Assembly (NCBI GenBank): GCA_040768745.1
Contig: JAXGMI010000001.1
Coordinates: forward strand, 896,001-960,000
Direction of reading: 5' to 3'
Source of the DNA: Desulfomicrobium sp.
GTDB taxonomy: Bacteria; Desulfobacterota; Desulfovibrionia; Desulfovibrionales; Desulfomicrobiaceae
Length of the DNA stretch: 64,000 nucleotides
Each line of letters begins with the position of its first letter. Position 1 is the stretch's first letter. Below are positions 1 to 64,000 of the stretch, in pieces. Under the pieces are notes generated by a model. That model did no database searches. It was not told the DNA's origin and worked only from the letters and a program-made list of their open reading frames with translations. The position numbers were made by a program, and so were the translations under genes.

Positions 1-1031
1 GTCATGAGCGAAAGGACCATCCCTGCGGCCCCGGCCCGGCCCGTGCGCCCGGCCCGGTGCAGGTAGTCCCGGCTCTGGGTCGGCACGTCCAGGTTGACCA
101 CCAGATCCACCTCGCTGATGTCCAGGCCCCGGGCCGCTATGTCCGAGGCCATCAGGACCGCGGCCTGGCCCTTGCGGAAGGCCTCCAGGGCGGCCTGGCG
201 GGCGAACTTGTCCCGCGCCCCGTGCAGGTCCGCCACGGACAGCTGATGGAAATGCAGCCGTTCGGCCATGCGTTCCGCGCTGGCCCCGCGATGCACGAAG
301 ACCAGGGTCCGCCGGGGCTCCAGGCCGCGCACGACCTTGCGCAGCCACTCGATCTTGTCCCGCTCCTCGCAGACCAGGAAGCAGTGCCGGATGGCCGGGC
401 TGACCCGTTCCTCGGCCACGCGCACGGTTTCCAGGTTTGGGGCCAAACCCCGGGCCACCCGCGTGCTGGCCGGGCCCTCGGTGGCCGAGACAAAGACGAA
501 GCGGGTCTGCGGCCCCAGGTCCGCGGCGATGCGCCGGACGTGCTCCAGCCCCTCTTCCACCAGCAGCCGGTCGGCCTCGTCCAGGACCAGCCAGCGCACG
601 TCCCCCAGCCTGAGCTTGCCCAGGCCCATCAGATGCGTCACCCGGCCGGCCGAACCCACCAGGACGTGCGGTTTCTTCTTCAGGCCATCCACCTGCCTGG
701 CCACGGCCACCCCGCCGATCAGGGGCTGGATCCGGATGTCCAGGCCCGCGTCCCGGCACAGGTCCCGGGCCACGTGCGCAATCTGCATGGCCAGCTCGTG
801 GGTCGGCGCCAGGACCATGGCCTGCGCCAGCGGGGTCTGCGGGTCGATCCGGGACAGGATCGGCAGCAGGTAGGCCAAGGTCTTGCCCGAACCCGTGCGC
901 GAGACCAGCATGGCCGATTTCCCGGCCAAGAGCACGGGCAGGCCCGCCTCCTGCACCGGCAGGGGGGTGAGGCCGCGCCCGTCCAGAAGCTGGGCCAGGG
1001 CCGGGTGAATGCCGAGATTCGAGAACGACAT
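1..1031 (-). CDS. DEAD/DEAH-box RNA helicase (3' end runs off the window)
   Basis: Not in the ORF track. Manual translation from ATG at 1031: MSFSNLGIHPALAQLL...PVQ...SRTGSGKT (motif I)...LAPTHELAMQ (Ia)...LVLDEAD (II)...YLHRAGRTGRAG (VI). Confidence 0.93.
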   Translation of the reverse strand, partial: MSFSNLGIHPALAQLLDGRGLTPLPVQEAGLPVLLAGKSAMLVSRTGSGKTLAYLLPILSRIDPQTPLAQAMVLAPTHELAMQIAHVARDLCRDAGLDIRIQPLIGGVAVARQVDGLKKKPHVLVGSAGRVTHLMGLGKLRLGDVRWLVLDEADRLLVEEGLEHVRRIAADLGPQTRFVFVSATEGPASTRVARGLAPNLETVRVAEERVSPAIRHCFLVCEERDKIEWLRKVVRGLEPRRTLVFVHRGASAERMAERLHFHQLSVADLHGARDKFARQAALEAFRKGQAAVLMASDIAARGLDISEVDLVVNLDVPTQSRDYLHRAGRTGRAGAAGMVLSLM

Positions 1032-1098
1032 GGGTTTCCTTGTCCGGTCGGGCCGGCGCTGACAAAGGTGAGAAACGGGGACTGAACGGGCCGGGCGC

Positions 1099-2091
1099 CT
1101 ACCCGGCCGTGGCGTTGCCCCCGGACTTGGGCCCCGGGGAGGGGAAGAGCAGCTCCCGCTGCAGGAATCCGCGCACGCGCAGGTATTCCAGGATGTTGAT
1201 CTCCCCGCGCAGGGCCATTTCCCATCCCGGCCGCTCCACCACGACCATGACCGGGATGCCCTGATACCCCTTCATCTTGAAATAGGCCCGGGCCGTGCGC
1301 ACGGTCTGGCGCAGCTCGTCCGGGACAGGCACCGGCTCGACCTTGTCCAGGCTCTCCAGGCGCAGGATCTCCAGAAAGGGATTCTCGGCCGTGGCGTTGG
1401 AGGTCAGGAACGCGGCCAGGCGGTACATGTCCTCCTCCTTGTTGTCCGTGCAGGCCAGCAGCCATTTCCCGCGCAGCTCCTTGGCGTTGACGGCCAGGTT
1501 GGCCAGGATTTTCGAACAGTGGTCGCAGTGCAGGCTGAAGAAGAGGACGTGCTGGGGCGCGTTGCCCGGCGCGTTCTCGTAGGAGTGAAAGGCCGTGTCC
1601 GCGATGGCCGGGGGGACCACGTTCAGGTCCAGCACGGCGTTGGCCACGAACCCGCCGCACCACACCGCCACGCCCAGAAAGGCGATGGACAGGGAGCGCC
1701 GCCCCCAGGCGAAAAGGCAGGTGCAGACAAAAAGGATGCACCCCACCACGATGCACAGGGCGCATTTCTCCTTCAGGCCCATGAACTGGAAGCCCAGGAT
1801 GGCCCCGTCAAAGGCCAGGGCCCCGAACAGGAGCAGGGTGGCCGCGCCCCAGATCCATTTCCTGTCGTAGCGGCCGCCGAAAAAGACCAGACCCCACAGG
1901 AGCCACAGGAACGTGGCGCCGAGCTTGATCAGGTTCCCCTCGCCGAAGCGCACGTATTCGCCGACCACGTCGCAGGACGAGGTGGTGCAGAAGGAGGTGT
2001 GGCGGATGGCCTGCATCCAGACCTCGGCCGAAAGGAAGGACGCGGCCAGGAACAGGAAGGTCAGCAGGATGTAACGGGGCAGTTTGGACAT
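1099..2091 (-). CDS. VKOR-like membrane oxidoreductase fused to a thioredoxin-like domain
   Basis: Five hydrophobic segments, loop cysteine pair FCTTSSCDVV, membrane CxxC (KCALC), then a soluble FFSLHCDHC CxxC and a GIPV cis-Pro-like motif. Confidence 0.75.
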   Translation of the reverse strand: MSKLPRYILLTFLFLAASFLSAEVWMQAIRHTSFCTTSSCDVVGEYVRFGEGNLIKLGATFLWLLWGLVFFGGRYDRKWIWGAATLLLFGALAFDGAILGFQFMGLKEKCALCIVVGCILFVCTCLFAWGRRSLSIAFLGVAVWCGGFVANAVLDLNVVPPAIADTAFHSYENAPGNAPQHVLFFSLHCDHCSKILANLAVNAKELRGKWLLACTDNKEEDMYRLAAFLTSNATAENPFLEILRLESLDKVEPVPVPDELRQTVRTARAYFKMKGYQGIPVMVVVERPGWEMALRGEINILEYLRVRGFLQRELLFPSPGPKSGGNATAG

Positions 2092-2111
2092 GGTCTTCTC
2101 CGGTTATTTCG

Positions 2112-3156
2112 AAAGGGGTCACATCTTCCTGTGACGAAGCTCGATCCCTTTTTTCATCTTCTCCACCCCCTGGGCCACCGCCCCGCCCTGCCCGACCTTG
2201 GCCTTGGCCCGCGCGATGGCGCTGCCCACGGTGCTGTACTTGTCCGTCTTGAAATGCTCGCCGATGGCGCGCAGGGATGCGCCGGTGAGCGTCCTGGCCA
2301 GGTACATGGCCATGTCCCGGGCCTCGTTTACGACCCCCCGCACGGACGTGTCCAGCTCTTCCGCCTCCACTCCGTAGAATTCGCAGACAGCGGCCGTGAC
2401 CGCCTCCAGGGACACGGGCGCGAGCAGGCGGGACTCGGGCACTTCGGGGCTGAGCTTGGAAGCGAAGAAGCGGTCCTTGATGGACTGCACGAATTCCGGA
2501 TTTCCGAGGATCGACGGCAATTTCTTCAGGGAAAACAAGCGTTCGATTGTCTCGTCGACATCCTCGGCCATGAAACGGAGGTATGCTTCCCTGGCCCTGG
2601 CCGGGTCGTCCGCGAACCGCCCCAGCAGAGGTTCCGCGTGCAGCCATTTCCACTCTTTGCCCCGGCGCAGGTAGCCGTGGTGGCTGCTCCACGGATAGTC
2701 CGCCAGGTTCGTGGCCAGGCCGGCCTGCAGCGGGTTGCGGTGGATGTAGCGGAGCAGGCCCGCCAGATACTCCTCCTCGCCGACCAGGATGGCCTTGTAC
2801 CTGCCCCGGAAGAGCTGTCCGTCCACGCCGTGCCGGCGGTTGAACCACTGCGTGTACACCCCGCCCAGATGGCGCATGGCCCGGGCCAGGTTGGCCTCCG
2901 AGGTCTGGAGCAGCAGGTGGTAGTGGCTGGGCATGAGACAGTAGGCCGCCACCCCGACTCTGAACATGGCGGACGTGCCCTGGAGCAGGTCCACGAAGGC
3001 CTTGCAGTCCTCGCTGTCGTGGAAGATCCTTTCCTGCCGGCGGCCGCGGTTGGTGATGAGGTACCAGGCGCCGTCAAATTCGATGCGCAGTGGCCGGGCC
3101 ATGGAAAATTGATTACGTCTCAGGGTTATTTCGTCAAAGGAAGATTTGACCCGTTT
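2112..3156 (-). mobile_element. RAYT/Y1-transposase element bounded by 27-bp inverted hairpin repeats
   Basis: The reverse complement of 2112-2138 (TTCGTCACAGGAAGATGTGACCCCTTT) matches 3130-3156 (TTCGTCAAAGGAAGATTTGACCCGTTT) at 24/27 positions; the pair encloses only the transposase gene. Confidence 0.8.
2119..3102 (-). CDS. REP-associated tyrosine transposase (Y1 HUH, IS200/RAYT family) with a C-terminal DnaA domain IV-like HTH
   Basis: MARPLRIE N-terminus, TNRG, HUH motif MPSHYHLL, GQLFRGRYK, catalytic YIHRNP, YPWSS; C-terminus ARDMAMYLAR...SLRAIGEHF...YSTV. Confidence 0.9.
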   Translation of the reverse strand: MARPLRIEFDGAWYLITNRGRRQERIFHDSEDCKAFVDLLQGTSAMFRVGVAAYCLMPSHYHLLLQTSEANLARAMRHLGGVYTQWFNRRHGVDGQLFRGRYKAILVGEEEYLAGLLRYIHRNPLQAGLATNLADYPWSSHHGYLRRGKEWKWLHAEPLLGRFADDPARAREAYLRFMAEDVDETIERLFSLKKLPSILGNPEFVQSIKDRFFASKLSPEVPESRLLAPVSLEAVTAAVCEFYGVEAEELDTSVRGVVNEARDMAMYLARTLTGASLRAIGEHFKTDKYSTVGSAIARAKAKVGQGGAVAQGVEKMKKGIELRHRKM

Positions 3157-3164
3157 TGTCTATC

Positions 3165-3202
3165 AAAAGAAAGCCGGGCTGGTGATCTACACCGAGCCCG
3201 GC
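3165..3202 (-). terminator. Rho-independent terminator of the pilin gene
   Basis: GCCGGGCT(C)GGTG-loop-CACCAGCCCGGC hairpin followed by TTTCTTTT on the minus strand, just downstream of the pilin stop. Confidence 0.75.
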
Positions 3203-3239
3203 AAAGGATATTGTTAATAAGATATCATTACAATGAGCT

Positions 3240-3635
3240 CTATGATCCAACAATAGTACAATTTGCAATTGCACCATCCGTCATATTCACATCAAATGTA
3301 TAGTTACTGTACGATTCTTGACCATATACAAATGTCCCATCACTGAATCTCACTGTCCCATTATTTAAAACTTCAAACTTCTTATTCGTATTAGTAAGCT
3401 TTGTTCCTGGAATTTGACAAGTCTCGTTTGTTGTTCCATTTGCAGCAAATTTCGCAGCTGCTTCGTTCATACAGTTTCTCAAATCTGATTCACATGCCGA
3501 TTCAGCAGCATTCTTCTTATACTTCACAAACTGCGGGATGGCGATGGCGGCCAGGATGCCGATGATGGCCACGACGATCAACAATTCAACCAGGGTGAAG
3601 CCTTTTTCGCCTTTTCTCATTCTGAACCGATTCAT
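3240..3635 (-). CDS. pilA: Type IVa major pilin (12-aa leader + 119-aa mature protein)
   Basis: ATG at 3635 with a GGAGG RBS; class III signal G|FTLVELLIVVAIIGILAAIAIP. The 259-aa ORF in the track is over-extended upstream. Confidence 0.9.
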   Translation of the reverse strand: MNRFRMRKGEKGFTLVELLIVVAIIGILAAIAIPQFVKYKKNAAESACESDLRNCMNEAAAKFAANGTTNETCQIPGTKLTNTNKKFEVLNNGTVRFSDGTFVYGQESYSNYTFDVNMTDGAIANCTIVGS

Positions 3636-3686
3636 ACGTCCTCCAAAAAAATGGGTTGATGGTAGTGATGCTCGTGGCGTCCTTCT

Positions 3687-3702
3687 ATCATGAATCGTGC
3701 CA
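3687..3702 (-). promoter_or_regulatory. Putative sigma-54 promoter of the pilin gene
   Basis: TGGCACGATTCATGAT: perfect -24 TGGCAC but the -12 reads GA instead of GC; ~50 bp upstream of the pilin ATG. A near-palindrome GACAAATTTTGTC at 3767-3779 could be an enhancer site. Confidence 0.5.
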
Positions 3703-3884
3703 GAATTGAATTTTCTTTGATTTCGGCTCGTTGAGGGAAAAATGCCGGAATGCGACGATCCGGAACGACAAATTTTGTCAGCGCCGGTCCAATTTTGGAG
3801 GGAAGACCGGCGAATTCTGGCGGGAAATGCGGGGTGGTGCGGAGTGGTAGGGGCAGGTCCCGGACAAACAATCAGGCAAACCAT

Positions 3885-3911
3885 GGATTGCTTCGCTGCG
3901 CTCGCAATGAC
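3885..3911 (-). repeat. Solitary REP-like palindromic element (GTCATTGCGAGCGCAGCGAAGCAATCC)
   Basis: ATTGC/GCAAT stem enclosing GA-GCGCAGC-GAA. Confidence 0.6.
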
Positions 3912-3963
3912 CGAGGCCTGAGCCTGAGCGCTCCGGGACGCCCTGCATATATGTCCTTCGGCT

Positions 3964-4089
3964 GTCCGGCACACAGCCCAGGACAAACGGTAATTCGTTG
4001 ATTCCGTGTGAGGATTCACGGTCCGGCACGCTCACAGCCCAGGGCAAACGGCAGCTCGTTGATTCCGTGTGAGGATTCATGGTCCGGCA
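3964..4089. repeat. Tandem direct repeat, 2 copies of ~57-61 bp
   Basis: GTCCGGCA...CACAGCCCAGG(A/G)CAAACGG...TCGTTGATTCCGTGTGAGGATTCA starts at 3964 and 4021, with a third GTCCGGCA at 4082. Confidence 0.85.
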
Positions 4090-4205
4090 GAAGTCCTCGA
4101 ACGAGGGCCCGGCATGGCCGAAATCCCGCCCAGCCTTGACTTGCCCCCGAGATGCCCTAAATCATAACATCTGTTCTTGAAAAATTGGGTACCCAGACCC
4201 GATCC

Positions 4206-5979
4206 CCCTTCGCCCTGAGCGGCGAAGCGGGTCCAAGGGCTCGAAAGTCGGAAAACGTGGTTCGACAGGCTCACCACGAACGGAGACAGGCTCACCACGA
4301 ACGGACAAGAAATTCACGTGCGGGCAAGAAATTCACGAACGGACTAGAAATGCCCCTCTCCGTTCGCCCTGAGCAGCGAAGCGGTCGAAGGGCTCGAAAG
4401 TCGGAAAACGTGGTTCGACACGCTCACCACGAACGGACAAGAAATTCACGAACGGACTAGAAATTCACGTGCGGACTAGAAATGCCCCTCTCCGTTCGCC
4501 CTGAGCAGCGAAGCGGTCGAAGGGCGGGAAAGTGAAATCCCTGGTTCGACAGGCTCACCACGAACGGGCAAGAAATTCACGTGCGGACTAGAAATGCCCC
4601 TCTCCGTTCGCCCTGAGCAGCGAAGCGGTCGAAGGGCGGGAAAAAATATTCGAGGAAATTTGATTGAGTTTTTACGTCTACATCTTGAAATGCTCCGACG
4701 GCAGCTACTACACCGGACACACGGATGATTTGGAAAAACGCATCAATCAGCATCATCACGGCGAATTTCCTGAATGCTACACATTGAAACGCCGGCCTCT
4801 TGAACTCGTTTTTTCTCAAGTGCATGCAACACGACAAGAGGCCCTTGACTCGGAAAGACAGATCAAAGGTTGGAGCAGAGCCAAAAAGGAAGCTTTGATC
4901 CGTGGAGATTGGGCGGAAATCAGGCGGCTTGCAAAAAATCGCTCTGATCTTTCAAATTGAGATGGATTGACACCAGAAAGTGTGGTTCGACAAGCTCACC
5001 ACGAACGGACAAAAAATTCACGAACGGACAAAAAATGCCCCGCTCCGTTCGCCCTGAGCAGCGAAGCGGGTCGAAGGGCGCGAAAGTGAAATCCCTGGTT
5101 CGACAGGCTCACCACGAACGGACAAGAAATTCACGTGCGACAAGAAATGCCCCCTCTCCGTTCGCCCTGAGCAGCGAAGCGGGTCGAAGGGCTCGAAAGT
5201 CGGAAAACGTGGTTCGACAAGCTCACCACGAACGGACAAGAAATTCACGAACGGACAAGAAATTCACGTGCGGACAAGAAATGCCCCCCGCTCCGTTCGC
5301 CCTGAGCAGCGAAGCGGGTCGAAGGGCGCGAAAGTGAAATCCCTGGTTCGACAGGCTCACCACGAACGGGCAAGAAATTCACGAATGGACAAGAAATGCC
5401 CCTCTCCGTTCGCCCTGAGCAGCGAAGCGGTCGAAGGGCGGGAAAGTGAAATCCCTGGTTCGACAGGCTCACCACGAACGGAGACACGCTCACCACGAAC
5501 GGAGACAGGTGCACCACGAACGGGCAAGAAATTCACGAATGGACAAGAAATGCCCCTCTCCGTTCGCCCTGAGCAGCGAAGCGGGTCGAAGGGCGCAAAA
5601 GTCGGAAAACGTGGTTCGACAGGCTCACCACGAACGGAGACAGGCTCACCACGAACGGAGACAGGCTCACCACGAACGGACAAGAAATTCACGAATGGAC
5701 AAGAAATGCCCCTCTCCGTTCGCCCTGAGCAGCGAAGCGGGTCGAAGGGCGCAAAGGGAAAAGCCCTGGTTCGACAGGCTCACCATGAACGGGCAAGAAA
5801 TGCCCCTCCCCGTTCGCCCTGAGCAGCGAAGCGGGTCGAAGGGCGGGAAAGTTAAAACCCCTGGTTCGACAGGCTCACCACGAACGGAGACAGGCTCACC
5901 ACGAACGGACAAGAAATTCACGAACGGACAAGAAATGCCCCTCTCCGTTCGCCCTGAGCGGCGAAGCGAGTCGAAGGGC
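4206..5979. repeat. REP/BIME-like array of alternating inverted hairpin arms (12 A arms, 11 B arms) interrupted by a GIY-YIG gene
   Basis: Arm A CCGTTCGCCCTGAGCAGCGAAGCGG(G)TCGAAGGGC at 4206, 4360, 4492, 4604, 5045, 5158, 5293, 5406, 5560, 5716, 5810, 5945. Arm B TGGTTCGACAGGCTCACCACGAACGG at 4258, 4411, 4542, 4983, 5096, 5210, 5344, 5456, 5612, 5767, 5862. Confidence 0.97.
4664..4960 (+). CDS. Stand-alone GIY-YIG nuclease (UPF0213/YhbQ-like, 98 aa)
   Basis: TTG start with a GAGGA RBS at 4652-4656; FYVYIL..C.DGSYYTGHT.DLEKR..QH, YT..RRP, EAL..ERQIKGWSR.KK; catalytic-type Tyr, Arg, His and Glu residues are present. Confidence 0.92.
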   Translation: MSFYVYILKCSDGSYYTGHTDDLEKRINQHHHGEFPECYTLKRRPLELVFSQVHATRQEALDSERQIKGWSRAKKEALIRGDWAEIRRLAKNRSDLSN

Positions 5980-6054
5980 GCGAACTGAAAACGCCTTATT
6001 TTTCAATAAAAACAAGTAGATGAACAATACCAAAATGATCCACAAGGAGGAGTC

Positions 6055-6759
6055 ATGAACTTCCGGACCGCCACCCAGACCCGCACCGACGTGCGGGCCA
6101 CCAACTCGTACCTGCGCGGGGTGTACAACTGGATGAGCCTGGGCCTGGCCCTGACCGCCATGGTGGCCTACGCCGTGGCCACGACCCCCGCAGTAGCCCA
6201 GGTCATCTTCACCAACCCCATACTGTTCTGGGGCCTGATCCTGGCCCAGTTCGGCCTGGTCCTGGGGCTGTCCGGCGCCGTGCACCGCATGTCCGCCGCT
6301 GCGGCCACGGGCCTGTTTTTGCTCTACAGCGCCCTGAACGGCGCCACCCTGTCCTCCATCCTCATGGTCTACACGGCGGCCTCGGTCTTCAAGGCCTTCA
6401 TCGTGTGCACGGGCATGTTCGCGGCCATGAGCATTTACGGGACCGTGACCAAAAGGGACCTGACCTCCATGGGCAGTTTCCTGTTCATGGGCCTCATCGG
6501 CATCATCATCGCCTCCATCGTGAACATCTTCATGGCCAGTCCGGTTCTGGACTTCGCCATCAGCGGCATCGGGGTGCTCATCTTCACCGGCCTGACCGCC
6601 TACGACACCCAGAAGCTGAAGATGATGGGCGAATCCGCACCCATGGACGACGCCCTGGCCATCCGCCGCGGCACCATCCTCGGCGCCCTGACCCTGTACC
6701 TGGACTTCATCAACCTGTTCCTGTTCCTGCTCAGGTTCTTCGGATCTTCCCGCGAGTGA
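6055..6759 (+). CDS. Bax inhibitor-1/YccA family membrane protein
   Basis: Seven TM segments, YLRGVYNWM, TAYDTQKLK, GALTLYLDFINLFLFLLR; AAGGAGG RBS. Confidence 0.93.
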   Translation: MNFRTATQTRTDVRATNSYLRGVYNWMSLGLALTAMVAYAVATTPAVAQVIFTNPILFWGLILAQFGLVLGLSGAVHRMSAAAATGLFLLYSALNGATLSSILMVYTAASVFKAFIVCTGMFAAMSIYGTVTKRDLTSMGSFLFMGLIGIIIASIVNIFMASPVLDFAISGIGVLIFTGLTAYDTQKLKMMGESAPMDDALAIRRGTILGALTLYLDFINLFLFLLRFFGSSRE

Positions 6760-6805
6760 TCCCCGGGGCGGCCCGCCCGGCCGCCCTTTCCATGGCAGGA
6801 CAGGC

Positions 6806-7903
6806 ATGACCCCAGACCGCGTCACCCATTACCAGCGCAAATTCGAGCAGATCCTCGGCCCCGTGGCCAGGGCCTACGCCCGGATCATGCGCCTGCGCGC
6901 CGGCCTGTACGCCTCGGGCCGCCTGTCCTCCTGGCGGCCCCCGGCCCCGTGCATCAGCGTGGGCAACATCTCCTGGGGCGGAACGGGCAAGACCCCGGTG
7001 GTGGCCTGGCTTCTGGACTGGGCCATCGGGGAGGGGCTGCGGCCGGTGGTGCTGACCCGGGGCTACGGCGGCATGCCGCCGCACCGCCCCTATGACGTGC
7101 AGCTCCTCAGTCCCCCGCGCGAAGCCGGGGACGAGCCCCTGCTCCTCAAGCGCGCCTTTCCCCAGGCCCGGATCATGGTCGATCCCAACCGGGTCCGCGC
7201 CGGAAAGCAGGCCGCCGCCGAAAACGGAGTCGACCTGTTCGTGCTGGACGACGGGTACCAGCACCTGCGGGTAACCCGGGACCTGAACCTCTGCCTGCTC
7301 TGCCCCCCGGACCTGGACACCCAATGGAACCGCGTCCTGCCGGTCGGCTCGTGGCGTGAGGACGTTTCGGCCCTGGCCCGGGCCGATGCCTTCCTGATCA
7401 ACACCATGTTCGACGACGACGGATGCCTGGAGATGATCGCCCGCATCCAGCTGGTGTCCCTGGGCAAGCCTATCTTCTTTTTTCAGGTCACGGCCCGGGG
7501 AGTGGCCAACACCCTGACCGGCGAGACCCTGAACAGCCTGGCGGGCCAGCGCTTCATCCTGGTCACAGGCATCGCCAACCCCCAGAAGGTCTCCCAGACC
7601 TGCCGGAACGATCTCGGCGAAGCACCCGTCCGGCACCTCATCTACGCGGACCACCACTCCTTCACCCAGGATGACTGGAACGCCATTGCGGCTGCAGCCG
7701 ATCGCAACGAATGCACCCGCATCGTGTGCACCCCCAAGGACGCCGTCAAACTGGCCCCTTTTGCCGACCACCGGCTGTGGGCCACACAGCTGACCACGTC
7801 CTTCTCCTCTGTGGGGTCCCAATCCTTCCGTGCCTGGCTTGACGCCTGCATGACCTTTTTACCCCGGAATTTCCATGCCTCCCAAGAAAAAACAGACCCC
7901 TAG
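6806..7903 (+). CDS. lpxK: Tetraacyldisaccharide 4'-kinase
   Basis: SVGNISWGGTGKTP, LTRGYGG, GDEPLLL, LDDGYQH, TPKDAVK. Confidence 0.95.
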   Translation: MTPDRVTHYQRKFEQILGPVARAYARIMRLRAGLYASGRLSSWRPPAPCISVGNISWGGTGKTPVVAWLLDWAIGEGLRPVVLTRGYGGMPPHRPYDVQLLSPPREAGDEPLLLKRAFPQARIMVDPNRVRAGKQAAAENGVDLFVLDDGYQHLRVTRDLNLCLLCPPDLDTQWNRVLPVGSWREDVSALARADAFLINTMFDDDGCLEMIARIQLVSLGKPIFFFQVTARGVANTLTGETLNSLAGQRFILVTGIANPQKVSQTCRNDLGEAPVRHLIYADHHSFTQDDWNAIAAAADRNECTRIVCTPKDAVKLAPFADHRLWATQLTTSFSSVGSQSFRAWLDACMTFLPRNFHASQEKTDP

Positions 7904-9977
7904 ATTCTCCGCCAAGAGCCTCCTCGCCCTGCTCAAGGAATCCGGCTCCCCGCTGCCTCCCAAGACCATCTTCGGCACCTTCCAGGCCGACGCCTCCCTG
8001 AAGAAAGTGATCAAATCCACCCTGGCCCAACTGGCCGCAGCCGGCCAGATCCAGCAGGTCGGCAAAAGCTTCGGGCTGCTGGAGAACCTGCCCCAGGTCA
8101 CAGGGGTTCTGGATGTGCGCCGCTCCGGGGTGGGCTTTGTCATCCCCGAAAACCGGCAGGGCCGGGACGTGTTCATCCACCCTGGCAATTTCGGCGAGGC
8201 CTGGCCCGGGGACAAGGTCGTGGCCGTGGTGGACAGCCAGCGCCGCAAGGACTCCCCCGAAGGCCGCATCGTGCGCGTCATCGAGCGGGGGACCAGGGAA
8301 CTCATGGTCCGGGTCCGCCGCCGTGTGGCCGCAAACAGCTACTTCTGCCACCCCACGGACTCCCGCATGCCCTTCTACGCCGTGGTGGACACCAGCGCGG
8401 TGCCCGACCCCGAAAAGGGGGACATCCTGAGCGTGACCCTGGTGCGGGAGCAGGAAAAGGGCCTCTGGCAGTGCACGGCCCTGCGCCGCCTGGGCGAGGA
8501 ACGGGACCTGGCCACGCAGGAACTGCTGGTCAAGACGGGATACGGCATCGCCGAGCAGTTTCCCCAGGCGGCCCTGCGCCAGGCCCGGGATCTGCCCGAG
8601 GCCCCCGGCCCGGAAGACTGGCAGGATCGCATGGACCTGCGCCAGCTGCCCCTGGTGACCATCGACGGGGAGACGGCCAAGGATTTCGACGACGCGGTGT
8701 ACGTGGAACGCCAGGAAAACGGGTACCGTCTGTTGGTGGCCATCGCCGACGTGGCCCACTACGTGCCCGAAGGCTCGGCCCTGGACCTGGAAGCCAGGGA
8801 CCGGGGTAATTCCTACTACTTTCCCCTGTCCGTGGAACCCATGTTCCCCGAGGCCCTGTCCAACGGCCTGTGCAGCCTGCGGCCCCACCTGCCGCGCCTG
8901 GCCATGGTCGTGGACACGCCCTACTCCCTGGACGGCCGGCCCGGGTCGCCTCGGCTCTACAGCGCCGTGATCCGGAGCGCGGCCCGCCTGACCTACACCC
9001 AGGTCCAGCAGGCCCTGGACGGGGACCCGGACCAGACCACCCGGCCCCTGCTGCCCATGCTGGAACAGGCCAGGGAACTGGCCCTGCTCTTCATGCAGCT
9101 CCGCGCGGAACGGGGCTGCCTGGACTTCGACATCCCCGAGGCCGCGGTCACCCTGGACCAGGGCGTGGTGCGGGTCGGGACCACGACCCGGCTCTTCAGC
9201 CACCGGCTCATCGAGGAGTTCATGATCGCGGCCAACGAGCGGGTAGCCGAATACCTGGGCGGCCGGCAGCGGGTTTTCCCCTACCGCATCCATCCCCAGC
9301 CCGACGAACGCAAGCTGGAAGGCCTGCTGGGCATGCTGGCCCACACGGCCGTGGCGGACAGGCTGCCGAGGACGACCGACCAGGCCGGCCTGCAGCAGCT
9401 GTCCCGGGCCGTGCACGGCACGGACCTCGAATATTTGGTCAACCGTTTGATTTTACGGACCATGATGCAGGCCCAGTACTCTCCCGACAACGACGGCCAC
9501 TACGGTCTGGCCTCGGAAGCCTACTGCCATTTCACCTCGCCCATCCGGCGCTACGCCGACCTGCTGGTGCACCGCAGCCTGAAGCGGCTTGTGGCCGGGC
9601 AGGCCGAAAGCATGGAGCCCGAGGCGCTGCATGCCATCTGCGAAGGAATGAACGCCTGCGAGCGCAAGGCCATGGAGGCGGAACGGGAAATACAGAAAAG
9701 GGCGGCCATTCTGGCCCTGGAGGACAGGGTCGGCGAAGAGATGCGCGGGGTCATCTCCGGGGTGGCGGATTTCGGATTCTGGGTGGAGCTGCTGGACATC
9801 CCGGCGGACGGCCTGGTCCGCCTGGCCACCCTGGACGACTACTACGTCTATGATCCCGAGCGGCAGGACCTTCTGGGCCAGCGCACGGGCAGGACCTTCG
9901 CCATGGGCCAGACCCTGACCGTGATCCTGGAGCATGTCAGCCTGGAACGGGTGGAGATCAACTTCATCCTGCCCTGA
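7875..9977 (+). CDS. rnr: Ribonuclease R (RNB family)
   Basis: TIDGETAKDFDDA, IEEFMIAAN, HFTSPIRRYADLLVHR, C-terminal S1 domain. Confidence 0.93.
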   Translation: MPPKKKQTPRFSAKSLLALLKESGSPLPPKTIFGTFQADASLKKVIKSTLAQLAAAGQIQQVGKSFGLLENLPQVTGVLDVRRSGVGFVIPENRQGRDVFIHPGNFGEAWPGDKVVAVVDSQRRKDSPEGRIVRVIERGTRELMVRVRRRVAANSYFCHPTDSRMPFYAVVDTSAVPDPEKGDILSVTLVREQEKGLWQCTALRRLGEERDLATQELLVKTGYGIAEQFPQAALRQARDLPEAPGPEDWQDRMDLRQLPLVTIDGETAKDFDDAVYVERQENGYRLLVAIADVAHYVPEGSALDLEARDRGNSYYFPLSVEPMFPEALSNGLCSLRPHLPRLAMVVDTPYSLDGRPGSPRLYSAVIRSAARLTYTQVQQALDGDPDQTTRPLLPMLEQARELALLFMQLRAERGCLDFDIPEAAVTLDQGVVRVGTTTRLFSHRLIEEFMIAANERVAEYLGGRQRVFPYRIHPQPDERKLEGLLGMLAHTAVADRLPRTTDQAGLQQLSRAVHGTDLEYLVNRLILRTMMQAQYSPDNDGHYGLASEAYCHFTSPIRRYADLLVHRSLKRLVAGQAESMEPEALHAICEGMNACERKAMEAEREIQKRAAILALEDRVGEEMRGVISGVADFGFWVELLDIPADGLVRLATLDDYYVYDPERQDLLGQRTGRTFAMGQTLTVILEHVSLERVEINFILP

Positions 9978-10204
9978 AGCTGATAAGGAGTTGCGGGAAG
10001 AAATTTCATCCCTATGGAGCGGAGTGAAAAAATAGACTCACCCTTCCGGTCATGAAAGAGACAAAGGCATGGATCCCAGTCCGCACGGAGATGACGCCGA
10101 AACTGCTTCCAAGCCCCCATGTCATTCCCGCGAACGTGTGCCCGACAGGGTAAATCCATCGGTGTACGTGATGCGGCAAGGCAGGACCCGCCTTGCCTCC
10201 CCCC

Positions 10205-11569
10205 TCACTTCCCGATGCAGAAACGGTCGAAGACGGCGTTTAGCACGTCCTCCGAGGCCATCTCGCCGGTGATCTCGCCCAGGACGGCGCAGGCCGTGTC
10301 CAGACGCACGGACAAGAGGTCGTAGGGCAGGCCGTTTTCCAGCTCCCCGAGCATGGCTTCCAGTTCCCGCGCGGCCCGCTGGAGGGCGTCGTGCTGGCGC
10401 AGGTTGGGCACGGGGGCGTCGGGGCCAGGTGCGTTCCCGCCGGCCACTTGCGCGCGCACCGTGGCCAGCAGCTCCTGCACACCCTGCCCGAACTTGGCTG
10501 CAATGGGGCAGAGGACCTTGCCCTTCCAGGGCTCCTCCCCGAACCAGGCCGGGCAGCCCGCCAACAGGTCCATCTTGTTGGCGACGATGACCAGGTCCGG
10601 GACCTCGGCGGCCAGGTCCAGGTCCTCGGCCCCGGGGCCCAGGTCCGCGTCGATGACCAGAAGGACCAGATCGGCCCGGCGCATCAGTTCGCGAGTGCGC
10701 TCCATGCCCAACAGTTCCACCTCGTCCCCGGCCGCGCGGAGCCCGGCCGTGTCCACCAGGCGCACGGGCAGGCCGTCCAGGTGCACAGACTCCTCCAGAT
10801 AGTCCCGGGTGGTGCCCGGGATCTCGGTCACGATGGCCCGGTTGACACCCAGGATGGCGTTCATCAGGCTGGACTTGCCGGCATTGACCTGCCCGGCCAG
10901 CACCACCAGGGCCCCGTCCCGCCAACACCGGGCCTGGTCGTAACTGCCGGCCAGATCGAGCATGGCCTGCCGCGTCTCGTTCAGCCGCTGAAGAAGTTCG
11001 GCCGGGGCCAGGCACTCCACCTCGTCCTCCGGAAAATCCACGGCCACGCACAACTGGGCGCGCAGGCCTTCCAGCAGGCCGCGCAGTTCACCGATCCGGC
11101 GGGCCAGCAGGCCGTCCAGCTTGCTCCCAGCCAGCCCCACGGCCACTTCCGACCTGGCCTGCACCAGCTCCATGATGGCCTCGGCCTGGGTCAGATCCAC
11201 GCGCCCGTTCAAAAAGGCCCGCTTGGAAAACTCCCCTGGCCCGGCCAGCCTGGCCCCGCGGGCCAGACACTCCTCCACCACCTCCCGAAGCACGGTTCCA
11301 CCCCCGTGACAGTGCAACTCCGCCACATCCTCCCCGGTAAAGGAGCGCGGCCCAGGCATCCAGGCCAGCAGCACCTCGTCCACAAACCTCCCGCCCTGGC
11401 CGAGGATGCGGCCATGGTGCAGGTGGTAGGGCTTCAGGCCGCCGAAGCGCGGACGGGAGGAATGGAAAAGGGCCAGGGCGATGTCCCGGCTGGCAGGTCC
11501 GCTCAGGCGGACAATGCCGATGGCGCCCTGGCCTGGGGGGGTGGCTATGGCAACGATGGTGTCATTCAT
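10205..11569 (-). CDS. mnmE: tRNA modification GTPase MnmE
   Basis: DTIVAIATPPG, NAGKSSL, GTTRD, DTAGLR, NKMD, terminal FCIGK. Confidence 0.97.
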   Translation of the reverse strand: MNDTIVAIATPPGQGAIGIVRLSGPASRDIALALFHSSRPRFGGLKPYHLHHGRILGQGGRFVDEVLLAWMPGPRSFTGEDVAELHCHGGGTVLREVVEECLARGARLAGPGEFSKRAFLNGRVDLTQAEAIMELVQARSEVAVGLAGSKLDGLLARRIGELRGLLEGLRAQLCVAVDFPEDEVECLAPAELLQRLNETRQAMLDLAGSYDQARCWRDGALVVLAGQVNAGKSSLMNAILGVNRAIVTEIPGTTRDYLEESVHLDGLPVRLVDTAGLRAAGDEVELLGMERTRELMRRADLVLLVIDADLGPGAEDLDLAAEVPDLVIVANKMDLLAGCPAWFGEEPWKGKVLCPIAAKFGQGVQELLATVRAQVAGGNAPGPDAPVPNLRQHDALQRAARELEAMLGELENGLPYDLLSVRLDTACAVLGEITGEMASEDVLNAVFDRFCIGK

Positions 11570-11608
11570 GGCTTGAAATGCTGGCGGGACAGGAAGACCG
11601 CCCTGGTT

Positions 11609-12502
11609 TCAGGATTCTCTGGTCTGGGAAGAGCCCCCGCTTCGGGGAGACCGGCCCGGGGACTTGGCCCGCTTGACCGGCAGGATCAGCACCCGCTTCT
11701 TGGAACCCTCCCCCTTGCTTCTGGTCTGCACTTCCTTGTCGTCCTGCAGGGCCATGTGCACGACCCGGCGATGAAAGGAACTCAGCGGCCGAGTGCTCTG
11801 CACCTTGCCGGATTTCTTTGCCTTTTCCGACAGGAACTGGGCCATGCCCAAAAGCTGTTCCTCCTGTTTCTGGCGGTAGTCCCCGGCATCGAGCTGGATG
11901 CGGGGACTCTGGGGCCAGGTCTTGGACACGATGCGGTTGGCCAGGTACTGCAGCGCGGTGATGGTCTGGCCGTCCCGGCCGATGATCAGCCCGGAATTCT
12001 CCTCGTCCGCGATGTGCACGGTCACGACGTCTTCGTTCACCGCGACGGTCAGAACGGGGTCCGCACAAACGGGCCGCAGGAGCGCGGCCATGATGGTCCG
12101 GACCTCGCTGGCCAGACGCCCCTGCTCCTCCTGGGACAGGACCGCGGCGACCCTCGGCTCCTCGTCCTCCTCGAACTCCGCCTCGGCCTCCATCTGAACT
12201 GCCTCGGCGTCAGGGGGCAGGTCCGCCACACCCCTTGCCTCTTCGATCTTCGCAAGGGGCAGGTCCCCCGCGTCCTGGACCGCCGCTGCGGCTGTTTCCG
12301 GGACTGCGGCCGGGGAGGTCGGTGTGGACCGTCTCCGCCTGGCCCGAATGGCGGCCTTCTTGGCGCCCAGCCCGAAGATACCGGTCGAACCGCCGCTGAC
12401 AATCTCGATTTCCAGGGCATCCCGGTCCACGGCGAAAAAGCGGCATGCATCCGCAATGGCCTGATCCACGGTCTTGGCCCGAAACTCCTTATATGTATCC
12501 AT
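11609..12502 (-). CDS. jag: Jag/EloR (KhpB) RNA-binding protein, KH + R3H domains
   Basis: KTVDQAI N-terminus, GLIIGRDGQT, RRVVHMAL (R3H); canonical position between yidC and mnmE. Start chosen at the RBS-preceded MDTYK. Confidence 0.92.
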   Translation of the reverse strand: MDTYKEFRAKTVDQAIADACRFFAVDRDALEIEIVSGGSTGIFGLGAKKAAIRARRRRSTPTSPAAVPETAAAAVQDAGDLPLAKIEEARGVADLPPDAEAVQMEAEAEFEEDEEPRVAAVLSQEEQGRLASEVRTIMAALLRPVCADPVLTVAVNEDVVTVHIADEENSGLIIGRDGQTITALQYLANRIVSKTWPQSPRIQLDAGDYRQKQEEQLLGMAQFLSEKAKKSGKVQSTRPLSSFHRRVVHMALQDDKEVQTRSKGEGSKKRVLILPVKRAKSPGRSPRSGGSSQTRES

Positions 12503-12568
12503 CCCTTTCTCCTTGAACGCTTCCATGCCTTCGATCCTCGCGCCCTGGGGCCGCGCGAGGGGGTCCTC

Positions 12569-14188
12569 CTACTTGGCCTTTCTGATCATCAGCCACTGCT
12601 GGGCAATGGACAGCACGTTGTTGACCAGCCAATAGACGACCAGACCCGAAGGGAAGTTCAGGAAAAGGAAGGTGAAGATGACGGGCATGAGCATCATGAT
12701 CTTGGCCTGCATGGGATCGCCCATGGGCGGCGACATGCGCTGCTGCAGGAACATGGTGGCGCCCATGACCAGGGGGGTGATATAGTAGGGATCCTTGGCC
12801 GAGAGGTCGGCCAGCCAGACCAGGTCCGTGAAGGGCAGTTGGGTGATGAACGAGGCGTGCCGCAGCTCGATGGCCCCCAGCAGGGCCTGATACAAGGCGA
12901 AAAACACGGGGATCTGCAGCAGCATGGGCACGCACCCGCCGGCTGGGTTGACCTTGTAGGTCTTGTACAGCTGCATGATTTCCGCATTCATCTTCTCACG
13001 GTCGTCGGCGTACTTCTCGCGGATCTTGGCCATCATGGGTTGGAGCTTCTTCATCTGCTCCATGGATTTGTAGCTCTTGTGCGAAAGGGGCCAGAACAAA
13101 GCCTTGATGATGACCGTCAGGATGATGATGGCCACGCCGTAGTTGCCCACGTACCCGTACAGGAAATGCAGGAACTGGTTCAGGGGCTTGGCGATGATGT
13201 CAAAAAAACCGTAGTTGATGCTGGCCTTCAGGTTCTTGGGCATGATCTCCAGGGCGCCCTGGGTTTTGGGACCCAGGTAGTAGGAACAGGTCCGCAGCTG
13301 GGTGGTGCCCGGATCCAGCAGCATCTGGTCGGCGACCGTCAGCCTGTAGACGTTGTCCTCCAGCTTGGCCCGCACGATCATGTCCGCCGAAGTCGGCACC
13401 AGGGCCAGGAGGAAATAGTTGCTTTCGATCCCGCCCCACAGCGCCGGGGTGCCTGATTCCACGCCCAGCTGCAGATCCTTCTGGCTGTCCTCCTCGGTCA
13501 GCGACGTGCCAACCATGTAGGCGATCTTGGTCAGGTTGTACTTGTCGCTTTCGGCCGTGAGCGGGACGCTGGACACGGAAAAGGCCAGGTTGCCCTGGAT
13601 CTGGGCCGGCGAGGTGTTGGTGATCTTGACCTCTTCCTTGATTTCGTAGGTGCCGGCCGAGAACGACAGGACGCGCACGATCTGCACCCCGCCCAAGGTT
13701 CCGGTCAGCTGGATGGTCCCGGACTGGCCGTCGGACAGGCTGAGGCTTTCGCCCTGCACGGCCCACTGCCCCTGAGCCCATGAGGGCTGGGTGTTCCAGA
13801 TCAGGCCCAGGGGGGCCTTGGTCACGGACTGGGGCGTGACCAAGTCGATATTCCTGGAATCCGGGGCGATGGTTTCCTTGTACTCCTTGAGCACAAAACT
13901 CTCCAGCACGCCGCCGGAGGAATTGATCACCGCATGGTACAGGGGGGTGTCAACGGTCAGGCGCTCCCCGCTGGAAGGGGTGAACTGCACGGTCGGAGCG
14001 GCCGGAAGGGCTTGCGCCGGGCCCGGCGCCACAGTGCTGCTAGCCACGGTCTGGTTGGGGTCGGCCGCGGTCTGGTTATCGGTGACCAGCGGCGTGACGG
14101 GCGGGAAAAAATAATTCCAGGTCAGAAGGACCATCAGGGACAAAACCACCGCAAGGATGACACGTTTATTGTTATCCATTGATTTCAT
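12569..14188 (-). CDS. yidC: Membrane protein insertase YidC
   Basis: GNYGVAIIILT, YKVNPAGGCVPMLLQIPVF, PSGLVVYW. Confidence 0.97.
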   Translation of the reverse strand: MKSMDNNKRVILAVVLSLMVLLTWNYFFPPVTPLVTDNQTAADPNQTVASSTVAPGPAQALPAAPTVQFTPSSGERLTVDTPLYHAVINSSGGVLESFVLKEYKETIAPDSRNIDLVTPQSVTKAPLGLIWNTQPSWAQGQWAVQGESLSLSDGQSGTIQLTGTLGGVQIVRVLSFSAGTYEIKEEVKITNTSPAQIQGNLAFSVSSVPLTAESDKYNLTKIAYMVGTSLTEEDSQKDLQLGVESGTPALWGGIESNYFLLALVPTSADMIVRAKLEDNVYRLTVADQMLLDPGTTQLRTCSYYLGPKTQGALEIMPKNLKASINYGFFDIIAKPLNQFLHFLYGYVGNYGVAIIILTVIIKALFWPLSHKSYKSMEQMKKLQPMMAKIREKYADDREKMNAEIMQLYKTYKVNPAGGCVPMLLQIPVFFALYQALLGAIELRHASFITQLPFTDLVWLADLSAKDPYYITPLVMGATMFLQQRMSPPMGDPMQAKIMMLMPVIFTFLFLNFPSGLVVYWLVNNVLSIAQQWLMIRKAK

Positions 14189-14418
14189 TCTCGCTTTGAC
14201 AAGTTAGGAACAGGAACCGGATCATAGCCTCCGGCGCACAGGGGATGACAGCGAACCAGCCGGCGCAGGGTGAGGCCCATGCCCCGCACTATCCCGTGAG
14301 AAAGGACGGCCTGCCGGGCGTATTCGGAACACGAAGGCGTGAAACGGCAACAGGGAGAATAGAGTGGAGATATCAGATACTGATACAGGGTAAGAAGGGA
14401 TACGAAAGCACGGCGCAT
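14185..14418 (-). CDS. yidD: Membrane protein insertion efficiency factor YidD
   Basis: YQYLISP...CRFTPSCSEY...RCHP...GGYDPVP; ATG at 14418. Confidence 0.93.
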   Translation of the reverse strand: MRRAFVSLLTLYQYLISPLYSPCCRFTPSCSEYARQAVLSHGIVRGMGLTLRRLVRCHPLCAGGYDPVPVPNLSKRE

Positions 14419-14419
14419 G

Positions 14420-14806
14420 CTAACTCCGGTCAACCGTGGCGGGCCTGTCCTTGCAGGCGATCCTGCCCAGCAAGGGGCCAAGTTCCGCGCAGACCTGCGC
14501 AAGCCCCAGGGACTCAACGCAAATACCCCGCTTGGGCACGACAACGATATCGGCGTCCAGGGCGATTTCGTGCTGGTGGAGCCTGAAAAACTCACGCACT
14601 AGGCGCTTGATCCGATTCCGCTGCACGGAAGAACCGATTTTTCTGCTCACCGCCAGCCCAAGGCGCCAAGCCCCCCCGCCGTCATCCCGCTCATGCACAA
14701 AGAGAAGAAAACTCTTTGAAAAAAAACGACGGCCCCGATCGTAACAACAGCTAAACTGGGGCCGTCTCTTCAGTCGATTCGAGGGGGGATATGTTAGACG
14801 GCTAAT
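14420..14806 (-). CDS. rnpA: Ribonuclease P protein component (probable non-canonical ATT start)
   Basis: [25 protein letters not shown] (RNR motif); the frame stays open upstream through [14 protein letters not shown] to ATT at 14806. Start position is uncertain. Confidence 0.88.
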
Positions 14807-14931
14807 CTTTTTCTTCCCTTAGCTCTTCTGCGGCGCAGCACGGCCTGCCCGTTCCTGGTCCTGGAGCGGACCAGAAATCCGTGGGTTCTCTTTCTTCTGG
14901 TGTTGCTCGGCTGATATGTTCTCTTGCTCAT
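14794..14931 (-). CDS. rpmH: 50S ribosomal protein L34
   Basis: Manual translation [55 protein letters not shown]. Confidence 0.97.
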
Positions 14932-14962
14932 TTCTCTTCTCCTTCAAAAAAAGTAAACTGGG

Positions 14963-14991
14963 AAGCTAACCGCAAATTCACACTGCGTCAA
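14963..14991 (-). promoter_or_regulatory. Putative sigma-70 promoter of the rpmH operon
   Basis: TTGACG-N17-TAGCTT. Confidence 0.55.
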
Positions 14992-15077
14992 GATTCCACG
15001 TGCAATGCCTCGCCTGGACGTGGCCGACCTGGACAAATCCTTCGACATGCCCCACATTCCGGTCCGAGGTGACGCCC

Positions 15078-15665
15078 ATGTTCTTCCTTACCCCTGACTG
15101 GGAGATGACCCTTTTCACCTGGATCAATCAGCACTGGCGGTGCGCCCTGTTCGACCGGGTCATGCCCTTGCTGTCGGAAACAGCCTTCCTGTGGATCCTG
15201 GCCCTGGCCGCCGCAGCCCTGGTCATTTTCAGGCATCGGGTACCCGCCACGGCTGTCCTGGGCCTCTGTCTGACCATTGCCGCCTCGGACCTGACCTGCT
15301 CCGTGATCAAGGAGTCCACGGGAAGGATTCGTCCCTACCACAGCATCCCCGGAACCTGGTATGTGGATTCGGGCCAGTGGGTCCAACGCCCCGCGGATGC
15401 CCCCCCGCCCCGCAAGGAAGGCTCTTCCTATCCCTCGGCCCATGCAGCCAATGCTGCGGCCGCGACCTTTGTCCTGTTCCGGATGGTGCGAATAAAAAGC
15501 ATCTGGCTCATGCCGATTCTGATCGGCTATTCCAGAATCTACCTCGGCAAGCACTTCCCCCTTGACGTCCTGGGCGGATGGGCCATCGGCCTGGCCGTGT
15601 CCTGCGCCCTGCTGCCTCTTTATCCGGGGGTGTGGAACCGCCTTTTTTCGCGATGGATGAGGTAG
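15078..15665 (+). CDS. PAP2-family membrane phosphatase
   Basis: KESTGRIRP, SYPSAHA, SRIYLGKHFPLDV motifs; ATG at 15078 after GAGGTG. Confidence 0.9.
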   Translation: MFFLTPDWEMTLFTWINQHWRCALFDRVMPLLSETAFLWILALAAAALVIFRHRVPATAVLGLCLTIAASDLTCSVIKESTGRIRPYHSIPGTWYVDSGQWVQRPADAPPPRKEGSSYPSAHAANAAAATFVLFRMVRIKSIWLMPILIGYSRIYLGKHFPLDVLGGWAIGLAVSCALLPLYPGVWNRLFSRWMR

Positions 15666-15907
15666 AGGTTGCGGATGTAGATGATCGACCCCGTGGACTG
15701 CCCGACAATGAAGACGATGTCGCGCCGCAGGATCGCGTAGGTCAGCAGAAAAAAACTGCCCAGCAGGCTGAAATACCAGAAGCTCAGGGGAATGACGCTT
15801 TTCTTCTCCCGTTCGGATACGATCCACTGCCAGAAGAAGCGCATGAAAAAAAAGCCCTGACCCATAAATCCGATGGCCAGCAGCCACCACTGCGAAGAAG
15901 TTTCCAT
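15620..15907 (-). CDS. Lipid A biosynthesis N-terminal (LAB_N) domain membrane protein
   Basis: GFMGQGFFFMRFFWQWIVSE...SVIP..FWYFSLLG...D.VFIVGQ...YIRNL. Confidence 0.85.
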   Translation of the reverse strand: METSSQWWLLAIGFMGQGFFFMRFFWQWIVSEREKKSVIPLSFWYFSLLGSFFLLTYAILRRDIVFIVGQSTGSIIYIRNLYLIHREKRRFHTPG

Positions 15908-16067
15908 ACTGTGTCCACGGCGCAACCGCCCGTCTTTCCGATACCTGGGGGAGAAGTCCGGCTTGGCAGTCCCAGGGCCTGCGCACAATCCCGGCTTCGG
16001 GGCAACTTCTGTTCACCAGACGTGCTGCAGTGCTCGAAATGCACGGCTTCCGCCCAGCGGATACGAC

Positions 16068-16814
16068 TCAGACAGTGCCCTTTCTGATGTTCGTTTCCCT
16101 GACACGGTAGCCGATATGGCGCTTCTGCATCCAGCGCACGGCTAGAAGATCATAGGCCGCGGACCAGGCCCTGTCCCAGATCCCGTATTTGGACACACCC
16201 TTGCTGCGCGGCCGATGCCGCACCGGCACTTCCGCCACCAGGGCTCCTTCCAGCTTCATGAGGGTGGGCAAAAACCTGTGCATGCCCTTGAACATGGGTA
16301 TGGTCTTGACCAGATCGGTCCGCATGACCTTCAGGGAACACCCTGTGTCCCGGACTGTCTCCCGGCTGACCGTATTGCGGACCCAGTTGGCAAAACGGGA
16401 GGCGTAGCGCTTGACCACCGTGTCCTGCCTCCTGACCCTCCAACCGATGACCATGTCCACATCCTGGGTGACATAGACCTGGAGCATGGCCGGGATATCG
16501 GCCGGATCGTTCTGCAGGTCCGCGTCCATGGTGATCACCACATCCCCCTGGGCAGACGCAAAACCGGCCGCAAAGGCCGCTGACTGGCCGCAATTGCTCT
16601 CAAAGGAGAGATAACGGACCCGTCCGTCTTCTTTGGCGAGGCCGCGGATGATGTCCAGACTGCGGTCCGAGCTGCCGTCATCCACCAGCACCAGCTCCCA
16701 GGTCCAGACCTGGCCGGACATGGCCCGGACCACTTCCGTGTACAGATCGCGAAGATTTTCCTCTTCATTATACACTGGAATAATTAATGAAATTGTATCT
16801 ATATTTTTTTGCAT
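16068..16814 (-). CDS. GT2 glycosyltransferase (ArnC/polyprenol-phosphate sugar synthase-like)
   Basis: SLIIPVYNEEEN, VDDGSSD, MDADLQNDP, HRFLP, SKYG. Confidence 0.92.
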   Translation of the reverse strand: MQKNIDTISLIIPVYNEEENLRDLYTEVVRAMSGQVWTWELVLVDDGSSDRSLDIIRGLAKEDGRVRYLSFESNCGQSAAFAAGFASAQGDVVITMDADLQNDPADIPAMLQVYVTQDVDMVIGWRVRRQDTVVKRYASRFANWVRNTVSRETVRDTGCSLKVMRTDLVKTIPMFKGMHRFLPTLMKLEGALVAEVPVRHRPRSKGVSKYGIWDRAWSAAYDLLAVRWMQKRHIGYRVRETNIRKGTV

Positions 16815-16836
16815 ACGGAAAAAACGGATATAGTAT

Positions 16837-16865
16837 TTGACAAGGGTTGTAAACCTACATAGAAA
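16837..16865 (+). promoter_or_regulatory. Sigma-70 promoter of tRNA-fMet
   Basis: TTGACA-N17-TAGAAA, 15 bp upstream of the tRNA. Confidence 0.65.
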
Positions 16866-16880
16866 GTCTTTCTCGAATGA

Positions 16881-16957
16881 CGCGGGGTGGAGCAGCATGG
16901 TAGCTCGTCGGGCTCATAACCCGAAGGCCGTAGGTTCAAATCCTGCCCCCGCTACCA
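16881..16957 (+). tRNA. Initiator tRNA-fMet (CAT)
   Basis: CGCGGGG...TCGGG-CTCATAA-CCCGA...GGTTCAAATCC...CCCCGCTACCA; unpaired position 1:72, three consecutive G-C pairs in the anticodon stem, encoded CCA. Confidence 0.98.
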
Positions 16958-16965
16958 AAAAAACC

Positions 16966-16997
16966 AAGGACTTAGAGACACCTCTAGGTCCTTTTTT
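16966..16997 (+). terminator. Rho-independent terminator after the tRNA
   Basis: AAGGACTTAGAG-ACAC-CTCTAGGTCCTT followed by a T run. Confidence 0.8.
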
Positions 16998-17005
16998 GAT
17001 CCCCC

Positions 17006-17179
17006 ATGGCCAAACACATCGAAATCACCATCGAACACATCCATGCCGGAAGGTTCATGTCCCAAAGCGCTTTTGAAGACTGGGAGCTGCGGGTCAAGGC
17101 CCTGGAGATCGCCTTGCGCCTGAATCCCGATCTTCTGGACGGATTCGAGGAGGGCGAAGGTCCACTCTTCATGTGTTGA
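17006..17179 (+). CDS. Small hypothetical protein (57 aa)
   Basis: MAKHIEITIEHIHAGRFMSQSAFEDWELRVKALEIALRLNPDLLDGFEEGEGPLFMC; host-like codon usage but no clear RBS. Confidence 0.45.
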   Translation: MAKHIEITIEHIHAGRFMSQSAFEDWELRVKALEIALRLNPDLLDGFEEGEGPLFMC

Positions 17180-17319
17180 CCGATCGTCCACGATCCCCCT
17201 GGAGGACAGCCCCCCGGACAAGACAGCGCTGCAGGACGGGAGTTGACCCACGCGCCGGAATGTCCGTATGAACTCCCACGGCGCTGAGCGCTTCTCCCCC
17301 AGACAGGCAAGGAGGACTC

Positions 17320-17778
17320 ATGGATCCAGCATTGGCTAAACCCTTCATCAAGGCCACCAAGGATGTGCTTGCCGCCACGGCGGCCCTGGAAATCGTGGCC
17401 GGCACCCCGTACATCAAGCGGGACAGGATGGCCAGGGGCGACGTCTCGGCCGTCATCGGGGTCATCGGGGACAAGAAGGGCACCTTTTCCATCTCCTTTG
17501 ACCGGATGACAGCAGTGCACATAGTCAAGCAGATGCTCGGGGACTCCATCGAGGACATTCTGCTGGACGTTCAGGACGCTGTGGGGGAAATCACGAACAT
17601 GATTTCAGGTCAGGCCCGAGTCGGGCTGGCCGAAATGGGCGTCAGGCTCCAGGGTTCCACGCCGACGGTCATCATGGGCAACGGCCACACCATCGCCCAC
17701 ATGACCTCGACCCTGGCCATGGCCATCCCCTTTTCCTGCGCAGCGGGTTCCTTCACCCTGGAGTTCTGTTTCGACTGA
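17320..17778 (+). CDS. cheX: Chemotaxis phosphatase CheX
   Basis: GDVSAVIGVIG, DAVGEITNMISG (ExxN), PTVIMG; AAGGAGG RBS. Confidence 0.92.
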   Translation: MDPALAKPFIKATKDVLAATAALEIVAGTPYIKRDRMARGDVSAVIGVIGDKKGTFSISFDRMTAVHIVKQMLGDSIEDILLDVQDAVGEITNMISGQARVGLAEMGVRLQGSTPTVIMGNGHTIAHMTSTLAMAIPFSCAAGSFTLEFCFD

Positions 17779-17782
17779 AGCC

Positions 17783-18598
17783 ATGGACCGACCCGCAAAC
17801 ATCAACGATCAGGTGGCGCACCTGTTGCGCGGCGCCAGCACGTCCTCGCATGCCGCGTCCTCGGAGGTGGATCTCCTGGACATGCCGCTGGAAGGCGTGG
17901 CCGCCTTCTGGCTCTCCATTAAAAAAACCCTCGATTCCCGCAAAAAAAACGACGGATTCCTGACCGAGGAACTCCGGCATACCCGCGAACCGCATCTCCG
18001 CTTCCTGCTCGAACTGGCTGCATCGTCATTTTCCCCAGGGCGCTGCGAAGAACTGGCCACGGTCCGCAAGAACAACGTCCTGGCTGAACTGCATCGCAAA
18101 TACGTGCTCATGGCCATCGGCCTGCTCGGCATCGTGTCCAAGGAAAATCCCCAGAAGGTGATGATCCGATTCCTGTCCAAATTCCAGATGGCGCCCATCT
18201 TCGAAAAACAGGTTTTCGACGTGGCCCAGGTCATGCTCAAAAACCTGGACAACGCCGAACTGGACAAGGCCAAATTCCTCAACATCGACCACAAGCTCCG
18301 GATAGAGGCCTTGATCATCAATCTCGTCTTCTACTGCATGCTGGCGCGCAGGAACGGCACGGAAACCCTGCTGGGCTTTCAGGAATACATCGTTTCGCAG
18401 TACTTCAAGGATGGGCTGCAGCTGATCTGTGACGGCTTCGACTACGACTTCGTCAAATTCAGGCTCAACCTGGTCAAGAAAGAGATTCTTTCGGCCACGG
18501 AAATGAAGATGGACCTCTCCATGCAGATGATGTCGGCCATCAAATCCGACGTCCCCTTTCCGGATCTCTGCCTCATCGCCAAGGCCTTCCTGCCATGA
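17783..18598 (+). CDS. Hypothetical protein with MotA-cytoplasmic-domain-like segments
   Basis: Open 271-aa ORF 4 bp after cheX; ARRNG...YFKDGLQLICDGFD resembles the MotA/PomA loop. Confidence 0.7.
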   Translation: MDRPANINDQVAHLLRGASTSSHAASSEVDLLDMPLEGVAAFWLSIKKTLDSRKKNDGFLTEELRHTREPHLRFLLELAASSFSPGRCEELATVRKNNVLAELHRKYVLMAIGLLGIVSKENPQKVMIRFLSKFQMAPIFEKQVFDVAQVMLKNLDNAELDKAKFLNIDHKLRIEALIINLVFYCMLARRNGTETLLGFQEYIVSQYFKDGLQLICDGFDYDFVKFRLNLVKKEILSATEMKMDLSMQMMSAIKSDVPFPDLCLIAKAFLP

Positions 18599-18634
18599 AA
18601 AAAGGCCACCCCACCTGCGTGGGAATGGCCTTCT
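18598..18634. terminator. Putative terminator hairpin between convergent genes
   Basis: A run followed by AAGGCCA-CCCCAC-CTGC-GTGGGA-A-TGGCCTT. Confidence 0.55.
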
Positions 18635-18652
18635 GCCTGAGACATCCTGCGC

Positions 18653-19018
18653 CTACTCGGTAGCTTTCTTTTTCTTTTCCGGCCCCTTGAGCTGAAGCAT
18701 CTGATTGCTCTCCTTCACTTTCGCCGGCTTGCGGTATTCCTTGTGCATGAACAGACAGTTGGTTGGGCAATTGTCCACGCAAATGCCGCAGTACACGCAG
18801 GCATACGGGTCCACTTCCCAAATCTTGGCCTCCTTGTCGACTGTGATGCACTGGGAAGGGCACTTCTTCTGGCACATGCCGCAAAGAATGCACTCTTCGA
18901 TATTGTTGTCCAGATTGCCGCGCACGTTGTCGAACACTTCCCTGACCTTAAAAGGGTAGAGCCTCGTATGCGTTTTTGTCAGGAAATTCCTGACAACTGT
19001 TGCAGTCATATCAAGCAT
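18653..19018 (-). CDS. echF: Ech hydrogenase subunit F (2x[4Fe-4S])
   Basis: CILCGMCQKKCP and CVYCGICVDNCP. Confidence 0.92.
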   Translation of the reverse strand: MLDMTATVVRNFLTKTHTRLYPFKVREVFDNVRGNLDNNIEECILCGMCQKKCPSQCITVDKEAKIWEVDPYACVYCGICVDNCPTNCLFMHKEYRKPAKVKESNQMLQLKGPEKKKKATE

Positions 19019-19029
19019 GGGAGCCCTCC

Positions 19030-20103
19030 TTAACGTTCTGTACAGCTGATACAGGGGTCAATGGACAGGGCAATGACCGGCACATCGGCCATTTCGCACC
19101 CCGGCAGCATGGCCAGCAGCGGCGGAACGTTGGCAAACGTGGGGGTACGGATGCGGACCCGGTCCAGATATTTGTCTCCTGATGCCTTGACATAATACAT
19201 CAGTTCCCCGCGAGGCTGTTCCGAACGGCAGACAATCTCGCCCGAGGGCTTGCCTTTGACCTTGACCGCAATTTCGCCGTCAGGGATCTTGGCAATGAGC
19301 TGACGGACGATGTCGATGGACTGGTAGAGTTCGCGGAAGCGGACCATGGTCCTGGCCCAGCTGTCGCCGTCCTTTTCCACGACCGGAGCAAAGTCGATAT
19401 ACTTGTAGGCGCTGTACCCGGTCATACGCATGTCCTGGGCCACACCCGAGCCGCGCAGCTGCGGGCCGGCCGCGCCCAGCTCATAGGCCTGCTGATAGGT
19501 CAGCACGCCCTTGCCCACAGTCCGCTTCTTGACGGTGTAGTCATTGGTCAGGACCGACTTGATCTTGTCCAGCTCCGTTTCCAGTTCATCGACAACCTGG
19601 ACGATCCACCGCAACTGGTCCGGACTCATGTTGCGCCGTACTCCGCCGATCTTGTTCACGGAGATGATGACTCTGTTTCCGGCCGTGGCCTCAGCCACGT
19701 CCATGACCCGTTCGCGGAGGCGCCAGACGTGCATGAACAGGCTTTCCATGCCCAAGGCGTCGGCCAGAAGCCCGAGCCACAGCATGTGAGAATGCATGCG
19801 GTGCAATTCGGACCAGATAATGCGCAGGAAGTCCGCGCGCTGTGGCACTTCGATGCCCATCATCCCTTCAACGCACATGCAGTAGGTGTGGGCGTGGATG
19901 CAGCTGCAGATGCCGCACACGCGTTCCACGATCTGGACCATCTGGTCCATGTCCCGGATGGAGGCCAGGGTTTCCAGACCGCGATGCACATATCCCAAAG
20001 TAGGCAGGGCCTCCTTGACGATTTCGTCCTCCAGGACGAGCTTCAGATGCAGCGGCTCTGGCAGAACCGGATGCTGAGGTCCAAAAGGTACAATGGTCGA
20101 CAT
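19030..20103 (-). CDS. echE: Ech hydrogenase large [NiFe] subunit E
   Basis: GPQHP, HRGLE, ERVCGICS, terminal DPCISCTER with no cleavable C-terminal extension (typical of Ech). Confidence 0.96.
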   Translation of the reverse strand: MSTIVPFGPQHPVLPEPLHLKLVLEDEIVKEALPTLGYVHRGLETLASIRDMDQMVQIVERVCGICSCIHAHTYCMCVEGMMGIEVPQRADFLRIIWSELHRMHSHMLWLGLLADALGMESLFMHVWRLRERVMDVAEATAGNRVIISVNKIGGVRRNMSPDQLRWIVQVVDELETELDKIKSVLTNDYTVKKRTVGKGVLTYQQAYELGAAGPQLRGSGVAQDMRMTGYSAYKYIDFAPVVEKDGDSWARTMVRFRELYQSIDIVRQLIAKIPDGEIAVKVKGKPSGEIVCRSEQPRGELMYYVKASGDKYLDRVRIRTPTFANVPPLLAMLPGCEMADVPVIALSIDPCISCTER

Positions 20104-20105
20104 GG

Positions 20106-20486
20106 CTATGCTCCCTCCCCGGCGGTTTCTGACTTTCCAACAGTGACTTTGCAGAAGGGATATTTCTTGACCTCTTCCTCCAAGTAGAAATTACCGCCGA
20201 AATCAAGCACGAGCCCATCGAAGATGACCCCGAAATGGTCTCGGGTCTCGTTTTCGATGAGCAGGGCGGCAAAGTATACACCGGAAATGCTTGGCGCGAC
20301 CTCTCCCTTGGGCAGGGTCAGGCGCAGGTGCACAAGCTGTGTTTCGCGGTCAAAATGATAGAGGAGATCAAAGCTCTCACCCAAATCGACACAGCTCATC
20401 GTCACCAGGCGATACCCTTGGTTCTTCAGGGCCAGCACTTCACCCACCAGCTGATTCTTGGTCAGATTTTTTGTTTCAAATGCCAT
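20106..20486 (-). CDS. echD: Ech hydrogenase subunit D (NuoC-like)
   Basis: LLYHFD, PSISGVYFAALLIENETRDHFGVIF; operon position. Confidence 0.92.
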   Translation of the reverse strand: MAFETKNLTKNQLVGEVLALKNQGYRLVTMSCVDLGESFDLLYHFDRETQLVHLRLTLPKGEVAPSISGVYFAALLIENETRDHFGVIFDGLVLDFGGNFYLEEEVKKYPFCKVTVGKSETAGEGA

Positions 20487-20489
20487 GGC

Positions 20490-21014
20490 CTACCCCGTTA
20501 CCTGACGGTCTTCACGATTTTCATAAAACTCCCTGGCCTTTTTCAGGTCGGCGACCAAGGGTTCGGTTTCCTTTGCCGGCTGGCGCTCCTTGAGCTTTTC
20601 CAAGGCCAGCACAACGCCGTCGATGATGGCCTCGGGCTTAGCCGGACACCCAGGAACATACACATCGACCGGTATGACCTTGTCGACGCCGCCCAGGACA
20701 TTGTAGGCCTCCCGGAAAACGCCCCCCGAGGTTCCGCATGCGCCGATGGCGATAACGGCCTTGGGCTCCGGCATCTGGTCATAGATGTTCTTGAGCGCCT
20801 TGGCATTGCGGTAATTAACCGTACCCGACACAACCAGAATATCGGCATGCTTGGGATTGCCGATGTTCAAAATGCCGAACCGTTCGACATCGTAGACAGG
20901 GGTGAGGCAAGCCAGGATCTCGATATCGCATCCATTGCAGCTTCCACAATCGAAGTGGATGAGCCAGGGTGATTTCATCCTGGATTTATGCAGCAGATCT
21001 TTAAAAAAGCCCAT
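20490..21014 (-). CDS. echC: Ech hydrogenase small subunit C
   Basis: GSCNGCDIE, IGACGTSGG, YVPGCPAKPEAI. Confidence 0.95.
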   Translation of the reverse strand: MGFFKDLLHKSRMKSPWLIHFDCGSCNGCDIEILACLTPVYDVERFGILNIGNPKHADILVVSGTVNYRNAKALKNIYDQMPEPKAVIAIGACGTSGGVFREAYNVLGGVDKVIPVDVYVPGCPAKPEAIIDGVVLALEKLKERQPAKETEPLVADLKKAREFYENREDRQVTG

Positions 21015-21038
21015 ATCTGAACTCCGTTCTTTTGTTGC

Positions 21039-21899
21039 TTAGAAGTTCTTGGCGTACAGAAGTGCCATGTTGAAGAAGGAGAGGCTGATGCCAACCGCCC
21101 ACACGTAGGTCAACATCCACTTCCAGGTCATTCTGGGCGTCACGTTGTCGATGACGATTTCCGCCAAGTAGGTCACGGCCAGCAGAATCACCATACCGAT
21201 GAAACTGGTGCTCCAGAAGAGGCTGCAAATCGCCAGAATCAGAACAATGTCGTACCAGTGCGCAATTTCCAGAATAGCCAGATAGGGACCGGAGTATTCG
21301 GTCAGCACGCCGCGGACCAGCTCCTGGTGCGCGTGATGGCTGGCAGAGATGTCAAACGGCGACTTGCGCAGTTTGATGGTCAAGGCAAAGGTCAACACCA
21401 GATACAACAAAGGCAGCAGCAGGAAAATGGGTCGGTCATATGCCAGGATCTCGTCAATCTTGAAGCTGCCGGTGACGAAATAGATGCCGACGAAGACAAT
21501 GACCAGCAGGGGCTCGTATGTCAGCATCTGAATGAGTTCCCGCTGCGCTCCCAGCTGGGAATAGGGCGATGGTGCGGCCATGGCTCCAGCAACCATGAAC
21601 ACGGCCCCAATGGTCATGACAAAGAAGATCATGAGCAGATCGCCCTGCATGGCGAACAGGGCCACGCACAGAATTGCGGCCACAAGATAAATGTGCACAC
21701 AGAAGATCTGCCAGTAGTTGACCACCTGGCGATCCTTGCCCAGCAGCTTGATTACGTCGTAAAAAGGCTGCAGGATCGGCGGTCCGAAACGACCCTGGAA
21801 CCAGGCCGTGAGCCTGCGATCGATGCCGGCCAAGAGACCGCCGGCAATGGGAGCCAGGATGATCGCCAGGATGACATAGACAATTGTTTTGATCTCCAT
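21039..21899 (-). CDS. echB: Ech hydrogenase membrane subunit B (NuoH-like)
   Basis: GRFGPPILQPFYD..KL, SPFD, HQELVRG.LTEYSG. Confidence 0.94.
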   Translation of the reverse strand: MEIKTIVYVILAIILAPIAGGLLAGIDRRLTAWFQGRFGPPILQPFYDVIKLLGKDRQVVNYWQIFCVHIYLVAAILCVALFAMQGDLLMIFFVMTIGAVFMVAGAMAAPSPYSQLGAQRELIQMLTYEPLLVIVFVGIYFVTGSFKIDEILAYDRPIFLLLPLLYLVLTFALTIKLRKSPFDISASHHAHQELVRGVLTEYSGPYLAILEIAHWYDIVLILAICSLFWSTSFIGMVILLAVTYLAEIVIDNVTPRMTWKWMLTYVWAVGISLSFFNMALLYAKNF

Positions 21900-21901
21900 A
21901 A

Positions 21902-23836
21902 TCAGAACACCCCCGCCAGCAAGATGATCAGAATTCCGACGGCTACCAGATTAATCCAACTGGATATCCTGGTTTCGCCAATGAGATTTTCCATGTAGTA
22001 GTTCGTGGTCTTGAAGTCAGCCCAGACACCCAGAGGACCTTTGAATCCCAGGCGCCGTGAGTCGGTCGGATCCTGCAGGCCGCAGACGTAGGGCGTGACA
22101 TAGGATCCTCGCTTGAAGAATCCTTTGGCCGAAGACACGCGGGCAGCGTAAATGACGCCAAGAGCCAGGATGACGAACACGGGATACAGCGCGAACATTC
22201 CTATGTTGTTGGAAATCATCCCCTGGGCAGCAACGTAGAGGTCCGCGGAGTAAAACCGCTCCAGAACCGGCAGGACCATGGCGCTGTAAAGGCCGGGCGC
22301 CACAAAGCTGATGATGATGGCTGATGTCGCCAGGAAGACCAGGGGTACGCGGATCAGGGACGACTGCTCCTCGGCCTGCAATCCTTTCTCCGGCACGACG
22401 CTGGTCATAATCAAACCCAGCCAGCGGCCCCAGAAAACCATAGTCAGGGCCGAGCCCATGGCCAGCATGAGCACTACCAGGGGCAGGTGGGCGGAGGCTT
22501 CCACCGCCATCCACTTGGACAGCAGGGCGCCGAAGGGCGGCAGGAACATGGTCACGATGCCGACCACGGCAACCATGGCTGTCTTGGGCATGACCCCCAT
22601 GAGTCCGCGCATGTCTTCGATGTCGCGGCTGCCGATCTTCTGCTCGATGGTGCCGACGCAGAGGAACATGAGACCCTTGGAAATGGCATGAAAGACGATG
22701 AGCAAGATGGCCGCAGACATGGCCGCCGGGGTGTTGATGCCCGCGCAGGCCACGATCATGCCCAGATTGCTGATGGTGGAATACGCCAGGATCTTCTTTC
22801 CATTGCTCTGGGACAGCGCCAGGACGGCCGCAGCCAGGAAGGTGAACGCGCCAAAGAGGGCCACATAGGTACTGAAGAGAGTGCCGGCGAAGGCAGGAGC
22901 CAACCGGACGACAAGATACACACCGGCCTTGACCATGGTGCTGGAGTGCAGAAGGGCCGAGACAGGAGTGGGAGCGACCATGGCTCCGCACAGCCAGCTC
23001 TGGAAGGGGAGCTGGGCAGCCTTGGTGAAACCGGCGAAACAGAGCAGGCCTATGGGCAGCAACACCAGCTTGGATGCGGATTCAGCAGTGATGATTTCCT
23101 GCAAAGACAAGGGCAGGCCCTGGGACCGGAAAAGGATCATGCCGAAGACAAAGGCAACCCCGCCCAGCATGTTCATCCACAGGGCGCGGGTCGCATTTGT
23201 GACCGCGACTTCTGTATCGTCATGCTTGATAAGCATGAAGGAACAAAACGTGGTCACTTCCCAGAAGAAGTAGAGCCAGAGTAAATTGTTGGCGAAAACA
23301 AGACCGTTCATGGCGCCCAGAAAAAGAATCATAAAGAAGAAAAATCTTCCCTGCCTGGAAGCGGTGAGCTTCAGGTGATGTTCGTGTTCCTTCATGTAAG
23401 CCAGGCCATAAACGCAAATCAGGGAGCCGATGATCGAAATGACCATGCACATGATCATGGAGAACTGGTCCCCGTACAGGGCCGGTCCCATGTTTTCCCC
23501 TGGTTTCATGAACAGTTCGAGAAAGGCCAGGGGAACGAGCTGCAGGATGGTCAAGGTGGCCACCAATTTGCTTTTGAGCTGGTAGCTGATGCCGAGAATT
23601 ACGAACAGAAGCGCAAAATCGAGAACTGCGATCAATCCGTCGGGATTGATCCCGAAAATACTTTCGGGAGACAGGGAGAACGCTCCACCTTGGACCAGGA
23701 CAAGAGATGCGAGAGAGACGACCACGCCGGTCCCGATGACCAGCATGGACCTCAAGGGGGGGACATTGATCAGACACAGTACCGCCGCGATGAACGGAAG
23801 CACTATGCTGATCCCTAACATCTGCGGGACTAGCAT
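21902..23836 (-). CDS. echA: Ech hydrogenase antiporter-like subunit A (NuoL-like)
   Basis: FTKAAQLPFQSWL..AMVAPTPVSALLHSSTMVKAGVY, KKILAYST; ATG at 23836 after AAGGAGG. Confidence 0.94.
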   Translation of the reverse strand: MLVPQMLGISIVLPFIAAVLCLINVPPLRSMLVIGTGVVVSLASLVLVQGGAFSLSPESIFGINPDGLIAVLDFALLFVILGISYQLKSKLVATLTILQLVPLAFLELFMKPGENMGPALYGDQFSMIMCMVISIIGSLICVYGLAYMKEHEHHLKLTASRQGRFFFFMILFLGAMNGLVFANNLLWLYFFWEVTTFCSFMLIKHDDTEVAVTNATRALWMNMLGGVAFVFGMILFRSQGLPLSLQEIITAESASKLVLLPIGLLCFAGFTKAAQLPFQSWLCGAMVAPTPVSALLHSSTMVKAGVYLVVRLAPAFAGTLFSTYVALFGAFTFLAAAVLALSQSNGKKILAYSTISNLGMIVACAGINTPAAMSAAILLIVFHAISKGLMFLCVGTIEQKIGSRDIEDMRGLMGVMPKTAMVAVVGIVTMFLPPFGALLSKWMAVEASAHLPLVVLMLAMGSALTMVFWGRWLGLIMTSVVPEKGLQAEEQSSLIRVPLVFLATSAIIISFVAPGLYSAMVLPVLERFYSADLYVAAQGMISNNIGMFALYPVFVILALGVIYAARVSSAKGFFKRGSYVTPYVCGLQDPTDSRRLGFKGPLGVWADFKTTNYYMENLIGETRISSWINLVAVGILIILLAGVF

Positions 23837-23970
23837 AGACGAACAACCTCCTTGCAAGAAATCCAGTCGCCAGCAACACCAATATAAAAAATCAACCGAT
23901 AATAACGGTCAATGTGCTCACTTCGGCATGTGACAAGAAACCCGGATAACTGATCGTATCCCGCAACAAG

Positions 23971-23999
23971 CCCCTACCCCAAAGCATGGAGCCTGTCAA
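23971..23999 (-). promoter_or_regulatory. Putative sigma-70 promoter of the ech operon
   Basis: TTGACA-N17-TAGGGG (weak -10). Confidence 0.4.
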
Positions 24000-24104
24000 G
24001 GAAGAACATGTTTATTCTTATTAATTCTATATAGTTAGCACGGATTGAACCAGCTGATCAAACAATCAGCCCCCATATCATGACGGCGCCTCCTATCTCC
24101 GTGC

Positions 24105-24893
24105 TCATCCTCCAAGATACAGGAGCCACCCCTGCAATTCCTCGCCCCAGAGCAGGGTCAGCACGGCGCCAAGGCACAAAAAGGGACCAAAGGGAATGGC
24201 CGTGCGCAACCCCTCCCCGTCCGGCCGCCGAAGATAGGCCAGGGCCACAAGGAGCCCTGACACGGCGGAGAGGAGGACCATGATCGGCAGTTTGGAGAGG
24301 CCGACCAGGGCCCCCAGGCTGAGCATGAGCTTGATGTCCCCTGTGCCCAGGGCCTCCAGGCCGCGCAGCCGCAGGTATCCCTGCTGCAGGAGAAGGAATG
24401 CGCCGGCACCGGCGATGCTTCCCCACAGGGTCTCGAACCAGCTGACAGGCAGGCAGAACGGGGTGGCCCAGGCCAGGATTGCGGCCGGATACGTCAGCAT
24501 GTCCGGGAGGATGAAGGAGTCCAGGTCGATGAAGCTGGCCACCAGAAAAATGCCGGCAAAAACCATGTACGCGACCCAAGCCAGGGACGGTCCGAACTTC
24601 AGGGCCAGGAGCAGGGCCAGGAGGCCTGATAGCAGTTCCACGGCCGGATAACGCCAGTGGATTACCCCCTGGCAGGATCGGCATCTGGCCTTCAGGATGA
24701 TGTAGGAAAAGACCGGAATGTTTTCCCACCAGGACAGGACATGACCGCAAGCCGGGCAATGTGAGCCGGGCCAGACAATGGATTGGCCTGTCAGGTAGCG
24801 ATGTACGCAGACATTGTAGAAACTGCCCAGGCAAAGGCCCAGAAACAGGGCAATGGCCGGGAAAACCCAGGGGAGGAGAAGCGCTTCGGACAT
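24105..24893 (-). CDS. pilD: Prepilin peptidase / N-methyltransferase
   Basis: GSFYNV, SHCPAC...ENIP...CRSC, IDL...LPD, G.GDIKL, IPFGPFL. Confidence 0.95.
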   Translation of the reverse strand: MSEALLLPWVFPAIALFLGLCLGSFYNVCVHRYLTGQSIVWPGSHCPACGHVLSWWENIPVFSYIILKARCRSCQGVIHWRYPAVELLSGLLALLLALKFGPSLAWVAYMVFAGIFLVASFIDLDSFILPDMLTYPAAILAWATPFCLPVSWFETLWGSIAGAGAFLLLQQGYLRLRGLEALGTGDIKLMLSLGALVGLSKLPIMVLLSAVSGLLVALAYLRRPDGEGLRTAIPFGPFLCLGAVLTLLWGEELQGWLLYLGG

Positions 24894-24965
24894 GGCTGCA
24901 CCAGGACAGGCAAAATGGAACGATACTGCGCAAAAAAGTCAGTCACCTCGGCACGGGCCGGCACT

Positions 24966-26216
24966 TCAACCTACGCTGCTCATGACCTCGGCGGCCCAGC
25001 GCGAAGCTTCCAGAGCGGTGATGTGCACAAGGGTCATGGGCAGGCCCATGACAGTCGCCTGCATCTCCAGACCGGCCCAGTCGCCCCGCTCCAGTTCTTC
25101 AAGCAACCTGATCCAGCGCGCATTGGGGTCCTGCCTGTCTGTCAGGGCGCACTTGATGCCGCTGTCCAGGGAAACCGTGCCCAGGATGGCGTCCATGGCC
25201 TGGTCCAGGATGGCGTCCAGCAGGGAGAAAAAACCCAGCAGAAACATGCCTTCCGGGCCAAAGGGCGTGGGGTGATGGGCGGACAGGAGCTGTAAGAAGC
25301 GCCCACGCCGGGCAGACATGCCAACCAGTTCCTGGCCCTTGTCCGTCGAATTGATGTCAGACAGAATGATCACCCGCAGCCATTGCTGCAGGTTCTGCCT
25401 GCCGAGCAGCGCCACCGCGCGCTGGATGGACGTGATCCCGCAACACAGGCTGAACCGCGCGGAATTGATGTACTGCAGCAGCTTGTAGGAAATGGCCAAA
25501 TCCGCCTGGATGATTTCCACCAGCCGATTCTGGGTTGATTCCTCTTCGCTGAGTTCCTTCAGAATTCTGAGCTTGGTCGTCTGGCTGGACGAAAGCTTGC
25601 GTCCGGGAATGATCTCGGGCCGACTGAAAAAAAATCCTTGGAAATACACGAAACCCAACCGCTGGCAGACCTTGAACATATCCAGGCTCTCGACCTTTTC
25701 GGCCAGGAGGACGGCCTTGTACCGGTCAAGGCCCTTGACGACGTCCATGACCTCGGTTGGTTTCCTGTGCAGGATGTCCACCTTGATGATGTCCGCCAGC
25801 TCGCACAAGGGCTCGAATCCAGGCTCTCCCACGAAATCGTCCAGAGCCAGTACATAGCCCTTTCTCTTCAGCTCCAGGCATGCGTCCAGAACCTCGGCCG
25901 AAGGTTCCACCGTCTCCAGGATTTCCACCACGCACCTCTCCGGGGGCAGCACGTACGGGGCAGACCCCACGAGCACGTTGCGCGGGAAATTGATCAAGGC
26001 CTTTGCGCGCTTGCGCAGGCCCTGGGACGCCAGGGTAAATCCGTCGGCGATGACCTGGGTCGTGGCCTGGTCGTTGTCCGTGATCAGGGCCGCCTGGGCA
26101 TTCTCGCCGTGCCGGAAGAGCAGTTCATAGCCCCAGATCTGCATGTCCTGGGTGAAGATGGGCTGCCGGGCGACAAAAATCTTGTCATAAACGTGGTCGG
26201 AACGATTTTCCGTCAT
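24966..26216 (-). CDS. EAL + HDOD domain protein (YuxH/PdeH-like)
   Basis: FVARQPIF, GYELLFR, LALDDF, LAEKVE, FQGFFF, then KLLQYINS (HDOD). Confidence 0.92.
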   Translation of the reverse strand: MTENRSDHVYDKIFVARQPIFTQDMQIWGYELLFRHGENAQAALITDNDQATTQVIADGFTLASQGLRKRAKALINFPRNVLVGSAPYVLPPERCVVEILETVEPSAEVLDACLELKRKGYVLALDDFVGEPGFEPLCELADIIKVDILHRKPTEVMDVVKGLDRYKAVLLAEKVESLDMFKVCQRLGFVYFQGFFFSRPEIIPGRKLSSSQTTKLRILKELSEEESTQNRLVEIIQADLAISYKLLQYINSARFSLCCGITSIQRAVALLGRQNLQQWLRVIILSDINSTDKGQELVGMSARRGRFLQLLSAHHPTPFGPEGMFLLGFFSLLDAILDQAMDAILGTVSLDSGIKCALTDRQDPNARWIRLLEELERGDWAGLEMQATVMGLPMTLVHITALEASRWAAEVMSSVG

Positions 26217-26225
26217 CGATGGCAG

Positions 26226-27278
26226 CTACGGCATGAGAGGGGCAAAGGGCAGCCCTGCGTCCGGGTCCAGGCCCAGCATCAGGTTGGCATTGGCCACGGC
26301 CTGGCCGGATGCTCCCCGGCACAGATTGTCGATGGCCGAAAGAACGATGAGCCGATCTGTGCGCGGGTCCGTGACCAGCCCCAGATCGCAGAAATTGGTT
26401 CCGCGCACCCACCTGGTTTCGGGCAGCACGCCTTGGGGCAGAATGCGGACCCACTTCTTCCCGGCGTAGAATTCCGCATAGCAGGAGCGGACCTGTTCCA
26501 GGCCGACCCCGGGCATGAGCTTGGCGTAGGCCGTGGTCAGGATGCCCCGGTTGATGGGCAGGAGATGGGTATTGAAGGACAGACAAAGGCTCCGGCCGGC
26601 GGCCAGGCCCAACTCCTGTTCTATTTCCGGGGTATGACGGTGCTTGGTCAGGTTGTAGGCGCGGAAAGTGTCAGATACCTCGCAATAGAGGGTCCCCACT
26701 CCAGCCTTGCGGCCTGCGCCGGTGGTGCCGGATTTGGAATCAATAACCAGATCCTCCGGGGCAATGAGCCCGGCCTGCAGGGCAGGATACAAGGCCAGGA
26801 TGGCCGATGTCGGGTAGCAGCCCGGATTGGCCACCAGACCGGCCCCGGCGATCCTGTCTGCGTAGAGCTCAGGCAGCCCGTAAACAGCCTCGGACAGCAG
26901 GTCGGGCTGGGTGTGCTCGACCTTGTACCAGCCCTGGTAGACGTCCTTGTCGCGCAGACGGAAATCAGCACTCAGATCGACCACCCTGGCGCCATGCTTC
27001 CGCAGCTCGGCGGCCATTTCCATGGCCGTTCCATGCGGGACAGCCAGAAAAACGAGCTCGCAGTTGGCGGCCAGAAAGGCGCTGTCCGGCTGGGTGATCT
27101 CCAGGTCGCCGAGTTCCGTGCCCTGCAGGAACGGATAGATCCGCTGCAGGGCTTGTCCGGCCTCCTTGCGGGAGGTGACCTGGGTCAGGCGCATGCCCGG
27201 ATGCCCCAGCAGGAGGCGGGCCAATTCCATTCCGGTGTAGCCGGTCACCCCGACCAGTCCGACGCGCTTCATGCCCAT
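26226..27278 (-). CDS. argC: N-acetyl-gamma-glutamyl-phosphate reductase
   Basis: GVTGYTG, DLSADFR, VANPGCYPT, IDNLCRGASGQA. Confidence 0.97.
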   Translation of the reverse strand: MGMKRVGLVGVTGYTGMELARLLLGHPGMRLTQVTSRKEAGQALQRIYPFLQGTELGDLEITQPDSAFLAANCELVFLAVPHGTAMEMAAELRKHGARVVDLSADFRLRDKDVYQGWYKVEHTQPDLLSEAVYGLPELYADRIAGAGLVANPGCYPTSAILALYPALQAGLIAPEDLVIDSKSGTTGAGRKAGVGTLYCEVSDTFRAYNLTKHRHTPEIEQELGLAAGRSLCLSFNTHLLPINRGILTTAYAKLMPGVGLEQVRSCYAEFYAGKKWVRILPQGVLPETRWVRGTNFCDLGLVTDPRTDRLIVLSAIDNLCRGASGQAVANANLMLGLDPDAGLPFAPLMP

Positions 27279-27281
27279 CTC

Positions 27282-27587
27282 CTATTTCACTTTTTGCACG
27301 TACTTCATGCGCAGTTCAAAAAGCATGTCCTTCAGCAGCCGAGCTTCCTGGGGGGTGAGGTTGCCCTGGGTCTTGCGCTCCAGCATGCACAGAATGTCGA
27401 TGGTCTGCTTGGCAGCCAGGAGGTTTTCCGTGTACTGACCGCTTTCAGGCTCCGGCACCTCGCCCAACTGCACCAGGGCCGAGGAACTCATGGACAGGAC
27501 AAACGTCCCGAAATCGAGCTGGGGCAGATCAGAACAGCCACAGGACAGGTCCGCATACTTCTCGGACGCCTTTACTTCCTCGCTCAT
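27282..27587 (-). CDS. DUF1844-like protein
   Basis: FGTFVLSMSSSALVQLG...AKQTIDIL..L..KTQGNLT..E..LL...L.ELR. Confidence 0.8.
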   Translation of the reverse strand: MSEEVKASEKYADLSCGCSDLPQLDFGTFVLSMSSSALVQLGEVPEPESGQYTENLLAAKQTIDILCMLERKTQGNLTPQEARLLKDMLFELRMKYVQKVK

Positions 27588-27742
27588 CTTTCTCCCTCCT
27601 TATGCCTTCTCCACATCTTGTCAGCGTTTCGATTTTCCATACATCCTGGGAGGCAAGCCGCCAAACCTGCCAAGGCCGCCCCCTGTCCGCCGCCCTCTGC
27701 TCGGATGAGCAGAAAAGAAGCAGGCTCGACCTTGAGTCGGAC

Positions 27743-28915
27743 TCACGCCTCCACTCCGGGGTATCCGCCCTCCAGGGCTTCTTCGTATGCGCGCAAAGCA
27801 TCTTCCAGATAGGAGCGGGCCGCGGAATAGCCTCCGGCCTGGGTGAGGCCCATTTTCAGGGCGTGCAGCCCGGCCAGGACATCGGACCAGTCCACATGCC
27901 CCATGTGGCCCACACGGATCACGCTTTTTTTCAGATCGCCCTGGCCCCCCGCCATGACGACCCCGTACGAGTCTGCCGCCGTCTTGAGAATTGCACCGCC
28001 GTCGATTCCAGGCCCGAGCTTGATGGAAGTCAGCCCCCAGGTGAAATGTGTCTTGGCCAGGAGATCAAGTCCCAGGCTGCGCACTCCGGCTCGGGTCATC
28101 TTGGTCAGGGCCCATTGCTTGCGGTACACGGACTCCAGGCCCTGGGTGCGGAACAGATCGAGGCCGGCGGCCAGGCCCTGCAGCAGGTTGACCGGGGAGG
28201 TGAACAGAGTCTGGTGTTCCAGGTTTTTGTCCCGTTCGGCCAGAAGGTTGAAATAGAAATTGGCGGGCTTCACGTCCCGCACCTTGTCCCAGGCCCGGGC
28301 GCTCAGGCTCAAAAGGGCCAGGCCAGGAGGGAGCATGAGTCCCTTCTGGGATCCGGTCAGCAGGCAGTCTATGTGCCACTGGTCCATGGGGCACGGAGAG
28401 ATGCCCACGGCCGAGATGCCGTCTACCACCAGAAGCGTGTTGCTCCCATTGGTCAGCGCACCCAGCTCGCGCACAGGATGAAGAACGCCCATGGATGTTT
28501 CCGAGGCCTGGACCAAGACCGCCCTCGCGTCTGCATGCATGGCCAGGGCCTCGCCCACGGCTGCGGCCGTCACGGCCTCCCCAGGCTCCTGCACCAGCGA
28601 TACAACACGCAGGCCATGGGCCTGGGCGATTTCCCGCCACCGCTCTCCGAACTTGCCCCCCTCAACCACCACGACCTTCTCGCCCGGGGCGAAAAGGTTG
28701 GTCACGGCCGCATACATGGCTCCGGTCCCGGAACAGGACAGGGGGAGCACCTGCTCCCTGGTACCGAACAGATGCTGCAACCCGGGCTGGATCCTCTCCA
28801 TGACCCGCTTGAAGTCGGCCTTGCGATGGTGGATCATGTCCCTGGCCAGGGCCAGCCGAACGTCTTCGGGTATGGGCGTTGGTCCGGGAGTCAAGAGTCT
28901 AAGCTTGTTGAACAT
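27743..28915 (-). CDS. Class V PLP aminotransferase (alanine/serine-glyoxylate aminotransferase family)
   Basis: LLTPGPT, GKFGERW, ETSMG, VDGIS, GSQKGLMLPPG, RVGHMG. Confidence 0.92.
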   Translation of the reverse strand: MFNKLRLLTPGPTPIPEDVRLALARDMIHHRKADFKRVMERIQPGLQHLFGTREQVLPLSCSGTGAMYAAVTNLFAPGEKVVVVEGGKFGERWREIAQAHGLRVVSLVQEPGEAVTAAAVGEALAMHADARAVLVQASETSMGVLHPVRELGALTNGSNTLLVVDGISAVGISPCPMDQWHIDCLLTGSQKGLMLPPGLALLSLSARAWDKVRDVKPANFYFNLLAERDKNLEHQTLFTSPVNLLQGLAAGLDLFRTQGLESVYRKQWALTKMTRAGVRSLGLDLLAKTHFTWGLTSIKLGPGIDGGAILKTAADSYGVVMAGGQGDLKKSVIRVGHMGHVDWSDVLAGLHALKMGLTQAGGYSAARSYLEDALRAYEEALEGGYPGVEA

Positions 28916-28937
28916 AAATATATCCGTATGTTTCTGG

Positions 28938-31490
28938 TTACGCGTGTGCTTCGTTCCAGTCCTCGCCCACGCCCCAGTCCACGGCCAGGGGCACGGACAG
29001 CTGGTACACCGAAGACATGATCCGGGCCACCTCCTCTCCGGCAGCACTGGCCTGCGACAAGGGCGCCTCGAGCAGGAGCTCGTCGTGGATCTGCAAAATG
29101 AGACTCGCGCCTAATTCTCCGATAACAGGGCTTTTGTCCACTTCGAGCATGGCCTTCTTGATGATGTCCGCGGCCGAGCCCTGGACCACGGTGTTGATCG
29201 CCATGCGCCGAGCCTGCTGGGCCAGGTTGGCGTTGCGGGAATTGATGTCCGGGAGGATGCGACGCCTCCCGGCCAGGGTCGTCACATAGCCAGCAGACCT
29301 GGCTCCCTCCTCTATTTCCTCGTAAAACTGGCGCACCCTCGAAAGCTTGCTGAAATAGACGGCGATGAACTCTTTGGCCTCCTTGAGGCTGATGCCCAGT
29401 TCACGGCTGAGCTTCTGGGGGCCCATGCCGTAGAGCAAGCCGAAATTGATGGTCTTGGCCTTGCGCCGCTCGTCGGGACTGACCTCCTTCTTGTCGAAAA
29501 GGATGCCGGCCGTGCGGGCGTGGATATCCTCGCCGGCGGCAAAGGCCTCCCGCAGGGTGGGGTCGCCGGACATGTGGGCCAGAACCCGCAGTTCAATCTG
29601 GGAGTAGTCGGCAGCAACCAATCGCCCCCCGGACGGGGCCACGAAGCAGGACCGCATCCTGGGGCCGAGAGCGCCCCGAATGGGGATGTTCTGCAGGTTG
29701 GGGTTGCTGCTTGAAAGCCGTCCCGTGGCCGTGGCCAGCTGATTGAAGGTGGTGTGGATGCGGCCGCCGGCATCGGCCAGGGCGGGCATGGGCTCCAGGT
29801 AGGTGGAACGCAGTTTCTCGTACATCCGGAATTCGAGAATATCGGAGACGATCGGATGCTGGTGGACCAGACATTCCAGCACGGTGCTGGACGTGGATTG
29901 GGCCCCGCCCGGCGTTTTCTGTTTACAGGCCAGGCCGAGCTTGCCAAAGAGAATCTCAGAAAGCTGCTGGCTGGAGCGGATATTGAATTGCCCTCCGGCC
30001 TGGGTGAAGATTCTCGTGCTCAATCTCTCCAGCTCGCGCTGGACCTGGCCCAGAAAATCCCTGAACTTGACGGCGTCAATCCGGATACCCCGCTTCTGCA
30101 TGCGAACCAACACCTCGGTCAGAGGCTGCTCCAGTTCGCGCATGAGTGAGAGAAGCCCGGAGCCGGCCAACCTGTTTTTCATTACCCGGCCCACGGCCAG
30201 GACGGTCTGGCCAAGATTGTTCTTCTCGACCACGAGTTCCTCACCCAGACCATCCCGGAGCCGGTCCAGGGAGTAGTTGCGCTCCTCGGGGCTCAGGAGA
30301 TAGGCGGCCAGCTCCACGTCGAAAATTTCGGCACATCCGCGCAGGTCAAGACGGCCCTCCTCCAGGAGCGTCTTGTAGGAAGCGACGTGCACCACCGCCC
30401 CGGCCAGGGCCCGACCCAAACCGGGCACGGGCCCCATGTACACCAGCTCGCTCTCGTCCGTGCCCAGAATCCACTGTCCCTGGCCGGCATGAAGCCCCAC
30501 TTCCCGGCCGGCCAACGATTCCAGATCCTGCACCATGCGGGGCTCGGTCCGGACTGGCCCGGCCGCGCGGACCACCCCGGAATCCGGTGAGACGCCCCCT
30601 GCGGGGGTGCCGTCCAGAGCATCCAGGTCGGCCTGCAGGGAGCGGAATTCATAGGCGCGGAAAAAGTCCAGGATTCCCTGTTCTGCCGGGCGGAGGGCCA
30701 AATCCGAGAGATCCACGTCCGCGCAGAGGTCCGTGCGCAGGGTGGTCAGCTGCCTGTACACAAAGACCTGCTCCATGTGCGGGGCCAGGAGGGTCTGCTC
30801 CTTGGCCGTCAGCCGGCTGAAATTCTTTTTCAGGGAGTCGAGGCTCGAAAAACGGCGCAAAAAACCCATGGCGGTCTTGGGCCCGACCTTGGGTATGCCC
30901 GGGATGTTGTCGGACGAGTCGCCGATCATGGCCTGGTAGTCCGCCCATTGCCAGGGCTCCAGACCCGTCTCCGTGATGAAGGAATGCCGGGTGACGATTT
31001 TTTCCTTGCCCTGAGCGGGGTCCCACATGACGACGTCGGCATCCAAACATTGGCGCAGATCCTTGTCCGCTCCGACGATGACCACGCTGCGTTCGTCCTT
31101 GAATCTGCTGGCCAGGGAGGCAATGTAATCGTCGGCCTCCCCTGTTTCGGCCTCCAGCACCGGAACGCCCAGCAGCATGAGCCCCTCCTTCAGAGGGCCA
31201 AGCTGGGCGGCCAGCCCTTCGGGCATGCGCAACCGGTTGGCTTTGTAGCCTTCAAACAGTTGATTACGGAAATTGGGACCCGGGCCGTCAGTCACAAAAA
31301 CCAGATAGGTGGGCTGCTCCTCGCGCAACAGCTTCAGAACCAGCTTGAAAATGATGTACATGGCGCTGGTGGGGAATCCATCCGAGCGCTTGAAGTCCGG
31401 ATAGGCGTAAAAGCCCCGATAGATGAACGCGTGGCCGTCGATTAAAAAAATGGGCTCGGTCTTGAGCCCGAGCCGTACCTGCAAACGCAT
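28938..31490 (-). CDS. polA: DNA polymerase I
   Basis: 5'-3' exonuclease (LIDG, EADD, GDSSDNIPG) plus polymerase motifs TGRLSSSNPNLQNIP, DYSQIELR, KTINFGLLYG, QIHDELL. Confidence 0.97.
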   Translation of the reverse strand: MRLQVRLGLKTEPIFLIDGHAFIYRGFYAYPDFKRSDGFPTSAMYIIFKLVLKLLREEQPTYLVFVTDGPGPNFRNQLFEGYKANRLRMPEGLAAQLGPLKEGLMLLGVPVLEAETGEADDYIASLASRFKDERSVVIVGADKDLRQCLDADVVMWDPAQGKEKIVTRHSFITETGLEPWQWADYQAMIGDSSDNIPGIPKVGPKTAMGFLRRFSSLDSLKKNFSRLTAKEQTLLAPHMEQVFVYRQLTTLRTDLCADVDLSDLALRPAEQGILDFFRAYEFRSLQADLDALDGTPAGGVSPDSGVVRAAGPVRTEPRMVQDLESLAGREVGLHAGQGQWILGTDESELVYMGPVPGLGRALAGAVVHVASYKTLLEEGRLDLRGCAEIFDVELAAYLLSPEERNYSLDRLRDGLGEELVVEKNNLGQTVLAVGRVMKNRLAGSGLLSLMRELEQPLTEVLVRMQKRGIRIDAVKFRDFLGQVQRELERLSTRIFTQAGGQFNIRSSQQLSEILFGKLGLACKQKTPGGAQSTSSTVLECLVHQHPIVSDILEFRMYEKLRSTYLEPMPALADAGGRIHTTFNQLATATGRLSSSNPNLQNIPIRGALGPRMRSCFVAPSGGRLVAADYSQIELRVLAHMSGDPTLREAFAAGEDIHARTAGILFDKKEVSPDERRKAKTINFGLLYGMGPQKLSRELGISLKEAKEFIAVYFSKLSRVRQFYEEIEEGARSAGYVTTLAGRRRILPDINSRNANLAQQARRMAINTVVQGSAADIIKKAMLEVDKSPVIGELGASLILQIHDELLLEAPLSQASAAGEEVARIMSSVYQLSVPLAVDWGVGEDWNEAHA

Positions 31491-31517
31491 GTGACCTCCA
31501 CCCGCAGCGTGGGAGAA

Positions 31518-32546
31518 CTATTTTTTACATCCGCAAGCGCCGTTTTCCGGTTCCTTCTTTTTTTTCTTCACTTCCGTGCTCATGTGCAGCCGCTCCCAGA
31601 TGAACTGGCTGGCATGCTGGCAGCCCAGCTTTTCCATGGCTATCTCGGCCCTGGCCATGGACTTGTGTCCACCAGCCGAGCCCACGTCCCCGAAAAGGCG
31701 CTTGGCGAACTTGCCCATGTCCCTCCGGAGCCCGTCCCCGCGAAAAACCACGATCAGCTTGTTTTCATGGATGCCGCTGACCATGGTCATGGTCAGGCCG
31801 TGCACGCGCAGGAAGAAATCCGCCAGAATGACCAGGATGTCGGGCGAATCGACCCTGCCCATGAAAATGGTGATGGTCTTGCCCATGACCCGCATCTTGC
31901 GGAAGGCCTGGGTGAAATACTTGAGCCATTCCAGGCGGAATTCCGAACGGATGATCTTGTGCAAAAGAGGCCTGCTGTAGAACTTGGAAAGATAGCGGAA
32001 GGCCTTCATGTCGTTGTCGTGGAATTCGCGCTCAAAGGTCTGGGTGTCGGTCTTGATCCCGTACAGAAGGGCCGTGGCCAGGAGCTTTCCCGGCCGCAGC
32101 CCGAGGTTGTAGAGATACTCGGTCAGGATGGTCGAATTGGACCCGTATTCGGACACGATTTCCACGTAGTCAGCATCTACGGGCGTGCCCGCCACCTTGG
32201 GATGGTGGTCGATGACCAGAGAAAAACGAAACGAGGCGAACTCGGGATGATGATGGGGCTGTGAATCGACCAGGGCAAAGCGGTCATACTGCGCGGCCAG
32301 AAGCGGAGTCAGCTTCTTGGTCTGAATGCGCAGAAGGCGGATCATGGCCAGATTGTCCGGCCGGGTGATCTCGTTCACATGGGCAATACCCACCTGATCC
32401 ACCCGTCCGGCCAGAATGCGCTTCAGGGCCATCGCCGAGGCCAGGGCATCGGGGTCGGCATTGATGAGAATCAGCCACCGCTCGTTCTTGTTCAACAACT
32501 CTTGGAGCTTGACCAGCTTCGGATCGAGCTTGCGAAAGTAGGCCAT
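31518..32546 (-). CDS. DHH-family phosphoesterase
   Basis: ADPDALAS, LVD, IDHH, GIKTDT, AGGH. Confidence 0.9.
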   Translation of the reverse strand: MAYFRKLDPKLVKLQELLNKNERWLILINADPDALASAMALKRILAGRVDQVGIAHVNEITRPDNLAMIRLLRIQTKKLTPLLAAQYDRFALVDSQPHHHPEFASFRFSLVIDHHPKVAGTPVDADYVEIVSEYGSNSTILTEYLYNLGLRPGKLLATALLYGIKTDTQTFEREFHDNDMKAFRYLSKFYSRPLLHKIIRSEFRLEWLKYFTQAFRKMRVMGKTITIFMGRVDSPDILVILADFFLRVHGLTMTMVSGIHENKLIVVFRGDGLRRDMGKFAKRLFGDVGSAGGHKSMARAEIAMEKLGCQHASQFIWERLHMSTEVKKKKKEPENGACGCKK

Positions 32547-32553
32547 GACCCTC

Positions 32554-33069
32554 TCACTTGAATTTTTTGGCCAAACCGGCAACCACTAAATACACGCTTG
32601 CGCTGACCCTGGCAATTTCACGGTTGAGCTGTCCCAGGTTGCGGACAAAAGTGCGCATGGGGCCGTCCAGGGCAAGCGGACCCAGACCCATCTCCGTGGA
32701 TACCAGAATGAGCCGCGGACCTCTCCAGCCCTCCAGCACCTCCAGCAGGTCAGCCCCTCGCGCCTGCCTTTGCGGCTCCAGGTCCAGGTTGTGCATGACC
32801 GAAAACATCCAGAAATCAAGGCTGTCCACCAGAATGCCGCCAGCCCGGACCGACAGGTCCAGCAACACCTCGGGCAGTTCCGTGTCGACCTCCACGATTT
32901 CGATTTTCCTGTCCCTGTTCAAACGGTGATCCTGAATCTGAGCCCGAAAGGCCTGGTCCCGGGACCTGCCTGTGGCTACCATGACCCAGGGTCGGGGTGT
33001 CTGGGACAAAAGCTCCAGCCCGAAATCCGATTTGCCGGACTTGTTCCCGCCCAGGATCAGCTCAACCAT
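32554..33069 (-). CDS. cobU: Adenosylcobinamide kinase / cobinamide-phosphate guanylyltransferase
   Basis: LILGGNKSGKS, I..H...R, LVSTEMGLG, LGQLN...A..VYLVVAG. Confidence 0.88.
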   Translation of the reverse strand: MVELILGGNKSGKSDFGLELLSQTPRPWVMVATGRSRDQAFRAQIQDHRLNRDRKIEIVEVDTELPEVLLDLSVRAGGILVDSLDFWMFSVMHNLDLEPQRQARGADLLEVLEGWRGPRLILVSTEMGLGPLALDGPMRTFVRNLGQLNREIARVSASVYLVVAGLAKKFK

Positions 33070-33781
33070 GGTCCATGCCCCATTCGGAAAGCCAGCTTTT
33101 CAAAAGCATGAGTGAATTCTCCAGGCTGGGCAGGTCAAACACCTCCACCACCAGCGCACAGCCCCGCCCCAGACGGGCCAGAATATCATGCAGCAGCGAG
33201 GGGTCGGGCAGGCAGTCCAGCCCGAGATGCCCTGAGGAATTCTCCCCACCATAGACGTGCAGGATGCGGATCCGTTCGAAAATCCCCGGCAAATCCAGGA
33301 TATGCTCCTGCCCGTAGCTGACAAGATGACCCAGATCCAGACACACACCCAGGTCCAGATCCGTGATTTCCCGCCAGAGCGCGGCCAGATCATCCTGCCG
33401 CGTATTTTCCAGGCAAAGCCGGGCAGAGATCTCTGGACGTAAAGAAAGCAGGGCTTCAAGCTGTGCTGCTCCGGGCGGATGCAGCACATAGTGGCGAGGG
33501 CGCAAAAAGGCAATTTTCTCCTCCAGGGCCAGGATCGTTGCGGACACACCCGCCGCGCCGCCATCCCAGGGCAAATCCAGGGGGAGATGGACATGGAAGG
33601 AAAGCCCCAGGCTTGGCAGGTCCAACGGCAGATCTCTCTGGTCGTAGGCCAGACAACCCGCTGTCTCCAGGAACATGAGCCCTACCTCGTCGACGCGCCC
33701 GGCCAGAACCCGGCAATTGGGTCCCACCCGATCAGCAATGACGCAGGATGGAGCGGCCAAACGAAAAGTTTTACCGGTCAA
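33062..33781 (-). CDS. TIM-barrel (AP endonuclease 2-like) protein, CbiR-like cobamide-remodelling phosphodiesterase
   Basis: FRLAAPS, HVHLPLDL, VLHPP, LEN, CLDLGHL, HVYG, VVEVF; overlaps cobU; TTG start overlaps the upstream TGA. Confidence 0.65.
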   Translation of the reverse strand: MTGKTFRLAAPSCVIADRVGPNCRVLAGRVDEVGLMFLETAGCLAYDQRDLPLDLPSLGLSFHVHLPLDLPWDGGAAGVSATILALEEKIAFLRPRHYVLHPPGAAQLEALLSLRPEISARLCLENTRQDDLAALWREITDLDLGVCLDLGHLVSYGQEHILDLPGIFERIRILHVYGGENSSGHLGLDCLPDPSLLHDILARLGRGCALVVEVFDLPSLENSLMLLKSWLSEWGMDHG

Positions 33782-36700
33782 AACAGGCTCAGCTGCCGTT
33801 CGCTGCGGCGGACATGACGCTTGAGGGCGCTTCTGCGGATCATGTCCTGGGGGAGTTTGCGGACCAGGGAGGACAGGCTCAGTTTGAGGGTTTTGCCGAA
33901 GACCCTGCGACTCGCACAATGGCTCATGAAGAGCATGGTTTTGGCCCGGGTCAGGCCTACATAGAAAAGACGGCGCTCTTCCTCCAGGTCCAGTCCTCCG
34001 TCCGCTCCGGGCTTGCCCAGCAGCATGTCCATCCCGGCAAAAGGCAGAATTCCCTCTTCCAGGCCCGGCAGAAAGACCGCCTCGAACTCCAGGCCCTTGG
34101 CCCCGTGCATGGTCATGACCTGCACCTTCTGGGCCTTGGCCCGGACTGCGCAGAGTTCCGTCTCCAGGCGAACCATATTCATCAGGCCACGCCAGCCCGC
34201 GCAGGTCTGAAAGGCCTTGACCAGATCCAGAAACGGCTGGCTCTTCCAGAAGAGTTCGTCAAAAGGCGCTGTTTGCCCCAGGAAGACGGCCATGCCCAGG
34301 GGTCCCTTTTCCACCACGCTTTCGGGGCAGGCTGGGATTTCCTCTCCAGGCGTGTCGGGCATGCCCAGGACATTGCCGGCAATGCGCAGCAGGATATCGA
34401 CCCTGGCGTCCATGAAGAACGGCTCCTCCTCCGGCACGGACACAGGAATTCCTGCCCCGTGCAGGGCTTTTGCAATGGGAGGGATGAGGGCCTTGAGCCG
34501 AACCAGAACGGCAATGTCACCTGGGGCCAAAGTTCCGCCTTCCTGCGCATCGGCCTGCCAGTGTCCGGTTCCGCCCAGCAGTTCACGGATCCGCCCCGCG
34601 ATCCAGTCTGCCTCCTGTTCCGCGGTCTGGGCCTCGAACAGGAAAATGGAGGCGGCATGGCTTTTCTGGGCCACCAGGGTTTCCTTGTCCGTCAGCAGCC
34701 TTGCGCTCAAACCCAGAATCTGCTGGGCCGAACGGTAGTTGTGGATGAGCCGGATGCGCTTTAATTCCGGCCAGCTGACCTTGAGCCTGGCCTCCACATC
34801 GCGGCTCGCCCCGCGAAAGGCGTAAATCGCCTGATTGGGGTCGCCGATGGCGAAAAATCCGTGTCCGTTCCTGGGGGCCAGACCCATGACCAGGCCAAGC
34901 TGCAGGGGTGAAAGGTCCTGGACTTCGTCCACCAGGACATGATCAAAGGCCGGGCTGTACTGTCCGAGTTCCAGGTGCTCGAGCCAGAACTCCAACAAGT
35001 CGGTGTAGTCCACCAGATTGAAACGGGCCTTGTGGTCCAGATAGCGCCTGGTCTGCTCACCCGGAACCCGCACCCCGCGTTCACGGGCCAGGGATTGCTC
35101 GTTCCAGGCCGTTTTCAAGGCCTTGCCCGCAAGTCCGGGGTTGGCCGCCCCGAAAAGGCGGCGGGCACTTTCCTCCGAAAGAAGGGTGGGCGGCTCGCCC
35201 ATGACCTGGGTCCAGTACTCCAGGGCCAGGGCGTGCAGGGTGTCTGCCTTGGGCACGTCAGCGCCAGGAGGCAGCATGTGCTGAAGGCGGTCTTTGAGTT
35301 CCCTGGCCGCCTTGCGGGTAAAGGTCAGGATGATCATGCGTCCGGGCTCGCCCCCTTGTTCCACCAGATGCCGAACCCGGCCCGTGAGGGTCTGGGTCTT
35401 GCCCGTGCCCGGGCCGGCCAAAACCAGGACAGGACCTGGGCCGGCCAGAATGGCCGCGAGTTGCATCTCGTTGGGCGCGGTTGTTTCGCTTTCTCCCTTT
35501 TCCTCCAGCGCCGCAAAGGGTCTGCGCCATCGCTGCCCGTCCTCCTCGGTGTTCCTGCCCGGACCCTGGGCCAGGGCCAGCATACGGCCATGCCTGAATT
35601 CCAGCAGTTCCTGGGGGCTGAACATGGATATGCGTCCGAACTCCCCGTCATAGCCTGAATGCCGATGAACCATACCTTGGCGCATCCTGCGCACTGCTTC
35701 GCCCAGGATCCTGGACGACCGGCTCAGGTCCTCCACGGGAATGACCCGCAATATGCTCAACTCCGAACTGAACTGGCGCAGCAGGTCGCTGTACATGCGC
35801 AGCACTTTCTTGGTTCCGGGCGCTGCTCCCAGGATTTCACCCAGCATTTCTGGCAGGGGAACCAGGGAACAGTACCCTGGATGCTTCGCCGGCCGGAGGG
35901 GTGAGGGCCGGTCCGCAAGCTCGAAGACACGGTTCAGGACCCCGACGGTCAGGGGCTTTGCGCAGACAGGACAGACCCCTCCATGACGTCTGGTCTCCCG
36001 TGGTTCCAGCATGACCTTGCACTTTCTATGTCCGTCGAGATGGTATTTCCCCTCTTCGGGATAGAATTCCAGAGTCCCTTGGTACAGCGTTCCCCCATCC
36101 TCACGGCGCAGGGCCTGCCGCAGTCCCGTATAGGAGATGTCCCCGGAAAAGATCGTGGCCTCGCGGCCCAGCTTTTCCCCGGAATGGGCATCAGAATTGG
36201 ACACCAGGGTGAAACGATCCAGGGCGCTCCACAGCCAGTTCATCTCCGGGTCCGACGACAGGCCGGTTTCCAGGGCAAAAATCTCGGTACTCAGATCTCC
36301 GAAACATTCCTCCACCGTATCGAATCCGGATTTGGATCCGAACAGGGAAAACCACGGGGTCCAGATATGAGCCGGAATGAGGAAAGCCAAGGGATCTGTT
36401 TCCAGAACCATTTCCAGAAGATCGCGGGCATCAAGACCAAGGATGGGTCGGCCGTCCGAGGCGAGATTGCCGACTTCGGCCAGACGGGTCGTGAAGCGTT
36501 TGGCAGCGTCCAGACCCGGCATGAAGACCAGGTTGTGGATTTTCCTGACCTTGCCGCCTTTTTTGTAGATGGAACTGATCTCAGTGCACAGGATGAATCG
36601 CGTGCCCCTGGACAGGTCAGTGCCTCCGTACCAGGGCAATTCCTGCTCCAGGGCCCTTTCGTCCTGCAGCCGAAACAGACCGTTTTCCTCAGCCACAAGC

Positions 36701-36867
36701 TGACTTTCAATGATTTCCATCCATCCCGGATGGGTGAAATCTCCGGTGGCCAGAAGGTCGATGCCCTTGACAGCGGCCCAGGCCGCCAGGTTCCGCGGCG
36801 TCAGATTCTTGCTGGTGGCTCGCGAAAACTTGGAATGGATGTGCACGTCGGCGATAAACGTCTTCAC
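33778..36867 (-). CDS. Endonuclease Q (PHP) domain fused to a UvrD/PcrA-like SF1 helicase
   Basis: DVHIHSKFSRATS, GDFTHP, AHIWTPWFS, NSDAHS, GKYH...C..CPVC; then GPGTGKT, DEVQD, GDPNQAIY.FRGA, NYRS, H.AKGLEF, EERRLFYVGLTRA. Confidence 0.92.
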   Translation of the reverse strand: MKTFIADVHIHSKFSRATSKNLTPRNLAAWAAVKGIDLLATGDFTHPGWMEIIESQLVAEENGLFRLQDERALEQELPWYGGTDLSRGTRFILCTEISSIYKKGGKVRKIHNLVFMPGLDAAKRFTTRLAEVGNLASDGRPILGLDARDLLEMVLETDPLAFLIPAHIWTPWFSLFGSKSGFDTVEECFGDLSTEIFALETGLSSDPEMNWLWSALDRFTLVSNSDAHSGEKLGREATIFSGDISYTGLRQALRREDGGTLYQGTLEFYPEEGKYHLDGHRKCKVMLEPRETRRHGGVCPVCAKPLTVGVLNRVFELADRPSPLRPAKHPGYCSLVPLPEMLGEILGAAPGTKKVLRMYSDLLRQFSSELSILRVIPVEDLSRSSRILGEAVRRMRQGMVHRHSGYDGEFGRISMFSPQELLEFRHGRMLALAQGPGRNTEEDGQRWRRPFAALEEKGESETTAPNEMQLAAILAGPGPVLVLAGPGTGKTQTLTGRVRHLVEQGGEPGRMIILTFTRKAARELKDRLQHMLPPGADVPKADTLHALALEYWTQVMGEPPTLLSEESARRLFGAANPGLAGKALKTAWNEQSLARERGVRVPGEQTRRYLDHKARFNLVDYTDLLEFWLEHLELGQYSPAFDHVLVDEVQDLSPLQLGLVMGLAPRNGHGFFAIGDPNQAIYAFRGASRDVEARLKVSWPELKRIRLIHNYRSAQQILGLSARLLTDKETLVAQKSHAASIFLFEAQTAEQEADWIAGRIRELLGGTGHWQADAQEGGTLAPGDIAVLVRLKALIPPIAKALHGAGIPVSVPEEEPFFMDARVDILLRIAGNVLGMPDTPGEEIPACPESVVEKGPLGMAVFLGQTAPFDELFWKSQPFLDLVKAFQTCAGWRGLMNMVRLETELCAVRAKAQKVQVMTMHGAKGLEFEAVFLPGLEEGILPFAGMDMLLGKPGADGGLDLEEERRLFYVGLTRAKTMLFMSHCASRRVFGKTLKLSLSSLVRKLPQDMIRRSALKRHVRRSERQLSLF

Positions 36868-38495
36868 GGTGAATCCTGCGTCTCCGTCCCCTTCCTCCCG
36901 GAAGGCTGCTCCTGGGTCAGTACGGCTCGGACTCCGCCATCGGGACCGTCCAGCAGTTCCAGAAAAGCTCCGTTCTGGACGGCAAGGCGGCGGGCAATGG
37001 CCAATCCCAGACCGGAACCCAGGGCTTTGGTGGTCACAAAAGGATCAAAGCACCTGCCCCGCACAGTCGGGTCCAGACCTGGCCCGTTGTCATCGACGAC
37101 CACTTTTCTTTGGCCTGAATCCCTCATATCTGCAATGGAAATGACTGGCTTTTCCCGTCCTTGCAGAGCCTGCAGGGCATTTCCCAACAAGTTGATCAGT
37201 ATCTGATGAAGGTGGTCCCTGTCGAACAGGTACGGCTCGGGGCCAACATCGACTTGGACGCGCACCATAGGGTGCTGCAGTCGAAATGACATGAGCACGT
37301 GCTCGATCTCCTGTCCCAGATCAAGAGGTTCAGGCCTGGCCTCCCGGGGCCGGGCAAAGATCAGAAAATCCTTCAGCAGAAAATCCAGGCGATCGATGTC
37401 CCGCACGATGACCCGCGCCAGCCTGTCGGAGACCTCCTGGTCCATGTCCCCGGAAAGCAGAAGCTGGAGGCTGGCCTTGATGCCAGCCAAGGGATTTTTC
37501 ATTTCGTGCGCCAAGCCGGCGGCAAGCTCGCCCACGCTGGCCAGTTTCTCCATCTCCTTGACCTGGTTTTCCAACCTCTGCACGTCGGTGATATCCGAAA
37601 AAAGAATGAGCCAACCCTGCTGGGCAGGCAGCTGGGTTATCTTGAATCCGAAAATGACGTTCCGTTTCTGACTCGTGACCGTGTTGCGGCGCAGGCTGAT
37701 CTGGCCGCGGTCTTCCCAGAAAGGCGAAAACTCGGGAAAGAAATGAACGAATGAACGGCCGATAATCTTCGAGCGATGAGATTCAGACGTCCATACCAGG
37801 GCAGTCTGGTTGATGGTCGTTATGATGCCCTGCTGGTCCACAACCATGAGTCCTGCGTCAAGCCAGTCGAAAACCCGGAACTGGAGCTCCTTGGCCCGTT
37901 GCAGAACACTCTCCTGTTCAATGACTCTGTTGAGGAGCTTGCGCTCTTGAGCTCCGCTCAATTTGACCAGGCTGTTGATCAGAACGAGGGCCACCGTCAG
38001 CATGCTGAAGTTGTAGGCCAGGTCCGAGCCGCGGACATGTATTTCACCCCAGTATCGGGGAAAATAGAACTGGACGCAGGAAATGAGAAAGATGGTGATC
38101 CAGACCAGGATGGAGGACAGGAAAATGGTCCGCATCCCCAGCATCCGACCGTAGAAAAAAAGGGCCAGCATGTAGAGGAAGGAAAATCCGCTGAACGAGC
38201 CCCCAGTCAGAATCACCCACCAGGTGATCAGAAACAGATCGGCCAGGATTTGCACGCGGAAGAGGACAATGGAGCCAAGGAACCGGAAGGTCAGGACCAG
38301 ATAGAGAATGCCGAGACAGAACCCGGTCACAAAAAAGGCAATGTATTGGACATCCCGGTAATATTCGAAGCGCATTCCCCGGTCCGTCAGATTGAAGAAC
38401 TCGGAGAAGGTCAAGAGCAGGAGAAAAACCATGATTCCCAGCCGAATCATGGAGCATTTCAGAAAAAAGGACCGGAATTCCGCCGACGAGGTCAT
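36864..38495 (-). CDS. Membrane sensor histidine kinase, PilS-like
   Basis: About six TM segments with Q..AD..LIT....TGG..S.F..LY, PAS region, AAGLAHEMKNPL, NL..NA, DNGPG, FVTTK..GSGLGL. Start is uncertain. Confidence 0.85.
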   Translation of the reverse strand: MTSSAEFRSFFLKCSMIRLGIMVFLLLLTFSEFFNLTDRGMRFEYYRDVQYIAFFVTGFCLGILYLVLTFRFLGSIVLFRVQILADLFLITWWVILTGGSFSGFSFLYMLALFFYGRMLGMRTIFLSSILVWITIFLISCVQFYFPRYWGEIHVRGSDLAYNFSMLTVALVLINSLVKLSGAQERKLLNRVIEQESVLQRAKELQFRVFDWLDAGLMVVDQQGIITTINQTALVWTSESHRSKIIGRSFVHFFPEFSPFWEDRGQISLRRNTVTSQKRNVIFGFKITQLPAQQGWLILFSDITDVQRLENQVKEMEKLASVGELAAGLAHEMKNPLAGIKASLQLLLSGDMDQEVSDRLARVIVRDIDRLDFLLKDFLIFARPREARPEPLDLGQEIEHVLMSFRLQHPMVRVQVDVGPEPYLFDRDHLHQILINLLGNALQALQGREKPVISIADMRDSGQRKVVVDDNGPGLDPTVRGRCFDPFVTTKALGSGLGLAIARRLAVQNGAFLELLDGPDGGVRAVLTQEQPSGRKGTETQDSP

Positions 38496-38496
38496 T

Positions 38497-39258
38497 TCAG
38501 GATTCTTGTCCACAATCCGTGGGATCTCCCTGCAGTTTTTCGATGGCATGCCTGAGTGCCGGCAGGACTGCCAGCAGGTTTTCCCGCACTGCCTTGGGAC
38601 TGCCTGGCAGATTGAGGACCAGGGATTCTCCCATGATGCCGGCCACGGCCCGGGAAATCATGCCATGCGGGGTTTTGACCAGGGAAGCTTGGGTCATGAC
38701 CCGCTCGAATCCTTCCAGACGCTTGTCCAGCAAGGGAAGCGTGACTTCCGGAGTGATATCGCGCGGTCCTATGCCCGTTCCACCAGTGGTGACAACAAGG
38801 TCAAACTTCTGTTCCAGACAGAAGTCCACCAGTGCAGCCTTGAGCTGACACCCTTCATCCGGAATGACCACCCCGGAGGCCAGGGAAAGATTTATGGCTT
38901 CTGCCACAACGTCCCTGATGGTCGGACCGCTTTTGTCCTCCCGTTCGCCTCGCGAGCCCTTGTCGCTCAGGGTCACCCACGCCAGACTGAATCCTCCTCT
39001 GGACACGGTGGCAGAAAACTCCCCTTTGTTCATCGCCCCGCTCACCGTGCGACAAATCCAACCTAATTGGGACAGATCACCCTCGTCGGCCAACCTGATC
39101 CTGGTCAAACACTGCATCTCACAGTTTCCGTCGCGGATCACCATACCGGCCCGCAAAGACGGAATCTGGTCCACAAATGCCTGGGCCAGGACGTGATCCC
39201 GTCCAAGACTTAAAACAAACTGCCCGGCAACCGTATCTCCCTTCCAGACAATGCGCAT
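38497..39258 (-). CDS. MogA/MoaB-family molybdopterin adenylyltransferase with an N-terminal extension
   Basis: TLSDKG...EDKSGP, TTGGTG.GPRDITPE, SRA.AG, NLPGSPKAV.E. Confidence 0.9.
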   Translation of the reverse strand: MRIVWKGDTVAGQFVLSLGRDHVLAQAFVDQIPSLRAGMVIRDGNCEMQCLTRIRLADEGDLSQLGWICRTVSGAMNKGEFSATVSRGGFSLAWVTLSDKGSRGEREDKSGPTIRDVVAEAINLSLASGVVIPDEGCQLKAALVDFCLEQKFDLVVTTGGTGIGPRDITPEVTLPLLDKRLEGFERVMTQASLVKTPHGMISRAVAGIMGESLVLNLPGSPKAVRENLLAVLPALRHAIEKLQGDPTDCGQES

Positions 39259-39421
39259 ACCTGCCTCATTTCTTTTTTGGTCCACCATTCTGGTCTGTTT
39301 TTGCCTACCAAAGCCCTTCCCTGTTGTCATTACACGCCAGGACCCAAGGCTGACCCCTTGTCCACAACACCGCTCTTGATTACGTGTTCTGAAACACCAT
39401 CCACACCAAGGGGGGTCGATC

Positions 39422-40300
39422 ATGAAAGGAATAATTCTGGCAGGGGGTTCCGGCACGCGGCTGTACCCTCTTACCCTGGCCACAAGCAAACAGCTTCTGC
39501 CGGTTTACGACAAACCCATGATCTATTATCCCCTGTCCATTCTTCTTCTGGCCGGGATCCGCGACATCCTGATCATCTCGACACCCGCTGATCTGCCCCG
39601 TTTTCGTGAGTTGCTCGGAGACGGACACCAGATCGGCGTGCGCATTTCCTATGCGGTGCAACCTTCCCCTGACGGACTTGCTCAGGCCTTTGTGCTGGGC
39701 GAGGATTTCATAGGCAACGATTCCGTCTGTCTGGTCCTGGGGGACAATATCATCCACGGGGTTGGACTGTCCGCTGTCCTGGAACGCTGCATGAAACTGC
39801 GCATGGGAGGAATCATCTTCGGCTATCTGGTCAAGGATCCAGAGCGCTACGGAGTGGTAGAATTCGATCATACGGGAAAGGTGGTCAGCATCGAGGAAAA
39901 GCCAGCAAAGCCAAAATCAAAGTTTGCCGTTCCAGGCATCTATTTCTACGACAACGACGTGATCAACATTGCCAAGCATCTGAAACCCTCGCCCAGAGGG
40001 GAACTGGAAATAACGGATGTGAACCGCGAATATCTCCGGAGGGGTACACTGCAAGTGGAACTTCTGGGCCGGGGATACGCCTGGCTCGACGCCGGAACAC
40101 ACGAATCCCTGCAGCAGGCCGGGAGTTTCGTCCAGGCTATCCAGGATCGGCAAGGTTTCAAGATCGCATGCATCGAAGAAATCGCCTACCGCAAGGGCTT
40201 CATCTCCGGCCAAGAACTCGTGGCCCTGGCCGCCAGATTCAGCAAGAATGACTACGGGTCCTACCTTGCGGATATTGCTGCAGCGGATAAATTATTTTAG
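39422..40300 (+). CDS. rfbA: Glucose-1-phosphate thymidylyltransferase
   Basis: [46 protein letters not shown]. Confidence 0.97.
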
Positions 40301-40660
40301 TTCATTATTTCAATAAATTATTTAAATTATGTACAGCTGTGGAAAAATGCTTCACACACCTGTTTCTGATGTTCTCAAATCCGGACATCATAAGGTCGGA
40401 AGAACAAAGAACCTGTTCATGCTGCCTGTCCCTTTTATTAATAAAATAATAATCTCAAAATATTGTTACACAAAAGAACAAAACGGAAGTCGTAATAATG
40501 AACTATAACCCTTTTTCTTTTTGGCCATAAAAAATGACAGGCACAGTTTGTCCCTCATTTCTTAAATATTGAACTCACACCACAAGTCCAGTACAGAAGA
40601 CCTGTTCTAAAATTCCAAATAATTTCAATACGATTTAAAAATTAGGAAAGTGAGGAATCC

Positions 40661-42898
40661 ATGGACCTTATGAAGATGCCGGCGGACCTGGCTGATGTTT
40701 CCCTCAATCCCAATGCCCAGGTAGTTCTCAGGAAGCGTTACCTGCGCAAGGGACTGGACGGAAAGCCCATCGAAACAGTCAAGGAAATGTTCTGGAGAGT
40801 GGCGGCAGGCATTGCATCCATGGAGAAGAACTACCAGCAGTCGCCATGGACAACCGAGAAACTGGCCCGTGCTTTCTATTCCATGATGACCCGATACGAT
40901 TTTCTGCCCAATTCACCGACACTGATGAACGCCGGCACGGATCTGGGTCAATTGGCGGCATGTTTCGTCCTCCCCGTGGGCGACTCCATGGATGAGATTT
41001 TTGATGCGGTGAAGCACGCTGCCCTGATCCATAAGTCAGGTGGAGGAACAGGTTTTTCCTTTTCCCGACTGAGGCCCAAGGACAGTCGTGTAGGTTCCAC
41101 CGGAGGAGTCGCCTCGGGTCCCATTTCGTTTTTGAAGATATTCAACACTGCGACGGAACAGGTCAAACAGGGTGGAACCCGGCGCGGGGCCAACATGGGT
41201 ATTCTCCGCGTCGATCATCCCGACATCATGGAATTTATCCGAGCCAAGGAACGAGAGGGAGATCTCAACAATTTCAATCTGTCCGTGGCCCTGACCGAAA
41301 AATTCATGCAGGCGGTGGAGAATGACGAGGAATACCCCCTCGTGGCCCCTCATACCAAGGAAATCATCGAATACCTGAAAGCCCGCGAGGTGTTTGACCT
41401 GCTTGTCCGCAAGGCATGGGAGAGCGGGGATCCCGGTATCATCTTCATCGACCGCATCAACCGCGACAACCCCAATCCCGACCAGGGGGAGATCGAAAGC
41501 ACCAATCCCTGCGGTGAGCAGCCCCTGCTGCCCTACGAGGCATGCAACCTCGGGTCCATCAATTTGGCCCGTTTTGTCCTGCAGAAGGACGAAAGCCTGG
41601 AAGTGGACTGGGACCGGTTGCGCGAAATCGTGCATCTGAGCGTGCGGTTCCTGGACAACGTCATCGATGCATCGGAATATCCCCTGCAGCGCATCACCGA
41701 CACGGTGCACAATAACCGCAAGATAGGATTGGGGATCATGGGCTGGGCTGATCTGCTCTATCAGCTCAAACTGCCCTACAACAGCCGCCGGGCCATCGCC
41801 CTGGCTGAGAAAATGATGGATTTCATCCAGAAGGAATCCAAATCCGCATCCAAGGAACTGGCCCGCGAACGGGGTGCGTTTCCGTCGTATGCGACCTCGA
41901 TCTATCAGGAACAAAACCTCGGGCCGTATCGTCACTCCACGACAACGACCATCGCGCCCACCGGGACTCTGTCCATCATCGCTGGTTGTTCCTCGGGCAT
42001 TGAACCGCTCTTTGCCCTTTGTTTTGTGCGTCAGGTCATGGATGGTGAAAAGCTGACCGAGGCCAACAGCCATTTCGTGCAGGCCCTCCATGAAGCAGGG
42101 TGCTTCACTGACAAGCTCATGGCCGAGGTGGTGGAAAAAGGCTCCATCCAGTCCATGGGGTATTTGCCTGACGAATTGCGAGCCATTTATGTGACGGCCA
42201 TGGACATCGAGCCGGTCTGGCATCTCAAAATGCAGGCTGCTTTCCAGAAGTACACGGACAACGCCGTGTCCAAGACTGTGAACCTGCCCAACTCCGCCAC
42301 CCAGGAAGATATCTTCAAAATCTATTGGATGGCCTATGAGGAAGGCTGCAAGGGCGTGACCGTGTACCGGGATGGATGCAAAAGCGTGCAGGTACTGTGC
42401 ACCGGTGACGGCAAGAAAGAGGAATCCACAAAGGAAGAGGAACGTCGTCCCATGGATCGTCCGGATATCGTGTACGGGTTTACCCAGAAGGTGCGCACCG
42501 GACTTGGCGACCTGTATCTGACCGTGAACGAACTCGACGGCCGGCCATTCGAAGTATTCACCACCATCGGTCGGTCAGGGCGTTCCATCACGGCCAAGGC
42601 CGAGGCCATCGGTCGTTTGGTGTCTCTGGCCTTGCGCTCAGGGGTGCATGTGCGGGAAATTGTCAAACAGCTTAAAGGCATCGGCGGTGAGCATCCGGTT
42701 TTTCAGAAAAAAGGTATGCTCCTCTCCATCCCCGACGCGGTGTCCTGGGTGCTGGAAAACCGCTATCTGCAGGGTGCGTCCCCGCGCAATCTCGACAAGT
42801 CCCTGTCCAAGACCGAATGCCCTGAGTGCTCCACGGAACTGGTTTTTCAGGAGGGTTGTTTTGTCTGTCCGTCGTGCGGGTTCACCAAATGCGGATGA
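40661..42898 (+). CDS. nrdJ: Vitamin B12-dependent class II ribonucleotide reductase with a C-terminal Zn-ribbon region
   Basis: PNSPTLMNAG, ACFVL, QGGTRRGANM, TNPCGEQPL, CNLGS, TIAPTGT, KGVTVYRDG; no nrdB adjacent. Confidence 0.93.
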   Translation: MDLMKMPADLADVSLNPNAQVVLRKRYLRKGLDGKPIETVKEMFWRVAAGIASMEKNYQQSPWTTEKLARAFYSMMTRYDFLPNSPTLMNAGTDLGQLAACFVLPVGDSMDEIFDAVKHAALIHKSGGGTGFSFSRLRPKDSRVGSTGGVASGPISFLKIFNTATEQVKQGGTRRGANMGILRVDHPDIMEFIRAKEREGDLNNFNLSVALTEKFMQAVENDEEYPLVAPHTKEIIEYLKAREVFDLLVRKAWESGDPGIIFIDRINRDNPNPDQGEIESTNPCGEQPLLPYEACNLGSINLARFVLQKDESLEVDWDRLREIVHLSVRFLDNVIDASEYPLQRITDTVHNNRKIGLGIMGWADLLYQLKLPYNSRRAIALAEKMMDFIQKESKSASKELARERGAFPSYATSIYQEQNLGPYRHSTTTTIAPTGTLSIIAGCSSGIEPLFALCFVRQVMDGEKLTEANSHFVQALHEAGCFTDKLMAEVVEKGSIQSMGYLPDELRAIYVTAMDIEPVWHLKMQAAFQKYTDNAVSKTVNLPNSATQEDIFKIYWMAYEEGCKGVTVYRDGCKSVQVLCTGDGKKEESTKEEERRPMDRPDIVYGFTQKVRTGLGDLYLTVNELDGRPFEVFTTIGRSGRSITAKAEAIGRLVSLALRSGVHVREIVKQLKGIGGEHPVFQKKGMLLSIPDAVSWVLENRYLQGASPRNLDKSLSKTECPECSTELVFQEGCFVCPSCGFTKCG

Positions 42899-42999
42899 GC
42901 AATGGATCACGCTTTGAATCGGGTTGGATCGACCATCAAGCCGCGCTGGTTTGCCACCCTTGTTGGATGTAAGAGGCAGACGGATCAGGGGGAAAGGGC

Positions 43000-43677
43000 A
43001 TGATCACCATCTCCAAGCTATCCTATTCCTTTGGCAGGCAATTGGCCTTGAAGGATATCAGTTTTTCCATGAAACAAGGGGAATTCGTGTTCCTGTGCGG
43101 ACCATCCGGAGCAGGCAAGACCACCCTCATGCGCATTCTGCACGGGGCCTTGCCAGTACAGAGGGGCAAGGTCGACGTCGCCGGATATGACTTGAACACG
43201 TTGACAGAGAGCCGCAAACATCTGCTGCGCAGGGATGTCAGCGTGGTGTTCCAGGATTTCAAAATCCTGCCCAATCAGACCGTATTCGCCAATGTCGGAC
43301 TCCCCCTTGTGGTGCGCGGCATCGCCCGGCATATCATCGACAAGAGGGTGAGGGCCGTACTGCGCAGCCTGCATCTCGATCAGAAGGCAGGGGTTCCATG
43401 TGAGGAACTTTCCGGTGGCGAACAGCAGCGCGTAGCCGTGGCCCGCGCTGTGGTGGTCAAGCCGAAACTCCTTTTGGCCGATGAACCCACAGGCAATCTG
43501 GACCGTGAGCTATCTTTGCGCATGATGGATATTTTTCAGCAGTTCCATCGCTTCGGTACATCGATCATGATCGCGACCCACAATCAGGAAATCATGGAGC
43601 GCATGGCCGAGGCACGCATCGTCACCCTGGAGGATGGAGTCATGCATGAAGGCAAAAAAAACGGAGATCAGCAATGA
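43000..43677 (+). CDS. ftsE: Cell division ATP-binding protein FtsE
   Basis: GPSGAGKTT, VVFQDFK, LSGGEQQRVA.ARA, LLADEPTGNLD. Confidence 0.92.
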   Translation: MITISKLSYSFGRQLALKDISFSMKQGEFVFLCGPSGAGKTTLMRILHGALPVQRGKVDVAGYDLNTLTESRKHLLRRDVSVVFQDFKILPNQTVFANVGLPLVVRGIARHIIDKRVRAVLRSLHLDQKAGVPCEELSGGEQQRVAVARAVVVKPKLLLADEPTGNLDRELSLRMMDIFQQFHRFGTSIMIATHNQEIMERMAEARIVTLEDGVMHEGKKNGDQQ

Positions 43678-44546
43678 ACGTTTTTTTCCGTCTTCTGTTC
43701 CAGGGCGTGCGGGATTTGTTCCGCAGCCCGTGGTCCCTGTGCATGACCTTGGCCGCCATAACCCTGGTCACGTTTCTGGGAAGCGCCTTTCTCATGCTCG
43801 TGCACAATCTGAACCTGCAACTTGGTACGCGACATGGCAATGTGCAGTTTCAAGTCTATTGGGGCGGAAACGCAACCCAGGCGGAAATGCAAGAGGTCTG
43901 GGGGGCACTTTCTTCCATACAAGGGGTAGTCAATGTGCGCACCTTCACTCCGGACCAGGCCCTGGAAGTCCTGTCCGAGTCCTTTCAGAAGAGTGTGGAC
44001 CTTGAATGGATGAAGGGACGCAGTCCCCTGCCGCCCACGGCGTTGGTGGAATGTGAAATGCCGGAGGATGGCCAGAAGAAATGGGCCGCGGCCATGGTGG
44101 ATCGCTTGCAGGCCTTGCCCAAGGTGCAGAAAGTCAGCTTCAACCCCTTGCAGGTGGACGTGCTCAGTTCCTGGGTAGGCTTCACCCGCATGGCCTTCTG
44201 GCCGGTGATGGGATTTCTGCTCACTGTCGTGGCCCTGGTGGTCGGGAATACCATCAAGCTGGCCTTGCTCGTCCGGCGTGAGGAACTGGAAATTCTGCGT
44301 TTCGTGGGGGCCAGTCGGGCCTATATCCAGTTCCCCCTGCTCGTGGGAGGTGCGTTCCAGGGCTTTCTGGCTTCTGGCGTGGCCCTGGTTCTGCTCAAGC
44401 TTGTGCATCATGCCATCGAAAACCTGCTCAATGTCCCGCCGCTGTGGATATCCATTTTCTTTCTTCCAAATCTCTACATCCTGGCCATCCTAAGCGTTCT
44501 GGCCGGAGTGGGTGTGATCAGCTCATGTGTTGCCCTTCGCAACTGA
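43674..44546 (+). CDS. ftsX: Cell division permease FtsX
   Basis: GNTIKL....RREELEILRFVGAS..YI..P; overlaps ftsE. Confidence 0.92.
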   Translation: MNVFFRLLFQGVRDLFRSPWSLCMTLAAITLVTFLGSAFLMLVHNLNLQLGTRHGNVQFQVYWGGNATQAEMQEVWGALSSIQGVVNVRTFTPDQALEVLSESFQKSVDLEWMKGRSPLPPTALVECEMPEDGQKKWAAAMVDRLQALPKVQKVSFNPLQVDVLSSWVGFTRMAFWPVMGFLLTVVALVVGNTIKLALLVRREELEILRFVGASRAYIQFPLLVGGAFQGFLASGVALVLLKLVHHAIENLLNVPPLWISIFFLPNLYILAILSVLAGVGVISSCVALRN

Positions 44547-44564
44547 AACACAACGAGGATACTC

Positions 44565-46235
44565 ATGAATCGTAGCGATACAATGCTCAAAGGTCTGGAA
44601 AAAGCTCCCCATCGTTCCTTGCTCTTCGCCCTGGGTATGACCCGGGAGGAGATGAACCGGCCGCTCATTGGTGTGGTCAACTCGGCCAATGAAATCATTC
44701 CCGGACATATGCATCTGGACATCATCGCCCAGGCCGTCAAGGACGGTATCCGCATGGCCGGAGGCACGCCCATGGAATTTCCGACCATCGGCGTGTGCGA
44801 CGGACTGGCCATGAACCACGAGGGCATGAAGATGAGCCTGCCCAGCCGCGAACTCATTGCGGATTCCATCGAGATTTCAGCCACGGCAGTTCCCTTCGAC
44901 GGTTTGGTCTTCATTCCCAACTGCGACAAGATTGTGCCGGGCATGCTCATGGCCATGCTGCGTCTGAACATCCCGTCCATCATCGTCAGCGGGGGGCCCA
45001 TGCTGGCGGGCAAGCTCGATGGCAAGGCCGTGGACCTGATCACGGTTTTCGAGGGCGTCGGCAAAGTCAAGACCGGGGCCATGACCGAAGAGGAGCTGGG
45101 GCGCATGGAGGAATGCGCCTGCCCAGGCTGCGGGTCCTGCGCGGGCATGTTCACGGCCAATTCCATGAACTGCCTGTCCGAGGCCCTGGGTCTGGCCCTG
45201 CCGGGCAACGGAACTGTCCCGGCCCCGACCAGCGCACGCATCCGTCTGGCCAAGGAGGCCGGGATGCAGGTCATGGATTTGGTCGAAAAGAACATCCGGC
45301 CGCGGGACATTGTGACCGAGAAAAGCGTGGCCAACGGCGTGACTGTGGACATGGCCCTGGGCTGTTCGACCAATACGGTCCTGCACCTGCCAGCCATTTT
45401 CCGGGAAGCCGAATTGGCTCTGACCTTGGACATTTTTGACGAAATCAGTCGAAAGACCCCGAATCTCTGCCGCCTTTCCCCGGCCGGGCCGCACCACATA
45501 TCAGACCTGCATGAGGCCGGGGGCATCCAGGCCGTCATGGCCCAATTGGCTGCCAGCGGCAGGATGAACACCGACGTGCTGACCGTTACCGGGAAGACAC
45601 TGGGTGAAAATTTTTCGATCCTGAAGCCGCGTATCCTGCGGCCCGAAGTGATCCGCTCCGTAGCCGATCCTTATTCGCCGGAAGGAGGCATCGCCATCCT
45701 GCGGGGTAATCTGGCCCTGGACGGGGCGGTGGTCAAACAGTCCGCCGTGGCCCCGGAGATGATGCAGCGCACGGGCACGGCCAGGGTGTTCGAAGGCGAG
45801 GATGTGGCCGTGGCCGCCATTCTGGGGGGGAAAATCAAGGCCGGGGACGTTGTCGTCATCCGCAACGAAGGACCCGTGGGCGGGCCTGGCATGCGCGAGA
45901 TGTTGACGCCCACCTCGGTCATTTCCGGTCTGGGTCTTGGCGGGGAAGTGGCCCTGCTGACCGACGGCCGCTTCAGCGGCGGGACGCGGGGCGCGGCCAT
46001 CGGACACATCAGCCCCGAGGCGGCTGAGGGTGGAGTCATCGGACTGGTCCAGGAGGGGGATCAGATCAAGATCGACATCCCTGGCCGCACTCTGCAGTTG
46101 TTGGTGGACGAGGTTGAACTGGAAAGACGCCGGCAGGGGTGGAAACCGTACCCCAAAGAAATCAAGTCCTCCATCCTGCGCCGGTACAGTCGAATGGCCT
46201 CTTCGGCGGCCAAGGGAGCGGTGACCAAGATCTGA
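44565..46235 (+). CDS. ilvD: Dihydroxy-acid dehydratase
   Basis: [42 protein letters not shown]. Confidence 0.97.
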
Positions 46236-46963
46236 TGCTCTGGGATTCCAAGGAAAGCGCCCTGCGCTATGACCAGTGGGCCAAGACCCCCCAAGGCGCC
46301 TTTGCCCTGCGGCAGGAGGAAAAGCTGCTGCAGGGCGTCATTGCGCCCTGGCCCAGGCGCAAGCAGAAACTCGTGGACATCGGTTGCGGCACGGGCCTTT
46401 TCCTGGAATTTTTCTGGTCCTGCGGGTTCGACCTGACCGGCATCGACAGCAGTCCGGCTATGCTGGCCCTGGCCCGGGACAAGATTGGGCATCGGGCTGA
46501 CCTGCATGTGGGCTGGGCCGAACACCTGCCCTTTGAGGACAGGGAATTCGATTACGCCGCCCTGACGACCGTGCTGGAGTTCGTGGACAATCCGGGCGAG
46601 GTACTGCGCGAGGCGATGCGTGTGGTACGCAAGGGCATTGTGCTCATGTTTCTGAACCGCTTTTCCATGTATGGCTGTTCCGCGCGGCTCTTCAGGAAAA
46701 AAACGTTCCTGTCCCGGGCACACTGGTTCTCTTGGCTGGAGATGCGCGGCCTGATCCAGAAAAATCTGTCCCCTGGCCTCATCGAAGCCAGGTCCATTCT
46801 GCTCGGACCCCCGTCTACGTGGAATCAGGCACCCGTCTTTCGCCACGTGAACAGCCTGCCCGTTTTTCCCTGGCTCGGGGCCGTCACGGCCGTGCGCATC
46901 GATCTGACCGCGCCGCCAGCCCAGACTCCGCTGATGGCCTGGAACACTGAACCAACGGTGTAG
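46235..46963 (+). CDS. Class I SAM-dependent methyltransferase
   Basis: VDIGCGTG, GID.S..ML, AEHLPF....FD; ATG overlaps the ilvD TGA. Confidence 0.9.
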   Translation: MLWDSKESALRYDQWAKTPQGAFALRQEEKLLQGVIAPWPRRKQKLVDIGCGTGLFLEFFWSCGFDLTGIDSSPAMLALARDKIGHRADLHVGWAEHLPFEDREFDYAALTTVLEFVDNPGEVLREAMRVVRKGIVLMFLNRFSMYGCSARLFRKKTFLSRAHWFSWLEMRGLIQKNLSPGLIEARSILLGPPSTWNQAPVFRHVNSLPVFPWLGAVTAVRIDLTAPPAQTPLMAWNTEPTV

Positions 46964-47020
46964 CGGAGATGCGGCAGCCTCTGGCGCCCTGGGCTGAGGC
47001 GGTCGTTTCCGCAGCTTTTT

Positions 47021-47779
47021 CTAGGCTCCGTGCACCAGGCTGCAGACCTCTTCCAAGGCCTTGGCCGGATTGTCCTGTTGAAAGATGTTGCGGCCGATGC
47101 ACACTCCTGCCGCGCCAGCGTCCAGTACTTCCCGCACCATGCGCAAAAAGGATCGGAAATCCCCGCTCCTGGGTCCGCCGCCGATGACCACGGGCGCCGG
47201 GCAGGCAGCCACGGCCCGGGCGAAACTCTGCTGGCTGCCGCAGTAGGGAACTTTGATCACGTCCGCACCCAGTTCAGCCCCGATGCGGATGCTGTGTGCC
47301 ACCAGGGCAGGGTCGTTCTCGTTCACGATCTGCCCACCTCGCGCATAGATCATGGCCAGCAGGGGCAAACCCAGCTGGTGGGCATCTTCCACGCAGGCCC
47401 CGAGGTCTGAAAGCATGCGGTCCTCCAGATCGTTGCCGATGTTGATGTGCATGGAAACCATGTCCGCGCCCAGGCGCAGGGCCTCCTGCACCGAGCAGAC
47501 CAGAGCCTTGTTATAGAACGGGAGCCCATGCCGGGTACCGGCTGAAAGGTGAACGATGAGGGCTTGGTCCAGGCGGACCTCCCCGGCATGGGCCATGACC
47601 ATACCCTTGTGCAGGATCACACCCTGTACGGGCAGTCGGCTCAGGCTGCGCAGTAGGCTGCCCAGATCCTCCAGGCCCGGGATGGTCCCTTCGGACAGGC
47701 CGTGGTCCAGCGGCAGGAGGATGGTCCGCTTTGATTCCGGATGAAAGAGGCGGGCTGCCTTGCGCAGGTTTCCTATCAT
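47021..47779 (-). CDS. Class I aldolase, DhnA/LsrF family (ADH synthase-like)
   Basis: PLDHG, ILHKG, EALRLGAD, GAELGADVIKVPY (Schiff-base Lys), GRNIFQ. Confidence 0.88.
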   Translation of the reverse strand: MIGNLRKAARLFHPESKRTILLPLDHGLSEGTIPGLEDLGSLLRSLSRLPVQGVILHKGMVMAHAGEVRLDQALIVHLSAGTRHGLPFYNKALVCSVQEALRLGADMVSMHINIGNDLEDRMLSDLGACVEDAHQLGLPLLAMIYARGGQIVNENDPALVAHSIRIGAELGADVIKVPYCGSQQSFARAVAACPAPVVIGGGPRSGDFRSFLRMVREVLDAGAAGVCIGRNIFQQDNPAKALEEVCSLVHGA

Positions 47780-47796
47780 GGTGTTCTCCTGTTGCG

Positions 47797-49041
47797 TTAC
47801 CGGTCAGACCATAGGCAGCGTCTGCCTTTGACGGTCAGAAAACCGAGGGGAAGGTTGCGGAAATAAAGGGGCCGCTGTTTGGCGTTCCCTTCATAGGGCC
47901 GGCTCTGTCCGGCCAGCAGGGCGTGAACGTCCCTGGGCTCGTCAAGGATCAGGGACTCCGCGTCGGCTGTGGGCGGGACAAAGAGGCGCAGGCCAGGATA
48001 GGGCAGGAGCGCCCCTTTGGCCATCTTGCCCACACCAAAGCCCTGCCAGCGGAGACCGTGCGGGAGAAACGCGGTCTTGTCCACGATCAGGTAGAGCCTG
48101 CCCCCGGTGCCCAGAAAACTGTGTGGGGGCAGCCAAGTGCTGTCCAGTCTGGTCAAGGCGGAAAATTCCTGAGCCGAAAAGGTCTGTCCGGGGAGGCGGA
48201 CAGGATCGGGTTGTTTCTGTTCTCTGACCATGCCTGGCTTGGTCAGGCCGGCCAGGAAAAAGCCTTGGGCCGCACTGCCGGCTCCATCCACCAGCAGGCA
48301 TCCGGGAAGGGACTGAGCGAAGCTGAAGCCGGCGAATGGGGGCAAGGGCAAGGGTAAAAGTCCGAGATGGTCGATGGCGAACCGGACCTGCTCCTCGTTC
48401 TCGCGGACATTGGTGGTGCAGGTCGAATAAATGAGCCTGCCGCCGGGAGCGAGAATCCGGGCCGCCTTGGCCAGCAGGCTGCGCTGAAGGGTTTCCAGCG
48501 GGGCGGTCTTGTCCCCGGCCCAGATCTGGATTGCCCTGGGGTTTTTGTCCAGGGTGCCCCACCCGCTGCAGGGCGCATCGAGCAGGATATTGGGCCAGGA
48601 ATCGTCCCCCAGGGGCAGGTCCTGGCCTTCGTAGCGGCAGGTGATCACGTTGCAGCAGCCCAGGTGGCGCATGTTCACGCGCAGGGTGGCCAGCCGGTCA
48701 GGACTGGGCTCATTGGCCAGAACCAGGCCTGCGGGACCGGTCAGGCTGGAGAGCATGCCGGTCTTGCTGCCCGGGCTCGCGCACATGTCCAGGATCATCT
48801 CTCCCCTGTCCGGGTTCAGGGCCAGGGGCGGAAGCATGGAGGATTTGTCCTGGATGTAGATGTATCCGAACAGGGACGCGATGCTGCGTCCCAGGGGCAG
48901 GGGTTCCGCTGTCAAGGTCCTGGCAAGCGGGGAAAAAGGCTCCTGGTGGAAGCGGAATCCCTCGGCTTCAAGCAGGGTTTCCACGTCCGGGATTTGGTCC
49001 GGTTGGCAGACAAGGCGGAAGGAGCGGGTCGCGTTTTTCAT
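47797..49041 (-). CDS. RsmB/NOP-family RNA m5C methyltransferase (RsmF-like)
   Basis: YIQDKSSM, LDMCASPGSKT, LLDAPCSG, YSTCT...ENE. Confidence 0.92.
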   Translation of the reverse strand: MKNATRSFRLVCQPDQIPDVETLLEAEGFRFHQEPFSPLARTLTAEPLPLGRSIASLFGYIYIQDKSSMLPPLALNPDRGEMILDMCASPGSKTGMLSSLTGPAGLVLANEPSPDRLATLRVNMRHLGCCNVITCRYEGQDLPLGDDSWPNILLDAPCSGWGTLDKNPRAIQIWAGDKTAPLETLQRSLLAKAARILAPGGRLIYSTCTTNVRENEEQVRFAIDHLGLLPLPLPPFAGFSFAQSLPGCLLVDGAGSAAQGFFLAGLTKPGMVREQKQPDPVRLPGQTFSAQEFSALTRLDSTWLPPHSFLGTGGRLYLIVDKTAFLPHGLRWQGFGVGKMAKGALLPYPGLRLFVPPTADAESLILDEPRDVHALLAGQSRPYEGNAKQRPLYFRNLPLGFLTVKGRRCLWSDR

Positions 49042-49114
49042 TCGGCATGAAGTGCAGCTGTTTGACAAGCCCTGCTCTAGCCCTCAAGAAAGGACCTGTC
49101 AAAGCGGAGGCCCC

Positions 49115-50038
49115 ATGCAGTCGATCAGAACGTCCGTGCAGGTGGTGGACGTCGGCCCTGAGGAAGGCGGCCGAAAGCTGCTTTCGTTTCTGGAGGCACG
49201 GCTCGGGCATCTGCCCCCGGCCCTGCTCATGCGTCTGGTGCGCACCGGGCAGGTCCGTATCGACGGCCGTCGGTGCAAGCCCTTTGACCGGGTGCTGAGC
49301 GGCCAGAAAGTGCGTATCCCTCCGGTGTCCGTCCAACAGGACGAAGGGGTTGTGAAGCCCTTGCCGGGACTTGTCCGCGTGCACGAGGATGCGGACATGG
49401 TCGTGGTGGACAAACCAGCCGGCCTGCCGGTCCACCCCGGGACGGGGTGGCGGGATTCCGTATACGACCGGCTCAAGCGCATGTTCGCGGGCCAGGTCTT
49501 TGTCCCGGTGCCTGTGCATCGCCTGGACCGGGACACCTCGGGGCTGCTGCTCTGCGCCAAGACCCATGATTTTCTGCGCGCCATGCATGCGGCCTGGGGT
49601 GCGGTGACCAAGGCCTATCTGTGCTGGGTCGAAGGCAGGTGGGAATCCCGCGGCTGGCAAACCATGGCCTCGGACCTGGGCAAGGCCGGAGTCCCAGGCC
49701 GGGAGCGCATGGTTCCTGGCCAAGGTAAACGGGCCGTGACCCATGTCCATACCCTGCACGCCGGCAGGAAAATGAGCCTCCTTCTGGTCGTGCTTGGCAC
49801 GGGCCGGACCCACCAGATCCGGGTCCATCTGGCCGAAAGGGGGCATCCCATTGTGGGGGATCCCAAGTACGGCCACGGCCAGGGGCTGCTCCTGCATGCC
49901 GCTCTGCTGGCCTGGAGCGGACACCGCTTTTTTCTGCTTCCCCCCTGGCTTGGCGATTTTCAACCTGAAGCCGGTCTTGCCCAGGCGGTCAGCGATATTC
50001 TTGCCATTGCCCCCGCCAAGGAGAGGGGGGCCCTATGA
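49115..50038 (+). CDS. RluA-family pseudouridine synthase
   Basis: S4-like N-terminus, KPAGLPVHPG, HRLDRDTSG, TGRTHQIRVHL, GDPKYG. Confidence 0.93.
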   Translation: MQSIRTSVQVVDVGPEEGGRKLLSFLEARLGHLPPALLMRLVRTGQVRIDGRRCKPFDRVLSGQKVRIPPVSVQQDEGVVKPLPGLVRVHEDADMVVVDKPAGLPVHPGTGWRDSVYDRLKRMFAGQVFVPVPVHRLDRDTSGLLLCAKTHDFLRAMHAAWGAVTKAYLCWVEGRWESRGWQTMASDLGKAGVPGRERMVPGQGKRAVTHVHTLHAGRKMSLLLVVLGTGRTHQIRVHLAERGHPIVGDPKYGHGQGLLLHAALLAWSGHRFFLLPPWLGDFQPEAGLAQAVSDILAIAPAKERGAL

Positions 50039-51591
50039 CCGAACAGCGCAACGCATTCGTGTATTGGACCGTCGGCATCCTGCTCGTGTGCCTGACCACC
50101 TGGATCAGATACTGGTTCGTGGCCTCTGGCCAGCTCAATCTTGCCCCGGACGAGGCCCAGTACTGGGACTGGAGCCGAACCCTGCAGTGGTCCTACTATT
50201 CCAAGGGGCCTCTCATCGCGTTCATCAACCGCCTGGGGACCATGGCCTTCGGCCCCACGGAACTGGGTGTACGCAGCGGGGCCATTGTTGGCTCGGCCAT
50301 CATGCAGCTGGCCGTTCTGGGCTGGGTCGGCGGGTTCATGGGCCGCATCCGTACGGCTTTCTGGACCCTGGTGATTCTCAACACGACCCTGCTTTTCATG
50401 GCCGGGGGCCTGCTCATGACCACGGACAACCCGCTGCTGGTCTGCTGGATCTTGGGCATGGTCTGCCTGCACGTGGCCATGGAAAAAAACAGCCTACCCG
50501 CTTTCGTGGTCCTGGGATTGTGCTTGGCCCTGGGGATCATGGCCAAGTACACCATGCTCCTTTTCCTTCCCCTGGCCGTGGTGGCCAGTCTGTGGATCGG
50601 CCGCACCCACACCCTGGGCGAGGGCTACTGGCCCAGGCTGTTGAAGGCACTGGGCATCGGCGGGCTACTCGGGGTTTTGCCCATCGTGGTATGGAACGCG
50701 ACCCATGGCTGGGTCGGGATAAAGCACGTCCTTTACCGTGGAGCCATGGCCGGGGATAAAGCCCAGGTGTTTTTCCGGGTCGATAAATTTCCCGAATACC
50801 TGGCCAGCCAGATCGGCGTCCTCACGCCATGGTGGTTTCTGTTCCTGATCCTGGGAGCGTGGGCCGTGGTGCGCCGGCTTCTGGCCCGCAACGGGCACGG
50901 GGAAGCCTATGGCCTGGACCGCAAGGTGGGCATTATCCTGACCGTCTTTTTCTGGCCGGTGTGGCTTTTTTTCCTGTTCTGGAGTCTGCACACCAAGGTC
51001 GAGGCCAACTGGTCGGCCACGGCCTATCCGGCCGGGATCCTCCTTGCAGCCCTGGCCGTGGAGGCCTTCATGCGCCGGGAGCCGAGGTCGAGATGGCGCT
51101 GGACCTGGCCCACCCTGGGCGCGGCGGTTTTTCTGCTTCTGCACATGGTTGCCTTCATCCCCGTGGACAGCCCCAAAAACCCTGTGCACCGGCTGCTGGG
51201 ATGGGCAGATCTGGGGCAGCAGGTCCACCATGCGTCCACTGAGATGGGTGATCCTGACACGATTTTTGTCTTTGGGACGGAATACGGATTCACGGCGGAA
51301 CTGTCCTTCTACGTCCCGGGGCAGCGACGGGCCTACTGTCTGGCAGGAGGCCGGAAGATGAACCAGTACGATTTGTGGCCCGGTCCGGGGCCGGAGTACA
51401 CAGGGGCGATTCTGGTGGCCAAAGGGGAGAAGGGGGAGGTTTCGGAGCGGGTCAGGGAACTGTTCGAGAGCGTGGATGGGCCCCGGATCGTCACGACGCG
51501 CCACGGCCTCCGGCTCGGCCAGACATTCACCCTGTTCCTGTGCCGGGGGTACAAGGGGATATGGCCGGCGCAGGAAGGCTCGACGTTTTGA
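50035..51591 (+). CDS. ArnT/PMT-like GT-C membrane glycosyltransferase
   Basis: DEAQYWDWS...YYSKGP, TTDNPL, AKYT, many TM segments. Confidence 0.88.
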   Translation: MTEQRNAFVYWTVGILLVCLTTWIRYWFVASGQLNLAPDEAQYWDWSRTLQWSYYSKGPLIAFINRLGTMAFGPTELGVRSGAIVGSAIMQLAVLGWVGGFMGRIRTAFWTLVILNTTLLFMAGGLLMTTDNPLLVCWILGMVCLHVAMEKNSLPAFVVLGLCLALGIMAKYTMLLFLPLAVVASLWIGRTHTLGEGYWPRLLKALGIGGLLGVLPIVVWNATHGWVGIKHVLYRGAMAGDKAQVFFRVDKFPEYLASQIGVLTPWWFLFLILGAWAVVRRLLARNGHGEAYGLDRKVGIILTVFFWPVWLFFLFWSLHTKVEANWSATAYPAGILLAALAVEAFMRREPRSRWRWTWPTLGAAVFLLLHMVAFIPVDSPKNPVHRLLGWADLGQQVHHASTEMGDPDTIFVFGTEYGFTAELSFYVPGQRRAYCLAGGRKMNQYDLWPGPGPEYTGAILVAKGEKGEVSERVRELFESVDGPRIVTTRHGLRLGQTFTLFLCRGYKGIWPAQEGSTF

Positions 51592-51681
51592 TGTCCGGTC
51601 CCGGCGGAAGGTGACCTCGCCGGTGCACAGCATCCTGAAAAGGGGGTACGCCTTCGGTCCGCCCGTGTTCTGGATGAGGGA

Positions 51682-52479
51682 TTATTTGTCGGGAAAATCC
51701 AGATTCAGTTCCGGATGGTTCCGCAGATAGGACAGGATGGTCCGGAAGTCGGTCTCGGTGTGTGGCTCGAACGTGGCGGTGATAGGAGTGTCACTGCTTT
51801 TCAGCCAGGCCCACAGTAAATCCCAGGGAATATTCCCCTGGCCCAATCCGAGGTGCTGATCCGCGCTGCCATCGTTGTCATGCAGGTGCAGATGGCTGAT
51901 CAATCCGCCCAGGGTGTCCAGCCACAAGCCAAGATCACCGCGTTCGTAACCCCTGGCAAAACTGTGCCAGTGTCCCACGTCCAGACACATGCGTGCCCGG
52001 CCGCCCAGGGCGCGCAGAACTTCCACGTGGTGCCTGGGCGTGTCCTCGTACACATTCTCCAGGAACAAGGGTACGTCACCGGTGTGATCGAGAATACGGT
52101 TCCAGGTCTCTACGACACGGGAGCGCCATGCGTCCTGATGGCGGCCGTACGTGCCATGCCGGTAGTCCAGGTGGGCGACGTAGTGGGCCGGAGCATAAGT
52201 TTGGGCCACGTCCACGGCCTGCAGAAGACGTTCGACGCAGACATGCCTGGCCAGACGGTCCAGGCTGCCTGGGTGGATGTCGAAAAAGGGCAGGTGCACG
52301 GCGCAGGTCAGTCCGGCCTCATGGAAGACCCGGGCCTGCTCCCGGTGCCAGGCCGGGGAGCAGCAATCGAGGACCTGGGCGTCCAGACCCAGTTCGGGGT
52401 TGAGTCCCCGGGCCAGGAAAAGTTCCACATGCTCGGGGCGCTCGGTGACATGGCGCAGAGGCAGGTTGACGAAGGTCAT
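51682..52479 (-). CDS. Sugar phosphate isomerase/epimerase (AP endonuclease 2 TIM barrel) family
   Basis: HLPF.D, LENVYE, CLDVGH, HLHLHDNDG..DQH, TFEPH. Confidence 0.88.
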   Translation of the reverse strand: MTFVNLPLRHVTERPEHVELFLARGLNPELGLDAQVLDCCSPAWHREQARVFHEAGLTCAVHLPFFDIHPGSLDRLARHVCVERLLQAVDVAQTYAPAHYVAHLDYRHGTYGRHQDAWRSRVVETWNRILDHTGDVPLFLENVYEDTPRHHVEVLRALGGRARMCLDVGHWHSFARGYERGDLGLWLDTLGGLISHLHLHDNDGSADQHLGLGQGNIPWDLLWAWLKSSDTPITATFEPHTETDFRTILSYLRNHPELNLDFPDK

Positions 52480-52510
52480 GGCAAAGGAGGTGGAAAGAGG
52501 CCTGGGCCTC

Positions 52511-53074
52511 CTAGCTTTTGCCCGCTTCAAGCAGTTCGTTGCGGGTGAAGATGCTCTGCAGTTCGAACCCGGCCTGGGCCAAATTTTCACGGCCCCCCTG
52601 TTCCCGGTCCAGCACGGCCATGATGGCCACGATGTTCAGACCCTGCTCGCGCACCCGGTCCACGGCCTTCAGGAGGGTGCCACCGGTGGTGATGACGTCC
52701 TCCAGGAGACAGACGTTCTGACCGGGCTCGAAGTTTTTCAGACCCTCCAGATACTGGTTGGTCCCATGTCCCTTGGATTTCTTGCGGATAATGAACCCGG
52801 GCAGGGGGTAACCTTCCAGGTAGGAGACCACAGTCACAGCCGAAACCAGGGGGTCAGCGCCCAGGGTCATGCCGCCCACGCCCTGGATGCCACCCTTGGA
52901 GCGAATCATGTCCAGAAAGAACTTGCCGATGAGCCACGCCCCTTCGGGATGCAGGGCCGTGTGCTTGCAGTCGAAATAGTAGTCGCTCTTTTTTCCCGAG
53001 GTCAGGGTGAAATTGCCCTCCAGATAGGATTTCTCAAGGAGCAGGCGGGCCAGTCGTTTCTTCAGTTCAAGCAT
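52511..53074 (-). CDS. pyrE: Orotate phosphoribosyltransferase
   Basis: FTLTSGKKSDYYFD, RKKSKGHGT, LEDVITTGGT. Confidence 0.96.
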   Translation of the reverse strand: MLELKKRLARLLLEKSYLEGNFTLTSGKKSDYYFDCKHTALHPEGAWLIGKFFLDMIRSKGGIQGVGGMTLGADPLVSAVTVVSYLEGYPLPGFIIRKKSKGHGTNQYLEGLKNFEPGQNVCLLEDVITTGGTLLKAVDRVREQGLNIVAIMAVLDREQGGRENLAQAGFELQSIFTRNELLEAGKS

Positions 53075-54377
53075 TGTTTGTCCTCTGCGCAAAGACGCGG
53101 CTGAATATGGTCTGTTCGTGCCGCAGGTAGTAATTCACGTCAAAAGCCTGATCCAGGCGAGTCGGGGTCAGGTGTGCGGTGATCCCGGCATCGGCGCGCA
53201 CGGCCGCCTCGAAGGAGGTCCGCTCCCGCCAGCAGCGCATGGCCACACCCTGGACCAGCTCGTAGGCCTTCTGCCGCTCCAGGCCGCTTTCCACCAGGGC
53301 CAGGAGCACCCGCTGGGAGAAAAAGAGGCCATAGGAGCCCATCAGGTTGCGCTCCATGTTCTCGGGAATGATGCGCAGGTTTTTCAAGAGCCCGTTCAGG
53401 CGGTGGAGCATGTAGTTCACCAGGATGGTGGAGTCGGGCATGATCACTCGCTCTACCGAGGAATGGCTGATGTCCCGTTCGTGCCACAGGGCCATGTTCT
53501 CCATTGCCGCCAGGGCGTTGCTGCGCACCAGGCGGGAGAGGCCGGTCAGGTTTTCGGCGGAAATGGGATTCTTCTTGTGGGGCATGGCCGAGGATCCTTT
53601 CTGGCCCTTGCCGAAACCTTCCTCCACCTCCAGCACTTCGGTCCGCTGCAGATGCCTGAGCTCCACGCAGATCCGCTCCACCCCGCCGGCGATGAGGGCC
53701 AAGGCCGTGAAGTACTGGGCATAGCGGTCGCGCTGGATGACCTGGGTGGAGATGGGATCCACATTGAGGCCCAGGATGGTCAGGGCCCGTTCCTCCAGCT
53801 CGGGTTCCAACTGGGCGTAGGTGCCCACTGCCCCGGAAATCTTGCCGAAACGGATGTTCTCCAGGGCAGAGGCCCAGCGCTGCCGATGGCGCTGGAATTC
53901 GGCGTGGAACACGGCCATCTTCAGGCCAAAGCTGGTGGGCTCGGCGTGGATGCCGTGGGTACGGCCCATGCACAGTCGGCCGGCGTGGGCTCGGGCCATG
54001 GATTCCAGTGTATCCAGGATGCGGTCCACATCGGCCAGGATGATCCTGCCGGCCCTGGTCAGGAGCACGGCGTTGGCCGTGTCCACGATGTCCGAGGACG
54101 TGCAACCCAGATGGATGAAGCGGGACGAGGGGCCGACCTTTTCCTCCACGGCAGACAGGAAGGCGATGACGTCGTGCTTGGTGGTCTCTTCCAGCTCCAG
54201 GATGCGGTCCAGGTCGAAGTCCGCCCTCTCCCGGATGACAGCCATGTCCTCGGCCGGAATGACCCCCATGGCATGCCAGCCCTCGCAGATGGCCAGCTCA
54301 ACTTCGAGCCAGACCCGGAATTTGCGCTCCAGGGTCCAGATTTCGCCCATTTCCTTGCGTGTGTAGCGGTCGATCAT
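53067..54377 (-). CDS. purB: Adenylosuccinate lyase
   Basis: MIDRY, HDVIAF, GRTHGIHAEP, GSSAMPHKKNP, WHERDISHSS. Confidence 0.97.
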   Translation of the reverse strand: MIDRYTRKEMGEIWTLERKFRVWLEVELAICEGWHAMGVIPAEDMAVIRERADFDLDRILELEETTKHDVIAFLSAVEEKVGPSSRFIHLGCTSSDIVDTANAVLLTRAGRIILADVDRILDTLESMARAHAGRLCMGRTHGIHAEPTSFGLKMAVFHAEFQRHRQRWASALENIRFGKISGAVGTYAQLEPELEERALTILGLNVDPISTQVIQRDRYAQYFTALALIAGGVERICVELRHLQRTEVLEVEEGFGKGQKGSSAMPHKKNPISAENLTGLSRLVRSNALAAMENMALWHERDISHSSVERVIMPDSTILVNYMLHRLNGLLKNLRIIPENMERNLMGSYGLFFSQRVLLALVESGLERQKAYELVQGVAMRCWRERTSFEAAVRADAGITAHLTPTRLDQAFDVNYYLRHEQTIFSRVFAQRTNNA

Positions 54378-54455
54378 GATGGATTGTGGTGGTTGATGTT
54401 TGCATTCCGCCCGTGCAGGGGCCGGAAATGAAAAAGGCAGCCGGAGCTGCCTTGG

Positions 54456-54719
54456 TCAGGATGCCGAGGAGGATGCTGTGTCCGGGGCTGGGGCCGGGGA
54501 CGTGGAACAGGCGGTGTCCTTTTTGCCGTTTCCTCCGGCCTCCTTGGAGTACCCGGAAGCAAACCATCCTCCACCCTTGAGCACAAAGGACGTATTGGAG
54601 ATAAGCCTCTGAGCCGTGCCGCCGCAAACAGGACAGGTCTTTCCCTTGTCCTGGAAATCTTTCTGCCATTCCTCGAAAATCTGACGGCAGTCCTCACAGC
54701 AGTATTCGTAGATGGGCAT
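54456..54719 (-). CDS. FmdB-family zinc-ribbon protein
   Basis: MPIYEY.C..C...CPVCG...F.LKGGGWF...Y; GGAGG RBS. Confidence 0.9.
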   Translation of the reverse strand: MPIYEYCCEDCRQIFEEWQKDFQDKGKTCPVCGGTAQRLISNTSFVLKGGGWFASGYSKEAGGNGKKDTACSTSPAPAPDTASSSAS

Positions 54720-54739
54720 GAGTACCTCCGTATCCAGGC

Positions 54740-54853
54740 CTATTTGTTCTTGGCGGCTGCCTTGGCTTCACGGATGCGTTCTTTAAGACGCTCTTCCCGG
54801 CGTTTGCGGCGGCGATCCAGTTCTTTTTTGCGTTCGATTTTCTTGTGAGCCAT
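54740..54853 (-). CDS. Small basic protein (37 aa)
   Basis: MAHKKIERKKELDRRRKRREERLKERIREAKAAAKNK with a strong GGAGG RBS; below the ORF-track length cutoff. Confidence 0.7.
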   Translation of the reverse strand: MAHKKIERKKELDRRRKRREERLKERIREAKAAAKNK

Positions 54854-54961
54854 GTATACAATCCTCCGCTGGGATAAATTTGGTCAACCGAATTGAAGAC
54901 TGGGCTCTTATAATAAGCCTTGCCCCTTTGTCCAGTCCCAACAGTTATATGTTTTAGCGGA

Positions 54962-56071
54962 TCATACCGGCTGCAACTCGTATTTTCGTTGACCCAGTCC
55001 CAGACTCTGGGCGTAGTCGAGCAGATACTCCCCGCGTACATGGCCATGGATGGCCTGGAACTTGTCCTGCCCGGGTTGAATGTCTGCCGGCAGGAGGCTG
55101 GGATGCAGGGGCTGGGCCGCGTTGACCAAGTCCAGACAGGCCTGGTCCAGGGCCACGGGATCCCATGAAGCCAGAAGGCCAAGGTCCGGACAGATGGGGG
55201 CGTCGGAAAAACCCATGCAATCGCAGCCCGGAGTGACCTGCTGGACAAAGGTCAGGTGAAAGGAGGGCCTGGTTCGGGTAAGCAGGGCCGCGGCCGCGTA
55301 TTCCGTCATGCGTTCCAGGAAGGTGTGCACGTCCACCCGCCAGTCCACTTCCAACCCTCCTGACTTGCAGACCAAAAAGCAGGCCGCACAGCCCGCGCAC
55401 TTATCCCGGTCGATCCGGATTTTTTTGTTCAGGTCCAACTGCAGGGCGCCGTGGCTGCAGACTTCCACGCACTGGGCACAGCCCACGCAGTGTTCCGGGT
55501 GGATGGCCGGGCCCAGGCCGCAGTGCTGCTGCATCTTCCCCTTGCGGGTGGCGCAGCCCATGCCCACGTTCTTGATGGCCCCGCCGAATCCTGCCAGTTC
55601 GTGACCTTTGAAGTGACTGACTGTGACCAGCATGTCCGAGTCCACGATATCCCCGCCAAGATAGGCCAACTCGAAATGCTTGCCAGGGCAAGGGACGGCC
55701 CGCTCATTGCCGCTTTTGAGTCCATCGGCGATAATGACCGGAGCACCCAGGACATTGGGATCGAAAAAATGGGCCGCGGCCTGCAGGGTGTGGGAGACGG
55801 ATTCCCCCCGTTGTCCGACATAGAGGGTGTTGGTGTCAGTCAGGAAGGGCTTGGCTCCGCATTTGCGCAGGAAGGTCAAAAGCGGCACCAGCAGCAGTGG
55901 CCGGATATGCCCGGTTCCGCCACCCTCTCCGAAATGAAGCTTCACCGCGGTCAGATCTCCGGACCGCACCTCCCCCCCCAAGCCGGACAGTTTGAGCAGA
56001 CGCTTGACCTTGGCCTCAAAGGGAGCCTTGCGCGAGGCGCGCAGGTTCCAGAAATAGACGATTTGGGGCAT
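54962..56071 (-). CDS. DUF362 domain Fe-S protein with 2x[4Fe-4S]
   Basis: KLHFGE.G, TDTNTLY, SHFKGH...FGGAIKN, CVGCAQC...C, CAGCAAC...C, DPVALD. Confidence 0.88.
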   Translation of the reverse strand: MPQIVYFWNLRASRKAPFEAKVKRLLKLSGLGGEVRSGDLTAVKLHFGEGGGTGHIRPLLLVPLLTFLRKCGAKPFLTDTNTLYVGQRGESVSHTLQAAAHFFDPNVLGAPVIIADGLKSGNERAVPCPGKHFELAYLGGDIVDSDMLVTVSHFKGHELAGFGGAIKNVGMGCATRKGKMQQHCGLGPAIHPEHCVGCAQCVEVCSHGALQLDLNKKIRIDRDKCAGCAACFLVCKSGGLEVDWRVDVHTFLERMTEYAAAALLTRTRPSFHLTFVQQVTPGCDCMGFSDAPICPDLGLLASWDPVALDQACLDLVNAAQPLHPSLLPADIQPGQDKFQAIHGHVRGEYLLDYAQSLGLGQRKYELQPV

Positions 56072-56074
56072 GGG

Positions 56075-57247
56075 TTACCTCGCAGGGATGGGTTCCTGGG
56101 CCTCGGTTAGCAGAAACCGGCCCTCCTGGATCCAACGCTTGAGCTCCTCGGCCACCTCCAAGGACAGGGTGTAGCTGGTCAACGGGGTGGTCGGCACATC
56201 CTTGCCGTCGATGGTGATGACGCCCTTCTTGAGTTGGGCGAAAGAGACATGCCCATACTGGCTTGGAAGTCCATTGGGATAGTCTTCGCCGTAATCGACG
56301 ATGGGTACCAGGATGTCCTCATCGGCCACCCCTGTATACCATGCCATCTCCTCGTTCAGGATGGGGATGGGGATGCCCAGGCCCACGGCCAGGGAACAGC
56401 CATAGCCGACGATGCTCACCCCTCGCAGATACCGGGCCTGCATGCCCTTGAGATCTCCCTTGACCATGAGCGTGCCCGACGGGGTCAGCGGCAGACCACG
56501 CTCTGTCCTGCGTGGCTCGGCCACGTGTTGAGTCCCTTCGCCGATCACGTAGCCCACGCCGCCCCCCAGAAAGATGCGGGTGCCAAGGCCGATGGTCATG
56601 AAATAAGGGTCATTCAACAGAGGGCTCAATTCCCCGGCCGTGGCGTAATTGGCATTGCCCATGTTGGATTTGAGGGGGCCCATGTAGGTGTATTTGCGCG
56701 TACCTGTCCGGTTAATGGCGCAGTTGTAGTTCTGGTAGCAGTTGCGTGGATTGAGCAGGATGGCGTTGCGAAGTTCGGCCAGGGAGAGGTTCTTTTCGAT
56801 GGTCTTGCGCGGATAGCAGTCCGTCCCATAGGCTTCAGCCTTCAAATGCACACGCTTCCCCTTGACCAGGTCCTCGATGACGTGACCTCCGCCGTATTTG
56901 AACTGGCCCGGGTAAACCTTGTTCAGCGGATCCTCCTCAGAGGGCTCGGTGGCGCCGATGTAGGAGTCCACGGCCGCCAGGCCGGCATAACAGGGCACGC
57001 CGTTGAGCCAGACCTTGGCCGTCTTGATGGTTGGCGGCTGCTGGCCGATGTTGAACAGGAGACCTGAGGAGCACATGGGAGAGAATGTCCCGGTCGTGAC
57101 TACGTCGACTTTGCGGGCTGCCTTGACCTTGCCCTCCTTGCGAACTAGACTGGTCATTTCACTGGCGTTGAGGACGACCGCTTTTCCTTGCCGGATTTTT
57201 TCGTTGATTTCGGCGATGGTTCTGTGGACTTCGAATGGGGTGCTCAT
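56075..57247 (-). CDS. DUF39-family homocysteine biosynthesis protein (aspartate-semialdehyde sulfurtransferase-like)
   Basis: RTIAEINEKI..GKAVV, VDVVTTGTFSPMCSSG, YGGGHVIEDL, NPRNCYQNY, LSPLLNDP...TIG.GTRIFLGG. Confidence 0.82.
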   Translation of the reverse strand: MSTPFEVHRTIAEINEKIRQGKAVVLNASEMTSLVRKEGKVKAARKVDVVTTGTFSPMCSSGLLFNIGQQPPTIKTAKVWLNGVPCYAGLAAVDSYIGATEPSEEDPLNKVYPGQFKYGGGHVIEDLVKGKRVHLKAEAYGTDCYPRKTIEKNLSLAELRNAILLNPRNCYQNYNCAINRTGTRKYTYMGPLKSNMGNANYATAGELSPLLNDPYFMTIGLGTRIFLGGGVGYVIGEGTQHVAEPRRTERGLPLTPSGTLMVKGDLKGMQARYLRGVSIVGYGCSLAVGLGIPIPILNEEMAWYTGVADEDILVPIVDYGEDYPNGLPSQYGHVSFAQLKKGVITIDGKDVPTTPLTSYTLSLEVAEELKRWIQEGRFLLTEAQEPIPAR

Positions 57248-57361
57248 GCATGTCCTCCAATAGAGTGTGGGGCCGCTGCCGGTCCGCAATTTAATTATGT
57301 CTGATTTGTATCATGGAGTAAACTGGCCATTGCACCACAATTTCGGCAACAGGGGACAGGT

Positions 57362-58654
57362 GTGAACAAGGACGGTGCCGAGGATCGCATTGGCGAAGCC
57401 CTGCTGAAAGCCTTCGCCGCCGAGGATGCGGACAAGTTGCGCCAGGCCCTGAGCCTAACACTGGAAAACGAGGTGGTGCTGGTCCGCTTTCCGCACCGAT
57501 TTTTTGCGGATTGGTTTCAACACAATGGGCAGGACCGCTTCGAGCAGGCCATGGTTGGAGTGGGCCTTGGCGTCGCCTATGGATTCCGGGATCAGGACCG
57601 GGAACGTCCCGCCCAGGAGCCCAGGCTGGCCGGTCAGACCTTGCCCTTTGGGGCAGAATTCATTTTCGATAATTTTCTGGTCAACAACAAGAATGCGTTC
57701 CCCTTGGCTTCGGCCCAGGAAGTGGCCCAGAGTCAGAACGCACACCTCAATCCCTTTGTCCTCTGCGGTGAAAGCGGTTCGGGGAAGTCTTTCCTGTTGC
57801 GGGCCATCGCCAACGTCAAGAGCGAACAAGGACCACAGGACGTATTCGTGGCCGGGATCGAGGAGATGCATGAGCTTTTCACCTCTCGTCGAGACGCCCG
57901 CAAATTTCTCATGTCCAAGAATTTTCTCGGCGTGGACGATCTGCAGGACATCGCCAGATACCAGTACCTGCAAAACGAATTGATAGTCATTTTCGATCAC
58001 TGCCATGACCGGCGAAAGCAGATGGCCTTTGCCTGCGCCGGAAAGATGGCGGGATACACGTTTCTGCTCCCCAAGCTCAAGTCACGGTTGGAGTGGGGCC
58101 TGATCGTCACCCTGAAGGCTCCGGACCTGGATATCCGCACCAGGTATGCCATGTCCCGGGGCCGGGAGCTGCAGATGGATCTGTCCAAGGAGAGGATCCT
58201 GCTCTTGGCCCATCGCTTCAGCGATTTGCGCAACCTCGAGGGCTGCCTCTTGAAACTCTGGGCCTACCGGGAACTGGTCCGTGACCAGATCAGTGACGAC
58301 GAATTTGATAATATTTTGAATTATTTGGATGATAGACCCCGTGTTTCACTGACTGCCGAGCAGATCATGGACACGGTCTGCGCCCAGATGGGGGTCGGTC
58401 GCGAGGAGCTTTTGTCTTCAGGTCGCAAGCACGAGACGGTTTTCGCCCGGCAGGTGGCCATGTTTTTGTGCCGCAGGCATTTGGGTTTGTCCTTCCCTGA
58501 GTTGGGGAAAACCTTTGGGGGACGCGACCATTCCACGGTTCTGTACAGTTGCAGAAAAATAGAACAATTACAGCGCGATGATAAATCAGTGAAAAGCATG
58601 CTACATGCCCTGTCCGAAAAATGTCTGGTCATGAACGAGAAAGGTGTTGCCTAA
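57362..58654 (+). CDS. dnaA: Chromosomal replication initiator DnaA (divergent N-terminus)
   Basis: FDNF, NPF, GESGSGKS, VDDLQ, LKSRLEWGL, RNLEG, RQVAMFL...GGRDHSTV; directly upstream of dnaN. Confidence 0.92.
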   Translation: MNKDGAEDRIGEALLKAFAAEDADKLRQALSLTLENEVVLVRFPHRFFADWFQHNGQDRFEQAMVGVGLGVAYGFRDQDRERPAQEPRLAGQTLPFGAEFIFDNFLVNNKNAFPLASAQEVAQSQNAHLNPFVLCGESGSGKSFLLRAIANVKSEQGPQDVFVAGIEEMHELFTSRRDARKFLMSKNFLGVDDLQDIARYQYLQNELIVIFDHCHDRRKQMAFACAGKMAGYTFLLPKLKSRLEWGLIVTLKAPDLDIRTRYAMSRGRELQMDLSKERILLLAHRFSDLRNLEGCLLKLWAYRELVRDQISDDEFDNILNYLDDRPRVSLTAEQIMDTVCAQMGVGREELLSSGRKHETVFARQVAMFLCRRHLGLSFPELGKTFGGRDHSTVLYSCRKIEQLQRDDKSVKSMLHALSEKCLVMNEKGVA

Positions 58655-58672
58655 ACGGAAAAGGAGTTGGCG

Positions 58673-62265
<3,593 letters not shown>

Positions 62266-62303
62266 CGCGAACCCTATAGCTTCTTCACTGAACCGAGGTG
62301 GAT

Positions 62304-64000
62304 GTGTCCGATATCAGTATCGAGAAAGAACTGCAGAAATCCTACCTGGAATACTCCCTGAGCGTCATCATCGGTCGGGCCATTCCGGATGTGCGCGACG
62401 GTCTGAAACCTGTTCACCGGCGCATCCTTTTCGCCATGCACGAGCTCGGCAACACCTACAACCGGGCCTACAAGAAATCCGCCCGTGTGGTCGGCGATGT
62501 CATCGGCAAGTTCCATCCTCACGGCGATTCGGCCGTGTACGATGCCTTGGTGCGCATGGCCCAGGATTTCAACATGCGTGACCCCCTGGTGGACGGGCAG
62601 GGCAATTTCGGCTCCATTGACGGGGACGCCGCAGCGGCCATGCGGTACACCGAAGTGCGCATGTCCAAGCTGGCCGGCTCTTTTCTGGCAGACATCGAAA
62701 AGGACACGGTGGAGTTCCGGCCCAACTATGACAACTCCCTGCTGGAGCCCGAGGTCCTGCCCACCAAGGTCCCCAATCTCCTGGTCAATGGCTCGTCGGG
62801 TATCGCTGTGGGCATGGCCACCAACATTCCGCCTCACAACCTGGGCGAGGTGGTGGAAGGCACCCTGCACCTGCTGGACAACCCGCAGGCCTCCATCGAC
62901 GAGCTGATGCGCTACATCAAGGCCCCCGACTTCCCGACCGGCGCGCTCCTGTACGGCAAGTCCGGTATCCGCGAGGCCTACCACACCGGCCGCGGCTCCG
63001 TGCGCATCCGCTCGCGCATTGAGATCGAGAAGCGCAAAGGCGACCTGGAATCCATCGTCGTCAGGGAAATTCCCTACGCCCTGAACAAATCCACTCTGGT
63101 GGAAAAGATAGCCATGCTCGTCAACGAACGTAAGATCGAGGGCATCTCGGACCTGCGTGACGAGTCGGACATGAAGGGCATCCGCATCGTCATGGATCTG
63201 AAGAAGGGCGTGTTCTCGGACGTGGTCATCAACCAGCTCTTCAAGTACACCTCGCTGGAAACGAGCTTTGGCATCAACATGATGGCCGTGGTCAGCAACC
63301 GGCCCCAGCTGCTGAACCTCAAGCAGGTTCTGGAGCACTTCCTGGATTACCGGCGAGAGGTCGTCATCAGGCGCTCGCGTTTCGACCTGAAGAAAGCCCA
63401 GCACCGCGCCCACATTCTCGAAGGCCTGCGCATAGCCCTTGATTTTATCGACGAGGTGGTCAGCCTTATTCGGGCCTCGCGCACGCCGCAGGAAGCAAAG
63501 GACAGGTTGCGCGAGCGTTTCGGCCTGTCCGAGATTCAGGCCCAGGCCATCCTGGACATGCGCCTGCAGCGCCTGACCAACCTGGAACGCGAAAAGCTGC
63601 TGGAAGAATACGCCGAACTTCTGAAACAGATCGAATACCTGACCAGCGTTATCGAAAACCCGGACGTGCTCAAAGCCGTGGTCCGCCAGGAGCTGGAAGA
63701 TCTGCGCGACACCTTCGCCAGCCCCCGCAAGTCAGAAATCCTGGCCCACGATCCCGACTCCATCGATATCGAGGACATCATTCCGGACGAGCCAGTGGTC
63801 ATCACCCTGTCCCGCAACGGGTACCTGAAACGGACCAGCCTGGACAACTACCGCCAGCAACGGCGTGGCGGCACAGGCATCACCGGCGTGCAGGTGGCGG
63901 AAGAGGATTTCATCACCTCCATTCTGACCACCTCCAACCACCAGTACATGAACCTGTTCACCAACAAGGGCAGGATGTACCAGATCAAGGTCCATCAGAT
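62304..64000 (+). CDS. gyrA: DNA gyrase subunit A (3' end runs off the window)
   Basis: Manual translation from GTG at 62304: [39 protein letters not shown]...HPHGDS...AAAMRYTE...QRRGGTG (GyrA box). Confidence 0.96.

Follow-up and report, generated by a model that had tools for sequence, protein, structure and literature searches.

A single-domain GIY-YIG nuclease gene between its own hairpin repeats in Desulfomicrobium, and its relation to Ssn

Does a small GIY-YIG nuclease gene found inside an array of inverted repeats belong to these repeats, and has the pair travelled as a unit? The question is raised by a locus in a 64,000-nt stretch of DNA from Desulfomicrobium sp. (contig JAXGMI010000001.1, positions 896,001 to 960,000), here called the window. 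In RAYT loci, an enzyme gene stands between inverted REPs, and gene-less heterodimers (REPINs, BIMEs) are dispersed and amplified into mosaic arrays. The initial annotation compared the locus with this layout and proposed an undescribed system, in which a structure-specific nickase would maintain or propagate the repeats. The word ‘undescribed’ can no longer stand: the same architecture, the biochemistry and the RAYT/IS200 analogy are already published for Ssn, in the accessible text of Chenal et al. 2025 (PMC11893778). The design, a GIY-YIG gene between its own hairpin repeats, is already known; judged from sequence, the protein branch and the repeat differ from those of Ssn. The locus points to a second large GIY-YIG branch beyond Ssn with its own repeat family, a combination not found in the searched literature or in Rfam.

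The array and its host site

The features of the locus are, in window coordinates:

2119..3102, minus strand: RAYT-like gene with Y1_Tnp and DnaA_C domains (72.7 bits against a cut-off of 80), without arms and outside the system
3240..3638, minus strand: type IV pilin gene, the left neighbour (domain search)
4135..4165, plus strand: promoter-like block TTGACT-18-AATCAT, conserved in 15 of 19 congener loci
4206..5978, no single strand: repeat array of 11 A-spacer-B units and a final lone A arm (arm parsing; empty in congeners)
4206..4567, no single strand: three gene-less A-B doublets upstream of the nuclease gene, at 4206-4283, 4360-4436 and 4492-4567 (arm parsing)
4604..4636, plus strand: left arm (A type) of the gene-bearing unit, with head CCGTTC, predicted stem CCC/GGG, GAG..TCGA core and extended apical hairpin (arm parsing, stem-pairing and folding analyses)
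4652..4656, plus strand: Shine-Dalgarno-like GAGGA, 7 nt ahead of the TTG (sequence)
4664..4960, plus strand: single-domain GIY-YIG nuclease gene, 98 aa, TTG start (Pfam GIY-YIG E 3e-19; alignment; structure model)
4983..5008, minus strand: right arm (B type) of the gene-bearing unit, head and core as in the left arm, predicted stem TGG/CCA and 4-nt middle (arm parsing, stem-pairing and folding analyses)
5045..5887, no single strand: seven gene-less A-B doublets downstream of the nuclease gene, their linkers with partial head duplications (arm parsing)
5945..5978, plus strand: lone A arm closing the array (arm parsing)
6055..6759, plus strand: yccA/Bax1-I gene, the right neighbour, conserved in congeners (domain search, congener comparison)

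Arm parsing and Pfam bear out the annotated array of A and inverted B arms, with one unit holding an intact 98-aa GIY-YIG gene and its ribosome-binding site. Over 4206-5978, 12 A arms (starting at 4206, where the arm is degenerate, and at 4360, 4492, 4604, 5045, 5158, 5293, 5406, 5560, 5716, 5810 and 5945) alternate with 11 inverted B arms, and A and B are one repeat in opposite orientations. The ten short units first reported are confirmed; their spacer, given as ~16-17 bp, measures 17-18 bp by the boundaries set here. The remaining pair (4604-4636 and 4983-5008) encloses 346 bp including the ORF 4664-4960. The termini CCGTTCG...CGAACGG, once ascribed to every unit, are exact in nine of 11, the first unit beginning CCCTTCG and the unit at 5716 closing TGAACGG. 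In the linkers from B to A, the B head is partly duplicated over 19-21 nt. The stretch 4615-5005 is also covered, with four differences and one gap, by a contig from another study (X3), which shows that the junctions between arms and gene are no artefact of assembly; the whole array is covered by no contig, and the unit number therefore rests on the present assembly. In two metatranscriptome assemblies from one study, the pilin gene and yccA are covered and 4704-4937 is not, although contigs of this kind cannot show absence.

The array is inserted between the conserved promoter block and the yccA start codon, a distance of 115-160 bp in 11 of 14 measurable congener loci versus 1893 bp here. 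The block is likely the yccA promoter and likely also reads the nuclease gene. The search for an empty pilin-yccA site in relatives succeeded, 0 arms being found at all 19 congener loci. Across the genus, the gene occurs in one of 25 genomes, and arms number 33 here versus 0-2 elsewhere. Empty sites and rare gene together suggest that the cassette arrived recently in the yccA leader and was amplified in tandem later. It likely came by horizontal transfer, was amplified locally and seeded only a few other sites. Arms outside the array number only about a dozen in this genome and form small clusters at C1:492213-492541 and in the first 15 kb of C3 (230-400, 2390-2630, 5370-5560 and 15005). In these secondary clusters, iterated 5′ halves lie upstream and iterated 3′ halves downstream of one full arm, and the C1 cluster stands directly ahead of an ORF that by eye resembles a type I restriction methylase. 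No target-site duplication is visible at the array ends, and the pre-insertion sequence is not definable from orthologous empty sites this variable.

Several other observations concern the neighbourhood. In two congeners (L084 and L094), the promoter-yccA site is filled by a different insert, apparently a small two-gene module, which marks this site as an insertion hotspot. Between the pilin gene and the promoter block lie two 60-nt direct repeats, 90% identical and unrelated to the arms (3969-4089). A single GTCATTGCGAGC...AAGCAATCC hairpin occurs at 3876-3912 on the minus strand; this type flanks some Ssn-like genes (L129, L156) and has related matches in several relatives, and no Ssn-like gene was found in the Desulfomicrobium genome by tblastn. 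The RAYT-like gene at 2119-3102 has several relatives in its own genome and is unlinked to arms.

The nuclease and its repeat

The only domain of the 98-aa protein is PF01541, over residues 3-75, and the structure model is compact (pLDDT 96.7). Residues Y6, Y16, G18, R26, H30 and E64 are invariant in 39 of 39 clade members of the alignment; among them Y6, Y16 and E64 match the catalytic Tyr, Tyr and Glu of SsnA (Y6, Y17 and E64). The clade adds a conserved KGWSRxKK..LIxGDW end with an additional helix in the model. The sole PDB matches are the UPF0213 proteins 1ZG2 and 1YWL (E 9.5e-16 and 6.9e-12). The only other close GIY-YIG protein found by tblastn in the same genome is a plain UPF0213 protein at C2:627519, of 42% identity and without arms. 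A GIY-YIG homing endonuclease was considered and rejected: the protein has no second domain, so it lacks the C-terminal DNA-binding (NUMOD) module that defines such enzymes in the accessible text of PMC1564403. At 46.5% GC, the gene is less GC-rich than yccA (63.5%), the Y1 transposase gene (65%) and the window (60%), as annotated; the claim fails for the adjacent pilin gene (41%).

The arm consists of the head CCGTTC with one purine, followed by a triplet, TGAG, a variable middle and TCGAA, and last by the complement of the triplet; clade-wide the repeat becomes CCGYTCR-NNN-YGAG-n-TCGAR-N′N′N′. In 87 of 123 distinct arms, every one of the three stem positions is paired (mean of the shuffles 25.7, maximum 40), with several alternative pairs per position. 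It is this co-variation of the triplets that supports a hairpin, and not folding energy, single arms folding no better than their shuffles (z -1.19 and -0.05). The arm is predicted to fold into a stem of 4-5 bp and an apex, both variable, with the invariant internal loop GAG/CGA between them; this loop could presumably form tandem sheared G-A pairs. The unpaired CCGYTC head would be the specificity element. Partial duplications start 1-3 nt 5′ of the head CG in four independent early cases; at 30 further loci from 11 of 78 genomes, they begin anywhere between 0 and ~10 nt 5′ of this CG, many being imperfect and the range limited by the search pattern. Taken together, these cases establish no constant start that would serve as a fixed nick signature. 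In Rfam, the region has no match at E ≤ 5, and 20 related loci give nothing meaningful; a match to the known RNA motif Flavo-1 finds no support in these searches.

Pairing, movement and repeat load

Among 6237 candidates, 2974 proteins reach E ≤ 1e-25, a figure that covers the subclades together. The best 80 of 578 homologue loci in genomes (55-69% identity) come from Alpha-, Beta- and Gammaproteobacteria, Chloroflexota, Bacteroidota, Myxococcota, Babeliales and others; they were joined by 80 of 234 GIY-YIG matches from another search. Loci with <150 nt upstream or <250 nt downstream were left out (4 core, 12 sister, 1 Ssn-like and 1 plain UPF0213), as were 4 duplicate sister loci. Group labels follow sequence signatures corrected by the tree, and repeats played no part in them.

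The motif fixed a priori in the initial annotation lies ≤300 bp from the gene in 38 of 76 loci with enough flank (14 with arms inward on both sides), and in 0 of every control set. With a widened pattern, tuned after the flanks were inspected, 106 of 108 core-clade loci (the window among them) have a paired arm core no farther than about 300 bp away, and in 76 the arms face inward on both sides. A paired core is likewise found at 62 of 64 loci in the sister clade, but at 3 of 44 in the Ssn-like set and at 0 of 23 in plain UPF0213. Dinucleotide-block shuffles of the clade flanks give an arm on either side in 16 of 3120 cases and on both sides in 0 of 3120, so the pairing exceeds chance. As had been anticipated, close homologues have these inverted arms on their flanks, in many bacterial phyla, and the stem triplets co-vary. 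The sister clade, drawn from metagenomes, shares the arm core and differs in the head: of the 108 core loci, 94 have CG-N7-YGAG heads and 1 has the shorter-spaced CG-N5 head, and of the 64 sister loci, 55 have CG-N5 and 1 has CG-N7-YGAG. The two clades form separate groups (94/83 and 100/98) in the main maximum-likelihood tree, built from 59 hand-picked rows and 99 columns under the simpler model LG+G4; an earlier tree was a quick one. Comparison of nuclease phylogeny with repeat sequence thus finds that the head type changes with the subclade which, as one contrast between two clades, suggests nuclease-repeat co-evolution and is no proof of it.

Within the core clade, one sub-branch (L106, L110, L112, L121, L136 and L152) has a C-GAG..TCGA-G arm with GAA-type middles in place of T-GAG..TCGA-A, and is a candidate third specificity. 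In sphingomonads (L102-L106, L115, L141, L146 and L172), the nuclease frame often runs on across the right arm and into the following gene, so that ORFs of 270-320 aa result; a SPOUT methyltransferase fusion of the Slx1-like domain is noted in the accessible text of Dunin-Horkawicz 2006 (PMC1564403). Three GIY-YIG proteins (L186, L188 and L196) fall between the repeat clades and plain UPF0213, and by eye arm-like fragments lie upstream of L188 and L196 and none at L186. Other small GIY-YIG genes (L123, L125, L140 from G066, L198 and L201) lie, by eye, beside or between tRNA-like gene copies, some of them degenerate; L140 has two near-identical GIY-YIG genes in tandem with repeated tRNA-like ends, and L123 and L140 form their own branch in the tree. 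IMG/VR gives seven weak relatives, the best of which (L329) has no arms.

Paralogues within one genome bear on movement. The genome G073 holds five cassette copies, and the alignment of four paralogues is bounded by the heads of the left and right arms, with little identity beyond them; for two copies, BLAST extends one side by another ~30 nt. Eight congeners hold nine further arm-to-arm matches at other sites (query 620-627 to 1015-1017), five others being partial. At two of the G073 sites, no measurable relative (11 at one site, 13 at the other; 19 loci fetched each) has either arms or gene. Among the 80 loci, flanks fall into 42 upstream clusters (71 flanks) and 44 downstream clusters (74 flanks); the largest cluster is one site common to 17 sphingomonad loci, which indicates a long vertical stay. 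Such comparisons supply evidence that the gene travels arm to arm, and gene and repeats have likely changed genome site as one unit.

Repeat copy number follows the gene, as had been proposed, both in the genus (33 arms against 0-2) and in the order of Parerythrobacter lacustris. In 197 genomes of this order, median arm counts are 31 with the gene and 0 without it; ≥10 arms occur in 29 of 41 gene-positive versus 18 of 156 gene-negative genomes, and ≥50 arms in 15 of 41 versus 1 of 156. Four of 201 genomes were dropped, having been found through the gene, and the remaining ones are kin, so that p-values overstate the contrast. Twelve of the 41 gene-positive genomes have <10 arms of the 4-nt-middle type. 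In the phylum of the window, four arm-rich draft genomes carry 105, 73, 60 and 34 arms, mostly as doublets, and the core-clade gene was not found in these drafts of 60-760 contigs. The loose arm pattern is noisy in GC-rich genomes, and a stricter one was run on five genomes.

Known systems and competing explanations

Several known systems resemble the locus in part. RAYT-REP loci and REPINs likewise combine an enzyme gene between inverted repeats with dispersed gene-less doublets (accessible text of PMC11893778 and PMC3733652); here the enclosed enzyme is a GIY-YIG hydrolase and not an HUH tyrosine transposase, there is no GTAG foot, and the Y1_Tnp genes of arm-rich genomes are not flanked by arms. 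The CGTC-tagged REP families of Di Nocera 2013 (PMC3733652) also consist of short palindromes, oriented and with an unpaired head, that occur mostly as heterodimers; their description in the available text gives stems of 8-9 bp, loops of 4-5 nt and a CGTC tag, which would set them apart from the present arm with its predicted 4-5 bp stem and internal loop, some overlap being possible. Plain UPF0213 and prokaryotic Slx1-like proteins (accessible text of PMC1564403) share the same minimal domain and include the closest solved structures (1ZG2 and 1YWL), whereas the present clade is sporadic, multi-copy and extended at the C-terminus, and plain UPF0213 genes lack arms (0 of 23). Neither UPF0213 nor the arm sequence was found in the searched supplements of PMC11893778 or in the literature searched, which covers few subscription papers.

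The closest precedent is Ssn. According to the accessible text of Chenal et al. (PMC11893778), Ssn genes encode single-domain GIY-YIG proteins (cd10448) and are flanked by NTS/SRM hairpins. SsnA of Neisseria meningitidis binds the hairpin only as ssDNA and cuts 5′ of it, giving a 20-nt product of NTS75, four bases before CGTC; bases of the head are needed, as are Y6, Y17 and E64, and the enzyme reduces integration of NTS-bearing DNA. The same authors note the likeness to IS200 and RAYT-REP and propose such an origin for Ssn, the peer-review file places Ssn as a sister clade to sparsely characterised SLX1-like proteins, and the paper confines the activity to cd10448 and leaves open whether repeat-flanked GIY-YIG genes are mobile. 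The present system shares with Ssn (~95 aa) a stand-alone GIY-YIG gene between oriented hairpin repeats, dispersed copies, an unpaired conserved 5′ head and a repeat load that follows the gene. It differs from the Ssn-like set in a UPF0213-like nuclease devoid of the C-terminal NPxW segment, and from the SRM in a repeat with a predicted short, freely varying stem and an invariant internal loop.

The explanation favoured here, held at somewhat better than even as a whole, is that of a cassette in which a single-domain GIY-YIG gene lies between two inward-facing copies of its partner repeat. The enzyme would recognise the repeat as an ssDNA hairpin and cut a few bases 5′ of the arm, as Ssn nucleases do. 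By this analogy, recognition and cleavage of the head strand as ssDNA are probable, and the Ssn precedent would make the enzyme specific for sequence plus structure on ssDNA rather than the purely structure-specific nickase first envisaged. Cuts would fall when the DNA is transiently single-stranded and be repaired by host recombination or replication restart, which might occasionally duplicate or relocate arm-to-arm units; dispersed doublets, local tandem arrays like that at 4206-5978 and new gene-bearing copies are the expected products. That host-repaired cuts drive duplication and relocation is the more tentative, less supported part of the scheme. To our knowledge, the GIY-YIG domain hydrolyses DNA and cannot join it; the enzyme is thus no transposase in the RAYT sense, and mobility needs host enzymes. 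It is tempting to go further and propose a class of mobile elements with a GIY-YIG hydrolase as sole enzyme, with arm-gene-arm units autonomous, doublets non-autonomous, and movement by ssDNA cutting and host repair in place of a transposase. Such a class, perhaps derived from UPF0213 repair-type nucleases separately from Ssn and comprising at least two subclades with their own heads, is possible and rather unlikely.

The same recognition step could serve a different end. In a domesticated, restriction-like role, the enzyme would cut incoming or recombining DNA that exposes arms as ssDNA and so modulate gene transfer, the repeats spreading by slippage and recombination unaided. SsnA modulates gene transfer by such cutting in Neisseria (accessible text of PMC11893778), the array adjoins a type IV pilin gene much as NTS clusters lie near surface genes, one site is stable in 17 loci, and the partial duplications resemble hairpin slippage. 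Such a role accords poorly with a very patchy gene (1 of 25 genomes of the genus and, above 140 bits, 3 of 251 of the phylum), with several arm-bounded paralogous cassettes per genome and with only about a dozen arms outside the array in the own genome; it is distinctly unlikely as the main account, and, sharing the recognition step with the cassette explanation, the two are not mutually exclusive. A more radical departure takes the arms as REPs of another mobiliser, RAYT/HUH or host recombination, with the GIY-YIG gene as long-term cargo that does not recognise them. Arm-rich genomes without the gene exist, all five tested have Y1_Tnp genes, and a RAYT-like gene lies 1.1 kb from the array. 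Repeat abundance would then track the RAYT; arms were found at only 1 of 26 Y1_Tnp loci of arm-rich genomes and at 0 of 6 in the own genome, which led to rejection of the RAYT as main driver. The head type moreover switches with the nuclease subclade, the active-site residues are invariant, and related Ssn enzymes bind their flanking repeats (accessible text of PMC11893778), so the cargo reading is improbable.

The nuclease could also belong to the published Ssn family (cd10448) itself, as a divergent protein whose SRM has drifted. It matches Ssn in size, architecture and catalytic residues, the heads CCGTC and CCGTTC are similar, pairwise blastp against two NTS-flanked Ssn-like proteins gives E 3e-12 and 3e-11, and AU tests on the 99 columns do not reject a joining of the two groups (p 0.42, 0.26 and 0.50). 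Against this, the protein scores 56.9 bits on an Ssn-like profile, versus 148-150 for the NTS-flanked L340 and L346, and 92 bits on the plain UPF0213 profile; the Ssn-like profile is a proxy built from 45 Ssn-like proteins and checked on NTS-flanked genes. Its PDB matches are UPF0213 proteins only, the tree separates the Ssn-like set from it by a long branch (100/98), and the SRM consensus is absent from all 108 core and all 68 sister loci, whereas 15 of 44 Ssn-like loci, the positive control, have it. Membership of the published family thus has little probability, and a single origin shared with Ssn is possible.

The cassette explanation would give a candidate partner enzyme to a repeat present at tens to hundreds of copies in many phyla, and the spread of transposase-less REP families becomes a directly testable question. 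If the activity is Ssn-like, the two subclades would represent new ssDNA-cutting specificities in which stem and apex vary freely. Among the Ssn-like genes themselves, 29 of 44 have no SRM match and many are flanked by other hairpins (L148, L147, L203, L206, L129 and L156). The published SRM pattern misses these hairpins, and the diversity of Ssn repeats is therefore under-counted.
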